The notes under the pieces were generated by a model. That model saw nothing but the letters and a program-made list of their open reading frames with translations. It made no database searches and had not been told where the DNA came from. A stretch of DNA of 64,000 bases from an uncultured delta proteobacterium (GTDB lineage Bacteria > Desulfobacterota > Binatia > UBA9968). Below are positions 1 through 64,000 of this stretch, one piece after another; position 1 is the stretch's first letter, and every line of letters starts with the position of its first letter. A program made the position numbers and the translations under genes. The stretch spans positions 128,001-192,000 of the forward strand of contig CAVSHR010000011.1 of assembly GCA_963727625.1 (NCBI GenBank), in the 5' to 3' direction.

Positions 1-152
1 CCGACCCCTATGAAAACTGTTACCCAATGATTCCAGCAGGCGGGGCGCAGCATGAAATGATGCTGGAGGACCCGCCTGAGCTCAAGCTGGCAAAAAAAGG
101 CGGCGCACACAAAAGAAAGGTGGATGAGGGCGAGGGGGTTCTTCCTGCCTGA
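1..152 (+). CDS. ilvB: Acetolactate synthase large subunit, C-terminal fragment (truncated by window)
   Basis: Manual translation DPYENCYPMIPAGGAQHEMML...EGVLPA* matches the ENxYPMIPxG C-terminal motif of IlvB; directly upstream of ilvN. Confidence 0.85.
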   Translation, partial: DPYENCYPMIPAGGAQHEMMLEDPPELKLAKKGGAHKRKVDEGEGVLPA

Positions 153-164
153 TAACCGTTTCGG

Positions 165-686
165 ATGGAACATATCATATCGGTTCTTGTTGAGAACAAG
201 TTCGGCGTTCTAGCCAGAGTTGCCGGGCTGTTCAGTGCGCGGGGCTATAACATCGAGAGCCTGTCGGTGGCTCCGACTTTGGACCCGACGGCTTCGATGA
301 TTACGATCGTCACCGCCGGCGATGATCGGATTATCGAGCAGATCATGAAGCAGCTCAACAAAGTGGTCGAGGTGCTCAAAGTCGTCGATTTAACGGAAAC
401 CCATTTCCTAGACCGGGAAACCGCACTGATCAAAGTTAACACCAAGCCCGAGCATCGTGACGAGGCGATCCGGTTAGCGGATATTTTCCGTGCCAAGATC
501 GTCGATTCCTCGCCGCACACCTACACAATTGAAATCACCGGCGACGTTGAAAAGGTCGAAGCGATGATCAACATGCTTCAACCTCTGGGCATCAAAGAGT
601 TGGTTCGCACCGGTCGGATAGCGATTTCTCGGGAAACAACCCACACGGCATCGCCACGACGGGAACCGGCGCTGCTAAAATCCTAA
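165..686 (+). CDS. ilvN: Acetolactate synthase small regulatory subunit
   Basis: ACT domain start HIISVLVENKFGVLARVAGLFSARGYNIESL; ELVRTG C-terminal motif. Confidence 0.95.
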   Translation: MEHIISVLVENKFGVLARVAGLFSARGYNIESLSVAPTLDPTASMITIVTAGDDRIIEQIMKQLNKVVEVLKVVDLTETHFLDRETALIKVNTKPEHRDEAIRLADIFRAKIVDSSPHTYTIEITGDVEKVEAMINMLQPLGIKELVRTGRIAISRETTHTASPRREPALLKS

Positions 687-805
687 GTCAGTCAACGATC
701 GAATTTGCGGCGAGCTGCAAGCGGTGAATTGGCATCGCTATAGCGCGACGCAGGGTTGGGGCAGTTAAGCGAAATCGGCTGCGGCGGAACAGATTATCTG
801 TCCGG

Positions 806-856
806 CTTCGGCGCCCAGCCGGACGCGAAAACATTTCATCTGGCTGGGCGCCGAAG
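806..856. terminator. Long inverted repeat between convergent genes
   Basis: CTTCGGCGCCCAGCCGGA / TCTGGCTGGGCGCCGAAG, 18-bp stem with one G-T pair, between ilvN (+) and the lipoprotein gene (-); no clear U tract. Confidence 0.55.
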
Positions 857-877
857 AATCACTCCTGTCACCACAAC

Positions 878-1150
878 TTATTTTTTGCTCTCCTTCATCG
901 TGTCGACAGCGTCTTTGCTGCTTTCTTTTATTTTTTCTATCGCTTCGGATGCGCCCTCTTTGGCTTCCTCGCCGGCCTTTTCCATGGCTTCACCCGTCTT
1001 TTCAGTGGCTTGGTCAACGGCTTTGCCCATGGTGGCGCCGGCTTTTTCGGCGGAACCCTCCGATTTGTTTTCCGACTTGCCGCACGCTCCTGCCGCGAGC
1101 AGAAATCCTGTGACGACCGCGGCCCAGAACAGTTTTGTACTGTGTTTCAT
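878..1150 (-). CDS. Small Ala/Glu/Lys-rich lipoprotein with 11-mer repeats
   Basis: Signal peptide with lipobox LAAGA-C; five 11-residue amphipathic repeats. Confidence 0.75.
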   Translation of the reverse strand: MKHSTKLFWAAVVTGFLLAAGACGKSENKSEGSAEKAGATMGKAVDQATEKTGEAMEKAGEEAKEGASEAIEKIKESSKDAVDTMKESKK

Positions 1151-1240
1151 AATAATATGATAATCTCCTTACAGGGTGCTCAATTCTTCTCAAGCCTAGC
1201 AAATTTCGTTAATCACTTGAATTCGATGAATGCTTTAATC

Positions 1241-1482
1241 AGCCCGGATTTCCGCAGTTGAACTTGAGCGAGGGATGAACCTAGAGTAGCGAAGACACTC
1301 AGGTGTGCCGTTTCAAAGGCCTTTCTGCCACTTGGCTCAACGGCCCCATAATTCTGACAAAATAAAGACAGCAGCGAGACCTGTCCTGGGCTCAGAGGTA
1401 TAAAAGCATTGTCTTCGCCGCGGACGGTTTGCCCCTCGCCCCACGCTCATCGCGGAACATTCCTAACTGCGGAATCCGGGTT
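1241..1482 (+). ncRNA. Candidate structured RNA of unknown class (nested multi-helix)
   Basis: Nested helices 1241-1260/1464-1482, 1268-1281/1426-1439, 1289-1297/1410-1418, 1298-1303/1385-1390, 1307-1312/1339-1344; G-U wobbles favour the + strand. Confidence 0.55.
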
Positions 1483-1589
1483 CAGCTGACGGCACTGAGG
1501 CAGCCATATTCACCGAGTTGAATGGTATAAGTCTTTGTCTTACGGCTACTTGTCGTTGACTTACCGTCGGTCAACCGGCATATTAGTAG

Positions 1590-2630
<1,041 letters not shown>

Positions 2631-2679
2631 GACGAAAGTCGTTGCGCTCGATAAGATCGATCAACTTGGGCGTCATGGG

Positions 2680-3306
2680 ATGAGAATCGCAAGGGAGGGT
2701 TATCCGCTCATTCTTGCCGCCGTGGCGTTGACTGTGATTTCGTTTGCGCTGGGTTGGAAGTTTGCCGCGGCCATTTTAGGATTGTTGGCGCTTGGGATCG
2801 CGGGTTTCTTTCGCGATCCGGATCGCCAAATTCCGTGCGGTGAAGATCTGGTTGTGTCACCGGCTGATGGGCGAGTCGTGAGCATAGCGGAAATCAAAGA
2901 TGCTGCATTCGCGGGTGCGGCTACTCGATTGAGTATTTTTCTCTCGCCTCTCGACGTGCACATAAACCGGGCGCCGGTGGGGGGCAAGATCGGCGACGTT
3001 AGGTATCAGCCGGGAAAGTTTCTCGCGGCGTACAAAGAAGAGGCATCGCAGCGCAACGAGCAAAACATGCTTAAAATCATCGATCAGCGCGGGCGGCTTT
3101 TCGGCGTAGTGCAGATTGCCGGTTTCTTGGCGCGGCGCATTGTCTGTCGGGCGAAGCGCGGCGATACGCTGGCGCGCGGCGACCGCTTCGGTCTGATCAT
3201 GTTTGGCTCCCGGACGGATCTCTATCTGCCGAGCGGCTGCCGGCTCGAAGTCGCCGAGGGGCAGAGGGTCAAGGGCGGCGCGACGATCCTTGGGAGGTTT
3301 GTATGA
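2680..3306 (+). CDS. psd: Phosphatidylserine decarboxylase proenzyme
   Basis: FFRDPDR, SPADG, DVHINRAP and FGSR self-cleavage motifs. Confidence 0.93.
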   Translation: MRIAREGYPLILAAVALTVISFALGWKFAAAILGLLALGIAGFFRDPDRQIPCGEDLVVSPADGRVVSIAEIKDAAFAGAATRLSIFLSPLDVHINRAPVGGKIGDVRYQPGKFLAAYKEEASQRNEQNMLKIIDQRGRLFGVVQIAGFLARRIVCRAKRGDTLARGDRFGLIMFGSRTDLYLPSGCRLEVAEGQRVKGGATILGRFV

Positions 3307-4160
3307 GCGCTATGAATTCTCAAGAACCCAACCAGTTTGGGGAAAATGGCAAAGTACGGCTGCTGCGCCGGCGCTCCCGGCAACGCGTGTCGCTGCGCCA
3401 TCCCATGCCCGCGGATAAGCTCAGGCGCGGGGTTTATCTTATTCCCAGCTTGTTTACCGCCGGCAACCTCATGTGCGGCTTTTTCTCCATCATCGCCACC
3501 TTTCGCGGCGATTATGTCAATGCAGCGTTGCTTATTCTCCTGGCGAATGTCTTTGACGGGGTCGACGGTTATGCGGCACGTCTGACACGGACCACAAGCC
3601 AGTTTGGCGTTGAGTTCGATTCCTTGGCGGATGTGGTTTCCTTCGGCGTCGCGCCCGCCGTGCTGGTTTATCTCTGGGCGCTTGTGCCATGGGAGACCTG
3701 GGGCTGGTTGGCGGCATGCACTTACGTCGTCTGCGGTGCGCTGCGCTTGTCCCGATTCAACGTTCAGGCGTTAGCGGGCTCCAAGGGCCATTTTGTCGGT
3801 TTGCCGATCCCGGCGGCAGCGCAAATGATTACCTCGACCGTGATTCTATATTATTATTTGGGTGGCGCCGGGTCGCCGAATCGACATGTGACGCTGCTGC
3901 TGGTGATCTACGGCTTGGCGACTCTGATGGTGAGCAATATCCCTTACTTCAGCCTCAAAAATACCGACGTTAAGAGGCGCCACCCAATCTGGATGTTGGT
4001 TTCTGGCTTTATTTTGATTACACTGATCGTTGCCGAACGGCAGATAATGTTTTTTATGTTGGTCTTACTCTACACGTTATCCGGGCCTTGGTTATGGTGC
4101 TTGGCGTCCTACAAACACCGGCGGGAGAAGCAAAGGAGCGCGGCCAAAACAATGCCGTGA
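3303..4160 (+). CDS. pssA: CDP-diacylglycerol--serine O-phosphatidyltransferase
   Basis: CDP-alcohol phosphotransferase motif DGVDGYAAR...FGVEFDSLADVVSFG; follows psd. Confidence 0.93.
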   Translation: MSAMNSQEPNQFGENGKVRLLRRRSRQRVSLRHPMPADKLRRGVYLIPSLFTAGNLMCGFFSIIATFRGDYVNAALLILLANVFDGVDGYAARLTRTTSQFGVEFDSLADVVSFGVAPAVLVYLWALVPWETWGWLAACTYVVCGALRLSRFNVQALAGSKGHFVGLPIPAAAQMITSTVILYYYLGGAGSPNRHVTLLLVIYGLATLMVSNIPYFSLKNTDVKRRHPIWMLVSGFILITLIVAERQIMFFMLVLLYTLSGPWLWCLASYKHRREKQRSAAKTMP

Positions 4161-4190
4161 GCTTCTGGCTCAACTAGCGAATAGGTAGAT

Positions 4191-4226
4191 ACTCCCGTTG
4201 GCTTCGCCGCGGGAGTTTTTATTTCT
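4191..4226 (+). terminator. Intrinsic terminator-like hairpin just upstream of leuA
   Basis: ACTCCCG..GGC-TTC-GCC..CGGGAGT followed by TTTTATTTCT. Confidence 0.7.
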
Positions 4227-4265
4227 GGGGCAGGCCGACGGCTCAACGATGAAGGAGAATTGACA

Positions 4266-5831
4266 ATGGACAAGGTGGCCGAAAATAACGTAGTACAAAT
4301 ATTCGATACCACACTGCGCGACGGCGAGCAGTCGCCCGGTGCCAGCATGACCGCCGAGCAAAAAGTCGTCATTGCCCGGCAATTGGAAAAACTCGGCGTT
4401 GACGTCATCGAAGCCGGCTTTGCGGCGTCGTCGGAAGGCGATTTCGATTCGGTGCGGCGGGTTTGCAGGGAAGTTGTCCGGCCGCGGGTGGTGAGCCTGG
4501 CGCGCGCTCAGGAGAGCGATATCGAGCGGGCCTTGAAAGCGGTCGACGGAGCAAAAAATCCGGGTATTCATACCTTTATCGCGACTTCGGATATTCACTT
4601 GCAGCATAAGCTGCGCATGACCCGCGAGCAGGTCGTCGAAGCTGCGGTCAAGGCGGTCCATCACGCTAAAAAATTCATCGATTATATCGAATTTTCCGCC
4701 GAAGATGCCTCGCGCAGCGATCCGGAATTTTTGATTCGGCTGTTCCGCGAGGTGATTCGCGCCGGCGCCAAGGTGATCAATGTTCCGGATACGACCGGCT
4801 ACGCGATTCCGTCGGAATTCGGCGCGTTGATCGCCAACTTGATCGAGCGTACCGCGGGCGGTGACCGGGTGATCTGGAGCGCCCATTGCCATAACGACTT
4901 GGGACTGGCGGTCGCAAATTCTCTCACCGCAGTACATAACGGCGCGCGTCAGATCGAGTGCACGATCAACGGTATCGGCGAGCGCGCCGGCAACACTTCC
5001 CTCGAAGAGGTGGTCATGGCGCTGCGCACGCGCAAAAACTATCTCGATCTCGACACCAATATCACAAGCGAGCAGCTCTATCCGACGTCCCGTCTGGTTT
5101 CGCAGGTGACCGGCATTCCGATTCCGATCAACAAACCGATCGTTGGCGACAACGCGTTCGCTCATGAGGCCGGTATCCATCAGGACGGCGTGCTCAAGCA
5201 CAAGCAGACCTACGAGATCATGACGCCGGAGTCGATCGGCATTCCGGGAAACCGGCTGGTCATGGGCAAGCACTCCGGGCGCCACGCCTTCGACGAGCGG
5301 CTTAAACACCTGGGGTTCAACTTAAGCAAAGAAGACATGAACCGCGCGTTTTTGCGCTTCAAAGAACTCGCGGACAAGAAAAAGAATGTGTACGACGAAG
5401 ACATTGAAGCGATCGTCGCCGAAGAAATACTGCGCGTGCCCGGCCGGCCGGATAAGTTCGAGCTGCTTTATATGAACGTGAATTCAAGCTCCGACGGCAT
5501 TCCGGCGGCAACGGTCAAAATGCGCGTGGATGGTGAGGAGATTACGGACCACGCTTCCGGCGACGGCGCGGTGGATGCCTGCTACCAGGTGATCACGAAG
5601 ATTACCCGCTCGCAGTCGCAGCTGGTGCGCTATTCGGTCAACGCCATCACCGGCGGCACGGACGCCCAGGGCGAAGTTTCGTGCATAATCGAAGACGACG
5701 GCATTCGCGTTTCGGGACAGGGGGCACACACCGATGTGATCATGGCGAGCGCCTTGGCGTATATTAACGCTCTCAACAAACTGGAAGGAAGAAAACACTA
5801 TCGGCAGGTGGTGGAAAAAGAGGGACCATGA
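4266..5831 (+). CDS. leuA: 2-isopropylmalate synthase
   Basis: [30 protein letters not shown]; C-terminal regulatory domain; GAAGGAG RBS favours ATG 4266. Confidence 0.97.
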
Positions 5832-6919
5832 ACTACAAAATCGCAGTGTTGCCAGGAGACGGCATCGGCCCTGAAGTCATGCACGAGGGTCTCGAAGTTC
5901 TCGGACAGGTCGCCAAGCTTTACGGCTTCGGCGTCGAGACCGAGCAGGGCATTGTCGGCGGCGCGTCCATCGACGCGCACGGCAAGCCGTTGACGGATGC
6001 GGTGCTGAAGCTCGCCAAGGAAAGCGACGCGGTGTTGCTCGGAGCCATGGGCGGACCCAAATGGGACGGTCTCGATTATTCGGTCCGACCGGAGCGCGCG
6101 CTTTTGGCGCTGCGCCAAGAGCTTGGCTTGTTCGCCAATCTTCGTCCGGTGAAATTATTCTCCGCCTTGGCTTCGGCATCGACGCTTAAGCGCGAAGTGG
6201 TCGAGGGAACCGATCTTCTGGTCGTGCGCGAGCTCACCGGTGGGATCTATTTCGGCCAACCCAAAGGCGTAACCGAGCTGCCCGACGGAACCGAGCGCGG
6301 CGTAAACACCGAGGTTTACACAACGCCGGAAATCGAGCGCATCGCCCACGTGGCGTTCCAGGCGGCGCTCAAGCGGCGCAAAAAGGTCACATCGGTGGAT
6401 AAGGCCAACGTGCTCGAAGTCACCGAGCTGTGGCGCAAGGTTGTCACCAAGATTCACAAAGACGAAGGCTACGCCGGAATTCAACTGGACCATATGCTGG
6501 TCGATAACTGCGCCATGCAGCTGATTCGCAACCCGAAGCAATTTGACGTGGTCGTAACGACGAATATGTTCGGCGATATCTTAAGCGACGAAGCGGCGAT
6601 GCTGACCGGATCCATCGGCATGCTGCCGTCGGCTAGTCTGGGCGGCAAGGTCGGCATGTACGAGCCGGTGCACGGCAGCGCGCCGGATATTGCGGGTCAG
6701 GACAAGGCAAATCCACTGGCGACTATTCTAAGCGTTGCCATGATGCTGCGCCACTCCTTTAACCAGGGAGCCGCCGCGGATCGCATCGAAAAAGCGGTCG
6801 AAGCCGTGTTGGACCAAGGTTACCGCACCGCGGATGTTCAAGAAGCAGGTTGCAAGCTCGTTGGTTGCAAGCAAATGGGCCGGTCGGTCCGCGATCAGAT
6901 CGAAAAGGCGAAGGGATAA
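5828..6919 (+). CDS. leuB: 3-isopropylmalate dehydrogenase
   Basis: [32 protein letters not shown]. Confidence 0.97.
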
Positions 6920-6925
6920 CTCGTC

Positions 6926-7948
6926 GTGAAAAGAGAAAAGTACAACGTCGCCATAGTCGGCGCCACCGGCGCCGTGGGGGAGCAGATGCGCGAGGTGTTG
7001 GAGGAGCGCCAGTTCCCGGTAGGCGAGCTGCGGCTCTTGGCCTCAGAACGGTCGGCGGGGCAATTTCTGCCTTTTCAAAGCAAGCAGATCCGTGTTGGAA
7101 TTCTAAATGAAAATTCCTTCAAAGATATCGACATCGGTCTATTCTCGGCGGGCGGCAGCGTGAGCGAAAAATTCGCTCCCGCCGCCGTTGCCGCCGGCGC
7201 GGTGGTCGTGGATAACACGTCGCAGTTCCGCATGGAGCCGGATGTCCCGCTGGTCGTTCCCGAGGTGAATGCCCACGAGATCGCACGCTACAAGACGCGC
7301 GGCATCATCGCCAACCCGAACTGTTCGACGATTCAAATGGTCGTCGCGCTCAAGCCGATCCATGATGCGGCGCGCATCAAGCGTATCGTGGTATCGACCT
7401 ACCAGTCAGTCTCAGGCGCCGGGCGCATGGCCATGGAGGAGCTGAGCCAGCAGGTCGGCGCGCTGTTCAACGGCCGCGAGCTCAAGCGGGAAAAATTTCC
7501 ACACCAGATAGCGTTCAACTGTATTCCGCATATCGATGCGTTCATGGAAGGCGGTTACACCAAAGAAGAGCTAAAAATGATCGACGAGACGCGCAAAATT
7601 TTTGATGAGCCGGGGTTGCCCGTCACTGCGACCACGGTGCGCGTCCCAGTGTTCTGCAGCCATTCGGAATCGGTCAACGTCGAGACCGAGAAAAAACTGA
7701 CCGCGGCGCAAGCCAAAGCGCTCTTGCGCGACGCGCCCGGAGTGATGCTCGCCGACATTCCAGAAGAAAATATTTATCCCATGGCGATCGATGCGGTCGG
7801 CAAGGATGCAACCTACGTCGGGCGGGTGCGCGAGGACAATTCGGTCGCCAAGGGTCTCAATCTCTGGGTGGTGGCCGATAACCTGCGCAAGGGCGCCGCG
7901 CTCAACGCGGTTCAAATCGCGGAAATTTTGGTCCGTGATTATATTTAA
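6926..7948 (+). CDS. asd: Aspartate-semialdehyde dehydrogenase
   Basis: VGATGAVG, IANPNCST, DNLRKGAALNAVQIAE. Confidence 0.97.
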   Translation: MKREKYNVAIVGATGAVGEQMREVLEERQFPVGELRLLASERSAGQFLPFQSKQIRVGILNENSFKDIDIGLFSAGGSVSEKFAPAAVAAGAVVVDNTSQFRMEPDVPLVVPEVNAHEIARYKTRGIIANPNCSTIQMVVALKPIHDAARIKRIVVSTYQSVSGAGRMAMEELSQQVGALFNGRELKREKFPHQIAFNCIPHIDAFMEGGYTKEELKMIDETRKIFDEPGLPVTATTVRVPVFCSHSESVNVETEKKLTAAQAKALLRDAPGVMLADIPEENIYPMAIDAVGKDATYVGRVREDNSVAKGLNLWVVADNLRKGAALNAVQIAEILVRDYI

Positions 7949-8020
7949 GCGAGATGGTTACTGTGGCGCGCGGGAATCCCCGAATTAAGCCCAAACAAGC
8001 AGGGAGTCGAAACTTTTCGT

Positions 8021-8758
8021 GTGAACGTTAAGATTATCGTTGAATACGACGGCACGAACTACTGCGGTTGGCAGATTCAGCACAATGGTGAATCGGTCCA
8101 AGCAGTTTTAGAGCGGGCGGTATCAACCTTCCTTGGTAAACCCACAAGGATTACCGGCTCAGGTCGTACCGATGCCGGCGTGCACGCGCTTGGCCAGGTG
8201 GCCAATTTCTTCGCGGACAAAGAATTCGACCGGCACCGGTTTCTGCGAGCCCTCAACGCCCTGACGCCCGCCGACATCACGATCAAAGAAATCGAGGTTG
8301 TCCCGGACTCTTTCGACGCGCGGCGCGGCGGGCGGAGCCGGATATACGAATATCGTATTCTCAATCGTTCAATGCGCTCGCCGTTCCAGACCAACCGCGC
8401 CTGGCATGTGCACGACGTGTTGGACCTTTGCGCGATGCGCGCGACGCTGCCGTGTTTGCTTGGCGAGCATGATTTCTCGTCGTTTCGTGCGGTCGGTTGC
8501 GACGCTGCGCATCCGGTTCGAAGGATTTATCGAACAACGTTGGAACCGCGCGGCGAACTGCTCATCTATACCATCGAAGCCACGGCGTTTTTGCGCCACA
8601 TGGTGCGCAACATCGTCGGTACCCTCGTCGAGGTCGGTCGCGGCTTGCGCACGATATCCTCGTTCGGCGAATTGCTCGAAGCGCGCGATCGCACCAAAGC
8701 CGGGCCGACGGCGCCACCGCATGGCTTGTATTTGCTTGAAGTAAAGTACGATTTTTAA
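8021..8758 (+). CDS. truA: tRNA pseudouridine(38-40) synthase
   Basis: YDGTNYCGWQ, GRTDAGVHA, FLRHMVRNIVG, TAPPHGLYL. Confidence 0.96.
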   Translation: MNVKIIVEYDGTNYCGWQIQHNGESVQAVLERAVSTFLGKPTRITGSGRTDAGVHALGQVANFFADKEFDRHRFLRALNALTPADITIKEIEVVPDSFDARRGGRSRIYEYRILNRSMRSPFQTNRAWHVHDVLDLCAMRATLPCLLGEHDFSSFRAVGCDAAHPVRRIYRTTLEPRGELLIYTIEATAFLRHMVRNIVGTLVEVGRGLRTISSFGELLEARDRTKAGPTAPPHGLYLLEVKYDF

Positions 8759-8866
8759 GCCTTCTGTGAACGTTGCGCGACACAAGTTGGTTTGACACAG
8801 TTCGGCGATTTCCATATACCCAAACGGTAAGAATTTTGCGCCAGTCTGCGGGGAGGGTGGCCCGTT

Positions 8867-9778
8867 ATGATGCCTCGGCACGATAACTTTTACGACGTTT
8901 ATTCGAGGGCGAAAAAGATCAAAATAAACTGGCCGCACGGCGCGCGCATGGCGATCGCCTTGGCGGGCAATTTAGAAGCCTGGACGGAAATTCCCGACCC
9001 GAAGCACCGGCGTACGCACCATGTCGGTGGTTCCAATCCCATCAAAGAAGACGATGTCGTGTCGTTGTATGATTGCCGGACCGCGAGCGAAAACGATTAC
9101 GGCGGCCGGACCGGTGTGTGGCGGATTCTGCGCATCCTGGACAAGTACGGCGTCAAGGCCTCGTTCAACACCAACGCCCTGTGCCTTCACCGCTATCCCG
9201 AAGCCGTGAAGGCGGTGCACGAGCGCGGCCACGAGATCGTCGGCCATTCCTATGCCGAAGATATTCAGCTGACTCAACTCACCGAAGAACAGGAGCGCGA
9301 GGAGATCGGCACCTGCGCCAAGATGTTCGAGGAATTTACCGGCGTCAGACCAACGGGCTGGCTTACCTCCGGCATGCGCCATACGGAGCGGACCCTGGGC
9401 ATACTCGCTGATGAAGGTTTTACGTGGCACGGCGACGCCGTGAACGATGACAATCCTTATCCCGTCAACATCAAGGGTAAAACCATGATCATCGTGCCGT
9501 ACAAGAACGCGGTAAGCGGTTTGAACGATACCGGCATGTATCGCCGCGGCATTACCGCGCGAGATGTCTTCAATTCGTTCAAAGACGAGTTCGACCTGCT
9601 GTATGAGGAGTCGGCCCAAGAGGCCAAGATGCTCACTTTGGCGATGCACTGCCAGATGGCGTTTCCGGCCACCGGCAAGGTTTACGACGAGTGCATCAAA
9701 TACGCCAAGTCGTTTCCCGACCTCTGGTTCGCTAGGCGTTGCGAAATCGTCGATTGGGTGAAGCAAAACTGTCTATAA
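8867..9778 (+). CDS. Polysaccharide deacetylase family protein (PuuE/allantoinase-like)
   Basis: WPHGARMAI, YGGRTGVWRILRILD, GHEIVGH, FKDEFDLLYEE motifs. Confidence 0.8.
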   Translation: MMPRHDNFYDVYSRAKKIKINWPHGARMAIALAGNLEAWTEIPDPKHRRTHHVGGSNPIKEDDVVSLYDCRTASENDYGGRTGVWRILRILDKYGVKASFNTNALCLHRYPEAVKAVHERGHEIVGHSYAEDIQLTQLTEEQEREEIGTCAKMFEEFTGVRPTGWLTSGMRHTERTLGILADEGFTWHGDAVNDDNPYPVNIKGKTMIIVPYKNAVSGLNDTGMYRRGITARDVFNSFKDEFDLLYEESAQEAKMLTLAMHCQMAFPATGKVYDECIKYAKSFPDLWFARRCEIVDWVKQNCL

Positions 9779-9780
9779 GA

Positions 9781-9865
9781 ATGGAGTGTTGGAGTATCGG
9801 AATAATGGAGTAATGCGTTCGAATCGAAAGACTATGCCCGGTACTTCCATACTCCATCGCTCCAA
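9781..9865. repeat. Palindromic octamer repeat element (TGGAGTAN units facing TACTCCAN units)
   Basis: ATGGAGTG-TTGGAGTA-TCGGAATA-ATGGAGTA ... TACTTCCA-TACTCCAT-CGCTCCAA. Confidence 0.65.
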
Positions 9866-9888
9866 TTTTTCTCCCGAGGAATTTTGCC

Positions 9889-11271
9889 ATGTGTGACACA
9901 GCGGATGACGGCGTTGGTATCAGCAATTCGGTCCCCCGTGAGTTGAGGCTGCGCAACCGCGGGCTCCGCACGGCGGATCTCTCGGCATTGATGCCATTTG
10001 CGCGGCAGCTCGCCAACTCGCGCGAGAACCGCGACAGTCACATCGGCTTCGTCGGCTATGACAAGACCCAATCCGGCAACAAAATTCTTATCGCCATCGA
10101 TCGCGAGTACGATTTGGACGTGCCCCACGCGGTGGCGGCGGCGCTGCGCGAAAAAGGCGCGCATGTGGATCTGCTGGTCGCTGATAGGGGCGATCCCGAC
10201 CGAGTTTTTGATTACACCGACGAGGTGGAAGTCATCATGCGGCGCGAGCCCTGGGACAACAACCCGAGGCGCTGGGAGGGCACGCCTTATATCGAAGACT
10301 TCGCGCTGCGCGGCGGTTACGACCTGCTGATTCACGGCAAAGGCGGGCCGATCCCGAAAAGCGCCTTTCGCTACGAACAAATTCCTTGGCTGCGCGCCGA
10401 GCATTTCTTGCAGCGCTCGACAACGTATCCGCTTGACCTCCATTTGCTCATCAACAAGAAGACCTGGGACCCGATTTGGGAGTACGGTCGCGGCGGCCGC
10501 GCCCGTCTGACCGACGCCGAAGGCACGGATGTCTCGTGGACCTATTGGGATGAATATTACGACGGTACGCGCTATGGTTTTTCTTCGACGCCGCGCAACG
10601 GTCATCTGTTCGGCCATCCGGTGCCGCCGATCATCGCCAGGGAAGACGCGGCGGGCGTCGTCGCCGGAACGACCAGCCATTTTTCCAAAGCGTTCCCGCA
10701 AGTCAGAGTCGAGCTCGAAGGCGGGCAGCTTGTTAAGATCAGCGGCGGCGCCGCCTATGGCGACGCGTGGCGCGATCTGCTCGAAGAAAGCCGGCGCACT
10801 CAATATCCCTGCTTCCCGCGGCCGGGATTATTTTATCTTTGGGAAGTCGCCATCGGCACCAATCCCAAGATCATGCGGCCGAGCGGCATCGAAAAACATT
10901 CTTCGGGCGGTTTCGAGTGGGAGCGGCGCCGATCAGGTGTCATCCACATGGGCTTCGGCACGCTGTGGCGTTCCGCCGAGGAAAAATGGGCGGGTGAGAA
11001 CGGAATTCTTTACGGGCACTTACATATCCACTTGCTGTTTCCGACTTTTACGATCACGACCAAGAGCGGCAGGGACTACACGATCATTCGCAACGGCAGA
11101 TTAACCGCGCTGGACGATCCCGAGGTACGCAAGCTGGCAGAGAAGTACGGCGATCCCGACGATCTCTTGCGCGAAGACTGGATTCCACAAATTCCGGGGA
11201 TCACCTACTCGGGATCCTATGAGGATTATGCGCGCAATCCGGGCAAATGGATTTACCCGCAGAGTGCCTAA
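9889..11271 (+). CDS. M29/aminopeptidase-T-fold metalloenzyme (NicX-like), function unknown
   Basis: C-terminal WEVAIGTNPK...ERRRSGVIHMGFG...GHLHIH pattern resembles thermophilic metalloprotease/NicX-type folds; start codon uncertain. Confidence 0.55.
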   Translation: MCDTADDGVGISNSVPRELRLRNRGLRTADLSALMPFARQLANSRENRDSHIGFVGYDKTQSGNKILIAIDREYDLDVPHAVAAALREKGAHVDLLVADRGDPDRVFDYTDEVEVIMRREPWDNNPRRWEGTPYIEDFALRGGYDLLIHGKGGPIPKSAFRYEQIPWLRAEHFLQRSTTYPLDLHLLINKKTWDPIWEYGRGGRARLTDAEGTDVSWTYWDEYYDGTRYGFSSTPRNGHLFGHPVPPIIAREDAAGVVAGTTSHFSKAFPQVRVELEGGQLVKISGGAAYGDAWRDLLEESRRTQYPCFPRPGLFYLWEVAIGTNPKIMRPSGIEKHSSGGFEWERRRSGVIHMGFGTLWRSAEEKWAGENGILYGHLHIHLLFPTFTITTKSGRDYTIIRNGRLTALDDPEVRKLAEKYGDPDDLLREDWIPQIPGITYSGSYEDYARNPGKWIYPQSA

Positions 11272-11278
11272 GACCCTG

Positions 11279-11330
11279 TTCGTGAAACGTGTTCGTGTTA
11301 TCTCCGACCGCTAGCACGAGCACGAAAATG
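11279..11330. repeat. Hexamer (TTCGTG/CACGAG) palindromic intergenic element
   Basis: CGTGTTCGTGTTA 11288-11300 pairs with TAGCACGAGCACG 11312-11324. Confidence 0.5.
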
Positions 11331-11467
11331 ATTGCGATATCTTCACGGTCGTCTAGCGGCAGGGATTCACCGTTAAGCACTTGAGGTTGTTGCCATATCC
11401 ACGCCCTAGCCGCTCTTGAAGTCACCGGTAGCGATCGATATGATCCGGTGCGAAGGAGAGTTTTTTA

Positions 11468-12865
11468 ATGGCCGGTAGGACACTTTACGATAAAATCTGG
11501 GAATCCCACTCGGTTGGGGTTTTGCCGACGGGGCAAATGCAACTTTTCATCGGGCTTCATCTTATCCATGAGATCACGACGGCGCCGGCGTTCGACATGC
11601 TGCGCGAAAACGGCATGGATGTGGCGTTTCGCGACCGCACCTTCGCGACCGTGGATCACATTGTCCCGACCGATCTACGCCAACGGCCTTTTCTCGACAA
11701 AGAGGCCGAAGAGTTGACTCAGGCGCTGGAGCGGAACGTGAAGCAGTTCGGCGTCGAATTTTTTGGCCTGGATAGCATGAACCAGGGTATCGTTCATGTC
11801 ATCGGCCCACAGCTCGGCTTGACTCAACCCGGTATGACGCTCGCCTGCGGTGACAGCCACACGAGTACCCACGGTGCTTTTGGCACGCTCGCCTTCGGCA
11901 TCGGCACCAGCCAGGTGCGCGACGTGTTGGCGACTCAAACCCTGGCAATGGATAAGCTCAAAGTGCGCCGGATCAATATCAACGGCGCGCTCGGCACCGG
12001 TGTCTACGCCAAGGATGTCATTCTCTACATCATTCGCCGGCTCGGCGTCGGTGGCGGTAAAGGCTTTGCCTACGAATATGGCGGTGCCGTGATCGACCGG
12101 ATGAACATGGAAGAGCGCATGACGGTATGCAACATGAGCATTGAGGGTGGCGCTTTGGTGGGTTACGTCAATCCGGACCAGACGACTTTTGATTATCTCA
12201 AAGGTCGGCCTTATGTGCCGACGGGCGAGGCTTTCGGGCGAGCGATGAATTACTGGAAGTCGGTCGCCTCGGACGGTGACGCCAAGTTCGATGATGTCGT
12301 TAATTATGAGGGGAGCGAGATCGAACCGACCGTGACTTGGGGCATCAACCCCGGACAATCCGTCGGTATCTCCGAAACCCTGCCCAAGCCCGCGGAATAC
12401 GCTGATCCAGAAGGCGCCAAGAAAGCCTACGAGCATATGGGCTGGACGCCAGGGACGCCGATTGCCGGTACGCCGATCAACGTCGCTTTCATCGGCTCGT
12501 GCACGAACGGCCGTCTCGCCGATTTCCGCGCCGCAGCAAAGATCGCCAAAGGGAGGAAAATAAACCCCAATGTGCGCGCTCTCGTTGTTCCCGGCTCGGC
12601 GGAAGTGAAGAAGCTCGCCGAACAGGAAGGGCTGGACAAGATTTTCGAAGCAGCGGGCTTTCAGTGGCGCGAAGCGGGTTGCTCGATGTGTCTGGCGATG
12701 AACCCGGACAAACTCAACGGCAGGGAAGTTTCCGCGTCGTCATCGAATCGCAATTTCATCGGTCGCCAAGGTAGCCCGCAGGGACGGACACTGCTCATGA
12801 GCCCGGCGATGGTGGTAGCCGCGGCGCTCAACGGCAAAGTGACCGACGTGCGCCAGTACGAGTAA
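11468..12865 (+). CDS. leuC: 3-isopropylmalate dehydratase large subunit
   Basis: [42 protein letters not shown]. Confidence 0.97.
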
Positions 12866-12875
12866 GCGAGGCAAT

Positions 12876-13490
12876 ATGAGCGAGTTTGTTAGAATTGTGA
12901 AAATCACCGGCACGGCGGTGCCGATGCGCGGCAATGACATCGATACCGACCGGATCATTCCGGCGCGGTATTTAAAGGAAGTGACCTTTGCGCGCATGGG
13001 CGATTATCCGTTTTTCGACGAACGCTACAGCGCCGACGGCAAAAAGAAAGATCATCCGTTCAATGATCCCGAGTATAGCGGTGCTTCGGTCTTGTTTGTC
13101 AACAAGAACTTCGGCTGCGGCTCGTCGCGCGAGCATGCCCCTCAAGCGCTCAATCGATTCGGCATCAAAGTGATCGTCGGCGAGTCGTTCGCGGCGATCT
13201 TTGCGGGCAATTGCACGATGATGGGGGTGCCGACGGTGACCGTCGGGGAAAAAGACATTCAGCAGCTGATGAGGAGCGTCGAGGAAAACCCTAAAACGGA
13301 GTACGCGGTCGACCTGGAGAGCAAGACGCTGGTCTACGGCAATGAGAAGATCGCTATCGACCTGCCGGAAACCTACCGCACGGCATTGATGACAGGATCG
13401 TGGAATTCCACCGCGCTGTTGCGCGCCAATCTCGATCAGGTCAAGCAGACTGCCGCCAAACTGCCATACATCGGTAACTTCGCCAACTGA
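12876..13490 (+). CDS. leuD: 3-isopropylmalate dehydratase small subunit
   Basis: DIDTDRIIPARYL, NFGCGSSREHAP. Confidence 0.97.
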   Translation: MSEFVRIVKITGTAVPMRGNDIDTDRIIPARYLKEVTFARMGDYPFFDERYSADGKKKDHPFNDPEYSGASVLFVNKNFGCGSSREHAPQALNRFGIKVIVGESFAAIFAGNCTMMGVPTVTVGEKDIQQLMRSVEENPKTEYAVDLESKTLVYGNEKIAIDLPETYRTALMTGSWNSTALLRANLDQVKQTAAKLPYIGNFAN

Positions 13491-13534
13491 TTTCTCACGA
13501 TTTCGAAAATCGGCGACACACTCCGGACTGACTG

Positions 13535-14233
13535 ATGGCTGAACGAATCGTCTCCATGCACGCCGCGCATCGCAGCGGCAAAGAAGTTGTCGACGGTTTT
13601 TTATCCCGTCCGACCGGCGGCGGCGAGCGGCCTGCCATTGTCTTAGTCCACGGCTATCGGGGCTTGGATGATGGCCAACGCGCCGTGACACGGCGCTTTG
13701 CCCAAGAAGGTTTTGTCTGTCTGTCCCCCGATTTGTTCCATGGCAAGATCTATCACACGCTGGAAGAATGCGCGCTTAAGAAAACTTCCCTCGACATTCC
13801 GCGCGCCGTCAACAACATCGTCGACAGCGTGCCTTATTTGCGCAAGCTTCCCTGGGTCGGCAAGAAAAAAGTCGCCGTGCTTGGTTTTTGCATGGGCGGC
13901 GGTTTGGCGCTGTATGCCTTGGCGCAATCGAAAGCGTTCGCCGCCGGCGTGATTTACTATCAGAGCCTGTTTCCGGACCCGGAAGAATTGAAAAGCATCG
14001 GTGCGCCGATGCTCTGCCACTACGGCACCGACGATCCGGGAACGACGCAGACCGAGATCGACATGTTTCGCGCCAGTTTGGATAAATACAAGAAAAAGTA
14101 CGAGATCGAGATGTACCAAGGGGCCGGGCACGCGTTTTTGAACAATCCCCAAAGCAAGGTTGGGGCGAACCGAGAGGCAGCGGAGAAGTCGGTGGTCAAA
14201 ACCGTAAAGTGGCTAAGAAAGATTTTAGCCTAG
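13535..14233 (+). CDS. Dienelactone hydrolase family protein
   Basis: GFCMGG nucleophile elbow, YGTDD, GAGHAF. Confidence 0.9.
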   Translation: MAERIVSMHAAHRSGKEVVDGFLSRPTGGGERPAIVLVHGYRGLDDGQRAVTRRFAQEGFVCLSPDLFHGKIYHTLEECALKKTSLDIPRAVNNIVDSVPYLRKLPWVGKKKVAVLGFCMGGGLALYALAQSKAFAAGVIYYQSLFPDPEELKSIGAPMLCHYGTDDPGTTQTEIDMFRASLDKYKKKYEIEMYQGAGHAFLNNPQSKVGANREAAEKSVVKTVKWLRKILA

Positions 14234-14263
14234 AGCAGTAACTGCAAAACTGGGAGAACGATT

Positions 14264-14569
14264 GTGGCGAATAAGTGGGATGAGAGGAAGAAAGCACAAG
14301 AAGACGAATATTTTATCAAGAAAGAGCGTGAGCTAGTTGCGAAGTTGAAGGCGAAGCAAGAAACCGAAGCGAAAGAGGCGGCCAAAAAGGCTTCGTTCAT
14401 GAAGTGTCCTAAATGTGGCGAGGCGCTCAAAGAGCGCAGTTTTCAGAAAATTCTCATCGACCAATGTACGGGGTGCAACGGCATTTGGCTCGATGCCGGC
14501 GAGCTCGAACAAGTCGCCGACCAGGAAGGCGGAAGCTGGCTCGGCAAGTTCTGGCAGAAAAACAGTTAA
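14264..14569 (+). CDS. zf-TFIIB-type Zn-ribbon protein with charged N-terminal helix
   Basis: CPKCG...IDQCTGCNGIWLDAGEL; GTG start after GGGAG. Confidence 0.85.
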   Translation: MANKWDERKKAQEDEYFIKKERELVAKLKAKQETEAKEAAKKASFMKCPKCGEALKERSFQKILIDQCTGCNGIWLDAGELEQVADQEGGSWLGKFWQKNS

Positions 14570-14636
14570 AGCGGTGTGGCGGCAACATTACGCCTAGGAT
14601 TGCATTTCGGGACGTAAAGCTTCAAAGGAGGCTGTC

Positions 14637-15212
14637 ATGAAACGAAATTTAAAAAATTGCCGTTTTCTGATAGCCGCTTTGGTCTTGGCTTTGCCACTGG
14701 CGCAGAATTTGCGGCTAGGGCGCGCTCAAGAAGGCAAAATCGTTCCCTATGTGCCGACGCCGCAGAAGGTCGTTGACCGGATGCTGGCGCTCGCCGGGGT
14801 AAAAAAAGGCGATGTGGTTTACGATCTTGGCTCCGGCGACGGTCGCATCGTGATCACCGCCGCAAAAAAATTCGGTGTCAAAGCGGTCGGTTTCGAGATC
14901 GATCCGGAGCGTATCAAAGAGTCCCGTGCGAACATCAAGAAGGCCGGCGTTGGCGACTTGGTCGAGATTCGCCAGCAGGATATCCTCACCGTAGACTTGT
15001 CACCGGCATCGGTACTAACGATGTATCTACTTCCTGAAGTCAATCTGATGATCCGGCCCAATATTTGGAAGCAGATGAAGCCGGGCTCGCGTGTGGTTTC
15101 GCATGATTTCGACATGGGCGACTGGAAGCCGCTCAAGACCGAATACATCCAAGATGGCTCGAGTTGGGATCACACGCTTTATCTCTGGCATGTCGAAGCG
15201 GGAAAGAAATAA
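14637..15212 (+). CDS. Class I SAM-dependent methyltransferase with N-terminal signal-like peptide
   Basis: VPYVPTP, YDLGSGDGRIV, RVVSHDF; AAGGAGG RBS. Confidence 0.88.
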   Translation: MKRNLKNCRFLIAALVLALPLAQNLRLGRAQEGKIVPYVPTPQKVVDRMLALAGVKKGDVVYDLGSGDGRIVITAAKKFGVKAVGFEIDPERIKESRANIKKAGVGDLVEIRQQDILTVDLSPASVLTMYLLPEVNLMIRPNIWKQMKPGSRVVSHDFDMGDWKPLKTEYIQDGSSWDHTLYLWHVEAGKK

Positions 15213-15275
15213 TTCGGTCGGTCGGCGGCACAAAGGCAGAGTGATTTTATTCCTGTTCAGTCTAATCGGAGGATT

Positions 15276-16439
15276 TTGAATCACATGATGAAATGGCGAG
15301 TAGCGGTGGTCACCATGTTGCTGGCATGGGCAGCGGTCGCTAGTCGCGGGCAGGCGGCCGAGATCAAAATTGGCATCGCCGAAGCATTGACCGGCAATGC
15401 GGCGCAATATGGCATATCGATCCGTAAGGGTTTCGAGCTCGGAGCGGCTGAAATTAATGCCGCAGGCGGTATCAATGGCCAGAAGCTTAGTCTTGTGATC
15501 GAAGATGAACAGGGCAGGAAAGAAGAGGCGATCAACGTCTTCAAAAAATTGATATTTCAAGACAAGGTTTTAATGCTTTTCGGCCCGACCTTGTCCAATT
15601 CCGCTCAGGCCTCCGACCCCGTGGCGCAATCGGCGAAAGTCGTTGTCTTCGGCACCTCAAACACCGCCGACGGGATTAGTTCCATCGGCAACTACGTCTT
15701 TCGTAATTCGGTTACTGAAGCTGACATCTTGCCGGTGACGCTCAAAGTTGCGGTGCAAAAAACCGGTCTCAGAAAAGTCGCGGTGCTCTACGGCAACGAC
15801 GATATCTTCACCAAAAGCGGCTACGATAATTTCGTCAAGGCGCTGAAAGCGCTCAAGATCGCGGTGACCAACACCGAAACCTTCGCCAAGGGAGATGTCG
15901 ACTTCAAGCCGCAATTGACCAAGATTAAAGCGGCAAATCCGGATGCGGTGGTTTTGTCCGCGCTTATCGCCGAGGGCGCACCGATCATGGTTCAAGCGCG
16001 CCAGTTGGGCATCGCTTTGCCGTTTGTCGGCGGCAATGGCATGAACTCGCCGCGGATATTCGATCTCGCGAAAGGCAGCTCGGATAATCTCTGGGTCGGC
16101 AGCCCTTGGTCGGTGGAAAATTCCGCCCCGGAAAACAAGCGCTTCATTGCCTCATTTCAAAAAGCCCATGGGGCGATGCCCGATCAATTCGCTGCGCAGG
16201 CCTACGATGCGATGTATATTTTGGCCGAGGCGCTCAAGAAAACTAAAATGACCGGCAAACTCGAAGCGGACCGCAGAGCGCTGCGCGATAATCTGCCGGA
16301 TACCCGGTGGACCGGCGCTACGGGGCCTTTCAAATTTCGCCAGGTACGCGGTCGTGGCGGAAAGCTGGCAGGTTACGACGCGGTGCAAACCGCGATCGTC
16401 ATGGTGACCAAGGGCAGTCGGTACGTGATTCAAAATTAG
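15276..16439 (+). CDS. Branched-chain amino acid-type ABC transporter substrate-binding protein
   Basis: Signal peptide, IKIG..LTG, EINAAGGING; first gene of a liv-type operon. Confidence 0.92.
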   Translation: MNHMMKWRVAVVTMLLAWAAVASRGQAAEIKIGIAEALTGNAAQYGISIRKGFELGAAEINAAGGINGQKLSLVIEDEQGRKEEAINVFKKLIFQDKVLMLFGPTLSNSAQASDPVAQSAKVVVFGTSNTADGISSIGNYVFRNSVTEADILPVTLKVAVQKTGLRKVAVLYGNDDIFTKSGYDNFVKALKALKIAVTNTETFAKGDVDFKPQLTKIKAANPDAVVLSALIAEGAPIMVQARQLGIALPFVGGNGMNSPRIFDLAKGSSDNLWVGSPWSVENSAPENKRFIASFQKAHGAMPDQFAAQAYDAMYILAEALKKTKMTGKLEADRRALRDNLPDTRWTGATGPFKFRQVRGRGGKLAGYDAVQTAIVMVTKGSRYVIQN

Positions 16440-16442
16440 CGG

Positions 16443-17324
16443 ATGCTCGTCCAACAAATCGTCAACGCAATTACCTTGGGCGGCGTCTACGCGCTCTTCG
16501 CCCTCGGATTCACTCTGGTCTTCGGCGTCCTAAATGTTGTCAATCTGGCCCACGGCGCGATTTTTATGCTCGGCGCCTACGTTGCGCTGCAAGCGGTTGT
16601 ACTACTCCACGCGCCGCTCCTGCCGGCGGTTTTGGCCGCCATGGCCTGCACCGCGATTGCCGGCTGGATTATCGATAAGCTGGTATTTGCACCCTTGCGC
16701 AGGCGCCGAGCGCCGCACCTGGCGCCGATGGTGGCGACCATCGGCTTAGCGCTGGCTATGACCAGCGCCGTCGAGGGTTTTTTCGGCGCGCAGAACTTGC
16801 GTTTTCCGGTCGAGATTTTGCCTGTCGAGGTCATCCATTTTGCCGGGGCGCGGATGAGCTGGTTGGAGCTCAGAATCGTTTTCCTGGCGTTCTTGCTCAT
16901 GGCTGTGCTGCTCTGGGGGCTTAAGAAAACTCTCTTGGGAACCGCCTTGCGAGGCCTTGCCGAGTCGCCCAAGGCCGCGGCGATTTTAGGCGTAGACGTC
17001 GACGGACTCTTCCGTGTCACATCGATGATCTCCGCCATGCTCGGCGGCGTCTCTGGGGCGCTGATCGCGCTCTACAGCAACGCGGTGTTTCCGCATATGG
17101 GTCAACCGATGTTGCATAAGGGGATCGCCGTGGTGATTCTTGGCGGCATGGGAGATATCCGGGGCGCCATGCTCGGCGGTTTTTTTCTCGGCTTTGCCGA
17201 GGTGTTTTCGGTTGCCTACATCGGCTCGACGATGCGCGATGCGGTCGCCTTCGGCTTACTGTTCGTCGTGCTCTTGCTCCGGCCCGAAGGGCTGTTCGGC
17301 CATGCGGCGCAGCGGCGCGCCTGA
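16443..17324 (+). CDS. livH: Liv-type ABC transporter permease (LivH-like)
   Basis: YALFALGFTLVFGVLNVVNLAHG; ILGGMG; RPEGLFG. Confidence 0.9.
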   Translation: MLVQQIVNAITLGGVYALFALGFTLVFGVLNVVNLAHGAIFMLGAYVALQAVVLLHAPLLPAVLAAMACTAIAGWIIDKLVFAPLRRRRAPHLAPMVATIGLALAMTSAVEGFFGAQNLRFPVEILPVEVIHFAGARMSWLELRIVFLAFLLMAVLLWGLKKTLLGTALRGLAESPKAAAILGVDVDGLFRVTSMISAMLGGVSGALIALYSNAVFPHMGQPMLHKGIAVVILGGMGDIRGAMLGGFFLGFAEVFSVAYIGSTMRDAVAFGLLFVVLLLRPEGLFGHAAQRRA

Positions 17325-17358
17325 GCGCCGACATGCTTATAGCTTTAGACCCGATCTC

Positions 17359-18222
17359 ATGGAATGGTTTGTTAACTTTTGGGCGACGTACAATACCTTG
17401 GTGTTTTCCACCGGCACCAACGTGCTGCTGGCATTGTCGATTTACCTTACGTTAGCATGCGGTTTGCTCACTGTGGCCAACGCGGCCTTTATGGCTCTCG
17501 GCGCGTACACTGCGGCATTATTGACTTTAGAGATCGGAATTCCGTTTGGCCTGGCACTGTTGGTTGGAGTGTTGCTGCCGGCGTTGGTGGCACTTTTGAT
17601 CGGCGGGCCAACACTGCGCCTTTCCGGTGTCTATCTAGCCATGGCGACGCTGGCCTTCGGCGAGGTCGTTCGCATCATGATTCTCAATGCCGAGGGTTTG
17701 ACCGGAGGCGCCCTCGGTCTCAACGGGATTCCGCAGCTCACCCAGGGTTTCCATGTGGCTGCGGCATTGGCCACAACACTCTACCTGGTAGTGCGCTTGG
17801 CAAACTCTCGCGTCGGACGGACTATCGCCGCGATTTGTCAAGACGAGACCGCTGCTGAGCTGGTCGGCGTCGACGTTCGAGCTTATAAGCTTTTGGTATT
17901 TGTGCTGGGCGCCGGTCTGGCCGGGCTGGCCGGCGGGCTCAACGCCCATTTTACGTTTTTTATCAGTCCCAATGAGTTCGGCTTCGAGCGGGCCGTGGAA
18001 ATTCTCGCCATGGGCGTATTGGGAGGCACAGGCAGTCCGTGGGGTGCGGTGATCGGCGGCGTCTTGATTACTTTATTGCCGGAGTTTTTACGCGGACTCG
18101 GCCACTATCGACCACTAATCAACGGGGCCATTCTAATCGTCATTATTCTCTATTCGCCCAAGGGGATATGGGAGCTCTTGCGCCCTTCGCGTGGGACGGC
18201 GAGAGCGCCGGCGGCAATGTAG
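17359..18222 (+). CDS. livM: Liv-type ABC transporter permease (LivM-like)
   Basis: LRLSGVYLAMATLAFGE; LGGTGS; start moved to ATG 17359. Confidence 0.9.
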   Translation: MEWFVNFWATYNTLVFSTGTNVLLALSIYLTLACGLLTVANAAFMALGAYTAALLTLEIGIPFGLALLVGVLLPALVALLIGGPTLRLSGVYLAMATLAFGEVVRIMILNAEGLTGGALGLNGIPQLTQGFHVAAALATTLYLVVRLANSRVGRTIAAICQDETAAELVGVDVRAYKLLVFVLGAGLAGLAGGLNAHFTFFISPNEFGFERAVEILAMGVLGGTGSPWGAVIGGVLITLLPEFLRGLGHYRPLINGAILIVIILYSPKGIWELLRPSRGTARAPAAM

Positions 18223-18225
18223 ACC

Positions 18226-18984
18226 ATGCTTAAACTGACTGCGGTGTCAAAAAATTTTGGGGGGCTTCAGGTCCTCGATGGTTTGGACCTGACAGTTCCC
18301 GAGCGGGGGGTATTCGGCCTGATTGGGCCGAACGGCGCGGGTAAGACTACCGTATTCAATCTGATCACCGGACTGCTGGCGCCGAGTTCGGGCAGCATCG
18401 AGTTTCGTGGCCAGCATCTCAATGGCATGGCGCCGCATCGTGTTACCCGGTGCGGCTTGGCGCGAACCTTTCAGAACATTCGCTTGTTCAAGGAAATGAC
18501 ACTTAGCGAAAATGTTCTCGTGGCTTTCAACGGCCGTCAGCGATCCGGCGCGCTGAGCCTGTTCTTGCCGCTGCCTTCCTACCGACTCGCGGCGCGACGC
18601 GAACAAGAACAGGCGCACGAGCTTCTGGCCAAAGTCGGCTTGACTGCCAAAGCCGATCTCTTGGCCGGGACGCTGTCCTACGGCGAACAGCGGCGCTTAG
18701 AGATCGCCCGCGCATTGGCGACTGAACCGAAATTGCTGTTGCTTGATGAACCGGCTGCGGGCATGAACAGCGCCGAAAAATTGCTGTTGATGGAGGAGAT
18801 CGTCAAATTGCACGAGAGCGGGTTGACTCTACTGATCATCGAGCACGACATGCGCTTCATCATGGGATTGTGCGAGCAAATCACCGTCTTGAATTTCGGC
18901 AAGGTGATCGCTTGCGGCGCACCGGACGAGATTCGCGCCCATCCGGAGGTTATAGCGGCGTATCTAGGCCGAGACGAGGCTTGA
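18226..18984 (+). CDS. livG: Liv-type ABC transporter ATP-binding protein (LivG-like)
   Basis: GPNGAGKTT, ARTFQNIRLF, LLLDEPAAG, IEHDM. Confidence 0.92.
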   Translation: MLKLTAVSKNFGGLQVLDGLDLTVPERGVFGLIGPNGAGKTTVFNLITGLLAPSSGSIEFRGQHLNGMAPHRVTRCGLARTFQNIRLFKEMTLSENVLVAFNGRQRSGALSLFLPLPSYRLAARREQEQAHELLAKVGLTAKADLLAGTLSYGEQRRLEIARALATEPKLLLLDEPAAGMNSAEKLLLMEEIVKLHESGLTLLIIEHDMRFIMGLCEQITVLNFGKVIACGAPDEIRAHPEVIAAYLGRDEA

Positions 18985-18997
18985 CTCACACCCAGCT

Positions 18998-19711
<714 letters not shown>

Positions 19712-19940
19712 ATATTTAGAGTATTGGTAAGGGTGTGCCGGCGGTAAACGCAGATGAATGAGCGGGATATACCCATCGGACCTCATACGCTTCCCGGTGC
19801 GGCTCAAGGGAATTACGGTGTTGTTTCAATTTGTACGAATTTTCGCATTTCCTGCACTTATCTGTATAGCTTTGCTGCGGTTTGTGTCTGATTTACTCAT
19901 CTTTGTCATGCTTTGGCCAACGACGTCCAGATCGCTCTGC

Positions 19941-19955
19941 TGGCACGGTTTCTGC
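19941..19955 (+). promoter_or_regulatory. Sigma-54 (-24/-12) promoter
   Basis: TGGCACGGTTTCTGC = GG-N10-GC, ~45 nt upstream of the HTH gene start. Confidence 0.7.
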
Positions 19956-20001
19956 CTTAATCACGGGTGAAAATCCCGACGATCCCGAGGAGGTTAGTGC
20001 C

Positions 20002-20205
20002 ATGGACGAAATTCTCACCGCCAGCGAAGTAGCCGAACTTTTGCAGATTCACCCCCGGACGGTTTACAAGCTCGTCAAAGAGGGATCTCTGCCGGGCCGG
20101 AAATTCGGCGGCGGCTGGCGCTTCAGTCGTTCCGAGATCCTTGCGATGGTTTCGCCTCAAGGCAGCCCGCCGGCGCCGCGCAAGCTGCACACCGAAGAGC
20201 GTTAG
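20002..20205 (+). CDS. Stand-alone excisionase-like (HTH_17) DNA-binding protein
   Basis: ILTASEVAELLQIHPRTVYKLVKEGSLPGRKFGGGWRF; GAGGAGG RBS. Confidence 0.88.
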   Translation: MDEILTASEVAELLQIHPRTVYKLVKEGSLPGRKFGGGWRFSRSEILAMVSPQGSPPAPRKLHTEER

Positions 20206-20376
20206 CGTCGACGTTTTTTTTTGGTCCCGGTATTCTTCAATCTCTGCGCCGACCGGAGTTTTACTGTTTCGCTCGGCGCACTGCGGTCCTGCTCGCCGTC
20301 CTTCGGCTTGACTTCTCGTTCGATCCAACGCTAGCTAGTAGTAGCATCGAGAATTTAAACCAAACAGGATGGGTTC

Positions 20377-21552
20377 ATGAGCGGTGCACTGAGCGGAATA
20401 AAAGTCATTGAAGCGGCAAGTTATGTTACCGGGCCATTTGCCTCGCAGCTTCTGGCGGACATGGGCGGGGAAATCATCAAAATAGAAGAACCCAAACAAG
20501 GCGACCCGTTTCGCGGCTGGGGCGAGCGAAATTATGCCGCGACATTTTGCAGTCTCAATCGCAACAAGCGTAGCCTATCTCTCGATTTGCGCAGCGATCA
20601 AGGACGCGATATCGCCCTCAAGCTCGCTGTTGGGGCCGACGTGGTGATCCAAAACTTTCGTCCGGGCGTCATGGAGAAGCGCGGACTCGGCTACGAGGAT
20701 ATCAAAAAATTAAATCCAAAAATTGTTTACTGCTCGATCTCGGGGTTCGGCCCAAACGGACCCTACCGGGATATGCCGGGCTACGATACCGTCGGTCAGG
20801 CCCGTAGCGGCCTGTTAAGCCTTCTCACCGATCCGGGAAAACCTCAGGGTATGGGAATTTCGTTTTCAGATCACTTGACCGGCATGTACGCCTGCTACGG
20901 TGTTCTGAGCGCCCTGGTGAACCGTCTGCTCACAGGCGAGGGGCAGCATATCGAAACCTCTCTGCTGCGCGCGTCGCTGTCTTTTATCAGTGAAAACGCC
21001 GCGCGTTACTTCGAGACCGGCCATGTGCCGCGGCGCAAGGACCGCACCACGACGGCCGGAGTTTTCGCATTCGAGGATCAGGACGGTCTGCCGTTCGTGT
21101 TGCATATGTCGTCGCCCGATAAGTTCTGGCGCAATATGTTCGAAGTGGTTGGTAAGCCGGAATGGAGCGATGATCGGCGCTTCAGCGATCGCAAGGGTCG
21201 AATAGAAAATTATGATGTCTTGGTCGAGCAGCTGCGCCCGATCTTCGGCGCCGGGCGGCGCGCTGACTGGCTGCGCCGGTTGACCGAGAAAGACGTTCCC
21301 GTCGCGCCGATCAACACGCTCGACGAAGTTTTCGCCGACCCGCAGGTGCGCGAGTACGGCTTCCCCATCGAGGTAGAACATGCGAAGATGGGCAAGATGA
21401 AGCTGATCGGTAACGCCGTCGATATGAGCCGGACGCCGCCGAGCATCGACCGGCCGCCGCCGACGTTAGGGGAGCACACGGAAGAAATTCTGACGTCGAT
21501 TGGTTATGAAGCGGCGAAGATCGCCAAACTCCGCGAACAAGGGGTGATCTAG
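20377..21552 (+). CDS. CaiB/BaiF family III CoA-transferase
   Basis: GPFASQLLADMG, NRNKRS, QNFRPG, SISGFG, PPTLGEHT. Confidence 0.93.
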   Translation: MSGALSGIKVIEAASYVTGPFASQLLADMGGEIIKIEEPKQGDPFRGWGERNYAATFCSLNRNKRSLSLDLRSDQGRDIALKLAVGADVVIQNFRPGVMEKRGLGYEDIKKLNPKIVYCSISGFGPNGPYRDMPGYDTVGQARSGLLSLLTDPGKPQGMGISFSDHLTGMYACYGVLSALVNRLLTGEGQHIETSLLRASLSFISENAARYFETGHVPRRKDRTTTAGVFAFEDQDGLPFVLHMSSPDKFWRNMFEVVGKPEWSDDRRFSDRKGRIENYDVLVEQLRPIFGAGRRADWLRRLTEKDVPVAPINTLDEVFADPQVREYGFPIEVEHAKMGKMKLIGNAVDMSRTPPSIDRPPPTLGEHTEEILTSIGYEAAKIAKLREQGVI

Positions 21553-21620
21553 AGAAATTCGGTGTCGCCGTGCGCGAGCAGTGGAAGCCCCGCACCCCAG
21601 CGGTTTGAAGCAGCTGCCTT

Positions 21621-22088
21621 ATGCGTCATCCCAGCTTAGTCTCCCTATCGCACGATCATCACCATGGGTTGGCTCTGGCCTTGCGCTGTCGAAAACAGGC
21701 GTTAGGTCAGTTGAGGCCTATGGGCGCTGCCGGCCTGCGCCAACGCGCCGAGGAAGTTTTGGAGTTTTACGAAAAGAATTTGGTTTGCCACTTTCGCGCT
21801 GAGGAAGAAGTTTTGTTCCCCTCCCTACGAACTTTGGTGCCGCAAAGCGCCGCGCTTATCGACGAGCTGCTGCGCCAGCACGACCACATCCGCCGGGCGA
21901 TGCCCCAACTCGAATCGGGCACGGGCTTGGCGAAACTGATCTTCGATCTAGGCGACCTGATCGAGACTCACATTCGCAAGGAAGAGCGTGAGCTGTTTCC
22001 CATCTTCGAAAAACTCATGGCACCGACTCACGCCGAAGCCATTGGCGCGGAACTTAAGAAAGTTCTCGAGAGCCCAGCCCAGGGATAG
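21621..22088 (+). CDS. Hemerythrin-like domain protein
   Basis: LSHDHHH, HFRAEEEVLFP, HIRKEERELFP. Confidence 0.85.
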   Translation: MRHPSLVSLSHDHHHGLALALRCRKQALGQLRPMGAAGLRQRAEEVLEFYEKNLVCHFRAEEEVLFPSLRTLVPQSAALIDELLRQHDHIRRAMPQLESGTGLAKLIFDLGDLIETHIRKEERELFPIFEKLMAPTHAEAIGAELKKVLESPAQG

Positions 22089-22107
22089 GGCGCGCGGAGA
22101 CTTTTCG

Positions 22108-22461
22108 CTACTCCATGATTTTGAGCAAAACATGGCGGCGATTTTTCGTGTAGGGTCTGACCTGCTTCGGCCATCGGCCATCTTCGATCGCTTTGTCCCA
22201 TGCGGCACTGGTTAACACCTCCGGACTCTCCAATTCATAAATCGCGGTGTAGATCGGCTCGTTGGAAATCTCGATCGTTTTGCGCTCGCCGCCGATGTTC
22301 ATCGTCAGCGTGGCCCGTTTATAGCGGGTGATGCCGACCACGCCGGGCACCTTGCTCAAGTTGGGCACATGCTCCTGGTCGTAGACTTCGTTGAAGATCG
22401 CTTCATGTGTAGGATCCACGTCCATGCTGGCGATCATCAAGTATTTTGCTTTGCCGGCCAT
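22108..22461 (-). CDS. EthD-like dimeric alpha/beta-barrel protein
   Basis: FNEVYDQEHVPNLSKVPGV, YTAIYELES. Confidence 0.7.
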   Translation of the reverse strand: MAGKAKYLMIASMDVDPTHEAIFNEVYDQEHVPNLSKVPGVVGITRYKRATLTMNIGGERKTIEISNEPIYTAIYELESPEVLTSAAWDKAIEDGRWPKQVRPYTKNRRHVLLKIME

Positions 22462-22501
22462 GATGCAATCTCCTCGCGCAATTTTTATTGAAAAGTTGCA
22501 A

Positions 22502-22864
22502 TTACATCCCCAAGAAGGCCGAAATCTCCGGTGCGGGGGATTTTATTTCGACGACTATAGATTCTTCGATGCCCTCGACCCCATGGGGCACGCCCTTCGG
22601 ATGGCGGCATACATCGCCGGGCCCGAGGATGTACTCTTCTTTTCCGACGGTCATTTTGACTTTGCCTTTTACCACGTAGGCCAGTGATTCGTGCGAGTGC
22701 ACGTGCAGCGGGGCGCCCACACCCGGTGTGTAGTGAATTTCCAAAAAAGTCATTTCGTCGCCCTTGATCAACGGCTTGACGATCAGATCGCCGCCAAACA
22801 TCGGTTTGCCTTCGATGGACTTGACGACGATGCCTTTGACGTCGGAGTTTCTTGACAAAATCAT
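22502..22864 (-). CDS. Cupin domain protein
   Basis: PLHVHSHESLAYVVKG...GVPHG; start moved to ATG 22864 (AGGAG RBS). Confidence 0.88.
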   Translation of the reverse strand: MILSRNSDVKGIVVKSIEGKPMFGGDLIVKPLIKGDEMTFLEIHYTPGVGAPLHVHSHESLAYVVKGKVKMTVGKEEYILGPGDVCRHPKGVPHGVEGIEESIVVEIKSPAPEISAFLGM

Positions 22865-23062
22865 CCTGCGCTCCTGGTTGCGACGATTGCGGAACAATTG
22901 AGCGTCGCAGCAAAAAATCTTCTTGAGTCTAACGACGCGTACCGAGGATGTCAATCCAACTTTAAGAATCTATGGCAGCAGCTTTTAATGTATCCGTTGT
23001 CGCTACGGATGATGCGAGGAATGATGGCCGCGCGAAATTTCTTAGGCGCGGCGGATGGATCA

Positions 23063-23346
23063 ATGACGATCCTGGGTTTTATCATCGCTTTGTTGCTGTC
23101 GGGTTTGGCGCTGGAGTGGCGGCCTCGCCTGTTATTTTATCATCCCCAATTTGATACGCTTCTGGCTATTCTCGATGTGGTGGGTATCGCCCTGAACCGC
23201 AATTCGTCCTGGGGCTGGTTTCTGCTTTTTTTCCGTGCGTTTATATCGCTTGTGTCGCCGAGAGTTTGATCAGGACGCTTTTGGGTTGTTTGTTGTTGAG
23301 CGGTGGCGTCACGTTCGTGACCTATTCCGCCGGCAAGGGTTTCTGA
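23063..23346 (+). pseudogene. Possible small membrane protein frameshifted at a T7 tract
   Basis: Hydrophobic ORF MTILGFIIALLL...; adding one T at 23226-23232 continues into FPCVYIACVAESLIRTLLGCLLLSGGVTFVTYSAGKGF*. Confidence 0.3.
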
Positions 23347-23540
23347 TAGGATAGCGCGGCGCTGCTTAGGATTTCATTTCTTTGCCGTTTATTTGAATGC
23401 GAGGTTTGACTTGTTCGTCGCGCAATCTAGCAAAATTTTTGTTTTGTTTCGATTGGGCTGCGTGATCGGTCGGACGGGGGTAAACGAGTGGAAGTATTTG
23501 TTTCCGCGGTGCAGATTTAGCGGGAGTGAGAGTTGCGTCT

Positions 23541-24521
23541 ATGAATATTGACATCCATTCGCATTTTTTTCCCATCGAAGCGTTGCAAAATCCTGGTAAA
23601 TTCGAGGAACGAGCGCCGAAGCTAACGCTTGATCAAGGCAGGCTGTCGGTAAAATCTCAGATCGGCGTGAGAGCCGGCCTTGGAGCGGGAGCGTACGATC
23701 CGATAGCCAGGATCAGGGCGCTCGATGAGATGAACATCGACGTGCAGGCGATCTCGCCATCGCCGATTCTATTGTTTTATTGGGAAGAGCCCGCCGTTGC
23801 CGCGCACTTCTCGCGCAAACAAAACGAGGCGATTTATAACGTCGTCCGAAAGCATCCGGAACGGTTTGTCGGGTTCGGCAGCGTGCCCCTGCAAAGTATC
23901 CCCGATTCAATCGCGATCGCGGAAGAGGCAAATAACATGGGGCTTAAGGGTCTCGAGATCGGTAACGCCGTCGGCGAGCGACCGCTCGACGATTCGCTGT
24001 TTGAACCGTTTTTCGAGGCGGCGCAAGCACTCGGCCTTTTGCTGTTCGTTCATCCCCTCGAGGGCGGTGTCGACGCCGGCGATCCGCTTGCCGGAGTCCT
24101 CGGCAATGTTCTGCAATTCACTTTTCGAACGACAATGATGGTCGAACGCATGATCGTCAAGGGCATGTTTGACAAATATCCGAACTTGCGGCTCTGTTTG
24201 TCCCACGGCGGCGGCTTGCTGGCATTCAATATCTGGCGCCTCGATCATTCCTACAGTATGCGTGCCGACCTGAAAAAGACCATGTCGCGGAAACCTTCCG
24301 AATATCTGAAAATGCTCTATTTCGATTCGATCGTTCATTCCGTCGCAGCCTTGCAGTATTTGGTCGAGGTAGTTGGCGCGGACCGTGTTGTCGTGGGCAC
24401 GGATTATCCGATGTCGATGGGTGATTTTCAATCGGTCGACAAAGTCGGGCAGCTCGCAATTGCGGAGGAATCGCGAAAACAGATACTCGGCGGCAACGCG
24501 ACGAAGGCGCTCAATCTTTAG
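23541..24521 (+). CDS. Amidohydrolase-2 family protein (ACMSD-like decarboxylase)
   Basis: DIHSH, LFVHP, SHGGG, YFDSIV, VGTDYP. Confidence 0.9.
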   Translation: MNIDIHSHFFPIEALQNPGKFEERAPKLTLDQGRLSVKSQIGVRAGLGAGAYDPIARIRALDEMNIDVQAISPSPILLFYWEEPAVAAHFSRKQNEAIYNVVRKHPERFVGFGSVPLQSIPDSIAIAEEANNMGLKGLEIGNAVGERPLDDSLFEPFFEAAQALGLLLFVHPLEGGVDAGDPLAGVLGNVLQFTFRTTMMVERMIVKGMFDKYPNLRLCLSHGGGLLAFNIWRLDHSYSMRADLKKTMSRKPSEYLKMLYFDSIVHSVAALQYLVEVVGADRVVVGTDYPMSMGDFQSVDKVGQLAIAEESRKQILGGNATKALNL

Positions 24522-24563
24522 GGTTAGAAAGTATCCCGTCGCACCGGCGAGCAGGCTTTCCAA

Positions 24564-25607
24564 TCACTCTATCCGGTAAAACCTTTTTGCATTGTCGCAA
24601 AGTATCTTTTGCTTGGCGCTGTCGGAAAGCTCCGGGCGGGCGAGCAGCTCGGGAATGTCTTTCAAAAATTCCCCGTAAACTCGCTCGTGCGGATAGTCTG
24701 ACGGGAACATAATACGGTCCTCGCCTATAACCTGAGTGACGTAGGCCAGCGAGGTTTCCTCCGGTTCGCAGGTGACGTAGACGGGGCAGTGCTTGATGTA
24801 GTCGCTGGGTTTTTTCTTCATATCGGGGAACGAGCGGCCGCCGCGGGTTTCGTATTCATAATCCAGCCGGTCCATCATGTAAGGCAGCCAACCGCAACCG
24901 GCTTCAAGAAACGCGATCTTCAGTTTGGGAAACTTTTCCAACACGCCGTCGCAAACTATGCTGGTAAATTGGATCATCAGCGGAAATGGATGCTCGAGCG
25001 CGTGGACCTGTCCCTGATCTTCGAAATAGTCAAAGCCGAAACCGCGGCTCGGCGCACCGTGGACTCCGAGCGGCACGCCGAGCTCTTCGGCGGCTCGAAA
25101 GATCGGGTGAAAGTCCGGATGGCCGTAAGCTTTGTTCATCACCGTCGCGGACGGAAGAAAGGCGCCGACCATGCCGAGCTTTTCCACCGCATAGTGCAGT
25201 TCGTCGACGGCGCCCAAGGGATCTTGGATCGGCAGGACAGCGACGCCTTTAAGACGCGAGTCTTTTTTGATGTAGCGAGCGTGAAACCAGTTGTTGTAGG
25301 CGCGTGAAACCGAACCGGCCCAATTTGGGTCCTGCACCAAGCCGATGGCCAGAGCGGCGGTGGGATAAAGCACCGTGCTGTCGAGGCCCATGTTATCGAC
25401 GAACTTGATCACGTCTTCGGGTTGCGTTTCGGTTACTTTATCGGGGCGTCCGGCGCCCAAGCCACGCGGCCAACCGTCGAGCGAAGGAAACAAAGCGTAC
25501 GCCCGGGCCCGCCGCATACCGTGAAATTTGCCTTCAAAGTATTCTTCGATCTCCTCAGGGTTCTCGTAGATATGGCCGTCGGCGTCAATGACTTTGGGTT
25601 TTTGCAT
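24564..25607 (-). CDS. Amidohydrolase-2 family protein
   Basis: IDADGH, RAYNNW, FLEAGCGWLP, FPSDYPH. Confidence 0.9.
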   Translation of the reverse strand: MQKPKVIDADGHIYENPEEIEEYFEGKFHGMRRARAYALFPSLDGWPRGLGAGRPDKVTETQPEDVIKFVDNMGLDSTVLYPTAALAIGLVQDPNWAGSVSRAYNNWFHARYIKKDSRLKGVAVLPIQDPLGAVDELHYAVEKLGMVGAFLPSATVMNKAYGHPDFHPIFRAAEELGVPLGVHGAPSRGFGFDYFEDQGQVHALEHPFPLMIQFTSIVCDGVLEKFPKLKIAFLEAGCGWLPYMMDRLDYEYETRGGRSFPDMKKKPSDYIKHCPVYVTCEPEETSLAYVTQVIGEDRIMFPSDYPHERVYGEFLKDIPELLARPELSDSAKQKILCDNAKRFYRIE

Positions 25608-25900
25608 AAGTTCCCCTTTCAAAATCTCCAGCACGAATTATGCACTCTTAACTAAGCCGTGACGTGATTTTCTGTCAAGGTGGAATTTTCATGGCCGCGA
25701 TTGGCTATTATCGAGCGGCACAGGCGATCGCGAATACTGGCCGGTTTACGCTGAGGCGGATAGGGTCGGCTGTGCCATCGGCATCCATGGCGGCGCGCAT
25801 CCCGATAGAAAGGATGTTCGACATCGGATAGCTTCACACTCCCTGCCCGGTTTTGCTGCGCCCCGAGCCGAGTCATCTTGTGCGCGCGGAGAGGGCCCAG

Positions 25901-26809
25901 TTATGTCGGTTCTTCTTGGATACGGCCGACTACCGGACCCCAAGCTTTGACCTTGCTCTCGCTTTGGATTTTGTCGCCTTCGAATTGGGCAAGCCGGCGG
26001 GTTTTTTCCTGAAGTTCCTTGTTTAGGTTTTCGCACTCTGTAGAGAGGCGTTTGATCAGTTTGCCGATCTCGACCTCCTTGGCTGCGGTGGCCTGAATCA
26101 GAGACTCTTTATGCTTTATCGTCGCTTCTTGTTGCTCCAAGCGGATCGCATTGTCGCGCGCAGCATTTTCCAATTCGTTAATTTTTGTATGAAAATCGGT
26201 TTCCAAATTGTGCAGTGCGTTGTTCTTGGCTTGAACCATTGCATCCCGCTTGGCAAGTTGCGCTTTTAACGCCGCAATTTCTTGGGTAAGGGGCTCGACA
26301 TTTAACTGGGCGCAGTTTTCGTTAGATTGGTCGCCTCGATCCGGCTCCTGTTTGCGCCTTAAGAATGAAGTCACCTCGGTCGTGAGGTTTAGGAGCTCCT
26401 GTTCGCGCTGGCTAAGCTGAATTTCCTTTTCGCGCAAGCGCTTTTCCATCTCCGCAAGCTGCGCCTTTGTTGTCTTTTCCAAGACAGCGTACGCGATAGT
26501 GCGTTCTTGTAGTGCCGCTTTGCTCTGTTCGAGCTGGCGGCGTAGATTTATCAGTTCGGTCTGGTGCGTTTCTTCGAATCGTTGAGCCCACTCAGTCTGG
26601 TTAATTGCGTTCTGATAGGCCCGGTCGGCGAAGGTGTTGATTTTGTCGATGTAATCAAACAATTGGTTGGCCTGGATTTCTATATCAAGGATACTATTGG
26701 CATCGGCTAGCGATGATGATTGATCTTCGGTGGAGCCTTGCTCACGCTCCACTGCGTGACAGGCAGCATCCTGCTGGATAGTTTCGGGTATGTGTTGTTC
26801 ATCCTGCAT
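25901..26809 (-). CDS. Long coiled-coil protein, unknown function
   Basis: 302-aa E/Q/K/L-rich heptad sequence; GGGGA RBS; sigma-54 promoter upstream. Confidence 0.75.
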   Translation of the reverse strand: MQDEQHIPETIQQDAACHAVEREQGSTEDQSSSLADANSILDIEIQANQLFDYIDKINTFADRAYQNAINQTEWAQRFEETHQTELINLRRQLEQSKAALQERTIAYAVLEKTTKAQLAEMEKRLREKEIQLSQREQELLNLTTEVTSFLRRKQEPDRGDQSNENCAQLNVEPLTQEIAALKAQLAKRDAMVQAKNNALHNLETDFHTKINELENAARDNAIRLEQQEATIKHKESLIQATAAKEVEIGKLIKRLSTECENLNKELQEKTRRLAQFEGDKIQSESKVKAWGPVVGRIQEEPT

Positions 26810-26865
26810 TAGTCCGAATCCCCTTGGCTGCGTCAGTTCCCCAGGTTGATACCAGATAAAGTTTG

Positions 26866-26881
26866 AGCAATTCTCATTCCA
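26866..26881 (-). promoter_or_regulatory. Sigma-54 promoter of the coiled-coil gene
   Basis: Reverse complement TGGAATGAGAATTGCT (GG-N10-GC); IHF-like TTTCAATGACTTA at ~26908-26920. Confidence 0.65.
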
Positions 26882-27216
26882 CTGTGTTCTCCATGGGACT
26901 GTTTGCTTAAGTCATTGAAATCTATATCGAAAGTGAGCTCACGCTAGAGTTTTTAATGGGTCTGTGGCAGAATGAGGCCGTCCAATATTGTCCAGTGAGG
27001 TCAGATGATGTTGTCCGGCAATGGGATAAGGGTGCCGGCTCATTCAAGATGGAGGCTTACAGGATCGTAAATGTCCGGATTGAAATGCATCGTTGATCAA
27101 AGGTAAAACTTCATTTGTGCATCGAATCCCGCTCTCCTCTCCCTTTAGCCCCTTTACCGTCCTTGCTCGATCGTGCTAGTTTCCGATGCAAATGCCACAA
27201 TTGCGAGGAATACAAC

Positions 27217-27975
27217 ATGCGGATTATCGAGAAATCTTTCAGCACCAGAAAACATGGAATCGCAGGATTTTTATCCTATCCGGAGCGCGCAGAGCCGGGC
27301 CCGGCGCTGTACTTGATCCATCCCAAAGGCGGCCTCGGCGAGTACATCAAAACGGAGACCCGAAAGTTCGCCAAGCTCGGTTACACGACTTTCGCCATCA
27401 ACGTTTTTGAGCAGCTCGGTTATCCCGAGCCGACCCATATCGTCGCGGGATCGCAAATTCAGGCCAAGACCCCTGACCCCGAATTTACCCGTGTGTTGAC
27501 TGAAGGCTGGCGCTTTTTGCTCAAACAATCCACGGTCAACCAGGAGCGGGTGGCGGTTTGCGGTTATTGTATGGGCGGGCGTATCGCAATTCACTTCGTG
27601 GCGGCGACGCCGGAGGTGCGAGCGTTTGTGGGCTACTATCCCACCGTTCGCGCCGAGCCGGATTCACCGCTGAGGCCGGTCCATCCTTCGGTCAGCGCGC
27701 GAAAGATTCGCTGCCCGTCGATCAATTTGTACGGTGCCGATGATGTCACCACCGTGGTGCCGGTACAGGAGCAGATGTGGCAGGCGTTCAAAGAGAACGG
27801 CCAACCGCTGGAATGGCATTTCTTCCCGTTCGGCGGGCATGGTTACGTCGACCCGGGAGCGCCGGGTTATAACGCCCACACCGCTGAACTTTCGTGGCCC
27901 CTGGTTGTTGATTTTTTGGAGAGGCATTTGGAATGGTCTTCGCCCGAGTGCGAAAATCCAAACTTGCCCGCTTGA
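27217..27975 (+). CDS. Dienelactone hydrolase family protein
   Basis: GYCMGG, YGADD, GGHGY; start moved to ATG 27217. Confidence 0.88.
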   Translation: MRIIEKSFSTRKHGIAGFLSYPERAEPGPALYLIHPKGGLGEYIKTETRKFAKLGYTTFAINVFEQLGYPEPTHIVAGSQIQAKTPDPEFTRVLTEGWRFLLKQSTVNQERVAVCGYCMGGRIAIHFVAATPEVRAFVGYYPTVRAEPDSPLRPVHPSVSARKIRCPSINLYGADDVTTVVPVQEQMWQAFKENGQPLEWHFFPFGGHGYVDPGAPGYNAHTAELSWPLVVDFLERHLEWSSPECENPNLPA

Positions 27976-27995
27976 ACGGCGCGAAGATCCGAAAA

Positions 27996-28038
27996 CAAAA
28001 AAAACGCCACCTGCGAATACAAACGTAGGTGGCGTTTT
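27996..28038. terminator. Bidirectional intrinsic terminator
   Basis: A-tract + AAAACGCCACCTGCG / CGTAGGTGGCGTTTT between convergent genes. Confidence 0.8.
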
Positions 28039-28124
28039 GCTTGGGCTGCTCTAATATCGTCGGAATCAGCTTATTTTAAGCTCCTAACAGAAGACTGCTA
28101 TGCCAGCTTTTGCGAAAACCTTCG

Positions 28125-28382
28125 CTATTCGCTTCCTCTCAGTGTGCTCTTGAAGCCGTCGATCGTGAGCTTGCCGGTGACGATGCGCTCGAAGTCCGAG
28201 CTGCTAACGTAATGATTTAATTCGGGCATCTCGACGTCCCAGTGAAAAATTTCTCCGATGGACGGGAGCGCGCCGGGCAACTTCGGGTCCTCGTGCGAGA
28301 TCGAGATATCCTGGCCGCGGTAAATGCCGCGCACAGTGGCGTGGCTTTTTCGGCACCAATCTAACACGTCCGCAAAGGTCAT
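28125..28382 (-). CDS. Hypothetical protein
   Basis: 85-aa ORF starting 2 nt after the cupin stop; protein-like composition. Confidence 0.65.
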   Translation of the reverse strand: MTFADVLDWCRKSHATVRGIYRGQDISISHEDPKLPGALPSIGEIFHWDVEMPELNHYVSSSDFERIVTGKLTIDGFKSTLRGSE

Positions 28383-28384
28383 GA

Positions 28385-28816
28385 CTATTCCGCTTTCGCC
28401 GCAACCGGATTGAGCAAGTGCTCCTTCAGGCTGGTGTGGACGCCGTAAATCACCTTACCGATTTTTGGTCGCGGTTTAGGTTCGGTGCTCACCTGATAAA
28501 GGACCAATCGTTTCGTGCCGGTATTGTTGAGCTGATAGAAGAATCCCGCGGGAACATGCACAGCTTGGTGTTGCTTCAGGACAAACACTTCGCCTTCTTT
28601 GAGACCCTTCATGGTGCATTCCCCTTGGACTACGAAAAAGGTGTGATCGGAGCCGGGATGGCAGTGAAGTTCATCGTTGACGCCGGGCTCGTAGCTGTTA
28701 AGCGCGATGTGGACGCGGTCGGTCTGAGTCGGGCGCGCGTAATTGCGGCCCGTCGGCCGCCCCCACTGCGCCTCCTTCTCGACGTCCACCACGGTAATCT
28801 TGCTGATTTTGGCCAT
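28385..28816 (-). CDS. Cupin domain protein
   Basis: ELHCHPGSDHTFFVVQG...VHVPAG; GAGGAG RBS before ATG 28816. Confidence 0.85.
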   Translation of the reverse strand: MAKISKITVVDVEKEAQWGRPTGRNYARPTQTDRVHIALNSYEPGVNDELHCHPGSDHTFFVVQGECTMKGLKEGEVFVLKQHQAVHVPAGFFYQLNNTGTKRLVLYQVSTEPKPRPKIGKVIYGVHTSLKEHLLNPVAAKAE

Positions 28817-29649
28817 TATGTCTCTCCTCGGTAAGTTGCTTAATTTGAGATTCTGGACAGGAGTAACATTACAGGAATTAGCGGCCAGAAGACAAGGGCG
28901 GAGTGGCGGCGGCCAGTGGACGCATTGACAAGCGCGACTTGGCTGCGTTGAAGGGGGCTCAATGCAACGCTGAAATAGGACGAGGGGTCCCATTCATATT
29001 TTACTGCGTGAAGTGCAAATCCGTTGGTTGTCGATTGTTATAATCGTATGGAGACCGCAACTGTTACAGTATCGACGGGCCTCGGCTCAAGAAGCTAAAG
29101 CGCTTAATTTTGAACTCGCTCAAGCGCAGCGTGTTGTAATGTCTCCGGTATTCCACAATCAATAAGAGCATGTTGCAATCGGTTTCAACAATATGGAGAG
29201 GGCAGCCAAAACCTACTCCACGGAAGGAGATATGCGGACGATGGCTGCTCGATATCCGAGCAAGCTTGTGCAACGCGATGGCGGACGGCGGGGATTGCGC
29301 GGTTGAGCATGCTCAAGCAAGGGGGTCTCAGCACCTGCCGAACGAGTCTCTGGTTGGCGCCACGGCGGAATCATCTGCGCTCCAACGAAACGCCCTCAGG
29401 CAGATGATTTTGCCGGATAGGCGGTTCTGGATTATTATGTTATTTGTTATATTTAAGTAAGTTTCATGTTTTATCTAGAATATGCTTAATAAGTCGGTGG
29501 TAACTTCTGGGCTAATTCGCCAATAAAATTTGTAAATGGCTAGAATAGAAGGCGAATCGCGGTTGTTAGAACTTGATGGGTGTCCCATGGCCATTGATCT
29601 CCAAGGTTCGAGTGATATCGGTAAGGCTCGACAACCAAGGGAGGTATCT

Positions 29650-29715
29650 ATGGCAGCAAAGATCGACTGCATGACCTGTCGGAAACGACCGCGGAAAAAA
29701 AACCAGAGCAAATAA
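29650..29715 (+). CDS. Candidate 21-aa basic CxxC peptide (MAAKIDCMTCRKRPRKKNQSK)
   Basis: GGGAGGT RBS 4 nt before ATG; followed by a bidirectional terminator; too short for the ORF track. Confidence 0.45.
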   Translation: MAAKIDCMTCRKRPRKKNQSK

Positions 29716-29784
29716 TTTGTCCGAGCGTTATGTCAATTTAGCGTCGTAATCATCACAACTCTATTCGCGCTTAGGAGCATTGGT

Positions 29785-29827
29785 AGACAAAAAGGCCTGC
29801 GTCTTGAAAACGCAGGCCTTTTTGTCT
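29785..29827. terminator. Bidirectional intrinsic terminator
   Basis: Perfect 18-bp IR AGACAAAAAGGCCTGCGT / ACGCAGGCCTTTTTGTCT. Confidence 0.88.
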
Positions 29828-29856
29828 TATCGGCTTTGTAACGGTCAGCGGAAGAA

Positions 29857-30693
29857 CTAGAAAAACGCTAGAGTGCGCATTTCGATGCTTTCGCGCGGCG
29901 GCGCGTCAACTGGACTGGCCGGGTCGTCAAAGGCGCAGTGGGCGGTCCAGCGAGCCCGCCCGTCTTTCAACGAGTCAAAGCATTTAAACACCATCGCTTC
30001 GTTGCGCTGCATCTTGGGAAAGTAGTACCAGCGATGCGCGGGGTTGAAGGTCGAGTGATACACTTCGCCGACCCGATTCGGGTAGACCCGTGAGCTGGCG
30101 ACCAGCTCCTTGATACCGATGCTGCGGGCATCGGCGATCGCGAGCGGTTCGCGCTCTACTGGATGGCGAATCGGCCGCCAGGTCTGAATCACGGCGAAAC
30201 GATACTTGAGCAACTCCTCGGCCTCGTCGGGCAGAAGGTCGCGTACGCGCTGCGGTCCGGACCACTCGGTGTAATCGTTGTGCGCGTTGCGCACCGGTCC
30301 GCCGATTTGCTGCGATTCACGTATGGCGCTGTCGGCGGAGCGCAGCGTGTGGTCGAAAACCAGGACCCGTTTAGCGCCGGATTTTTCTTTCACGAGTTGC
30401 TCGGTTTCCGGATAATAGATTGCGCGCACTTCGGCTTCGTCGTAGAAATTAGTTACCTTGGTTTCATGCTTTACCAAGATGAAACCTTCGCGATCGAGTG
30501 ACAGCCGGTCGGCGATGGCCCGGCCGTCATAGACCGGTATTTTGTATTCCTGATATTTGCCCTTACGCTTTTGGTCCGCCTCGGCGGCGCCGACACCGCC
30601 GTAACTGGCCGGTTTGTCGCCGGTGTCGATCAAGTAATTGAGCATGGCCTCGATGGCCGGCGCTTGGTCTGCGATCGGTTCGGCTCGCGACAT
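29857..30693 (-). CDS. CmcJ/NvfI-family Fe-dependent oxidoreductase
   Basis: LSLDREGF, VFDHTLR, AHNDYT, WRPI, PLAIADARS, TAHCAF, PPRESIEMR; GGAGG RBS. Confidence 0.85.
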   Translation of the reverse strand: MSRAEPIADQAPAIEAMLNYLIDTGDKPASYGGVGAAEADQKRKGKYQEYKIPVYDGRAIADRLSLDREGFILVKHETKVTNFYDEAEVRAIYYPETEQLVKEKSGAKRVLVFDHTLRSADSAIRESQQIGGPVRNAHNDYTEWSGPQRVRDLLPDEAEELLKYRFAVIQTWRPIRHPVEREPLAIADARSIGIKELVASSRVYPNRVGEVYHSTFNPAHRWYYFPKMQRNEAMVFKCFDSLKDGRARWTAHCAFDDPASPVDAPPRESIEMRTLAFF

Positions 30694-30715
30694 TTTAAAC
30701 CTCCGCCGACGGGCG

Positions 30716-31357
30716 CTATCTTCTCGGCAGCATCTCGCAGGGCGTTTGCCTTGGCCCCAGGCTCTCGTAGTAGCCATTCTTTTCGGGAATGTAGCGGCCC
30801 TGGTTGAACTCGCCGCCTTTCTGGCTTCGGATAATCACCGCTACGGTGCGCTCGCCGACGGTGATTTCGGTATGGACCTCGTAGGGTTTGACCAGATCGA
30901 TCTCGCCCGGACCGACGAGCAGGTTGCTGCTCTCACGAATCTCGGCGTAATCGGGCTTGGAGCGGTCGTCGAGCCGGTCGTAGCGCACCACCCTCTCGCG
31001 GCCGTCGAGCACGCCGTAGAGCGTGTAAATATGGGCGTGGTCGTGGATCCGCGCGGGCCGGCCGTGGCGCGCGTCGCCCTTGGTGAGACCATTGATGGCG
31101 AAACCGTAATCCGGATCTTCGTAGAACAGTAAGTTTTCCGCGCGCCCGTCGGCGGGTACGCAGTCAGGCCAGTGCTTCGACGCCTCGATGACTTCGGGGT
31201 CTGCCAACAGCTCAGCCAAAATCGGCCGCAGCCCGTTCCAGCGTTTGTCCAAATCCGCTTCGTTGGCGAACAGGGCCCGGGTTTTTCGCACGAAGCATTC
31301 CATGGCGTTTTCGCTTTGGTTTTGAGTTTGGCTCTGCATCACAGTCTGAGTTTCCAT
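30716..31357 (-). CDS. Cysteine/thiol dioxygenase-like cupin
   Basis: LLFYEDPDYGF, IHDHAHIYTLYGVLDG, EVHTE (probable 3-His site). Confidence 0.75.
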   Translation of the reverse strand: METQTVMQSQTQNQSENAMECFVRKTRALFANEADLDKRWNGLRPILAELLADPEVIEASKHWPDCVPADGRAENLLFYEDPDYGFAINGLTKGDARHGRPARIHDHAHIYTLYGVLDGRERVVRYDRLDDRSKPDYAEIRESSNLLVGPGEIDLVKPYEVHTEITVGERTVAVIIRSQKGGEFNQGRYIPEKNGYYESLGPRQTPCEMLPRR

Positions 31358-31366
31358 GATTCCTCC

Positions 31367-32536
31367 CTATAGCTGCAACGGCTGTTGGTTGTTTTCGGTT
31401 CTGTCGTTGTAAATCGCGTTCGCAGCGCCATAAAAGCGCGCGCAGTTGTCCCAAAGGATCTTGCGCTTGTCTTCATCCGATAGCGATAGTTTGAGAAAAC
31501 TCTCGACGGCGTGGGGATATTTCGAATCGCCGTGCGGATAGTCGGTGGAAAAGACCAGCTGATCGCAGCCGAACTCTTCGATGGTGTGGCGCGCCGGGGT
31601 CTCATCCGGTTCGACGGAGATGAAGCATTGGCGCTTAAAGTATTCGCTCGGCGCCAATTTGAGGTCTTGCATGAAGATATCGCCTTCGCGCTCGTAACCT
31701 TCATCCAGGCGCCAAAGCAGCCAGGGCAGCCAGGAGCAGTTCGCTTCAAGGAACGCGACCTTCATGTTCGGGTGGCGCTCCAATATGCCGCCGCCGAGAA
31801 AACTGCCCAGACCGAGCATCTGTTCGAAGGGCTGGGCGTAGACGCGGCGCATGCCGAAATTGGGCTCGAAATTCTCGGCGCATTGGCGCGAGCGCGATGC
31901 CGAAGCTTCGTGAAAGCCCAGCGGTAGATTGAGCTCCTCGAGCGTCTCCCAGAGCGGTTCATAGGCGGGGTCGTACCAGTTCTTGCCGTTGACGATGTTC
32001 GAGCGCAGAAACACCGAGCGAAAGCCGTAATCCGTAGCCACCCGGCGAGCCTCCGCGATGGCATCGTCGATCTCGTAAACCGAGATCATGCCGGCGCCGA
32101 GCAGCCGTTGCGGGTTGGCCTGGCAAAAATCATGCAGCCAGTCATTGTAAGCGCGCGCCATGGCGGCTGCGAAGCGCGGATTTTGATTGGGGAACGTGAG
32201 AATGCCCAACCCCCGAGTCGGAAACAGTACGGCGACGTCGATGCCTTCGGTGTCCATTGCTTCGAGCTGCACTGCGCCAGTCCAGCCGCGCTCGGAGTGA
32301 TTTCGATAGATATCCTGGTTCTTGTTGAAGTTGCGGCCGAGGTGGGGCGTGCCGTTGGTGCGTCTGGTCTGCGCCGGAATGTCGGGAAAGATCATGCCGA
32401 GATCGCGCACGTTCTCCGACGTGCGCCCGCGCGGCGCCCGCTCGCGAAACTCCGGCGCGATATAGCGCTGCCAAAGATCGGGCGGTTCCATAATATGCAT
32501 GTCACTGTCGAACACCTTAAAGCCGTTTTTCGCCAT
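31367..32536 (-). CDS. Amidohydrolase-2 family protein
   Basis: FDSDMHIMEP, RAYNDW, FLEANCSWLP, FSTDYPH. Confidence 0.9.
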   Translation of the reverse strand: MAKNGFKVFDSDMHIMEPPDLWQRYIAPEFRERAPRGRTSENVRDLGMIFPDIPAQTRRTNGTPHLGRNFNKNQDIYRNHSERGWTGAVQLEAMDTEGIDVAVLFPTRGLGILTFPNQNPRFAAAMARAYNDWLHDFCQANPQRLLGAGMISVYEIDDAIAEARRVATDYGFRSVFLRSNIVNGKNWYDPAYEPLWETLEELNLPLGFHEASASRSRQCAENFEPNFGMRRVYAQPFEQMLGLGSFLGGGILERHPNMKVAFLEANCSWLPWLLWRLDEGYEREGDIFMQDLKLAPSEYFKRQCFISVEPDETPARHTIEEFGCDQLVFSTDYPHGDSKYPHAVESFLKLSLSDEDKRKILWDNCARFYGAANAIYNDRTENNQQPLQL

Positions 32537-32653
32537 AGCCACTACCTCTATTATATTTCTATCGAGCGTAATGCCGACCAAGGGTCGATGTCAAGTTATG
32601 GCTGCAAATCGGGACGGCGCGATCTCCGCGCCCTACAGCGCATTGATCCTTCA

Positions 32654-32683
32654 TTGACAAACTCAAGCCGGCGGTTTTAGAGT
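32654..32683 (+). promoter_or_regulatory. Sigma-70-type promoter candidate for the reductase pair
   Basis: TTGACA-N18-TAGAGT. Confidence 0.4.
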
Positions 32684-32721
32684 CGAATCATTCGTGAGCT
32701 GATAGAGGGTCGGTTTATTTT

Positions 32722-33996
32722 ATGAGCCTTACACTCGCCGTTCATCCGGTTGACGAAATTCGCTTCGGTCCCGCTATACGCTTGGAAAACTCGGCACTGA
32801 TCGTCGATCAGGAAGAGTTGCGCCGGCTGGTGCTGCAAGATGCGCGCTTCGATGCGGTGGATTTTGCGATATGCCGACCGGGCGAGAGTTGCCGTGCCGG
32901 GCCGGTGTTCGATATCGTCGAGCCTCGTGCCAAGGAGGCCGGTGGCAGTCCCGATTGGCCCGGGGTGCTCGGCGCGCCGCAAACCGCGGGCAGGGGCACG
33001 ACTCATGTTCTTCAAGGGGCGGCCGTTACCGTGTTGCACGAAGAATCGCCGGGTGAGTCGCGTGGTGCGACCGGATATATTTTGGAAATGAGCGGAGCGG
33101 CCGGCGCGGGAAGCCACTACGCGACTTTGCAGCACCTAATCGTTATCCCGCACACGCATGCGGAGCGGCCGGCGCACTCGCGCCACCGGGCTTACCGACT
33201 GGCCCAATTGAAAGTCGCGGTACGTTTGGCACAAGCGAGCTTTGCTGCGGCGCCAAATAGCAGCGAGATTCTCGATAATTCCATCGATAAGGATCGCGCC
33301 GACTTACCCCGGCTGGCCTATGTCGGGCAAATCTTTTCCCGGCAAAGAAAACCGGAAGCCGAAGAAGCGATTCTCTACGGCGCCGACACTGACGGCATGC
33401 TGCCGACTCTGCTCCATCCCAACGAGTGGCTGGACGGCGCGGTGTTGCCGTCCTACCACGTCTCGCTCGGCGGCGCGGAGACTTACTTTTATCAAAACCA
33501 TCCCGTCATCGATGCGCTGTACCGGCGCCATCTGGCTCGCGAATTAAACTTCATCGGCACCGTGGCGACCATCGCTTCGGCGGACAACTTCGACCGCGAA
33601 CGCAATACTCGCTTTGCCGCCAATCTGATCAAGTGGGCGCTCAGAGCCGACGCAGCGGTGCTGACAAAGTTCGGCGGGGGCGTGCCGCACACGGATTTAT
33701 CGGAGACCGCGCGTTTGCTCGAATGGGACGGAGTCAAAACCGCTGTCCAAGTCACCGACCTGGCGCGCGATCATCGCGTGGAATCGGCGCTGCTGTTCAA
33801 TTTTCCCGAGGTCGACGCCATCGTTTGCATCGGCGGCAATGGCACGAGCTGGACACTGCCGCCGGTAGCGCGCGTGTTCGCGGCGAATAGCGGCTTTGCC
33901 GAGCTGCTCGCCGGGCCGGTGGAAATCGCTTCGCTCAACGTCGTCGGCGTGGCCAACCAGCAAGGCGCGTCACGCTTGCGCTCGATAGTCTATTAG
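32722..33996 (+). CDS. Glycine/sarcosine/betaine reductase component B subunit (GrdE/GrdI-like)
   Basis: PGESCR..PVFDIVEPRAK, GRGTTHVLQG, LHPNEWLDGA, TYFYQNHPVI, DAIVCIGGN. Confidence 0.85.
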   Translation: MSLTLAVHPVDEIRFGPAIRLENSALIVDQEELRRLVLQDARFDAVDFAICRPGESCRAGPVFDIVEPRAKEAGGSPDWPGVLGAPQTAGRGTTHVLQGAAVTVLHEESPGESRGATGYILEMSGAAGAGSHYATLQHLIVIPHTHAERPAHSRHRAYRLAQLKVAVRLAQASFAAAPNSSEILDNSIDKDRADLPRLAYVGQIFSRQRKPEAEEAILYGADTDGMLPTLLHPNEWLDGAVLPSYHVSLGGAETYFYQNHPVIDALYRRHLARELNFIGTVATIASADNFDRERNTRFAANLIKWALRADAAVLTKFGGGVPHTDLSETARLLEWDGVKTAVQVTDLARDHRVESALLFNFPEVDAIVCIGGNGTSWTLPPVARVFAANSGFAELLAGPVEIASLNVVGVANQQGASRLRSIVY

Positions 33997-34050
33997 GTAT
34001 GAGGCTTGGGCGTGAGTTAATTCGGTTTCAATAGGCGAGTAGGGAAAACT

Positions 34051-34084
34051 GTTCAAAACGTTCAAAAATGTTCAAGGCGTTCAA
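34051..34084. repeat. Four tandem GTTCAA units
   Basis: GTTCAAAAC-GTTCAAAAAT-GTTCAAGGC-GTTCAA. Confidence 0.7.
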
Positions 34085-34128
34085 CTCGCTGAGATAAAGC
34101 AGTGCCGAGACTTGGATAAGGAGCTGTG

Positions 34129-35415
34129 ATGCGGGTCGTACATTATCTGAATCAGTTTTTCGGTGGGCTGGGCGGCGAGGAAAAAGCCGGCGCCTCGCTG
34201 GAATTGCGCGAGGGAGCCGTGGGTCCGGGCAAACTGTTGGAGCAACTGCTTGGCGCCGAGGCGCAGTTAGTGCAGACGTTGATTTGCGGCGATAACTTTG
34301 CGGTTGAAAATCAAGAAGCGCTCGTTGCCACGGCTTTAGAGCAGGTTCGTCAAGCCAAGGCGGACTTGTTCGTTGCCGGCCCCTGTTTTCTGGCGGGACG
34401 CTACGGCGTGGCCGCCGGCGCTCTCTGCACGGCGGTACGGGCAAGACTTGGCATTCCAGCAGTCACCGCCATGGCGCGGGAGAATCCCGGGGCCGACCTT
34501 TATCGCGAGACACTGTATATCATTGACTCCGCCGACAATGCCGCCAAGATGCGCGAGGTGCTGGAAAGGATGGTACAACTTGCCGGAAAGCTGCTGAGGC
34601 ATCAAAGCATTGGTTTGCCCAAAGAAGAAGGTTATATTCCGCGCGGCTTGATTCGCGACGAGTTCGTAGAGCGAAATGCCGGGGAGCGGCTGGTCGATAT
34701 GGTTATGGCGAAAGTCAAAGGCGCGGCTTTTGAATCGGAAATGCTGCCCGCTACCTTTGCTGCCGTGCCGATGCCGGCGCCGTTAAAAAATCTAAAAAAT
34801 GCCAGATTGATGCTGATCACCGATGGAGGTCTGGTGCCGAAAGGCAATCCCGACAAAATTCAAGGCTCGGCGGCGACGCGCTGGGGATCCTACAGCATCA
34901 AAAATTGCGACGATTTGAAAGGCGAGGACTACGAGATCTCTCATGGCGGCTATGACGCACAATTCGTGCGCCAGGATCCCGACCGTCTGGTGCCGCTCGA
35001 CGTCATGCGTGAGCTGCAAAAAAACGGCGTTATCGGCGAGCTCTGCGATGAGTTCATTTCCACATCAGGCTTAGCCAATCCGTTATCCAACACCCGGCGC
35101 ATGGGTCGCGAGATGGCTGAAAAGGCCAAGCAGCTCGGCATCGACGCGATCATTCTAACGTCGACTTGAGGCACCAGCACTCGCAGCGGCGCTGCGATTA
35201 CGACGGAATTGGAAAAGGCCGGCATCCCGACGGTGCAGATCACTTCGGCATTGTCTGTAGCAAAAATGGTCGGTGCCAACCGCGTAGTGCTCGGCAACGG
35301 CATCGTGCACGTCGTCGGTGACGCGAACATGCCGGCCGATGAAGAAAAAAAACTCAGACGCCAATTGGTCGAAAATGCGTTGGCGGCGTTGCGGGAGGAT
35401 AGATCGCAAAATTAA
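34129..35415 (+). CDS. Glycine/betaine reductase-family selenoprotein B (Sec at TGA 35167-35169), 428 aa
   Basis: VHYLNQFFGGLGGEEKA, AGP.FLAGRYG, TDGGLVPKGNPD, HGGYD, DPDRLVPLD; reading through TGA gives ILTST-U-GTSTRSGAAITTELEKAGIP...VGANR, continuing GrdB homology; fuses ORF-track entries 34126..35169 and 35209..35415. Confidence 0.9.
35181..35197 (+). promoter_or_regulatory. Bacterial SECIS-like hairpin
   Basis: TCGCAGC-GGC-GCTGCGA, perfect 7-bp stem with G-first loop, separated from the UGA by an 11-nt spacer. Confidence 0.75.
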
Positions 35416-35649
35416 GAACGATATCGGCGACATTTGGCCGGTAACCTCTAACGTTCGCTACGGCTAAAATTTTTCGATAAATGACATATTCTCTGTTCGA
35501 ACGATTTGATCGTTTCATTGAAACGAGGGCGATTCGAGCAGTCGGAAAGTTGCTTCACGTAAAACTTTCGACAGTCTGCCCAATGTCGAACGTCGACCTC
35601 GATCAATTCGCAGCCGCTAAAGGATATGCTAGCCTAATTCAAAATCACC

Positions 35650-36765
35650 ATGAATCGACGCTTGATCGGGCCAACGGTTATTACTCTCCTCCTTTGCGGA
35701 TGGGTGGCGGATTACTTGTATCTCAGCCAGTCGCCTTGGAGTATCGTCCGTTTTCTCGAAAAATGCTTCTCAGTCCTCGCGACGATTTTTGCGCTCCCGG
35801 TCAATTCTGCTGTCTCTGGCTGGTTGAGTCATTTGTTACTGCCGGCTTCCCTCATCGCTATCGCGTTAATTCTTGTTTGGTTCAGCGTTGCACGAGCTAA
35901 ACGGGCGATGACGATAGCGACGCCGGATGTCGAGCTTGCGCCGGCGGCGCCGGCTCGGATAACAGCGCCGCCGTCCCAAGCCCGTGTTAGCGAGCAAAGT
36001 TCGCCCCCGAGTAAAATCCGGCATTCTACTTTGATGCGCCGGCTGGTTGTCAGTTTTAGCGTACTCAGTGTCGTATTCGGCGTGATTGTTTGTTTGATCG
36101 TCTACAGTTTTCTCGGCGCGGTCATTGAAAAAGACGTTAAGGGCCGCGCCGATGTGATAGCGCTTGGTTTACGCGAGATGGCCGGGCCAGGATCAGGGGG
36201 AGCTCGGACGCAAGAACTCGCCGCAGCGCTCGACAAGTACGTCTCGGACGATGCGGTCGCATACAGCTACGTTGAGAATGGTAAAGGCGAGATCGTAGCT
36301 CATTGGCCGGCGGATTTGCTGCGCTACCTGAACCGAGATTTTCCTGGTTCGGCGGAACAGGCGCTTAATGGCGCCGACGGCGAGTATCGTAATTTGCCGA
36401 TCCATGAAATTACCAAGCGGATCGGTGACCGTAACGGCGGATTCGTGCATTTGGCGATCTGGCAAAAGGTGGGCAATGACGAGGCCCGTCGCGTGACCGC
36501 CAGGATTGCGGCGATCGTTTTTGCCGGTCTGTTCGGCGTGACCGCCGTCTTCAGCCGCGTCATGCGCTCCCTAAACCGGCCCTTTGTCGAAATAGTCGAT
36601 CATGCGGAGCGCATTAGCAAGGGAGATTTTGACGTGCCTTTAGTGGTCCAGCGCAGGGACGAGATTGGCGAGCTCGCGCGCTCTCTGGAACGCATGCGAT
36701 CGAGCCTGCGTGCGGTGACCACCCGGCTCGAGCAGGTTCAATTGACCGAGCAGTCGTCGAAATAG
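35650..36765 (+). CDS. Membrane protein with C-terminal HAMP domain and no output domain
   Basis: Several TM segments; RISKGDFDVPL...DEIGELARSLERMRSSL then stop. Confidence 0.8.
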   Translation: MNRRLIGPTVITLLLCGWVADYLYLSQSPWSIVRFLEKCFSVLATIFALPVNSAVSGWLSHLLLPASLIAIALILVWFSVARAKRAMTIATPDVELAPAAPARITAPPSQARVSEQSSPPSKIRHSTLMRRLVVSFSVLSVVFGVIVCLIVYSFLGAVIEKDVKGRADVIALGLREMAGPGSGGARTQELAAALDKYVSDDAVAYSYVENGKGEIVAHWPADLLRYLNRDFPGSAEQALNGADGEYRNLPIHEITKRIGDRNGGFVHLAIWQKVGNDEARRVTARIAAIVFAGLFGVTAVFSRVMRSLNRPFVEIVDHAERISKGDFDVPLVVQRRDEIGELARSLERMRSSLRAVTTRLEQVQLTEQSSK

Positions 36766-37023
36766 CTCGGTCGCCGCATCAACGGCGCCGCGAACCGACC
36801 GATGCCGCGTGAATACGGCGACCCGAATCCAGCACAAAGCGGCGCTGCGGCGTTAGTGATGCTTGGCAACCTAAGATTGGTTTTCTAATTGAATTTTAAG
36901 GTTTCTTTTGGCTAGAATGAGCGGCCCGAGCGAGTGAGACGTTCGGGACCTCGCGCTACTGTTTTATAGTCTATCGAATTGGCGAACGCGGAGTTGTCCT
37001 CGGCAAGTGATCATCAGTGATCC

Positions 37024-38166
37024 ATGAGAAATCGATTTTTAATTGGTATTTTAGTTCTCGCGCTTGGTTGCTCTACGCTCGGCCTAATTTTATTGCGCGC
37101 CGGAGAACACGGCTCGGTAACATTGCAAGATCTTTCGGTGGATGACGTCCGGGGATCTCTGCTCGGATTCAGATTCAATGAGTTCGTCCAAACCGTCCGC
37201 GACGGCGCGAGGCAGCCGGTAGACATGGACGTGGAGTCGTTCTTGTACGGTTTGCTAGCGTTGTGCGGCATATTATTAGCGTTGCGCACGCTGGCTTTTG
37301 CTGCCCGCATTTATCGTAGCAAACGGTGGTCGGAACCACCGGCCTATATTTCAAGGAGTCAGTCCAACATCGGGGCGGTTCGTGCGACGGCAGCGCCGGC
37401 GCCGCGATCAACCAGCTTATGGTCGAAAATTGTCTTCTGTGGCCACGGCCTGACCGGCAAGACGATTTTAGCCTTTACGGTAATCATCGCCGTTTTTGGT
37501 TTGTTGACGATCGCGACGGTTTATTTCGCGCTCACGACTTCGCTCCGTAGGCAGGCTATTGAGCGCGCCCGAGTTACGGCGGTAAACGTTAGCGACAGCG
37601 CGCCCGGCTTTGTTTTCAAGAAAAATTTCACCGGATTACGGGCTCTGCTCAGCAAATATACCAGCCGAAAAGGTATGGCATATATTCTGGTCGAAAATCG
37701 TGCGGGTGAGATCATGGCCTATAGTTTCGCTGTGGTGCCGAAGGAAGTGAAGGACCCGGTGCCAGGCCGCACGGGGTCCCTTGAAGGGCCGCGCCGCGCG
37801 CAATCGGGGCGGAGCGATATCTATGAGGTGACGGTGCCTATCTTGGAAGGCAGAATCGGCACCGTCAGGCTGGGAATTTGGCGCGTTGCTATCGACGCGG
37901 AAATCTTTCAGACGGTCATGCCGTTGATTCAAATCATCGCTCTGGTCATCGTCGGCGGAATTATACTGGCGATCGTCTTGGGTTGGCAGATCAACCGTCC
38001 GATCATTAGGCTGGTCAATGCCGCGAAATCGATCAGCCACGGCGAGCTTGATACGCCGTCGCTCGGGCTCGAAGACACCACTGAGTTCGGTGAATTATCG
38101 CGCGCTCTCGAACGGATGCGATCGAGTGTGAAGGCGGCGATGATCCGCTTGAGCCAGGAGCGGTGA
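37024..38166 (+). CDS. Membrane protein with C-terminal HAMP domain and no output domain (paralog)
   Basis: RPIIRLVNAAKSISHGELD...EFGELSRALERMRSSVKAAM then stop. Confidence 0.82.
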   Translation: MRNRFLIGILVLALGCSTLGLILLRAGEHGSVTLQDLSVDDVRGSLLGFRFNEFVQTVRDGARQPVDMDVESFLYGLLALCGILLALRTLAFAARIYRSKRWSEPPAYISRSQSNIGAVRATAAPAPRSTSLWSKIVFCGHGLTGKTILAFTVIIAVFGLLTIATVYFALTTSLRRQAIERARVTAVNVSDSAPGFVFKKNFTGLRALLSKYTSRKGMAYILVENRAGEIMAYSFAVVPKEVKDPVPGRTGSLEGPRRAQSGRSDIYEVTVPILEGRIGTVRLGIWRVAIDAEIFQTVMPLIQIIALVIVGGIILAIVLGWQINRPIIRLVNAAKSISHGELDTPSLGLEDTTEFGELSRALERMRSSVKAAMIRLSQER

Positions 38167-38214
38167 AACTTGCGCTATCTTAATTTTCACGAGGATTGCC
38201 ATTGTTGATAGATA

Positions 38215-38425
38215 TCATCGTCCCAATACCTCTGCCCCATTTTTCCGCGTCGGACACCAGTGTGTTACGCTTGCTGACGTCATCGGGGCCGCCGTTGGCA
38301 AGGTCTTTGAAAGCGGGCCACGGTATTCGAGCCGAGCGGCGAGCCAATCGTCGGCATCCTGGTCCATGCCTATCTTTCCTTTCCACTTTGCCTGCAAGAG
38401 GTCGTCGATGGATTTGGGCGCCCGG
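38215..38425 (-). pseudogene. Remnant of an ABC-transporter extracellular solute-binding protein
   Basis: APKSIDDLLQAKWKGKIGMDQDADDWLAA matches the P.s..DLl.pkwKGki SBP motif but has no N-terminus and loses frame. Confidence 0.55.
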
Positions 38426-38537
38426 GCGCGGCGACCACGAGAGGGTTTGAAAACCAAAGCCTAGAGTAGTGAGTGAAAGAAGCGCAGTGCGCGGTTGAAA
38501 ATGCGCCACTGGTCGATCTCCCTCCTTTAGTTCCGCA

Positions 38538-39038
38538 TTAAATAGGGTTGCCAAGGCGAAAGGTTTTCCCAGCCAGTCGCGCCACGGGGGCGATTTGGTC
38601 GTCCATATGCGCGGCAAGCGCTTCGCCGATAAAGAGAAACAATTCACCCACCTTTACCTCCTGAACCACGCGGCATTCCACGTTGGCGTGACAACCGGCG
38701 ACCAGCGGCGCTCGCACCTGTTGGGCCGGAAGGGTTTCCAATCCCAGGGCGAGAAACTTGTCTTCGACGTTGCGCCCGGACAGCTCGCGGCTGCGATTGA
38801 CCGCGTGCAGTTGATTTTCCGAGCACACGTTGACGACGAACTCGCCACTCTTTTGGATCATCTCGCGGCTGAAGTTGGTGTCTTGAATACCGATCACCAG
38901 GAGCGGCGGATCATCGGAAATTCCCAGGGCGCGGAAGGCAAACTGCACATTGCGCTTGCCTTCATAAGCGGTCGAGATCAGGTAAAGGCCGGTGGGGGTG
39001 ACGCGGTACGCGAGCGGCAATGCAACTTTGGTCAACAT
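38538..39038 (-). CDS. Flavin reductase-like protein
   Basis: DPPLLVIGI, SGEFVVNV, SGRNVEDKF, APLVAGCHANVECRV. Confidence 0.88.
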   Translation of the reverse strand: MLTKVALPLAYRVTPTGLYLISTAYEGKRNVQFAFRALGISDDPPLLVIGIQDTNFSREMIQKSGEFVVNVCSENQLHAVNRSRELSGRNVEDKFLALGLETLPAQQVRAPLVAGCHANVECRVVQEVKVGELFLFIGEALAAHMDDQIAPVARLAGKTFRLGNPI

Positions 39039-39209
39039 GTTTCTCCCGGTAAGCGAATTAGTTTTTTTTGGAAGGCTGCGTCGAGACCTTTGTGGCAGCG
39101 TTCCTCGGCGGCGACCCGATCGTCCACCCGCACGACGAAATGGTCCAGCGACTGTGCCAAGTTCAACGCTGACATGACATAGGGCCGCCGCTGCTTTATT
39201 CTGTGCCGC

Positions 39210-40346
39210 TTAACCGACTTTGAGCTGCTTCATGAACCAGTCTGCGATGTACGGCCGCCGATCGAATCGCTTTTGGCCGTGGCCGACGCCGTCGATCATG
39301 GATCGATCGGGCGAGTTAACGGCGTTTTCGTACAGATTGAGCGCGCCGCGCGGATCCATAACCCGGTCGTCGATGCTGTAACCGACCAGCAGCGGACATT
39401 CGATCTTCTGGGCTCTGCCAATCAACGTGAACTCTTTTATTTTTTCGCGCGCTTCTTTTAGATCCTTGGCGCCCATCAGCCAGCGCAGCCGGTCCTGAAT
39501 CGGCGGGTAGTAATCGAAGATATCGTCGACCAGGTTGTATGCGCCGCTCCAAACGGCCACCGCTTTGAGCCGTTTTTCCGCGGTCGCCGAGCGCGGCCCG
39601 GAGTAGCCGCCCATACTCGAGCCATGCAGGCCGATGCGATCGGGATCGACGTCGGAGCGGGTGACCAGGTAATCGAGCACTGCTTTGGTAAACCGTTCCG
39701 AATCGGCTGGCGCATAAAGCTTATGGTGGCGCAGCGTACCGCCGTGACCCGGACCGTCGACGTCGATGAACGACATGCCGCGGCGCGTGTACTGGCCGGC
39801 GCCGCCGTCTTCGCCGCGCAGTAAAATGCCGTCGGCGCCGCCGTAATTGAATACGACCGGAAGCTTGCTGCCGGCCTTGCCCCGGCCGGGCCAAAAGAGT
39901 CCCGGTAATTTATGCCCCTCGTAAGGGATTTCGACCCGTTCAAAGGGTGGGGTAACCAGGCTCCATGCGTTGGCGAAGTTTTCTTCAAGCTTTATGAAGA
40001 TTGGCAGCATGCGCGGATCGCTGTCGGGCATATAGACCACCGCGCGGCGATAAAAATCGACGGCGCGCAGATAAAATTCATGGGCGGTTTGCTTGCGGTC
40101 TTCCTGCGCGAACCCGGCGGCGAGCTCTTCGTTCTTCTTCGCCACATCCGTCCATTCTTTGTGCCAGCTTTCGAGGTTGAAAAATTTCACCCGCCGCGCC
40201 ACGCCGCGGACATCGGGGTCGGGGTGATCCGCGGAAACTTCCATGCGCACTTCCAACTGGCCGCCGCCGGGCAAGCCCTTCGCCGGATAAAGCAATTTCG
40301 CCGCTTGATCCCGCTCGAACACATCTCCGCCGCTTTTGCTTGCCAT
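39210..40346 (-). CDS. Alpha/beta hydrolase (2,6-dihydroxypseudooxynicotine hydrolase/FrsA-like)
   Basis: ERVEIPYEG, GGADG, VDGPGHG, DVDPDRIG..GSSMGGY; AAGGAG RBS. Confidence 0.85.
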   Translation of the reverse strand: MASKSGGDVFERDQAAKLLYPAKGLPGGGQLEVRMEVSADHPDPDVRGVARRVKFFNLESWHKEWTDVAKKNEELAAGFAQEDRKQTAHEFYLRAVDFYRRAVVYMPDSDPRMLPIFIKLEENFANAWSLVTPPFERVEIPYEGHKLPGLFWPGRGKAGSKLPVVFNYGGADGILLRGEDGGAGQYTRRGMSFIDVDGPGHGGTLRHHKLYAPADSERFTKAVLDYLVTRSDVDPDRIGLHGSSMGGYSGPRSATAEKRLKAVAVWSGAYNLVDDIFDYYPPIQDRLRWLMGAKDLKEAREKIKEFTLIGRAQKIECPLLVGYSIDDRVMDPRGALNLYENAVNSPDRSMIDGVGHGQKRFDRRPYIADWFMKQLKVG

Positions 40347-40599
40347 GCTCATCGCTCCTTTTGTATCCGGACAAATGGATTTTGTTCTTGTCTTTGCCCC
40401 AGTGAACCCGGAATTGCAAACGCGTGCTCGCCTGGAAACCGGCAACCCGCGGCTGCGCAGCATCGTCATCTGTGTGGCCGGCGATTAGGTCGGTCTGCCC
40501 CCTAGTTCTAACCACAAACTTGTCGGCAGCGCGAACAAACTGGCGTGGCGATACTTGCCGTCGAAAATTTGCGCTAGCAGGGGAGATAGTTTCTGCGGG

Positions 40600-41361
40600 T
40601 CAGCGGGCGTTCATGCGCTCTCGGCAGACTTCGACGAAGGCGGAAAACAAGCGCTGTTGAATTTTATGGTGCGGCGCCAGTACTTCCGGATGCCATTGGA
40701 CGCCAACGACGAAGCGGTGTTCGGTGCTTTCAATTCCCTCAATGACGCCGTCGTCAGCGACGGCGTTGACAACCAGACCGCGGCCCGGTTTTTTGACGGC
40801 CTGATGATGGGTGGTGTTAACCTTCAGACTGCGTCGGCCAAAAATGGCGAACAGATGAGAGCGGGTTTCAAGGCGAATCGGATGGTCGACGGCCGTTTTC
40901 CCGCCGCTTCGCTCATGGGCGCGGACGCCGGGAATTTGTTTCGAGATGTCCTGATACAACGACCCGCCAAAAACGACGTTGATGGCTTGGGCGCCACCGC
41001 AGATGCCCAAGATCGGCAGGTCGCGCCTTAACGCCGCGCCGGTTGTTTCCAGCTCGAAATCCGTGCGTGCCGCTTTGATTGCGCGAAGTTCTCGGATCGG
41101 CTTTTCACCGTAGTGGCGCGGGTGAATATCGAAATTTCCGCCGCTTACAACCAAACCGTTCAGAATGTCGAGAACCCGATCTATCGCGGATTTCGATCGA
41201 GCCGCTGGCAAAACGATCGGAATGCCGCCTGCGCTCTCAATCGCGCGCAGATAGCGCTCCGCCAGGAAGATGAGGTTCTCGTTGGGCTTATTGGCGCGCT
41301 CGCTGGCAACTTCGGAAACATCCGCGGTGATACCGATCAACGGGGCGGGGCCTCTGGTCAT
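40600..41361 (-). CDS. Gamma-glutamyl-gamma-aminobutyrate hydrolase family (peptidase C26)
   Basis: PLIGIT, PILGICGGAQ, VNTTHHQAV, GVQWHPE. Confidence 0.92.
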   Translation of the reverse strand: MTRGPAPLIGITADVSEVASERANKPNENLIFLAERYLRAIESAGGIPIVLPAARSKSAIDRVLDILNGLVVSGGNFDIHPRHYGEKPIRELRAIKAARTDFELETTGAALRRDLPILGICGGAQAINVVFGGSLYQDISKQIPGVRAHERSGGKTAVDHPIRLETRSHLFAIFGRRSLKVNTTHHQAVKKPGRGLVVNAVADDGVIEGIESTEHRFVVGVQWHPEVLAPHHKIQQRLFSAFVEVCRERMNAR

Positions 41362-43385
41362 TTTTGCGGTTCGTAAAGTCTCTTGTAAATTCGGTGATTA
41401 CGCATAACCAATTTAACATAGCCGCGGGTTTCCACATAGGGAATTCGCTCCACGAACTCCTCGACGTCGTCGGTGATGACTTCTTTCTCCCAGCGATCGA
41501 CCGCGGCTTCGCCGGCGTTGTACGCGGCGAGGGCTTTAGACCAGTCGTTTGAATAGCGCTGCAGCAAGTCCTTCAAGTATTGCGTGCCGAGGGTCAAATT
41601 CACTTCGGGATCATAGAGCCGCTCGCGCGATGGCGCGGCCATGCCCAGCTGCCTGGCGACACGGGCGGCCGTCTGGGGAATCAGTTGCATCAAGCCGAGC
41701 GCCGCGGCGGGCGAGCGGGCCCGCGGATCGAACAAGCTTTCCTGCCGGATCAACGACAACACGAGGTAAGGGTCGATCTCCCGTTCCTGCGCTTTCCGTT
41801 GAATCATTTCCCAAAAAGCCAGCGGATAACGGTAGAGGTTACGCTCCGACCGCGATTCCGGTAGCTGGTTGGCGAGCCGAAGGCTTCGGCCGAAGGCACG
41901 ATTGCGAAAATATTCCCGCATCAGCAGGATACGCAGTTTTCCTTTCGGTTTGGTGTTATTTATTTCGTCCAGCTCGGCCACCGCAAGCTGATGGAGCGAA
42001 AGTACGGCCAAATCGCGCTCCCGAAAGAGATGGAACGCGACATCGTCGGCCATCGGCGGATCCGGTTCTGCTACCGTCTCGGGCTTGACCTCTTCGGGCT
42101 CGTTGTAGGGGACATCCAAACGCGCAAGGCCGCGGACTGCGAGTTCCTGATAATAGGATTCGCCGCTGCTGCTGAGAATTCGACGGTATAAGCGCGTGGC
42201 GCTCTCCGTGTCGGCTAATTTTTCCGCGCTGCGCGCTTGCCAATAGGCCGCTGCGATGCCCAGGGCGTTGCTGCGCGATTGGCCTGCGAGCGCCTTAAAG
42301 GTCGCCATTGCCGAAGGGAGGTCGCCGTCGTTGTAATAAAGCCAGGCAAGACGCCAGCGCGAGTCGTCGCTCACCGGGCCACTCGACCGTTTGATGGCCC
42401 TTTCATATAGCGCTACGGCATCGTCTTTGCGGCCAAAAAATTCGTGAATATCCGCGGCGGCGAAAAGGGCACGGTCGACCTGTGGACTCGTCGGGTATTT
42501 TTCGATGACGATTTTAAAATACTCGAGTGCCTCGGCGTTATCGTGACGGTTCCAAAGAATCTGCGCGATCTGAAACAGCGCCTTGGGTGCTTCGCTGGTC
42601 TCCGGATATTCGCGCGCGATCTGCTCCAGCACGGGCATCGCGTCGCTGCGATTACGGACTGAAAGGTAGAGAGCGGCCAGCTTGCTTAGCAGCCGCAAGT
42701 GGAAATCGGCTTCGGATACGTTATTGAGTAGTTTCTTGTAGAGGATCTCGGCATCGGTGATCTGACGCTCGCGCGCCAGACGGTCGGCTTCGTCGGCCAG
42801 CATGGCAACCGTTTGGAACGGAAATAGCTCGGCATACTTCTCGCGCAACCGGGTCTGGGCCTTGCGCGCGGGGGCCGTCCAGCGTGAAATCGGGGCGACA
42901 TCGCGCAGCTCGTCATACCGTGCGTAGGCGCGCCGCGCGTCTCCCAGATTTTCTTGGACCCGTCCCTGGAGGTAGAGCGCTTCCTGGGCGACGTCGCGCT
43001 TCACGGTTTTTTCGTTCCGTAGCCGGCGCAGAGTTTCACCGGCCGGCGCATATTGCTCTTTGGCGATTTCGATCTTGGCTTGGAGCAGCGCCCCGGGTTG
43101 TGACCAGAGACTCTGCGGAAAGCGGAGTTTAAGCTCGGACAGGTGCTGGCGGGCCTGACCCCAATTGGATTCATTAAAGGCGATGACCGCGAGATAATAT
43201 AGGCTGTAATCGGCCAAACGAAACTCTGCGTCGAGGGTTCTTTGAAAGAGCTCCTTCGCTTCGGCGCCTTTGCCGTTGGAGTAGAGCGCATAGGCTTGGG
43301 CGAAGAGTTCCGCCGGCGCTTTGGTCTGAGAATAGAGCGGCGGGGAAAAAGCCAGTAGAATGACCAATACAATAAGTGGGCTCAT
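41358..43385 (-). CDS. Soluble lytic transglycosylase with TPR repeats
   Basis: Signal peptide, TPRs, IRQESLF, GLMQL, AAYNAG, IPYVETRGYV. Confidence 0.92.
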   Translation of the reverse strand: MSPLIVLVILLAFSPPLYSQTKAPAELFAQAYALYSNGKGAEAKELFQRTLDAEFRLADYSLYYLAVIAFNESNWGQARQHLSELKLRFPQSLWSQPGALLQAKIEIAKEQYAPAGETLRRLRNEKTVKRDVAQEALYLQGRVQENLGDARRAYARYDELRDVAPISRWTAPARKAQTRLREKYAELFPFQTVAMLADEADRLARERQITDAEILYKKLLNNVSEADFHLRLLSKLAALYLSVRNRSDAMPVLEQIAREYPETSEAPKALFQIAQILWNRHDNAEALEYFKIVIEKYPTSPQVDRALFAAADIHEFFGRKDDAVALYERAIKRSSGPVSDDSRWRLAWLYYNDGDLPSAMATFKALAGQSRSNALGIAAAYWQARSAEKLADTESATRLYRRILSSSGESYYQELAVRGLARLDVPYNEPEEVKPETVAEPDPPMADDVAFHLFRERDLAVLSLHQLAVAELDEINNTKPKGKLRILLMREYFRNRAFGRSLRLANQLPESRSERNLYRYPLAFWEMIQRKAQEREIDPYLVLSLIRQESLFDPRARSPAAALGLMQLIPQTAARVARQLGMAAPSRERLYDPEVNLTLGTQYLKDLLQRYSNDWSKALAAYNAGEAAVDRWEKEVITDDVEEFVERIPYVETRGYVKLVMRNHRIYKRLYEPQK

Positions 43386-43612
43386 CGGATGCGACTCGGG
43401 TTGAAAAAAGTTTAGCGAAGCTCGCGCCGGGATTCAAACAAAATGGCAGACAAAGGGGCGATTTCATGCGTCGAAAATACGAAACCGCGTTACAACGGCG
43501 CGGTTGTTTTTTTACCGGATGAACGTTATGGTCTTTTCCAATCGGCGCCCGTTTCCGCGAGCGCCGGCGCGCGTGGAAAAGCCGGGTCAAGAGTAAGGGG
43601 AGGAAGTTTTCT

Positions 43613-44044
43613 TTGAAAATTGAGGGTAGTTATACGTTCAATGCGCCGCGCGAGCGGGTCTGGGAGATTTTGCTCGATCCGAAGGTTATGGCGCAGTGCA
43701 TGCCGGGTTGCGAGAGTTTGAACGAAGTGGGTCCGGATCAATATGAAGCGGTCATGAAAGTCGGCGTTGCCTCGGTCAAAGGAACCTACAAGGGTAAGGT
43801 GGCGATCAAGGACAAACAGCCGCCCGCGCATTATGTTTTGAGCGGGGAAGGCTCCGGCGGGCCCGGCTTCATGCAGGGCGACGTGGCCATGGATCTCGAA
43901 GAGAGCAACGGCCAAACTGTGCTCAAGTACAGCACCGATGCAAAAATCGGCGGGCTCATCGCCAGTATCGGCCAGCGCATGCTCAACGGCGTGGCGAAAA
44001 TGATGGTCGACCAGTTTTTCAAGAAAATCGAAACCTTTGTTTAG
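43613..44044 (+). CDS. CoxG/SRPBCC family protein
   Basis: APRERVWEILLDP..MAQCMPGCE, GGLIASIGQRM; TTG start after GGGGAGG. Confidence 0.85.
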   Translation: MKIEGSYTFNAPRERVWEILLDPKVMAQCMPGCESLNEVGPDQYEAVMKVGVASVKGTYKGKVAIKDKQPPAHYVLSGEGSGGPGFMQGDVAMDLEESNGQTVLKYSTDAKIGGLIASIGQRMLNGVAKMMVDQFFKKIETFV

Positions 44045-44109
44045 CTGCTGCTCCGGCGAAGCGATTGTGAAATGCCACGATTGCTCGCTCACTTTGCTTA
44101 GTTCTCATC

Positions 44110-45003
44110 GTGGAACCTCTCGTAAGCGTGATAGTTCCTACCTTTAACCGTTGGCCGGTGGTCGGCGAAGCGGTCGAGTCGGTGTTCGCGCAGTCGTTTG
44201 CCGGTTATGAACTTCTCGTCGTCGATGATGGCTCTACGGATGGTACGGCCGCAGAATTGAAACGGTTCGATCGAAGATTGAAGTTGTTCGTCACCGAGCG
44301 AAAAGGTGTCTCGGCTGCGCGCAATTTTGCTGTGAGCCGGTCGTCCGGCCGTTATCTGGCGTTTCTCGATTCCGACGACCTCTGGCGGCCCGCCAAGCTG
44401 GTGCGCCAGACGGCGTTTATGGCCCAGCATCCCAAATGTCAAATCTGTCAGACCGAAGAGATTTGGATTCGCAACGGCGTCAGGGTCAATCCCAGGGCGG
44501 CCCACCAAAAACCTTCAGGCGATATCTTTGCGCGGAGCCTGGAGCTTTGCCTGGTCAGCCCTTCGGCCGTGATGATGACGCGGCAACTGTTCGACCGGGT
44601 CGGCGGCTTCGATGAAGCTTATCCGGTCTGCGAAGATTACGATCTGTGGTTGCGCATCGCAGTAGAGCATGAAGTTTCGTTGATTCCCGACCCGCTGGTC
44701 ATCAAGCGCGGCGGTCACGCCGATCAGCTGTCGCGCTCCATGTGGGGTATGGATCGTTATCGCGTGCAGGCGCTGGGGAAGCTCCTGCGCGGCGGGCTGG
44801 TAGGGGCGCGGCGCGCGGCGGCACTCGCAGCGCTGCGGCGAAAAGTTCTTGTGCTCGCCAACGGTGCGCGCAAGCGGGGCAAACAGCTTGAAGCGGCTGC
44901 TTTTGAGGCGATCCTTACGGAGTTTGATCAGGAGACGGTCGATGTCGGAGAGCACGATTCACGATTACGCCAAAGCGAAGGGTTTTCATCGGCAGACGCT
45001 TGA
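44110..45003 (+). CDS. Glycosyltransferase family 2
   Basis: VSVIVPTFNR, VVDDGSTDGT, GVSAARN, AFLDSDD, CEDYDLWLR. Confidence 0.92.
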   Translation: MEPLVSVIVPTFNRWPVVGEAVESVFAQSFAGYELLVVDDGSTDGTAAELKRFDRRLKLFVTERKGVSAARNFAVSRSSGRYLAFLDSDDLWRPAKLVRQTAFMAQHPKCQICQTEEIWIRNGVRVNPRAAHQKPSGDIFARSLELCLVSPSAVMMTRQLFDRVGGFDEAYPVCEDYDLWLRIAVEHEVSLIPDPLVIKRGGHADQLSRSMWGMDRYRVQALGKLLRGGLVGARRAAALAALRRKVLVLANGARKRGKQLEAAAFEAILTEFDQETVDVGEHDSRLRQSEGFSSADA

Positions 45004-45499
45004 ACGGTGGTTGAGCTGGGAGGCGGCGGACCGCGACGCTCTGGAACAAATCACCGTCAGTCTAAAGATCGGCGAAAACCATCTGCGCGACATGATGGAT
45101 TGGCTCGAAGAGATTTCGCTGCGCGATCGGGTAAAAATCATCGAGGTTTTAGCCAGCCAAGCGATCCTTGCGGTCAAGACCGATCCGCGCCTCGGCCGCG
45201 CCGATCGGTTCAAGCGCATTAAAGAACAGCTGCGGCGCCTGAGATTTCCACGCCTTGCCGGGATCGAGGATGAGATTCGACAGAAAATCCAAGCCCTCAA
45301 GCTTCCCGGTGAGATTCGTTTGAGCGTGCCGGCAGGTTTGGAAGGAGGGCGGCTACAAGTGGAATTTACCGCGGCCAGCCTAGCGGAGCTCCAGTCGTTC
45401 ACTGAAGCATTACGCGTGGCGGCGGCGAGCAATTTCGCGACTGATATTTTTAAGCTCCTGTCGGGGCGGCCGGCTGCCGAAGATCACGGGCAAAATTGA
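44942..45499 (+). CDS. Hypothetical helical protein preceding the SPL-like radical SAM gene
   Basis: AGGAG RBS; overlaps both neighbours; WLEEISLRD and RRLRFPRL motifs. Confidence 0.7.
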   Translation: MSESTIHDYAKAKGFHRQTLERWLSWEAADRDALEQITVSLKIGENHLRDMMDWLEEISLRDRVKIIEVLASQAILAVKTDPRLGRADRFKRIKEQLRRLRFPRLAGIEDEIRQKIQALKLPGEIRLSVPAGLEGGRLQVEFTAASLAELQSFTEALRVAAASNFATDIFKLLSGRPAAEDHGQN

Positions 45500-45510
45500 C
45501 GACGACGAAA

Positions 45511-46608
45511 ATGGCACGATTCCAATTCAAAGAGGTGGTTGTCGAGCGGGGCTCGGAATCGAGCCCGATCTACACCAATTTGCGCAGAGCGCTGCCAGAC
45601 TTGCCGTTTAGGAGCGTTGCGGAGGTTGCGCCGGGCGCAGGCGGAACCAGTTTATCCGCCGACCGCTTTGGCGCGGCAAAGCGGTCGCTTTACCTGACTC
45701 GCCATAAAGGCGACTTTTTTAAGAAATGCCCCGGCAGCGAGGGGCAGGTTTGCTGCAATTACTTCGTGATTAACTTTGCCAGCAATTGTCCGATGGATTG
45801 CAGCTATTGCTACTTGCAAGAGTATTTGGCCGACAACGCTTCGCTCAAGGTCTTCAGCAACGTGGACGATTTGATCAAAGAAGCCGACCGTACGCTGGCG
45901 CGGCATCGCGGGGTGTTCTTCCGCGTCGGCACGGGCGAAATTACCGATAGCTTGGCGCTGGAGCCGTACACCGGAATGGTTGGCGAGTTGATCCCCTATT
46001 TTGCCGCCCAGCCCAACGTGCTGCTCGAGCTCAAGACCAAAAGCGACTGCGTCGAGAGCTTGGTCGATCTCGATCCGAAAGGGCGGGTCGTGGTGGCGTG
46101 GTCGATGAATCCGCAACCCGTCATCGATCTCGACGAGCATGGCACGGCGTCGCTCTCTGCCCGTCTCGCGGCGGCGCGGCGCTGCCAGGACGCCGGTTAT
46201 CGCCTGGGATTTCACTTCGATCCGATGATCGAATATCCGGGCTGGGAATCCGACTATCGAGCCATGCTGGAGCAGACCTTTGCGACCATCGATTGGCGCA
46301 AGCTCTCCTGGCTAAGTCTCGGCGTTTTGCGCCAGACACCCGGACTCAAGCGCACCATGCGCGAGCGTTTCCCCAAAACGTCGCTTTTAACCGGTGAGCA
46401 GGTCCTCTGTCCCGACGGCAAGTGGCGTTATTATCAACCCCTGCGCGTCGAGATGTACCGCAAGATGGTGGGTTGGATTCGCCGCGCGGCGCCGACGGTC
46501 AAGATCTATCTCTGCATGGAGTCGCGCGAAGTCTGGGAGCAGGTTTTCGGCTTTGCGCCGGCTTGTGAGAAAGAGCTGGGCAATCAAATGGCGCCGGACC
46601 TCCATTAA
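45511..46608 (+). CDS. Spore photoproduct lyase-like radical SAM protein
   Basis: NCPMDCSYCYLQ, GTGEITDSL, ELKTKS, GFHFDP, YLCMES. Confidence 0.85.
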   Translation: MARFQFKEVVVERGSESSPIYTNLRRALPDLPFRSVAEVAPGAGGTSLSADRFGAAKRSLYLTRHKGDFFKKCPGSEGQVCCNYFVINFASNCPMDCSYCYLQEYLADNASLKVFSNVDDLIKEADRTLARHRGVFFRVGTGEITDSLALEPYTGMVGELIPYFAAQPNVLLELKTKSDCVESLVDLDPKGRVVVAWSMNPQPVIDLDEHGTASLSARLAAARRCQDAGYRLGFHFDPMIEYPGWESDYRAMLEQTFATIDWRKLSWLSLGVLRQTPGLKRTMRERFPKTSLLTGEQVLCPDGKWRYYQPLRVEMYRKMVGWIRRAAPTVKIYLCMESREVWEQVFGFAPACEKELGNQMAPDLH

Positions 46609-46620
46609 GCAAGGCGGAAC

Positions 46621-47421
46621 ATGCTCAGCAAGGACAGCGCCATCGGCGTATTTGATTCAGGCATCGGCGGGCTCACCGTTTTGCATCAAATTATCGCAGC
46701 GCTTCCGAGAGAGAACACGGTCTATTTGGGCGATACCGCCCGCGCACCCTACGGCACCAAGTCGGTCGACACGGTGCTGCGATATTCTTTTGAAAACAGC
46801 GAATTTCTCGTTGAAAAGGGAGTAAAAATTGTGGTCGTGGCTTGCAACACGTCGACCGCGGTCGCTCTCGAGCCGTTGAAAAGCAAGCTTGCCATTTCGG
46901 TGGTTGGCGTCATCGAACCCGGCGTGCGCCGCGCGATCGCGAGCACGAGGAATAAAAAAGTCGGCGTCATTGGTACCGAAGCGACGATTCAAAGCGGCGC
47001 TTACACCCGCGCGCTCAAGGCCTCGGACTCCTCGATCGAGGTCTACAGCAGGGCTTGTCCGCTATTCGTGCCGCTGGTGGAGGAAGGTTGGACGGACAAT
47101 GCAGTGGTCCATATGACCGTCAAAGCCTATCTGGAAAGCCTCAAACAGAGCGGCATCGACACGCTGATTCTTGGTTGCACCCATTATCCCCTATTGAAAA
47201 AGGCGATTCGCAAGTTCATGGGCAACGGTGTGCGCTTGGTCGATTCCGCCGAGGAGATTGCCGACGAAGTCGCGGCGCTGCTCAAACAATCTGCTCTGTC
47301 GAGAAAGATCGGCAAGGGGAGTCACGGTTTTTTCGTCACCGACGCGCCCGATCGCTTCATCAAAGTGGGAAGGCGTTTTCTTGGCGAAAAAGTCGAATCC
47401 GCGGTGCGTATCGAGCGTTAG
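46621..47421 (+). CDS. murI: Glutamate racemase
   Basis: FDSGIGGLTV, VACNTS, LGCTHYP. Confidence 0.97.
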   Translation: MLSKDSAIGVFDSGIGGLTVLHQIIAALPRENTVYLGDTARAPYGTKSVDTVLRYSFENSEFLVEKGVKIVVVACNTSTAVALEPLKSKLAISVVGVIEPGVRRAIASTRNKKVGVIGTEATIQSGAYTRALKASDSSIEVYSRACPLFVPLVEEGWTDNAVVHMTVKAYLESLKQSGIDTLILGCTHYPLLKKAIRKFMGNGVRLVDSAEEIADEVAALLKQSALSRKIGKGSHGFFVTDAPDRFIKVGRRFLGEKVESAVRIER

Positions 47422-47544
47422 AAAAGAGTCCACCGCGTTTCTCAACCGAGGCTTTAAGTTGCCGGCGGAATCAGGTATTTTAACGCTATCTAATATTGTC
47501 GAGAATTCCTTCACAAGCAAACAGGTAGGGAGCAAGTTCATCGC

Positions 47545-51138
<3,594 letters not shown>

Positions 51139-51159
51139 AAGGACTACGGGATGACGGGT

Positions 51160-51265
51160 TTCAGGACTGAATGCTGAGCACTTAGCGCTTAGCTCTCCGC
51201 AGGCTGCCCTCTGCGCTTTCCCCTGAGCCTTCTTGCGGCTGCTTTCTGCCAGCTGCCCTCTGCGC
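51160..51265. repeat. Degenerate short-repeat intergenic tract
   Basis: CTGA/CTTAG heptamer-like run and GCTGCCCTCTGCG occurring twice between convergent genes. Confidence 0.4.
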
Positions 51266-51279
51266 GCTTTTACCTCCCC

Positions 51280-52665
51280 CTACCCGTGAGCCGTTAGCTC
51301 TGCTGCGGAGGTTTTGTCGGCTTCGATAGGATGGACCGCCGGCGGTGCGCCGCCGCCCGCGCCCAATTTGATTATTCGATCTTTGAAGGCATGCAGGTCC
51401 TTGGTGGCGTTTCGGGTATCGATCACCAGCTCCGCCGCTTGGACGATCTCGTAAAAGTTATAAGCGCTGTGGTCGGTCAAAATAATCACGCAATCATGCG
51501 CGGCGATATTTGCCGGAGAAACGTCGATCGATTTTAGCGTGCTCTCGCCCATCCGTAAGTTCGGCACGAGCGGATCGTTGTAGGAGAGAATCGCGCCCTT
51601 TTCTTGCAACAGCCGCATGACGTCAAGCGCGGGGGATTCGCGACAATCGCTGACGTCTTTCTTGTAAGCGACTCCTAAAATCACGATTTTGGAACCACGG
51701 ATGCTCTTGGAGGCGCGGTTGAGGCCGTCGGCCACCAGGCCCGTCACGACCGACGGCATCATGCCATTAATTTCCGCGGCCAAGCCGATGAAGCGGGCCT
51801 GGAAATTAAGCGCCTTGAGTTTCCACGCAAGATAATGCGGATCGATCGGGATGCAGTGGCCGCCGAGTCCCGGCCCAGGATAAAACGGGCTGAAGCCGAA
51901 AGGCTTGGTTGCGGCGGCGTCGATCACTTCATAAACGTCGACGCCTAAAAGATCGCACATCAAGGCGAGTTCATTGACCATACCGATGTTGACGCTACGG
52001 AACGTATTTTCCAGCAGTTTGACCATCTCGGCGCATTTGGTGCTGCTCACCGGGATCACGCGCTCGATGAACTGCGAATAGAACAAACGCGCGATTTCCG
52101 TGCATTGGGCGGTGATGCCGCCGACGATTTTCGGCGTGTTGTGGGTGTTGAAACTAGCGTTGCCCGGATCGATGCGTTCCGGCGAGAACGCGACGCAGAA
52201 GTCGCTCCCCACCCTCAGTCCGGAAACTTCGAGCTCCGGTACGATCAGCTCGTCGGTCGTGCCTGGATAGGTCGTGCTTTCGAGCACGACCAGCTCGCCG
52301 CGATGCAAGTAATTGCGAATCTCCTGCGTCGCAGAAAGAATGAATGAAATATCCGGATCTCGGCTTTTGCTCAGCGGCGTCGGCACGCAGATGCTGACGG
52401 TGTCCGCCTTCGCGAGCGCGCTGAAATCGGATGTGGGTGTGAATTTCCCCGAGCGAACGGTATCGGCGATGAGTTGTTCCGGAACGTCAAGGATGTAGGA
52501 CTTGCCTTGCTCCAGCGCGGCAATTTTCTTGCCGTCGAGATCGATGCCGATCACATCAAACCCGGCGGCGGCGATCTCCATGGCCAAGGGCAAACCCACG
52601 TAGCCCAGTCCGATCACGGCGGCCGTCGCACGGCGATTTTCGAGTTTGGTCTTAAGCGCGTTCAA
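51280..52665 (-). CDS. Nucleotide-sugar dehydrogenase (UDP-GlcNAc 6-dehydrogenase-like)
   Basis: GLGYVGLP, ICVPTP, ESTTYPG, SPERIDPG, GGHCIPIDP, GVAYKK. Confidence 0.93.
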   Translation of the reverse strand: MNALKTKLENRRATAAVIGLGYVGLPLAMEIAAAGFDVIGIDLDGKKIAALEQGKSYILDVPEQLIADTVRSGKFTPTSDFSALAKADTVSICVPTPLSKSRDPDISFILSATQEIRNYLHRGELVVLESTTYPGTTDELIVPELEVSGLRVGSDFCVAFSPERIDPGNASFNTHNTPKIVGGITAQCTEIARLFYSQFIERVIPVSSTKCAEMVKLLENTFRSVNIGMVNELALMCDLLGVDVYEVIDAAATKPFGFSPFYPGPGLGGHCIPIDPHYLAWKLKALNFQARFIGLAAEINGMMPSVVTGLVADGLNRASKSIRGSKIVILGVAYKKDVSDCRESPALDVMRLLQEKGAILSYNDPLVPNLRMGESTLKSIDVSPANIAAHDCVIILTDHSAYNFYEIVQAAELVIDTRNATKDLHAFKDRIIKLGAGGGAPPAVHPIEADKTSAAELTAHG

Positions 52666-52666
52666 A

Positions 52667-54070
52667 TTACGAGACCTCCGGTGTTTTGGTTGGCGATTTT
52701 TCCGTGGCTTTGAGCATTTTGAATTCCTGCAGGCGGATGTTGTATTTCTCGATAAGTTCGTAAAGGTTGACGCGGCTGATGCCGAGCTCGCGCGCGGCGC
52801 GGCTGACGATCCCCCGGTTGCGCGAAAGCGCTTTCTTGACGAAATCCATCTCGATGGCTTTTTTGGCGAACTTCAAGTTGACGTCGGTCGGTATTTGGTC
52901 CAGGGCAAATCCCAAATCGCTTGGTTTGAGCACCAATCGCGGGCTGAGAACCACCGAACGACTGATGACGTTTTCCAGCTCCCGAACGTTACCGGGCCAG
53001 GGATGCATCAGTAGTGCGCCTTCTGCTTCGGTCGATAGCGTCATCGGCGGTTTGCGGTGTTCCTTGCAAAATTGCTTCAAAAAGTGTTGCGCCAGCGGGA
53101 TAATGTCGTCTTTGCGCTCGCGCAGCGGCGGCATGTCGAGGGGGACGACTTTCAAGCGGTAATAAAGGTCTTCGCGAAAGACATGGTTCTCCATGTCTTT
53201 TTTAAGGTCGCGGTTGGTGGCGGCGAGGATGCGAACGTCAACTTCGATGGGCGTTGTGCCGCCAACTCTCTCGATTTTGCGATCTTGTAAGAAGCGCAGT
53301 AACTTGACTTGAAGCGGCGGCGCGAGCTCGCCGATTTCATCGAGAAACAGCGTGCCGGTGTGCGCGAGCTCGAATTTTCCTTTCTTTTGCACGTGCGCGC
53401 CGGTGAAGGCTCCCTTCTCGTGACCGAAGAGCTCGCTTTCCAAAAGATTCTCCGGGATGGCGCCGCAATTGACGGCCACGAAAGGATTGTTCGTGCGCTG
53501 GCTTTGCAGGTGAATGGCGTGTGCGACGACTTCTTTGCCGGTGCCGCTCTCACCGGAAATTAGCACGGATATGTCCGACACCGCCACGCGCTCAATGAAG
53601 CGAAAGATCTCTTTCATGGCTCGGGATGCTCCGACCATGCCGTGAAAGCCATCGCCAATCGTTTGATCCGCCTGCTGCAGCCGTTGTTGCAATTGATGGA
53701 TGTGAAACGCGCGCGCGATCATGATTTTCAACTCATCGAGTCGCACCGGTTTGGCGTAATAATCGAAGGCGCCGAGCCGAACTGCGCGCAAGGCGTTTTT
53801 TTCGTCGTCGTTTCCGGTGATGACGATCGCTCGGGTTGACGGTTGCTCGGAGAGAAACTGTTCGAGCAGCCGCATGCCGCCCAGGTCGGCCGGATTGTGC
53901 GGATTTAACGAAAGATCAAGCGTTACAACGGGGGGTCTTTCCTTGTCAAAAATGCTCATCGCATCGCCTTCCACCGAAGCCGTGAAAACCTCGTAGTCGG
54001 TTTCGAGCGCCCAGCGCATCTGTTTTAGGATGTTTTCCTCATCATCGACGAGCAATATTTTCGGTTTCAC
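52667..54070 (-). CDS. prsR: PEP-CTERM-box sigma-54-dependent response regulator
   Basis: Receiver (QMRWAL..VVTLDL), GESGTGKE, GAFTGA, HTH LGISR; adjacent to a PrsK-like kinase. Confidence 0.85.
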   Translation of the reverse strand: MKPKILLVDDEENILKQMRWALETDYEVFTASVEGDAMSIFDKERPPVVTLDLSLNPHNPADLGGMRLLEQFLSEQPSTRAIVITGNDDEKNALRAVRLGAFDYYAKPVRLDELKIMIARAFHIHQLQQRLQQADQTIGDGFHGMVGASRAMKEIFRFIERVAVSDISVLISGESGTGKEVVAHAIHLQSQRTNNPFVAVNCGAIPENLLESELFGHEKGAFTGAHVQKKGKFELAHTGTLFLDEIGELAPPLQVKLLRFLQDRKIERVGGTTPIEVDVRILAATNRDLKKDMENHVFREDLYYRLKVVPLDMPPLRERKDDIIPLAQHFLKQFCKEHRKPPMTLSTEAEGALLMHPWPGNVRELENVISRSVVLSPRLVLKPSDLGFALDQIPTDVNLKFAKKAIEMDFVKKALSRNRGIVSRAARELGISRVNLYELIEKYNIRLQEFKMLKATEKSPTKTPEVS

Positions 54071-54094
54071 CAGTAATTTTCCTTTCTCACCGGA

Positions 54095-56209
54095 TTAAAT
54101 CGTGGGCAATTCAACTTCCACGCGGGTGCCGGCGTTGAGCTGGCTCTCGATGCGGATTTGACCGCCGTGGACTTCGATAATCGAGCGAGTATGGCAGAGT
54201 CCAATTCCCAGGCCTTTTTCCTTGGTTGTCTGAAACGGTCGAAATAGGTTTTCCAACCGCTCCGGCGCGATGCCGCAGCCGGTATCCCGGATTGACGTAG
54301 TTATCACGCCGCGGGGTTGCCGAGAGATCGTGACTTCCACGGCGCCTTCACCCTTCGGCAGGCTTTGTATGGCGTTGAGCAGCAGATTGGTGAACGCCTT
54401 TTGAAGCAATCCCGGGTCGCCCGAAATGACCGGCAGCTCATTTTTCGGAGGGAATGAGGTTTTCAAGCTGACGCCGGTTCTCTGGTCGATTTTGAGGTCA
54501 TCAAACGTTTGAGCGATCACCTCGAGGATATTGACAGGCTGCTGTTTGAGAGAAAATTGTCCGCGTTGCACGGAGAGACCGGCGATCAAATTGATCATTT
54601 TCTCGGTCGTTTGGCTAAACGTCGCTAATGCGTCTGAGATGAAACGGGGGTTGTCCTTTAGGTGCTTGGCGTTGTCGAGCGTCATGCTCTGCAGCGTGGC
54701 GAGATTTTTTAAGTCGTGCAGGATAAACGAAGCGAAACGATTAAAAGAGTCCCATTCGCGGGCCAGAAGAAGCTCTTCGGAAAGTTCGTGGGTCAAGATC
54801 AAATGGCCGAGCTGATTGCTGACGCTCGATAAAAACTGTTTATCTTCCTCTAATGATCGCTCCTTGTCGGGCTGAGCGCCGATCCCCATCAACGCCAATA
54901 CATCATCGCCTTTTTCGACCAAGACCAAGCGCTGGATGCCCAAGTCGTCGAGCGCTTGAATGCCGTCGCGCACCGGGAAATTGTCTTGCAGGTTTTCACC
55001 GCGATGGCCCGGCACGTCGAAGAGGATAGTGTTTTTGTCTTTAGCGCGGGGCAGAGTCAAGTGAATCGGTATGGACTTCGAATTTGCCGCGACTGCCGGA
55101 TCGTGACTGTATGCGAGGAGATAAGTGTCCGATGTCGCCGAGCGAAGCCAAAACACGACTTGGCGGACAAACATGGCATCCGCAACGAATTCTCCAATGT
55201 GCGGCAAGAGATCCCGAACATTGAGGGAGCCGCTCGACTTATCGGAAAACTTCATCCACAAATCCCTATAATCATATTTATTGCGGAAGAAATTTCTCGT
55301 TACAAAGCCTTTAACACTGCTGCGAAAATTGGGAGACAGATAGACAAATAGGAACAGCGCGACCAAAGCAAAGGCCGCAATCGGCAGTAGGGAGTTCATT
55401 CCCTGGGTTTGAGCTAGCCTTAAAACCTCGAGAATGCTTCCTGAAATGATCAAGTAACCCAACATCGCGGTCGCCGTAAGCGTTCCGAAGACGACGTGTC
55501 GTGAAACTCGAATTTTGACTTCCCACAACGGATATTTGGCAAAGCCGTAGACCAATAGAATTAACCCGGATAGGACGATGGCGGCCCCGAGCTGGAGCAT
55601 CGGCAAGGTAATGTAAGATGACAAAAGGATGGTTATCGCTAGATAGCTGAAATAGACGGCGAAGCCGAGAAAGGAGATGAAGACAAACTTGAGCTCGTCC
55701 TGTTCCGGCTTGTTAGCTTTTTGCAGCGTCTTGTCGAAACACAATAGCGCGAGAACGCTTGAGCCAACGATGTTGAGGAAATAATAGCGCCAGCGATCTT
55801 CAAAGATGATGATCGGTTCTTCCAAGATTCCCGTGACCCATTCGACGATCCCTCCGGCAAAAATTTTATGAATCACGAAGATCAGCAGGATGGTTTGAGC
55901 AAAATAATAGAGAGCCCAGCTGATTTGAGGTTTTTCCGATCTTGTCCGGCCAACCGTATGACTCACTGGGACAATCGTGATGGGAATGAGCGCCATGGCC
56001 AATACGATGAGCTTGGCGCCATCCAGCGAACTCGGCCGGTTGCTAAATAGATAGGAACCAAGCTGAAGTGAAACGAGCGGGATAAAGCTGGCGACCAGAT
56101 AACTGACGCTAGGGTGTTTGGGAATTTTTGTCGCCAGATAAACCAACAAGCATCCCAGCAACGCTAGGTTGGCGAAGAGTAAGGAATTGAAATTTACCAG
56201 AGAACTCAT
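54095..56209 (-). CDS. prsK: PEP-CTERM system histidine kinase
   Basis: Multi-TM N-terminus, NKYDYRDLWMKF, GAF-like region, FILHDLKN H-box, PFQTTK..GLGIGL; ATG 56209 lies downstream of the sigma-54 site. Confidence 0.88.
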   Translation of the reverse strand: MSSLVNFNSLLFANLALLGCLLVYLATKIPKHPSVSYLVASFIPLVSLQLGSYLFSNRPSSLDGAKLIVLAMALIPITIVPVSHTVGRTRSEKPQISWALYYFAQTILLIFVIHKIFAGGIVEWVTGILEEPIIIFEDRWRYYFLNIVGSSVLALLCFDKTLQKANKPEQDELKFVFISFLGFAVYFSYLAITILLSSYITLPMLQLGAAIVLSGLILLVYGFAKYPLWEVKIRVSRHVVFGTLTATAMLGYLIISGSILEVLRLAQTQGMNSLLPIAAFALVALFLFVYLSPNFRSSVKGFVTRNFFRNKYDYRDLWMKFSDKSSGSLNVRDLLPHIGEFVADAMFVRQVVFWLRSATSDTYLLAYSHDPAVAANSKSIPIHLTLPRAKDKNTILFDVPGHRGENLQDNFPVRDGIQALDDLGIQRLVLVEKGDDVLALMGIGAQPDKERSLEEDKQFLSSVSNQLGHLILTHELSEELLLAREWDSFNRFASFILHDLKNLATLQSMTLDNAKHLKDNPRFISDALATFSQTTEKMINLIAGLSVQRGQFSLKQQPVNILEVIAQTFDDLKIDQRTGVSLKTSFPPKNELPVISGDPGLLQKAFTNLLLNAIQSLPKGEGAVEVTISRQPRGVITTSIRDTGCGIAPERLENLFRPFQTTKEKGLGIGLCHTRSIIEVHGGQIRIESQLNAGTRVEVELPTI

Positions 56210-56234
56210 ATACAAGCGAAATCCCAACTTAGGG

Positions 56235-56250
56235 AGCAAGTCGTATGCCA
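56235..56250 (-). promoter_or_regulatory. Sigma-54 promoter of prsK
   Basis: Reverse complement TGGCATACGACTTGCT (GG-N10-GC). Confidence 0.75.
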
Positions 56251-56644
56251 GTGTTCCTTGATTCGCTCCGATATCTCAGTGCGTTAGCGACGCAAGCTGA
56301 TTTTCCCTGTCCGCCGCTCAGCTATCATCACTCCTTCCGAATGACAAACCGTCCGTAACCCGTTGAACTTATGCAGATCGTTGTTGCTGGATTAAAAAAT
56401 ATGCTGAGCGCTATAAATAGGCCTTTGAGCCAAAAGTTCGATGCTGCTTTTCTTTAAAACTTGGAGTCTTGGAGACAAGGGCGGCTCACAAACTCTGTCA
56501 AATTGAAGTTAGAACTGTCATTATTGCCCGTTTCCGCGCCTAATAAAAAGCTGAATTTTGTCTATTTTTTAATTGTTACCTTAATTCAGTTCAGCGATTG
56601 GCGGATTGTTCAACTGAATGGCTAAACGGCGATCAGTCAGCTCA

Positions 56645-56661
56645 TGTAAACGGAATTTACA
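56645..56661. promoter_or_regulatory. TGT-N11-ACA enhancer box
   Basis: TGTAAACGGAATTTACA in the AT-rich divergent intergenic region. Confidence 0.6.
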
Positions 56662-56756
56662 GTAAGTTAATGGAGCGGGAGCGTCAAAGGCCGCCAATCT
56701 TACGAATTCTGAAATAGTTTTAATGACTTACTAAAGATCGTAATATCTTAGTGCTA

Positions 56757-56773
56757 TGTAAACTGAGCTGACA
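56757..56773. promoter_or_regulatory. TGT-N11-ACA enhancer box
   Basis: TGTAAACTGAGCTGACA. Confidence 0.6.
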
Positions 56774-56893
56774 ATTTTCTTGAAATCGTCGCCGTCTTAT
56801 GGCACAAATGCCAGATGGATTGCCGTTGTCAAAGTCCCGCCCGCAAATAAAAAGGAGACGAAGTTGTCGCGATACCCAAATCACGCTTCTACT

Positions 56894-58009
56894 ATGAACC
56901 AAGACGGGGATACCCTAGCCGGCAACATCGCTCATAAAAAGCTTGTGGCCGTGGGAACGGAACCGGCGACGGCGCTGCAGGTCGATGGCCAATTGGCAAA
57001 TATACCCTGTGTTATTTACGAGTGCGGTTTGGATTTGACCGTGAACTCGATCTCACCGAACGCCTTTGAGTTGATCGGCATTCGCGCAAAAAGTGTCTTG
57101 GGAAAGCGCGCGCTTTGGCAAGATCGGTTGGTTCCATCGGACCGAACTCGCTTGTATTCAAAGTTGAGCCATCTCAAGGAGTTGGAGGCGGCATCGGAAA
57201 CCCATAGAATCACCAATGACCTTGGGCTGCCCGTCTGGGTGGCCCATAGCTTTCGTAAGATCGGCCGCGATCGCGATACGACCATCTGCGGTTGTATGGT
57301 ACCCCTAACCCCCGCCGACCGTGCTTCTGCGCTAGACTCCGGCGTTATCAATCAGTTTGTGCACCGGATCGGCAATCATTTCCAATTGATTAACCTGCTA
57401 ATCGATTCATTGAAACGGAAAGTTTCGAACCTAGATGAAGTTGAAACTTTGCAAGCAACAGTTGACCGGGCCGTCGAATTCACCCGGTCTTTTTCGCAGT
57501 ATAGCCAACCTCCCGTTTTAAACGCTTCGGTTGAACTCGGGGAACTTTTGCATTCGCTTATTCAGTCGTGGGCGCCCCATTTCAGGGTTAACAACGTTGC
57601 GATCGAAAGTGTTTTTCATGAATCGTTTAAGGCAGCGTCGGTTGCTGCCGACCCATTCTTGCTGGATTTTGCTTTTGGATCGGTTCTGCAAAACGCTCTC
57701 GATGCGACAAAGAGCGGCGATCGGCTGGTCATTGATGCTAGAACCGAGATGCACGGAGCAGCCGGAGGCTCGGTGGCGCGAATTCTAATTGTCGACTCCG
57801 GCAACGGCATGGATAAGGAACAGCTCGCGGCGGCCACCGTTCCGTTTAATACGACCAAGCGCGATCGCGACGGCCTCGGACTCAGCGCGGCGGTCCGAAT
57901 CGTTGAAATGCATGGAGGCGTCGTGAATCTCATGAGCCAGCCGGGGCGAGGAACAGAGGTGGAAATCATCCTGCCCGTTGGCGCTGTAGCGGAATGTTCG
58001 GATCGGTAA
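56894..58009 (+). CDS. Cytoplasmic PAS-domain sensor histidine kinase
   Basis: PAS-like IPCVIYEC...ISPNAFELIG; HRIGNHFQ H-box; QNALDA, DSGNG, TTK..GLGL; start uncertain. Confidence 0.8.
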   Translation: MNQDGDTLAGNIAHKKLVAVGTEPATALQVDGQLANIPCVIYECGLDLTVNSISPNAFELIGIRAKSVLGKRALWQDRLVPSDRTRLYSKLSHLKELEAASETHRITNDLGLPVWVAHSFRKIGRDRDTTICGCMVPLTPADRASALDSGVINQFVHRIGNHFQLINLLIDSLKRKVSNLDEVETLQATVDRAVEFTRSFSQYSQPPVLNASVELGELLHSLIQSWAPHFRVNNVAIESVFHESFKAASVAADPFLLDFAFGSVLQNALDATKSGDRLVIDARTEMHGAAGGSVARILIVDSGNGMDKEQLAAATVPFNTTKRDRDGLGLSAAVRIVEMHGGVVNLMSQPGRGTEVEIILPVGAVAECSDR

Positions 58010-58035
58010 TATTGACAGGAATCTGCCGGTAAATC

Positions 58036-59424
58036 ATGTACAATGTTCTAATTGTTGAAGATCACGATCGTCTCAGGGAGCAGCTCGGGCAGTTTTATGA
58101 GCAGGAAGGCTTTCGTGTTACCACCGCGCCATGCGCCGAAGAGGGGATCAAGAATCTCGCCGAAGAGAAATTTGCGATCGTCGTCTCCGACGTTAAAATG
58201 CCGGGAATGGATGGCTTCCAGCTGGCCCGCCACGTGCGTGAAAGCTATCCCGATACCGACGTCATTCTGATCACGGCATTTGGAAATATTAAGCAGGCGG
58301 TCGAAGCGATGAAGCTCGGCGCAAGCGACTACATAACCAAGCCTTTCCAGCCCGAGGCCATTCGCTTGGTGAGTGAAAAGCTGATCGAGAAGCGCCGTTT
58401 GCTTGACGAGGTGCGTGAGCTGCGTCAGCGCGTCCATGAAGAGCATCATCTTGAGAATATCCTCAGTAAGAGTCCGAAAATGCTCAAAGTCTTCGACCTC
58501 ATTCGGTCGCTCGCGGAAACCGATTCCGGGGTGATGATCACCGGTGAGACGGGTACCGGAAAGGAGTTGGTCGCCCGCGCGATCCATAATTTAAGCCGAC
58601 GCAAGGCAAAACAGTTCGTCGCGATCAATTGCGGCGCGTTTCCGGATACCCTATTGGAAAGTGAACTGTTCGGCTATGAAAGGGGTGCTTTCACGGGTGC
58701 CGTCCAAAACCGCGCTGGTAAAATTGAAATTGCCGACGGTGGAACTCTTTTTCTCGATGAAATAGAAACCATCGCCCCGCCGATGCAAGTCAAATTACTG
58801 AGAGTTTTACAGGAGCGCGAAGTCGAGCGCCTTGGGGGGAATCGCAAGATCAAGGTCGACATGCGCGTCGTTGCGGCAACCAACGTAGATTTAAAGATTT
58901 GTCTGGCCCGCGGCACTCTGCGCGAGGACTTTTACTATCGAATCAATGTGATCCCGCTGCAGCTACCGCCTTTGAGAGAGCGGCTGGAAGACTTGCCGGT
59001 GTTGATTCACCACATTCTATCTAAACATCCGGTGGCCCAAGAAAAGAAAATTCGGCAAGTGGCGCCGCGGGTCCTCGATCAAATGCTCGCCTACCGTTGG
59101 CCGGGCAATATCCGAGAACTTGAGAATATTCTCGAGCGCGCTATAGTCAAATGCCAAGGCGAGATCATCGAAGACGTTGATCTGCCGGCGCCGCCTCAAA
59201 GGGTGATGGATCGTCAGTTTGGCGGCGTCAGCAATGGCGACGGCGTGTTCTCGCTCAAGCAATGGTTGCTGCGCAGCGAAAAGGATTATCTAAGAAGCCT
59301 GTTGATCAAGTACAAAGGTGGGGTTTCCTTGACTGCCAAGGAGGCGAAGGTCGACAACAAGACGCTTTACAGAAAGATGAGGAGGCATGGGCTGCACAAG
59401 GAATCATTTAAAGACCTGGGGTGA
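58036..59424 (+). CDS. NtrC-family sigma-54-dependent response regulator
   Basis: Receiver SDVKMPGMDG, GETGTGKE, GAFTGA, WPGNIRELEN, HTH. Confidence 0.93.
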   Translation: MYNVLIVEDHDRLREQLGQFYEQEGFRVTTAPCAEEGIKNLAEEKFAIVVSDVKMPGMDGFQLARHVRESYPDTDVILITAFGNIKQAVEAMKLGASDYITKPFQPEAIRLVSEKLIEKRRLLDEVRELRQRVHEEHHLENILSKSPKMLKVFDLIRSLAETDSGVMITGETGTGKELVARAIHNLSRRKAKQFVAINCGAFPDTLLESELFGYERGAFTGAVQNRAGKIEIADGGTLFLDEIETIAPPMQVKLLRVLQEREVERLGGNRKIKVDMRVVAATNVDLKICLARGTLREDFYYRINVIPLQLPPLRERLEDLPVLIHHILSKHPVAQEKKIRQVAPRVLDQMLAYRWPGNIRELENILERAIVKCQGEIIEDVDLPAPPQRVMDRQFGGVSNGDGVFSLKQWLLRSEKDYLRSLLIKYKGGVSLTAKEAKVDNKTLYRKMRRHGLHKESFKDLG

Positions 59425-60742
59425 ATGGACATTTTTCATTGGCTTGATTTCCTGGGCGCTATTTCCGGCTCATGCTTGGGCTTCGTTCGCGAGCCAGTTT
59501 TCCTTGACCACGGGGGAGGAATACAGCGACAACATTTTCTTCTCGAAAAATAAAGATCATGATTTCGTTACGTTTTTTACTCCCAAGCTGACGCTGCTCT
59601 ATGCCCCGCCCGGCCAGGTTGCGCCGACACTGAATTTAGGAATTAGCTCTAGCGGGCAAATCTATGCTCGCCATAGCGATCTAAACAATTTTGGCGACAA
59701 TATATCCGTTAACGGCGGGTATAGTTATCGATATTCGCCGCGACTCAATTTTCATTTCTCCGATACATTGCAACGGCAGGGGCCTACCAGGCTCGGAGGC
59801 TTGGGCGGATTCGGCGATTTTCCGACCGGGCCGACATCGCCTCCTCCATCAGGTGGCGTAACAACGTCCCCGAATAACTTGAGCGATCTAATAGCAAACG
59901 GCGACCGGTTAACGAATTCGGTTTCATTTGAGGGCTCTTTCCTATATCGGCCTGATATCAGCTTTACCGGCGGCTATACCAATCAATTTGTGAAGTTTAT
60001 TGGCGCGGGCGGCACCGATGTTTTTCATACCATAAATGCTCGCGGGATCTACAATTGGCGGCAGGACCATAATCTCCATGCCGGGTATTCGATATCGATC
60101 AGCAATGCTCGCAACGGCGATAGCGGCGTGATCCATAACTTTGATTTTGGCGATGATTACTTTACGAATTATAACCTCCAACTTACCCCCACACTCTCTT
60201 TAGCCGCTAGCACGGGTCTATCCTTCAATACCAGCAATAGCGGACCGCGAGTTGCCAACAACACCAGTATTACAATAACGAAACTTTGGGAAACCGCTCA
60301 GGTGAACGGTGGACTGAGAAAGGGTTTAACGCCGAGTTTCGGAGTGTCGGGAATTTCAGACACCACGACGTTGTTCACGAATTTTAACTGGCGTCTTACC
60401 GAGCGGCTCTCGACGAGTTCCAACGTTAATTTTTCTTTTTTCGACACCAAGGACGTTAACTTCAAGACCTTCCAAGCCGGATTGGGGTTGCAATACCTGT
60501 TTAACAGTTGGCTTTCTTCTGGCCTCAGCTATAGCTTCAACTGGAGAAATAGCGGGGCTGGTGCCAATTCAACGGGTTTACTGACCAAAGGGATCGTTAA
60601 ATCGAACAGCGTGTTTTTGTCTATAACGGCAAACTTTGATCTATGGCCCAACACAGGTCTCTCCAGAGGTTTATCCTCTGCCACGCTGACACCAGTTTTA
60701 CGAACGCCATTTCCAACACAAGCTGTTCCCTCCGCCCCGTGA
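59387..60742 (+). CDS. Outer-membrane beta-barrel protein of the exopolysaccharide locus
   Basis: Signal peptide ending AHAWA; EEYSDNIF; alternating beta-strand pattern; start uncertain. Confidence 0.75.
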   Translation: MGCTRNHLKTWGEWTFFIGLISWALFPAHAWASFASQFSLTTGEEYSDNIFFSKNKDHDFVTFFTPKLTLLYAPPGQVAPTLNLGISSSGQIYARHSDLNNFGDNISVNGGYSYRYSPRLNFHFSDTLQRQGPTRLGGLGGFGDFPTGPTSPPPSGGVTTSPNNLSDLIANGDRLTNSVSFEGSFLYRPDISFTGGYTNQFVKFIGAGGTDVFHTINARGIYNWRQDHNLHAGYSISISNARNGDSGVIHNFDFGDDYFTNYNLQLTPTLSLAASTGLSFNTSNSGPRVANNTSITITKLWETAQVNGGLRKGLTPSFGVSGISDTTTLFTNFNWRLTERLSTSSNVNFSFFDTKDVNFKTFQAGLGLQYLFNSWLSSGLSYSFNWRNSGAGANSTGLLTKGIVKSNSVFLSITANFDLWPNTGLSRGLSSATLTPVLRTPFPTQAVPSAP

Positions 60743-60937
60743 CCGGCCGTTAAAAATTTTCACTGATAAATTGGTTTACAAGCCAACACCGCCCCGCAGG
60801 GCGGCTTTGCCCATTTCTGCCGTCCAATAACTCATTAGGGCAAATATTGCGTAAAAGAACTTAGGTGCGAGCGCACCAAGTATCAACGAAGGGGCGCAAA
60901 TCGGGGCATATTTCGTTGATCTGGCGCGCCTCCGTCG

Positions 60938-60953
60938 TGGTGCGAAACTTGCG
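60938..60953 (+). promoter_or_regulatory. Sigma-54 promoter upstream of wza
   Basis: TGGTGCGAAACTTGCG (GG-N10-GC); TGT-N11-ACA at 60968-60984 and a near match at 60764-60780. Confidence 0.65.
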
Positions 60954-61037
60954 TAGTAGGTGGTTTCTGTAAGAAATTAAAACACATTTAATCCATATTT
61001 GAATTCATCAGAAAATTTAATGTCCAGGAAACAGTTC

Positions 61038-61646
61038 ATGAAAAATAGTTTACTCATCGGTTTGATGGTCGTTTGGGGTGCCATTTCTGGGTGTGCCACC
61101 AAGGAGTTGCGCGTGCAGGAATTTCGCGTAGCGGCTGGGACTCCAGATCCAGCAAAGCCACCGGAAGAGTTCTATCTGATCGGTGCGGGTGACTCCCTAA
61201 ACATCAATGTTTGGAAAGAGCCGACCTTGTCGGGAACGGTAAAAGTCCGGCCCGATGGTTATGTGACGCTGCCACTCATAAACGAAGTTCAAGTGGTTGG
61301 CTTGACGACCGGACAACTAAGAAAAAACTTGGAGGAGAAGTACAAAGAGTTTACCAAAGATCCGTTTGTTACCATTCGCGTCGAAGGAATTGCTTCGAGC
61401 GAGGTTTTTTTAGTTGGGCAGGTCGGAAAACCCGGCGCTTTCCCTCTCAGTGGTAACGAAACAGTGTTGCAGATTCTTACCCGCGCCGGTGGATTGGGGG
61501 TCTTCGCGGATCGCAGTAATATCCGTGTCGTACGACGGAACGGTGACAGGGTTACCGAGTACACAGTCGATTATGACGCGATCATCAACGGAGATCTCAA
61601 ACAGGATTTGTTATTGAGACCGGGCGATCGAATTATTGTTCCATAG
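61038..61646 (+). CDS. wza: Polysaccharide export lipoprotein (Wza/OPX family)
   Basis: Lipobox AISGC; YLIGAGDSLNINVW, VRPDGYVTLPL, LRPGDRIIVP. Confidence 0.9.
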   Translation: MKNSLLIGLMVVWGAISGCATKELRVQEFRVAAGTPDPAKPPEEFYLIGAGDSLNINVWKEPTLSGTVKVRPDGYVTLPLINEVQVVGLTTGQLRKNLEEKYKEFTKDPFVTIRVEGIASSEVFLVGQVGKPGAFPLSGNETVLQILTRAGGLGVFADRSNIRVVRRNGDRVTEYTVDYDAIINGDLKQDLLLRPGDRIIVP

Positions 61647-61691
61647 GCCGAGCTCGGGGACGATTACACGAATGAGGGCTGGAGGCATCCG

Positions 61692-63230
61692 ATGAACGGA
61701 ATGGCGGACTTTGATCTTTCGAATTTATTAAGCGCCTTTTATAGAAGGAAGGGCTTCATTATTTCATTTGCCCTGGTGGTGTTTTTATTGGTCGCATACA
61801 TGGCTGTGATTGCCCCTAACATCTATCAGTCAAGCACATTAATTCTGGTGAGCCCACAAAGACTTCCGGCTTCGTTCGTTACTTCCACGATCACCACAGG
61901 TCTCCAAGAACGCATGCAGTCCATCATTCAGGAGATTTTAAGTCGAACCCAGCTGGAGAAAATCGTTCAGGAGTTTGACCTGTATGCCTCGCGCAACAAC
62001 AGGGCGATCTTGGAAGATCGCGTGGAAAGTCTGCGCAAAGCCATCAAAGTCGATTTTCGCCGAAACAACGTGTTTCAATTGTCATTTGAATTTCAAAATC
62101 CGGAAAAAGCGAAACAGGTCGCCGGGCGCCTATCGTCGTTATTCATCGAACAAAATTTGCAGGTTCGAGAGCAGGAGGCAATGGGAACGAAGACCTTTAT
62201 CGTTGCTGAATCCGAGCGGCTTCGCAAAGAACTGGAAGAGCAAGAAGCCGTCGTCAATCAGTACAGGGCTGCCCATCGCTATGAATTGCCGGATCAATTG
62301 GACACCAACCTTCGATCTATAGAGCAGTTGCGCCGTGAACTCGAAGGGGTCAGCCAACGACTAGCGGCGTTGCAAGAGCGGAAAGGCGTTCTGCAAAAAC
62401 AAGCGGTGGAATCCGACATCCTCGGCGTGGATCTTCTCGGCGGTTCCTTTGCTGCTCCCGGAGAGGGTGGAACGCAAAGCGTTCAAATTCAAATGCGCAA
62501 AAAAGAATTGGATTCGTTGCTGCAAAGGTACAGTGCCAAGCATCCTGATGTCATTCGCGTAAAGAAAGAGATTCAAGCCCTGGAAGCCGAGAGCAAGGAT
62601 TTAGCGGCCGGGAAACCAGCGAAATCGACGACTGCGCCGGCCGGTAATCCGTTAAAGCAGGTACTGCAAACCCAAATCAGTGATATCGCTGCTGAAGTCC
62701 AGGCTCTGAGCGCACAACAGGGGCGCATTCGCAGTCAAATAGGCATTCTCCAGGGGCGCATCGACAATACTCCGATTCGCGCCATCGAGCTTACCAAAAT
62801 AAGCCGTGGCTACGAGATCACGCTGCGAAAATATCAGGACCTATTGGCCAAGAGTCTCGAGTCGCAAGTTTCCGAGAACATGGAAAAGAAGCAAAAAGGC
62901 GAACAGTTTCAGATTCTCGACCCGGCCAACTTTCCGCTAAAACCGCTTCGTCCCAATCGTCCGATGATTGTTCTAATCGGCCTGCTGGCCGGTTTGGGCG
63001 GCGGATTTGGGTTGGCTTTTTTGTGGGAAAATTTGGATACCTCCTTTAAGAGAGGTGATGAAGTTAGCTCCTATGTCGACGTGCCGTTGCTCGCGACGAT
63101 GCCCGCTCTGATGACCCGCGGCACCGTTTTGCAGCAGCGGCGCGCGCAAGGTCTGCTGATGTTGGCTTCGCTCGGGGCCCTCGTGGTGGGCCTCGTATGT
63201 GTCCGCATGTTTGGACCCATTTACTTCTGA
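61692..63230 (+). CDS. Polysaccharide chain-length determinant / co-polymerase (GumC/Wzc N-terminal type)
   Basis: N- and C-terminal TM helices, coiled-coil, YSAKHPDV, FQILDPANFP..P..PN. Confidence 0.9.
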   Translation: MNGMADFDLSNLLSAFYRRKGFIISFALVVFLLVAYMAVIAPNIYQSSTLILVSPQRLPASFVTSTITTGLQERMQSIIQEILSRTQLEKIVQEFDLYASRNNRAILEDRVESLRKAIKVDFRRNNVFQLSFEFQNPEKAKQVAGRLSSLFIEQNLQVREQEAMGTKTFIVAESERLRKELEEQEAVVNQYRAAHRYELPDQLDTNLRSIEQLRRELEGVSQRLAALQERKGVLQKQAVESDILGVDLLGGSFAAPGEGGTQSVQIQMRKKELDSLLQRYSAKHPDVIRVKKEIQALEAESKDLAAGKPAKSTTAPAGNPLKQVLQTQISDIAAEVQALSAQQGRIRSQIGILQGRIDNTPIRAIELTKISRGYEITLRKYQDLLAKSLESQVSENMEKKQKGEQFQILDPANFPLKPLRPNRPMIVLIGLLAGLGGGFGLAFLWENLDTSFKRGDEVSSYVDVPLLATMPALMTRGTVLQQRRAQGLLMLASLGALVVGLVCVRMFGPIYF

Positions 63231-63237
63231 GCCGCCA

Positions 63238-64000
63238 ATGGAACATCTCTATCAACGGCATTTCGGGTTTACCCAGGCGCCATTCAATATCACGCCAGAT
63301 CCGGGCTTTCTCTATCTGAGCGCCAGTCATCGGGAGGGATTGGCGCAATTGCAATATGGAATCGACGCCCGACGCGGATTTATCGTCTTGACCGGAGAAG
63401 TCGGGACCGGAAAGACGACTCTGATCCAGGCATTGCTCAGCCAGCTCGGCAACACCACCCACTCGGCATTGATCTTCAGCGCGATCACGGGCCCGCTCGA
63501 TCTTTTGCGCTACGTTTGTGAAGAATTCAACCTGGTTGAGCCCTTAGGGCAGGCGCGCGATGCGCATGATTATACCTGGATGCTGAACGAATTTTTGCTG
63601 CAGCGATATCGCGCGGGAGAAAACGCCGCACTGATCATCGATGAGGCGCAGAATTTAACTGCTGACGTCCTCGAGAGCATTCGGCTCCTGTCAAACTTCG
63701 AGACCACCAAGGACAAGCTGTTGCAAATCTTGCTCGTCGGCCAGCCCGAACTCAACGACCGGTTAAATACGCCGCAATTGCGGCAATTGAAACAGCGGGT
63801 GACCTTGCGCCATCATCTCCGGCCGCTCACGCTTGTCGAATGCCAGGAGTACATTTTCAATCGCCTCAAACACGCGGGGGGCAGCCCGGGCATCTTCACG
63901 GCAAAGGCCATCGTGGAAATCCATCAATATTCCGGCGGAGTTCCGCGCCTGATCAATGTGGTCTGCGACAACGCCATGATTAACGCCTACGCCCTCGATA
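63238..64000 (+). CDS. ExeA-type AAA ATPase associated with PEP-CTERM/EPS loci (truncated by window end)
   Basis: Manual translation MEHLYQRHFGFTQAPFNITPDPGFLY...TGEVGTGKTT...IIDEAQNL...VGQPEL...SGGVPRLIN; absent from the ORF track because there is no stop in the window. Confidence 0.9.
   Translation, partial: MEHLYQRHFGFTQAPFNITPDPGFLYLSASHREGLAQLQYGIDARRGFIVLTGEVGTGKTTLIQALLSQLGNTTHSALIFSAITGPLDLLRYVCEEFNLVEPLGQARDAHDYTWMLNEFLLQRYRAGENAALIIDEAQNLTADVLESIRLLSNFETTKDKLLQILLVGQPELNDRLNTPQLRQLKQRVTLRHHLRPLTLVECQEYIFNRLKHAGGSPGIFTAKAIVEIHQYSGGVPRLINVVCDNAMINAYALD

Follow-up and report, generated by a model that had tools for sequence, protein, structure and literature searches.

IS-derived MITEs known from bacteria include the Correia/NEMIS elements of Neisseria, ERIC, RUP and Nezha. 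Insertion sequences of the IS1380 family are about 1.5-2 kb long, carry a single ORF between ends that begin with CC, and generate a 4-5-bp target duplication (ISfinder). Two members of this family, ISEcp1 and ISPme1, are reported to mobilise adjacent DNA by means of look-alike alternative right ends (PMC9330008). The TIMEs are non-autonomous inverted-repeat miniature elements derived from Tn3 that insert into AT-rich DNA and are flanked by 5- or 6-bp duplications (PMC4133298).

Here we analysed an element located upstream of ilvC in the window (the whole stretch of DNA under analysis, 64,000 nucleotides). Positions 1243-1480 very probably hold a non-autonomous MITE with the ends of an IS1380-type insertion sequence. 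As a type, such a MITE is ordinary; the family to which it belongs seems to be undescribed. No description of the family was found in a search of the literature on IS1380 MITEs and on Binatia insertion sequences; ISfinder could hold a related entry. Like the IS-derived MITEs, the window element is shorter than 300 bp, non-coding and multi-copy; it has inverted repeats that match those of an IS, a target duplication and a hairpin involving its whole length, and it lies mostly near gene ends. Unlike them, the window family combines IS1380-family ends with a 5-bp TTNAA-like duplication and a core foreign to the parent IS, and its hosts are uncultured (MAGs mostly labelled Candidatus Binatia). Compared to the IS1380 family itself (ISEcp1, ISPme1), the MITE bears the ends of a partner IS whose transposase exceeds the NCBIfam IS1380 cutoff, but it has no transposase of its own. 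It resembles the TIMEs in being non-autonomous and in having AT-rich targets and a 5-bp duplication, but its ends match an IS1380-family IS, whereas those of the TIMEs are of the Tn3 family. Resemblance to piggyBac lies in a partner transposase of a related superfamily and in an AT-rich, TTAA-like target; however, piggyBac duplicates 4 bp (TTAA), while the window family duplicates 5 bp (TTNAA-like) and has prokaryotic hosts.

The MITE is 238 bp long (window 1243-1480, CCCGG...CCGGG). Its terminal inverted repeats are 17 nt long, with the family consensus CCCGGATTCCGCAGTTG, and are 97% paired over 64 copies. There is no ORF of at least 40 aa within 1243-1480, and no transposase gene adjoins the element. 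The marks by which a MITE is recognised at the level of sequence were all found, namely the size, the missing transposase gene, the inverted repeats, a duplication of fixed length, dispersed copies, ends shared with an IS and, for the second copy, an empty site. The parts of the window copy are the following:

1238..1242, no strand: left copy of the target-site duplication, ATCAG, sharing 4 of 5 positions with the right copy TTCAG
1243..1480, + strand: MITE, where + is the 'forward' orientation of the family, set by the asymmetric core
1243..1260, + strand: left terminal inverted repeat, with a 1-nt insertion (an extra T) relative to the consensus CCCGGATTCCGCAGTTG
1265..1282, + strand: left arm of helix 2, family-wide, whose partner is 1425-1436 plus 1444-1449 (alignment columns 38-55 with 236-260)
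1283..1285, + strand: left half of a symmetric 3x3 purine internal loop, AGA here and GGA in most copies
1286..1297, + strand: left arm of helix 3, with the family register 1286-1294 paired with 1413-1421 (columns 59-68 with 224-232)
1410..1424, + strand: right arm of helix 3 plus the right half of the purine loop, from the alignment
1422..1424, + strand: right half of the purine internal loop, GGA, from the 64-copy alignment
1425..1449, + strand: right arm of helix 2, broken by a 7-nt insertion at 1437-1443
1464..1480, - strand: right terminal inverted repeat, with one mismatch relative to the consensus
1481..1485, no strand: right copy of the target-site duplication, TTCAG, which includes T1481

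The alignment and the later comparisons took the window copy as 1243-1481, which is one base longer than the element (T1481 belongs to the duplication). Helix 3 extends in the window copy to 1297, paired with 1410. The 7-nt insertion at 1437-1443 is private to the window copy and is absent from the other 63 aligned copies.

A BLAST search for further copies in the window's own genome (G000, 6.6 Mb in 15 contigs), one of the checks proposed in the first-pass annotation of this DNA, revealed a second copy, 93% identical, at about G000:C9:15089-15319, and the limits of the match coincided with the outer helix. A search with the CCCGGATTCCGCAGTTG motif found two further inverted pairs of 199 bp (C5:246234-246432 and C4:1124-1322) with cores unrelated to that of the window MITE. 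All four elements of this genome are flanked by 5-bp direct repeats, three of them perfect (TTTAA/TTTAA, CTGAA/CTGAA and ATTAT/ATTAT), while the window copy retains 4 of 5 positions (ATCAG/TTCAG). The 1-nt insertion in the left repeat, the mismatch in the duplication and an assembly without the cognate transposase suggest that the window copy is a stranded fossil.

The site of the second copy was found uninterrupted in a relative (G006, contig C387). The empty site reads …GGTTTTTT-CT-ACGAAGCG… and its flanks align up to the insertion point, the corresponding locus in the window's genome being …GGTTTTTTAA[229-bp element]TTTAACGAAGCG…. In G006 the empty site lies within an intact 213-aa ORF (DUF6655, 2.1e-06), approximately 39 codons before its end. 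As this ORF is intact across the site, the second copy truncates the gene, removing approximately 39 codons. Together with its duplications, the second copy occupies G000:C9:15084-15322 (positions 1496-1734 of locus L002), in the 3' part of a gene that in G006 has a lipoprotein-like N-terminus.

The same relative harbours the partner IS. Two end motifs lie 1546 bp apart in G006 (positions 254-1799 of locus L032), with the ends CCCGGATTCCGCAGTAG and CCCGGAATCCGCAGTGG and the duplication TTAAG/TTAAG. The sequence between them holds a single 483-aa ORF (L032 276-1727, minus strand), which scored 234.1 bits against the NCBIfam model NF033539 (IS1380 family transposase, cutoff 180) and matched Pfam PF13701 at 1.4e-39 (136 bits, cutoff 34.7). 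This IS was present in 5 of the 30 same-genus genomes (79-84% amino acid identity), always with the same ends. Its length of 1546-1548 bp, its one ORF, its CCCGG ends and its 5-bp duplication fit the format of the IS1380 family. The duplications of the five copies were TTAAG/TTAAG, TTGAA/TTGAA, TGGAA/TTGAA and ATAAA/TTGAA, the fifth copy being placed at a contig end. Past approximately the first 25-60 bp, the core of the MITE and the interior of the IS had no detectable similarity, and the shared part amounts to approximately 17-25 nt of each end.

When the window's own genome was searched for the cognate transposase, the best match was only 24% identical, and the distant IS1380-like genes found there (24-28%) had no end motif nearby. 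As the window's genome is without a cognate transposase, we infer mobilisation in this genome from its relatives. The IS was also absent from the MITE-rich assemblies G009, G016, G012 and G029, which are fragmented MAGs, in which repeats are often unassembled. The transposase of the IS would bind the common ends and move the MITE in trans into AT-rich TTNAA-like sites. By analogy with ISEcp1 and ISPme1, a MITE with a foreign core could plausibly have arisen through the use of look-alike ends. The MITE family is tied to an IS1380-type partner, with its ends, its 5-bp TTNAA-like target and an empty site defined, and it provides a substrate for the study of end recognition by IS1380-type (piggyBac-related) transposases.

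Next to the window's own genome, we analysed the spread of the family. Of 60 relatives searched by BLAST, 11 had matches to the element. The same genus accounted for 10 of them (30 genomes searched) and other genera of the family for 1 (6 genomes), and the 24 genomes representing other families of the order had none. The end motif, allowing up to 2 mismatches, far outnumbered a reversed-motif control in the same-genus genomes G009 (65 vs. 1), G029 (29 vs. 1), G016 (22 vs. 0), G006 (19 vs. 0) and G012 (15 vs. 0), and its matches there were mostly arranged as inverted pairs approximately 225-241 bp apart. A scan of one genome per species (185,579 species), in which both ends had to be exact with 190-220 nt between them, gave 49 loci with ends 226-250 bp apart, nearly all in MAGs labelled Candidatus Binatia or, in older labels, delta proteobacterium. 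By label alone, a few exact-end copies also occurred in MAGs assigned to Aminicenantes, Udaeobacter and Chloroflexota (L067, L076 and L065/L101). The family can be masked in the genomes of this poorly known uncultured lineage.

Both 5-bp flanks were available at 48 of the 49 loci; they were identical in 30, shared 4 of 5 positions in 15, 3 of 5 in 2 and 2 of 5 in 1. Among 17 MITE-sized end pairs from the relatives and the window's own genome, the flanks were perfect in 13, 4/5 in 3 and 2/5 in 1. Three copies are common to both flank sets, and the 67 sequences correspond to 64 distinct copies. An unpublished genome (G005) supplies 2 of the 64 aligned copies and 2 of the 17 flank rows (L010 and L019); no conclusion rests on it. 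Most of the duplicated words, as judged by eye, are TTCAA, TTGAA, TTTAA, TTCAG or similar, a TTNAA-like preference, and their variable middle base recurs as itself (TTGAA/TTGAA, TTCAA/TTCAA) and is not complemented. As the middle base is repeated as such, the 5-bp flanks are direct duplications and no extension of the inverted repeat.

The alignment of the 64 distinct copies was used to analyse the conservation of the hairpin. RNAalifold retained the terminal repeats and two inner arm helices, with nothing conserved in the central 150 columns or so. The structure examined for covariation was named without column selection and consists of the ends, helix 2 (columns 38-55/236-260) and helix 3 (columns 59-68/224-232). 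In this structure 93.0% of 2712 cells pair, and 20 of the 43 pairs have changed on both sides (133 cells), which are the compensatory changes that the first-pass annotation had proposed to look for among homologs. Sliding the partner by 1-3 columns reduced pairing to 33-45%, with at most 31 double-changed cells. None of 500 shuffles reached the named structure in any of five measures, a significance that shuffle controls overstate, the copies being related. Both-side changes affected 13 of the 18 pairs of helix 2 and 5 of the 9 pairs of helix 3, in which 95% of the cells are paired. Columns 47/244 alone hold six pair types (AU 16, GU 14, UG 14, UA 8, GC 6 and CG 4). The slid control and this diversity of pairs within one pair of columns speak convincingly for the covariation. 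The 3x3 purine loop between helices 2 and 3 is GGA/GGA in 33 of the 64 copies and complementary (GGA/TCC) in 1, and the core contains two motifs, TTTCAAAGTC and (C/T)AGAGGCAG, whose conservation is limited to one orientation.

In conclusion, selection acts to keep the arms paired, and compensatory changes maintain the hairpin. The long hairpin arises from the two arm helices kept complementary in this way. Transposition competence, the stability of DNA or RNA, and an effect on the host are possibilities for what retains the pairing, and the maintained pairing bears on the question of what MITE hairpins are selected for.

In the window copy, the first-pass annotation had described five nested helices, and all of them were found (1241-1260/1464-1482, 1268-1281/1426-1439, 1289-1297/1410-1418, 1298-1303/1385-1390 and two inner hairpins). 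Only the outer three are family-wide (the terminal repeats and the two inner arm helices), while helix 4 and the inner hairpins are restricted to the subfamily of the window copy. An additional pairing, 1265-1270/1444-1449, had been seen as a competitor of helix 2. The pairing is present and represents the ancestral register; in the window copy it is the private 7-nt insertion at 1437-1443 that creates the competition.

The expectation that the fold would be better than that of shuffled sequence was borne out. The + strand of window 1235-1490 folds at -94.6 kcal/mol, compared to a mean of -76.0 (sd 5.0) for 200 dinucleotide-preserving shuffles (z -3.76), none of which equalled it. The - strand folds at -102.5 kcal/mol (z -3.52), again with 0 of 200 shuffles as good. 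The fold is non-random, yet it is a property of a DNA palindrome, and nothing favours the + strand in the window copy. The proposal that the G-U wobbles reflect RNA-level selection on the + strand thus fails for this copy, whose - strand folds better, and the evidence at the level of the family is mixed. The absence of a known RNA signature, also noted in the first reading, agrees with Rfam 15, in which nothing reached the gathering threshold. In window 1-6000, with E up to 10, there were 6 matches, and the only one that overlaps the element was snoZ163 (18.9 bits vs. a gathering threshold of 39). The scan of 20 loci with other copies gave MIR868 as its sole match (25.2 bits vs. 200).

The window copy lies at an ilv locus with these features:

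165..686, + strand: acetolactate synthase small subunit (ilvN/ilvH; PF10369 1.5e-31, PF22629 3.2e-23)
878..1150, - strand: 90-aa ORF between ilvN and ilvC, with no Pfam match, partly conserved in approximately 12 of 26 relatives' loci
1556..1584, + strand: sigma-70-like site TTGACT-17-CATATT, a consensus match only (2 sites vs. 0.9 expected)
1614..2630, + strand: ilvC, ketol-acid reductoisomerase (PF07991 1.4e-76, PF01450 3.4e-65)

The ilvC locus was obtained from 26 of the 30 same-genus genomes, and none of these 26 loci has a pair of element ends at ilvC. In 24 of them DNA similarity to the window sets in ahead of the ilvC ATG, at 1527-1550, and in the other 2 at the ATG itself. From the MITE end at 1480 the distance is 133 nt to the ATG and 75 nt to the promoter-like -35 box, the latter lying in the conserved block. 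As the MITE ends at 1480, it is located upstream of the likely ilvC promoter, between divergent genes, and not in a leader. Its insertion point is flanked by the divergent small ORF and the promoter region of ilvC, a position in which the copy is probably harmless.

The relatives yielded no empty allele of the window site; their spacers do not align, and their ilvC genes are at most approximately 80-82% identical. A metagenome scan with a 22-nt word from the left flank returned one contig, with no alignment beyond the word, which is a chance match. Among the contigs of four DNA runs, one of 203 nt (run X2) spans 1390-1592 with one difference and bridges the right junction, and none skips the element; cover was patchy, X2 may be the window's own source, and no weight is given to this result. 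Among the sequencing runs listed for the stretch, none was of RNA.

The first-pass annotation had left three readings side by side, of which the structured non-autonomous mobile element stands, while the undescribed ncRNA and the ilvC leader are not supported. It is highly improbable that the stretch is a structured ncRNA confined to a single locus, or that it regulates ilvC in cis as a leader, for instance as an attenuator or a riboswitch of branched-chain amino acid genes. It is on the same strand as ilvC, upstream of the gene, and folds far better than shuffles, but it is multi-copy and bounded by target duplications, it is missing upstream of ilvC in all 26 of the relatives' loci, and it stops 133 nt short of the ATG and 75 nt short of the -35 box. 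Moreover, its second copy lies inside an unrelated gene, its opposite strand folds equally well, and Rfam gave no match for the window copy. The stretch is dispersed, mostly intergenic and able to form a hairpin, as would also be expected of a palindromic repeat of the REP/BIME or another type that owes its spread to a Y1 (RAYT) transposase or to recombination and not to a DDE transposase. However, REPs have neither defined terminal inverted repeats nor a direct 5-bp duplication of the target, the ends and the duplication length are shared with an IS1380-family IS, and 238 bp is far longer than a REP unit (approximately 35 bp), which makes this origin barely credible.

The remaining alternative complements the MITE reading. 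It proposes a MITE with an added strand-specific structured function, either as an RNA module co-transcribed with its neighbours or as a single-stranded DNA hairpin in transposition, and we consider it unlikely, although clearly less so than the other two. It is favoured by the arm helices (93% paired, both-side changes in 20 of 43 pairs), by a purine loop that is complementary in just 1 of 64 copies, and by the core motifs TTTCAAAGTC and (C/T)AGAGGCAG, kept in a single orientation. Over all 27 columns of helices 2 and 3, unselected, G·U pairs outnumber A·C (132 vs. 59 cells), and the excess persists in 22 cluster consensuses at 20% distance (47 vs. 20; G·U is the more frequent in 14 clusters and A·C in 2). 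By contrast, tree parsimony showed a weak excess, G·U having been gained 51 times and A·C 34 times. Whole-element folding was better in the forward orientation for 35 of the 64 copies and in the reverse for 29 (mean difference -1.1 kcal/mol, sd 8.0; Wilcoxon p 0.28), and for the window copy the reverse fold is the better one (-99.3 vs. -92.0). Flanking genes read into the element in similar numbers in the forward and reverse orientations (19 and 21), as do those reading away (14 vs. 17), in crude gene calls within 300-nt flanks that left 28-29 of the 64 flanks per side uncalled. The lack of an Rfam match for the window copy and for the 20 loci with other copies also counts against a structured RNA. 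The G·U excess and the covariation of the arms are not obviously needed by a purely passive DNA parasite; even so, it is doubtful that IS1380-type MITEs carry a strand-specific structured module, whether RNA or a single-stranded DNA hairpin. On the MITE reading, the folded intergenic stretch beside a core biosynthetic gene is a copy of a mobile element and not a regulator, and its main relevance is to annotation.

Some further observations concern the locus and the genome. The ilvN-ilvC spacer (687-1613) is 927 bp long in the window and differs greatly in length between the 26 relatives' loci. It is shortest in G018, where approximately 200 bp separate the flanking conserved blocks, compared to approximately 840 bp in the window. 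The translation of the ORF at 878-1150 reads as having a signal-peptide-like start. A candidate promoter within the element (1325-1352, matching at 9 of 12 positions) was considered and rejected, being no more than expected by chance and showing no conservation in the alignment. Three copies of a 513-aa frame with identical search scores were found at G000:C2:440990-442339, C4:1645117-1646466 and C6:136244-137593. With 26% identity to the partner transposase, these frames are only remotely IS1380-like and represent another IS of the family with different ends.

A subfamily of the MITE (L070, L106, L110 and L112) carries a nested addition, an extra core insert of approximately 30 nt (…CTCCGCCACAGGCGGATCAGCCTTCGGCTGAG…; alignment columns 190-220) that forms two small hairpins. 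The 199-bp elements form a second MITE family, which shares the 17-nt ends and is flanked by perfect duplications of 5 bp (CTGAA and ATTAT). The two copies are identical at 141 positions of a 211-column alignment and fold with z values of -3.3 and -3.4 against mononucleotide shuffles. Their centre consists of back-to-back partial ends (…CAACTGCG|CCGCAGTTA…), and each folds as two hairpins, like joined half-elements.
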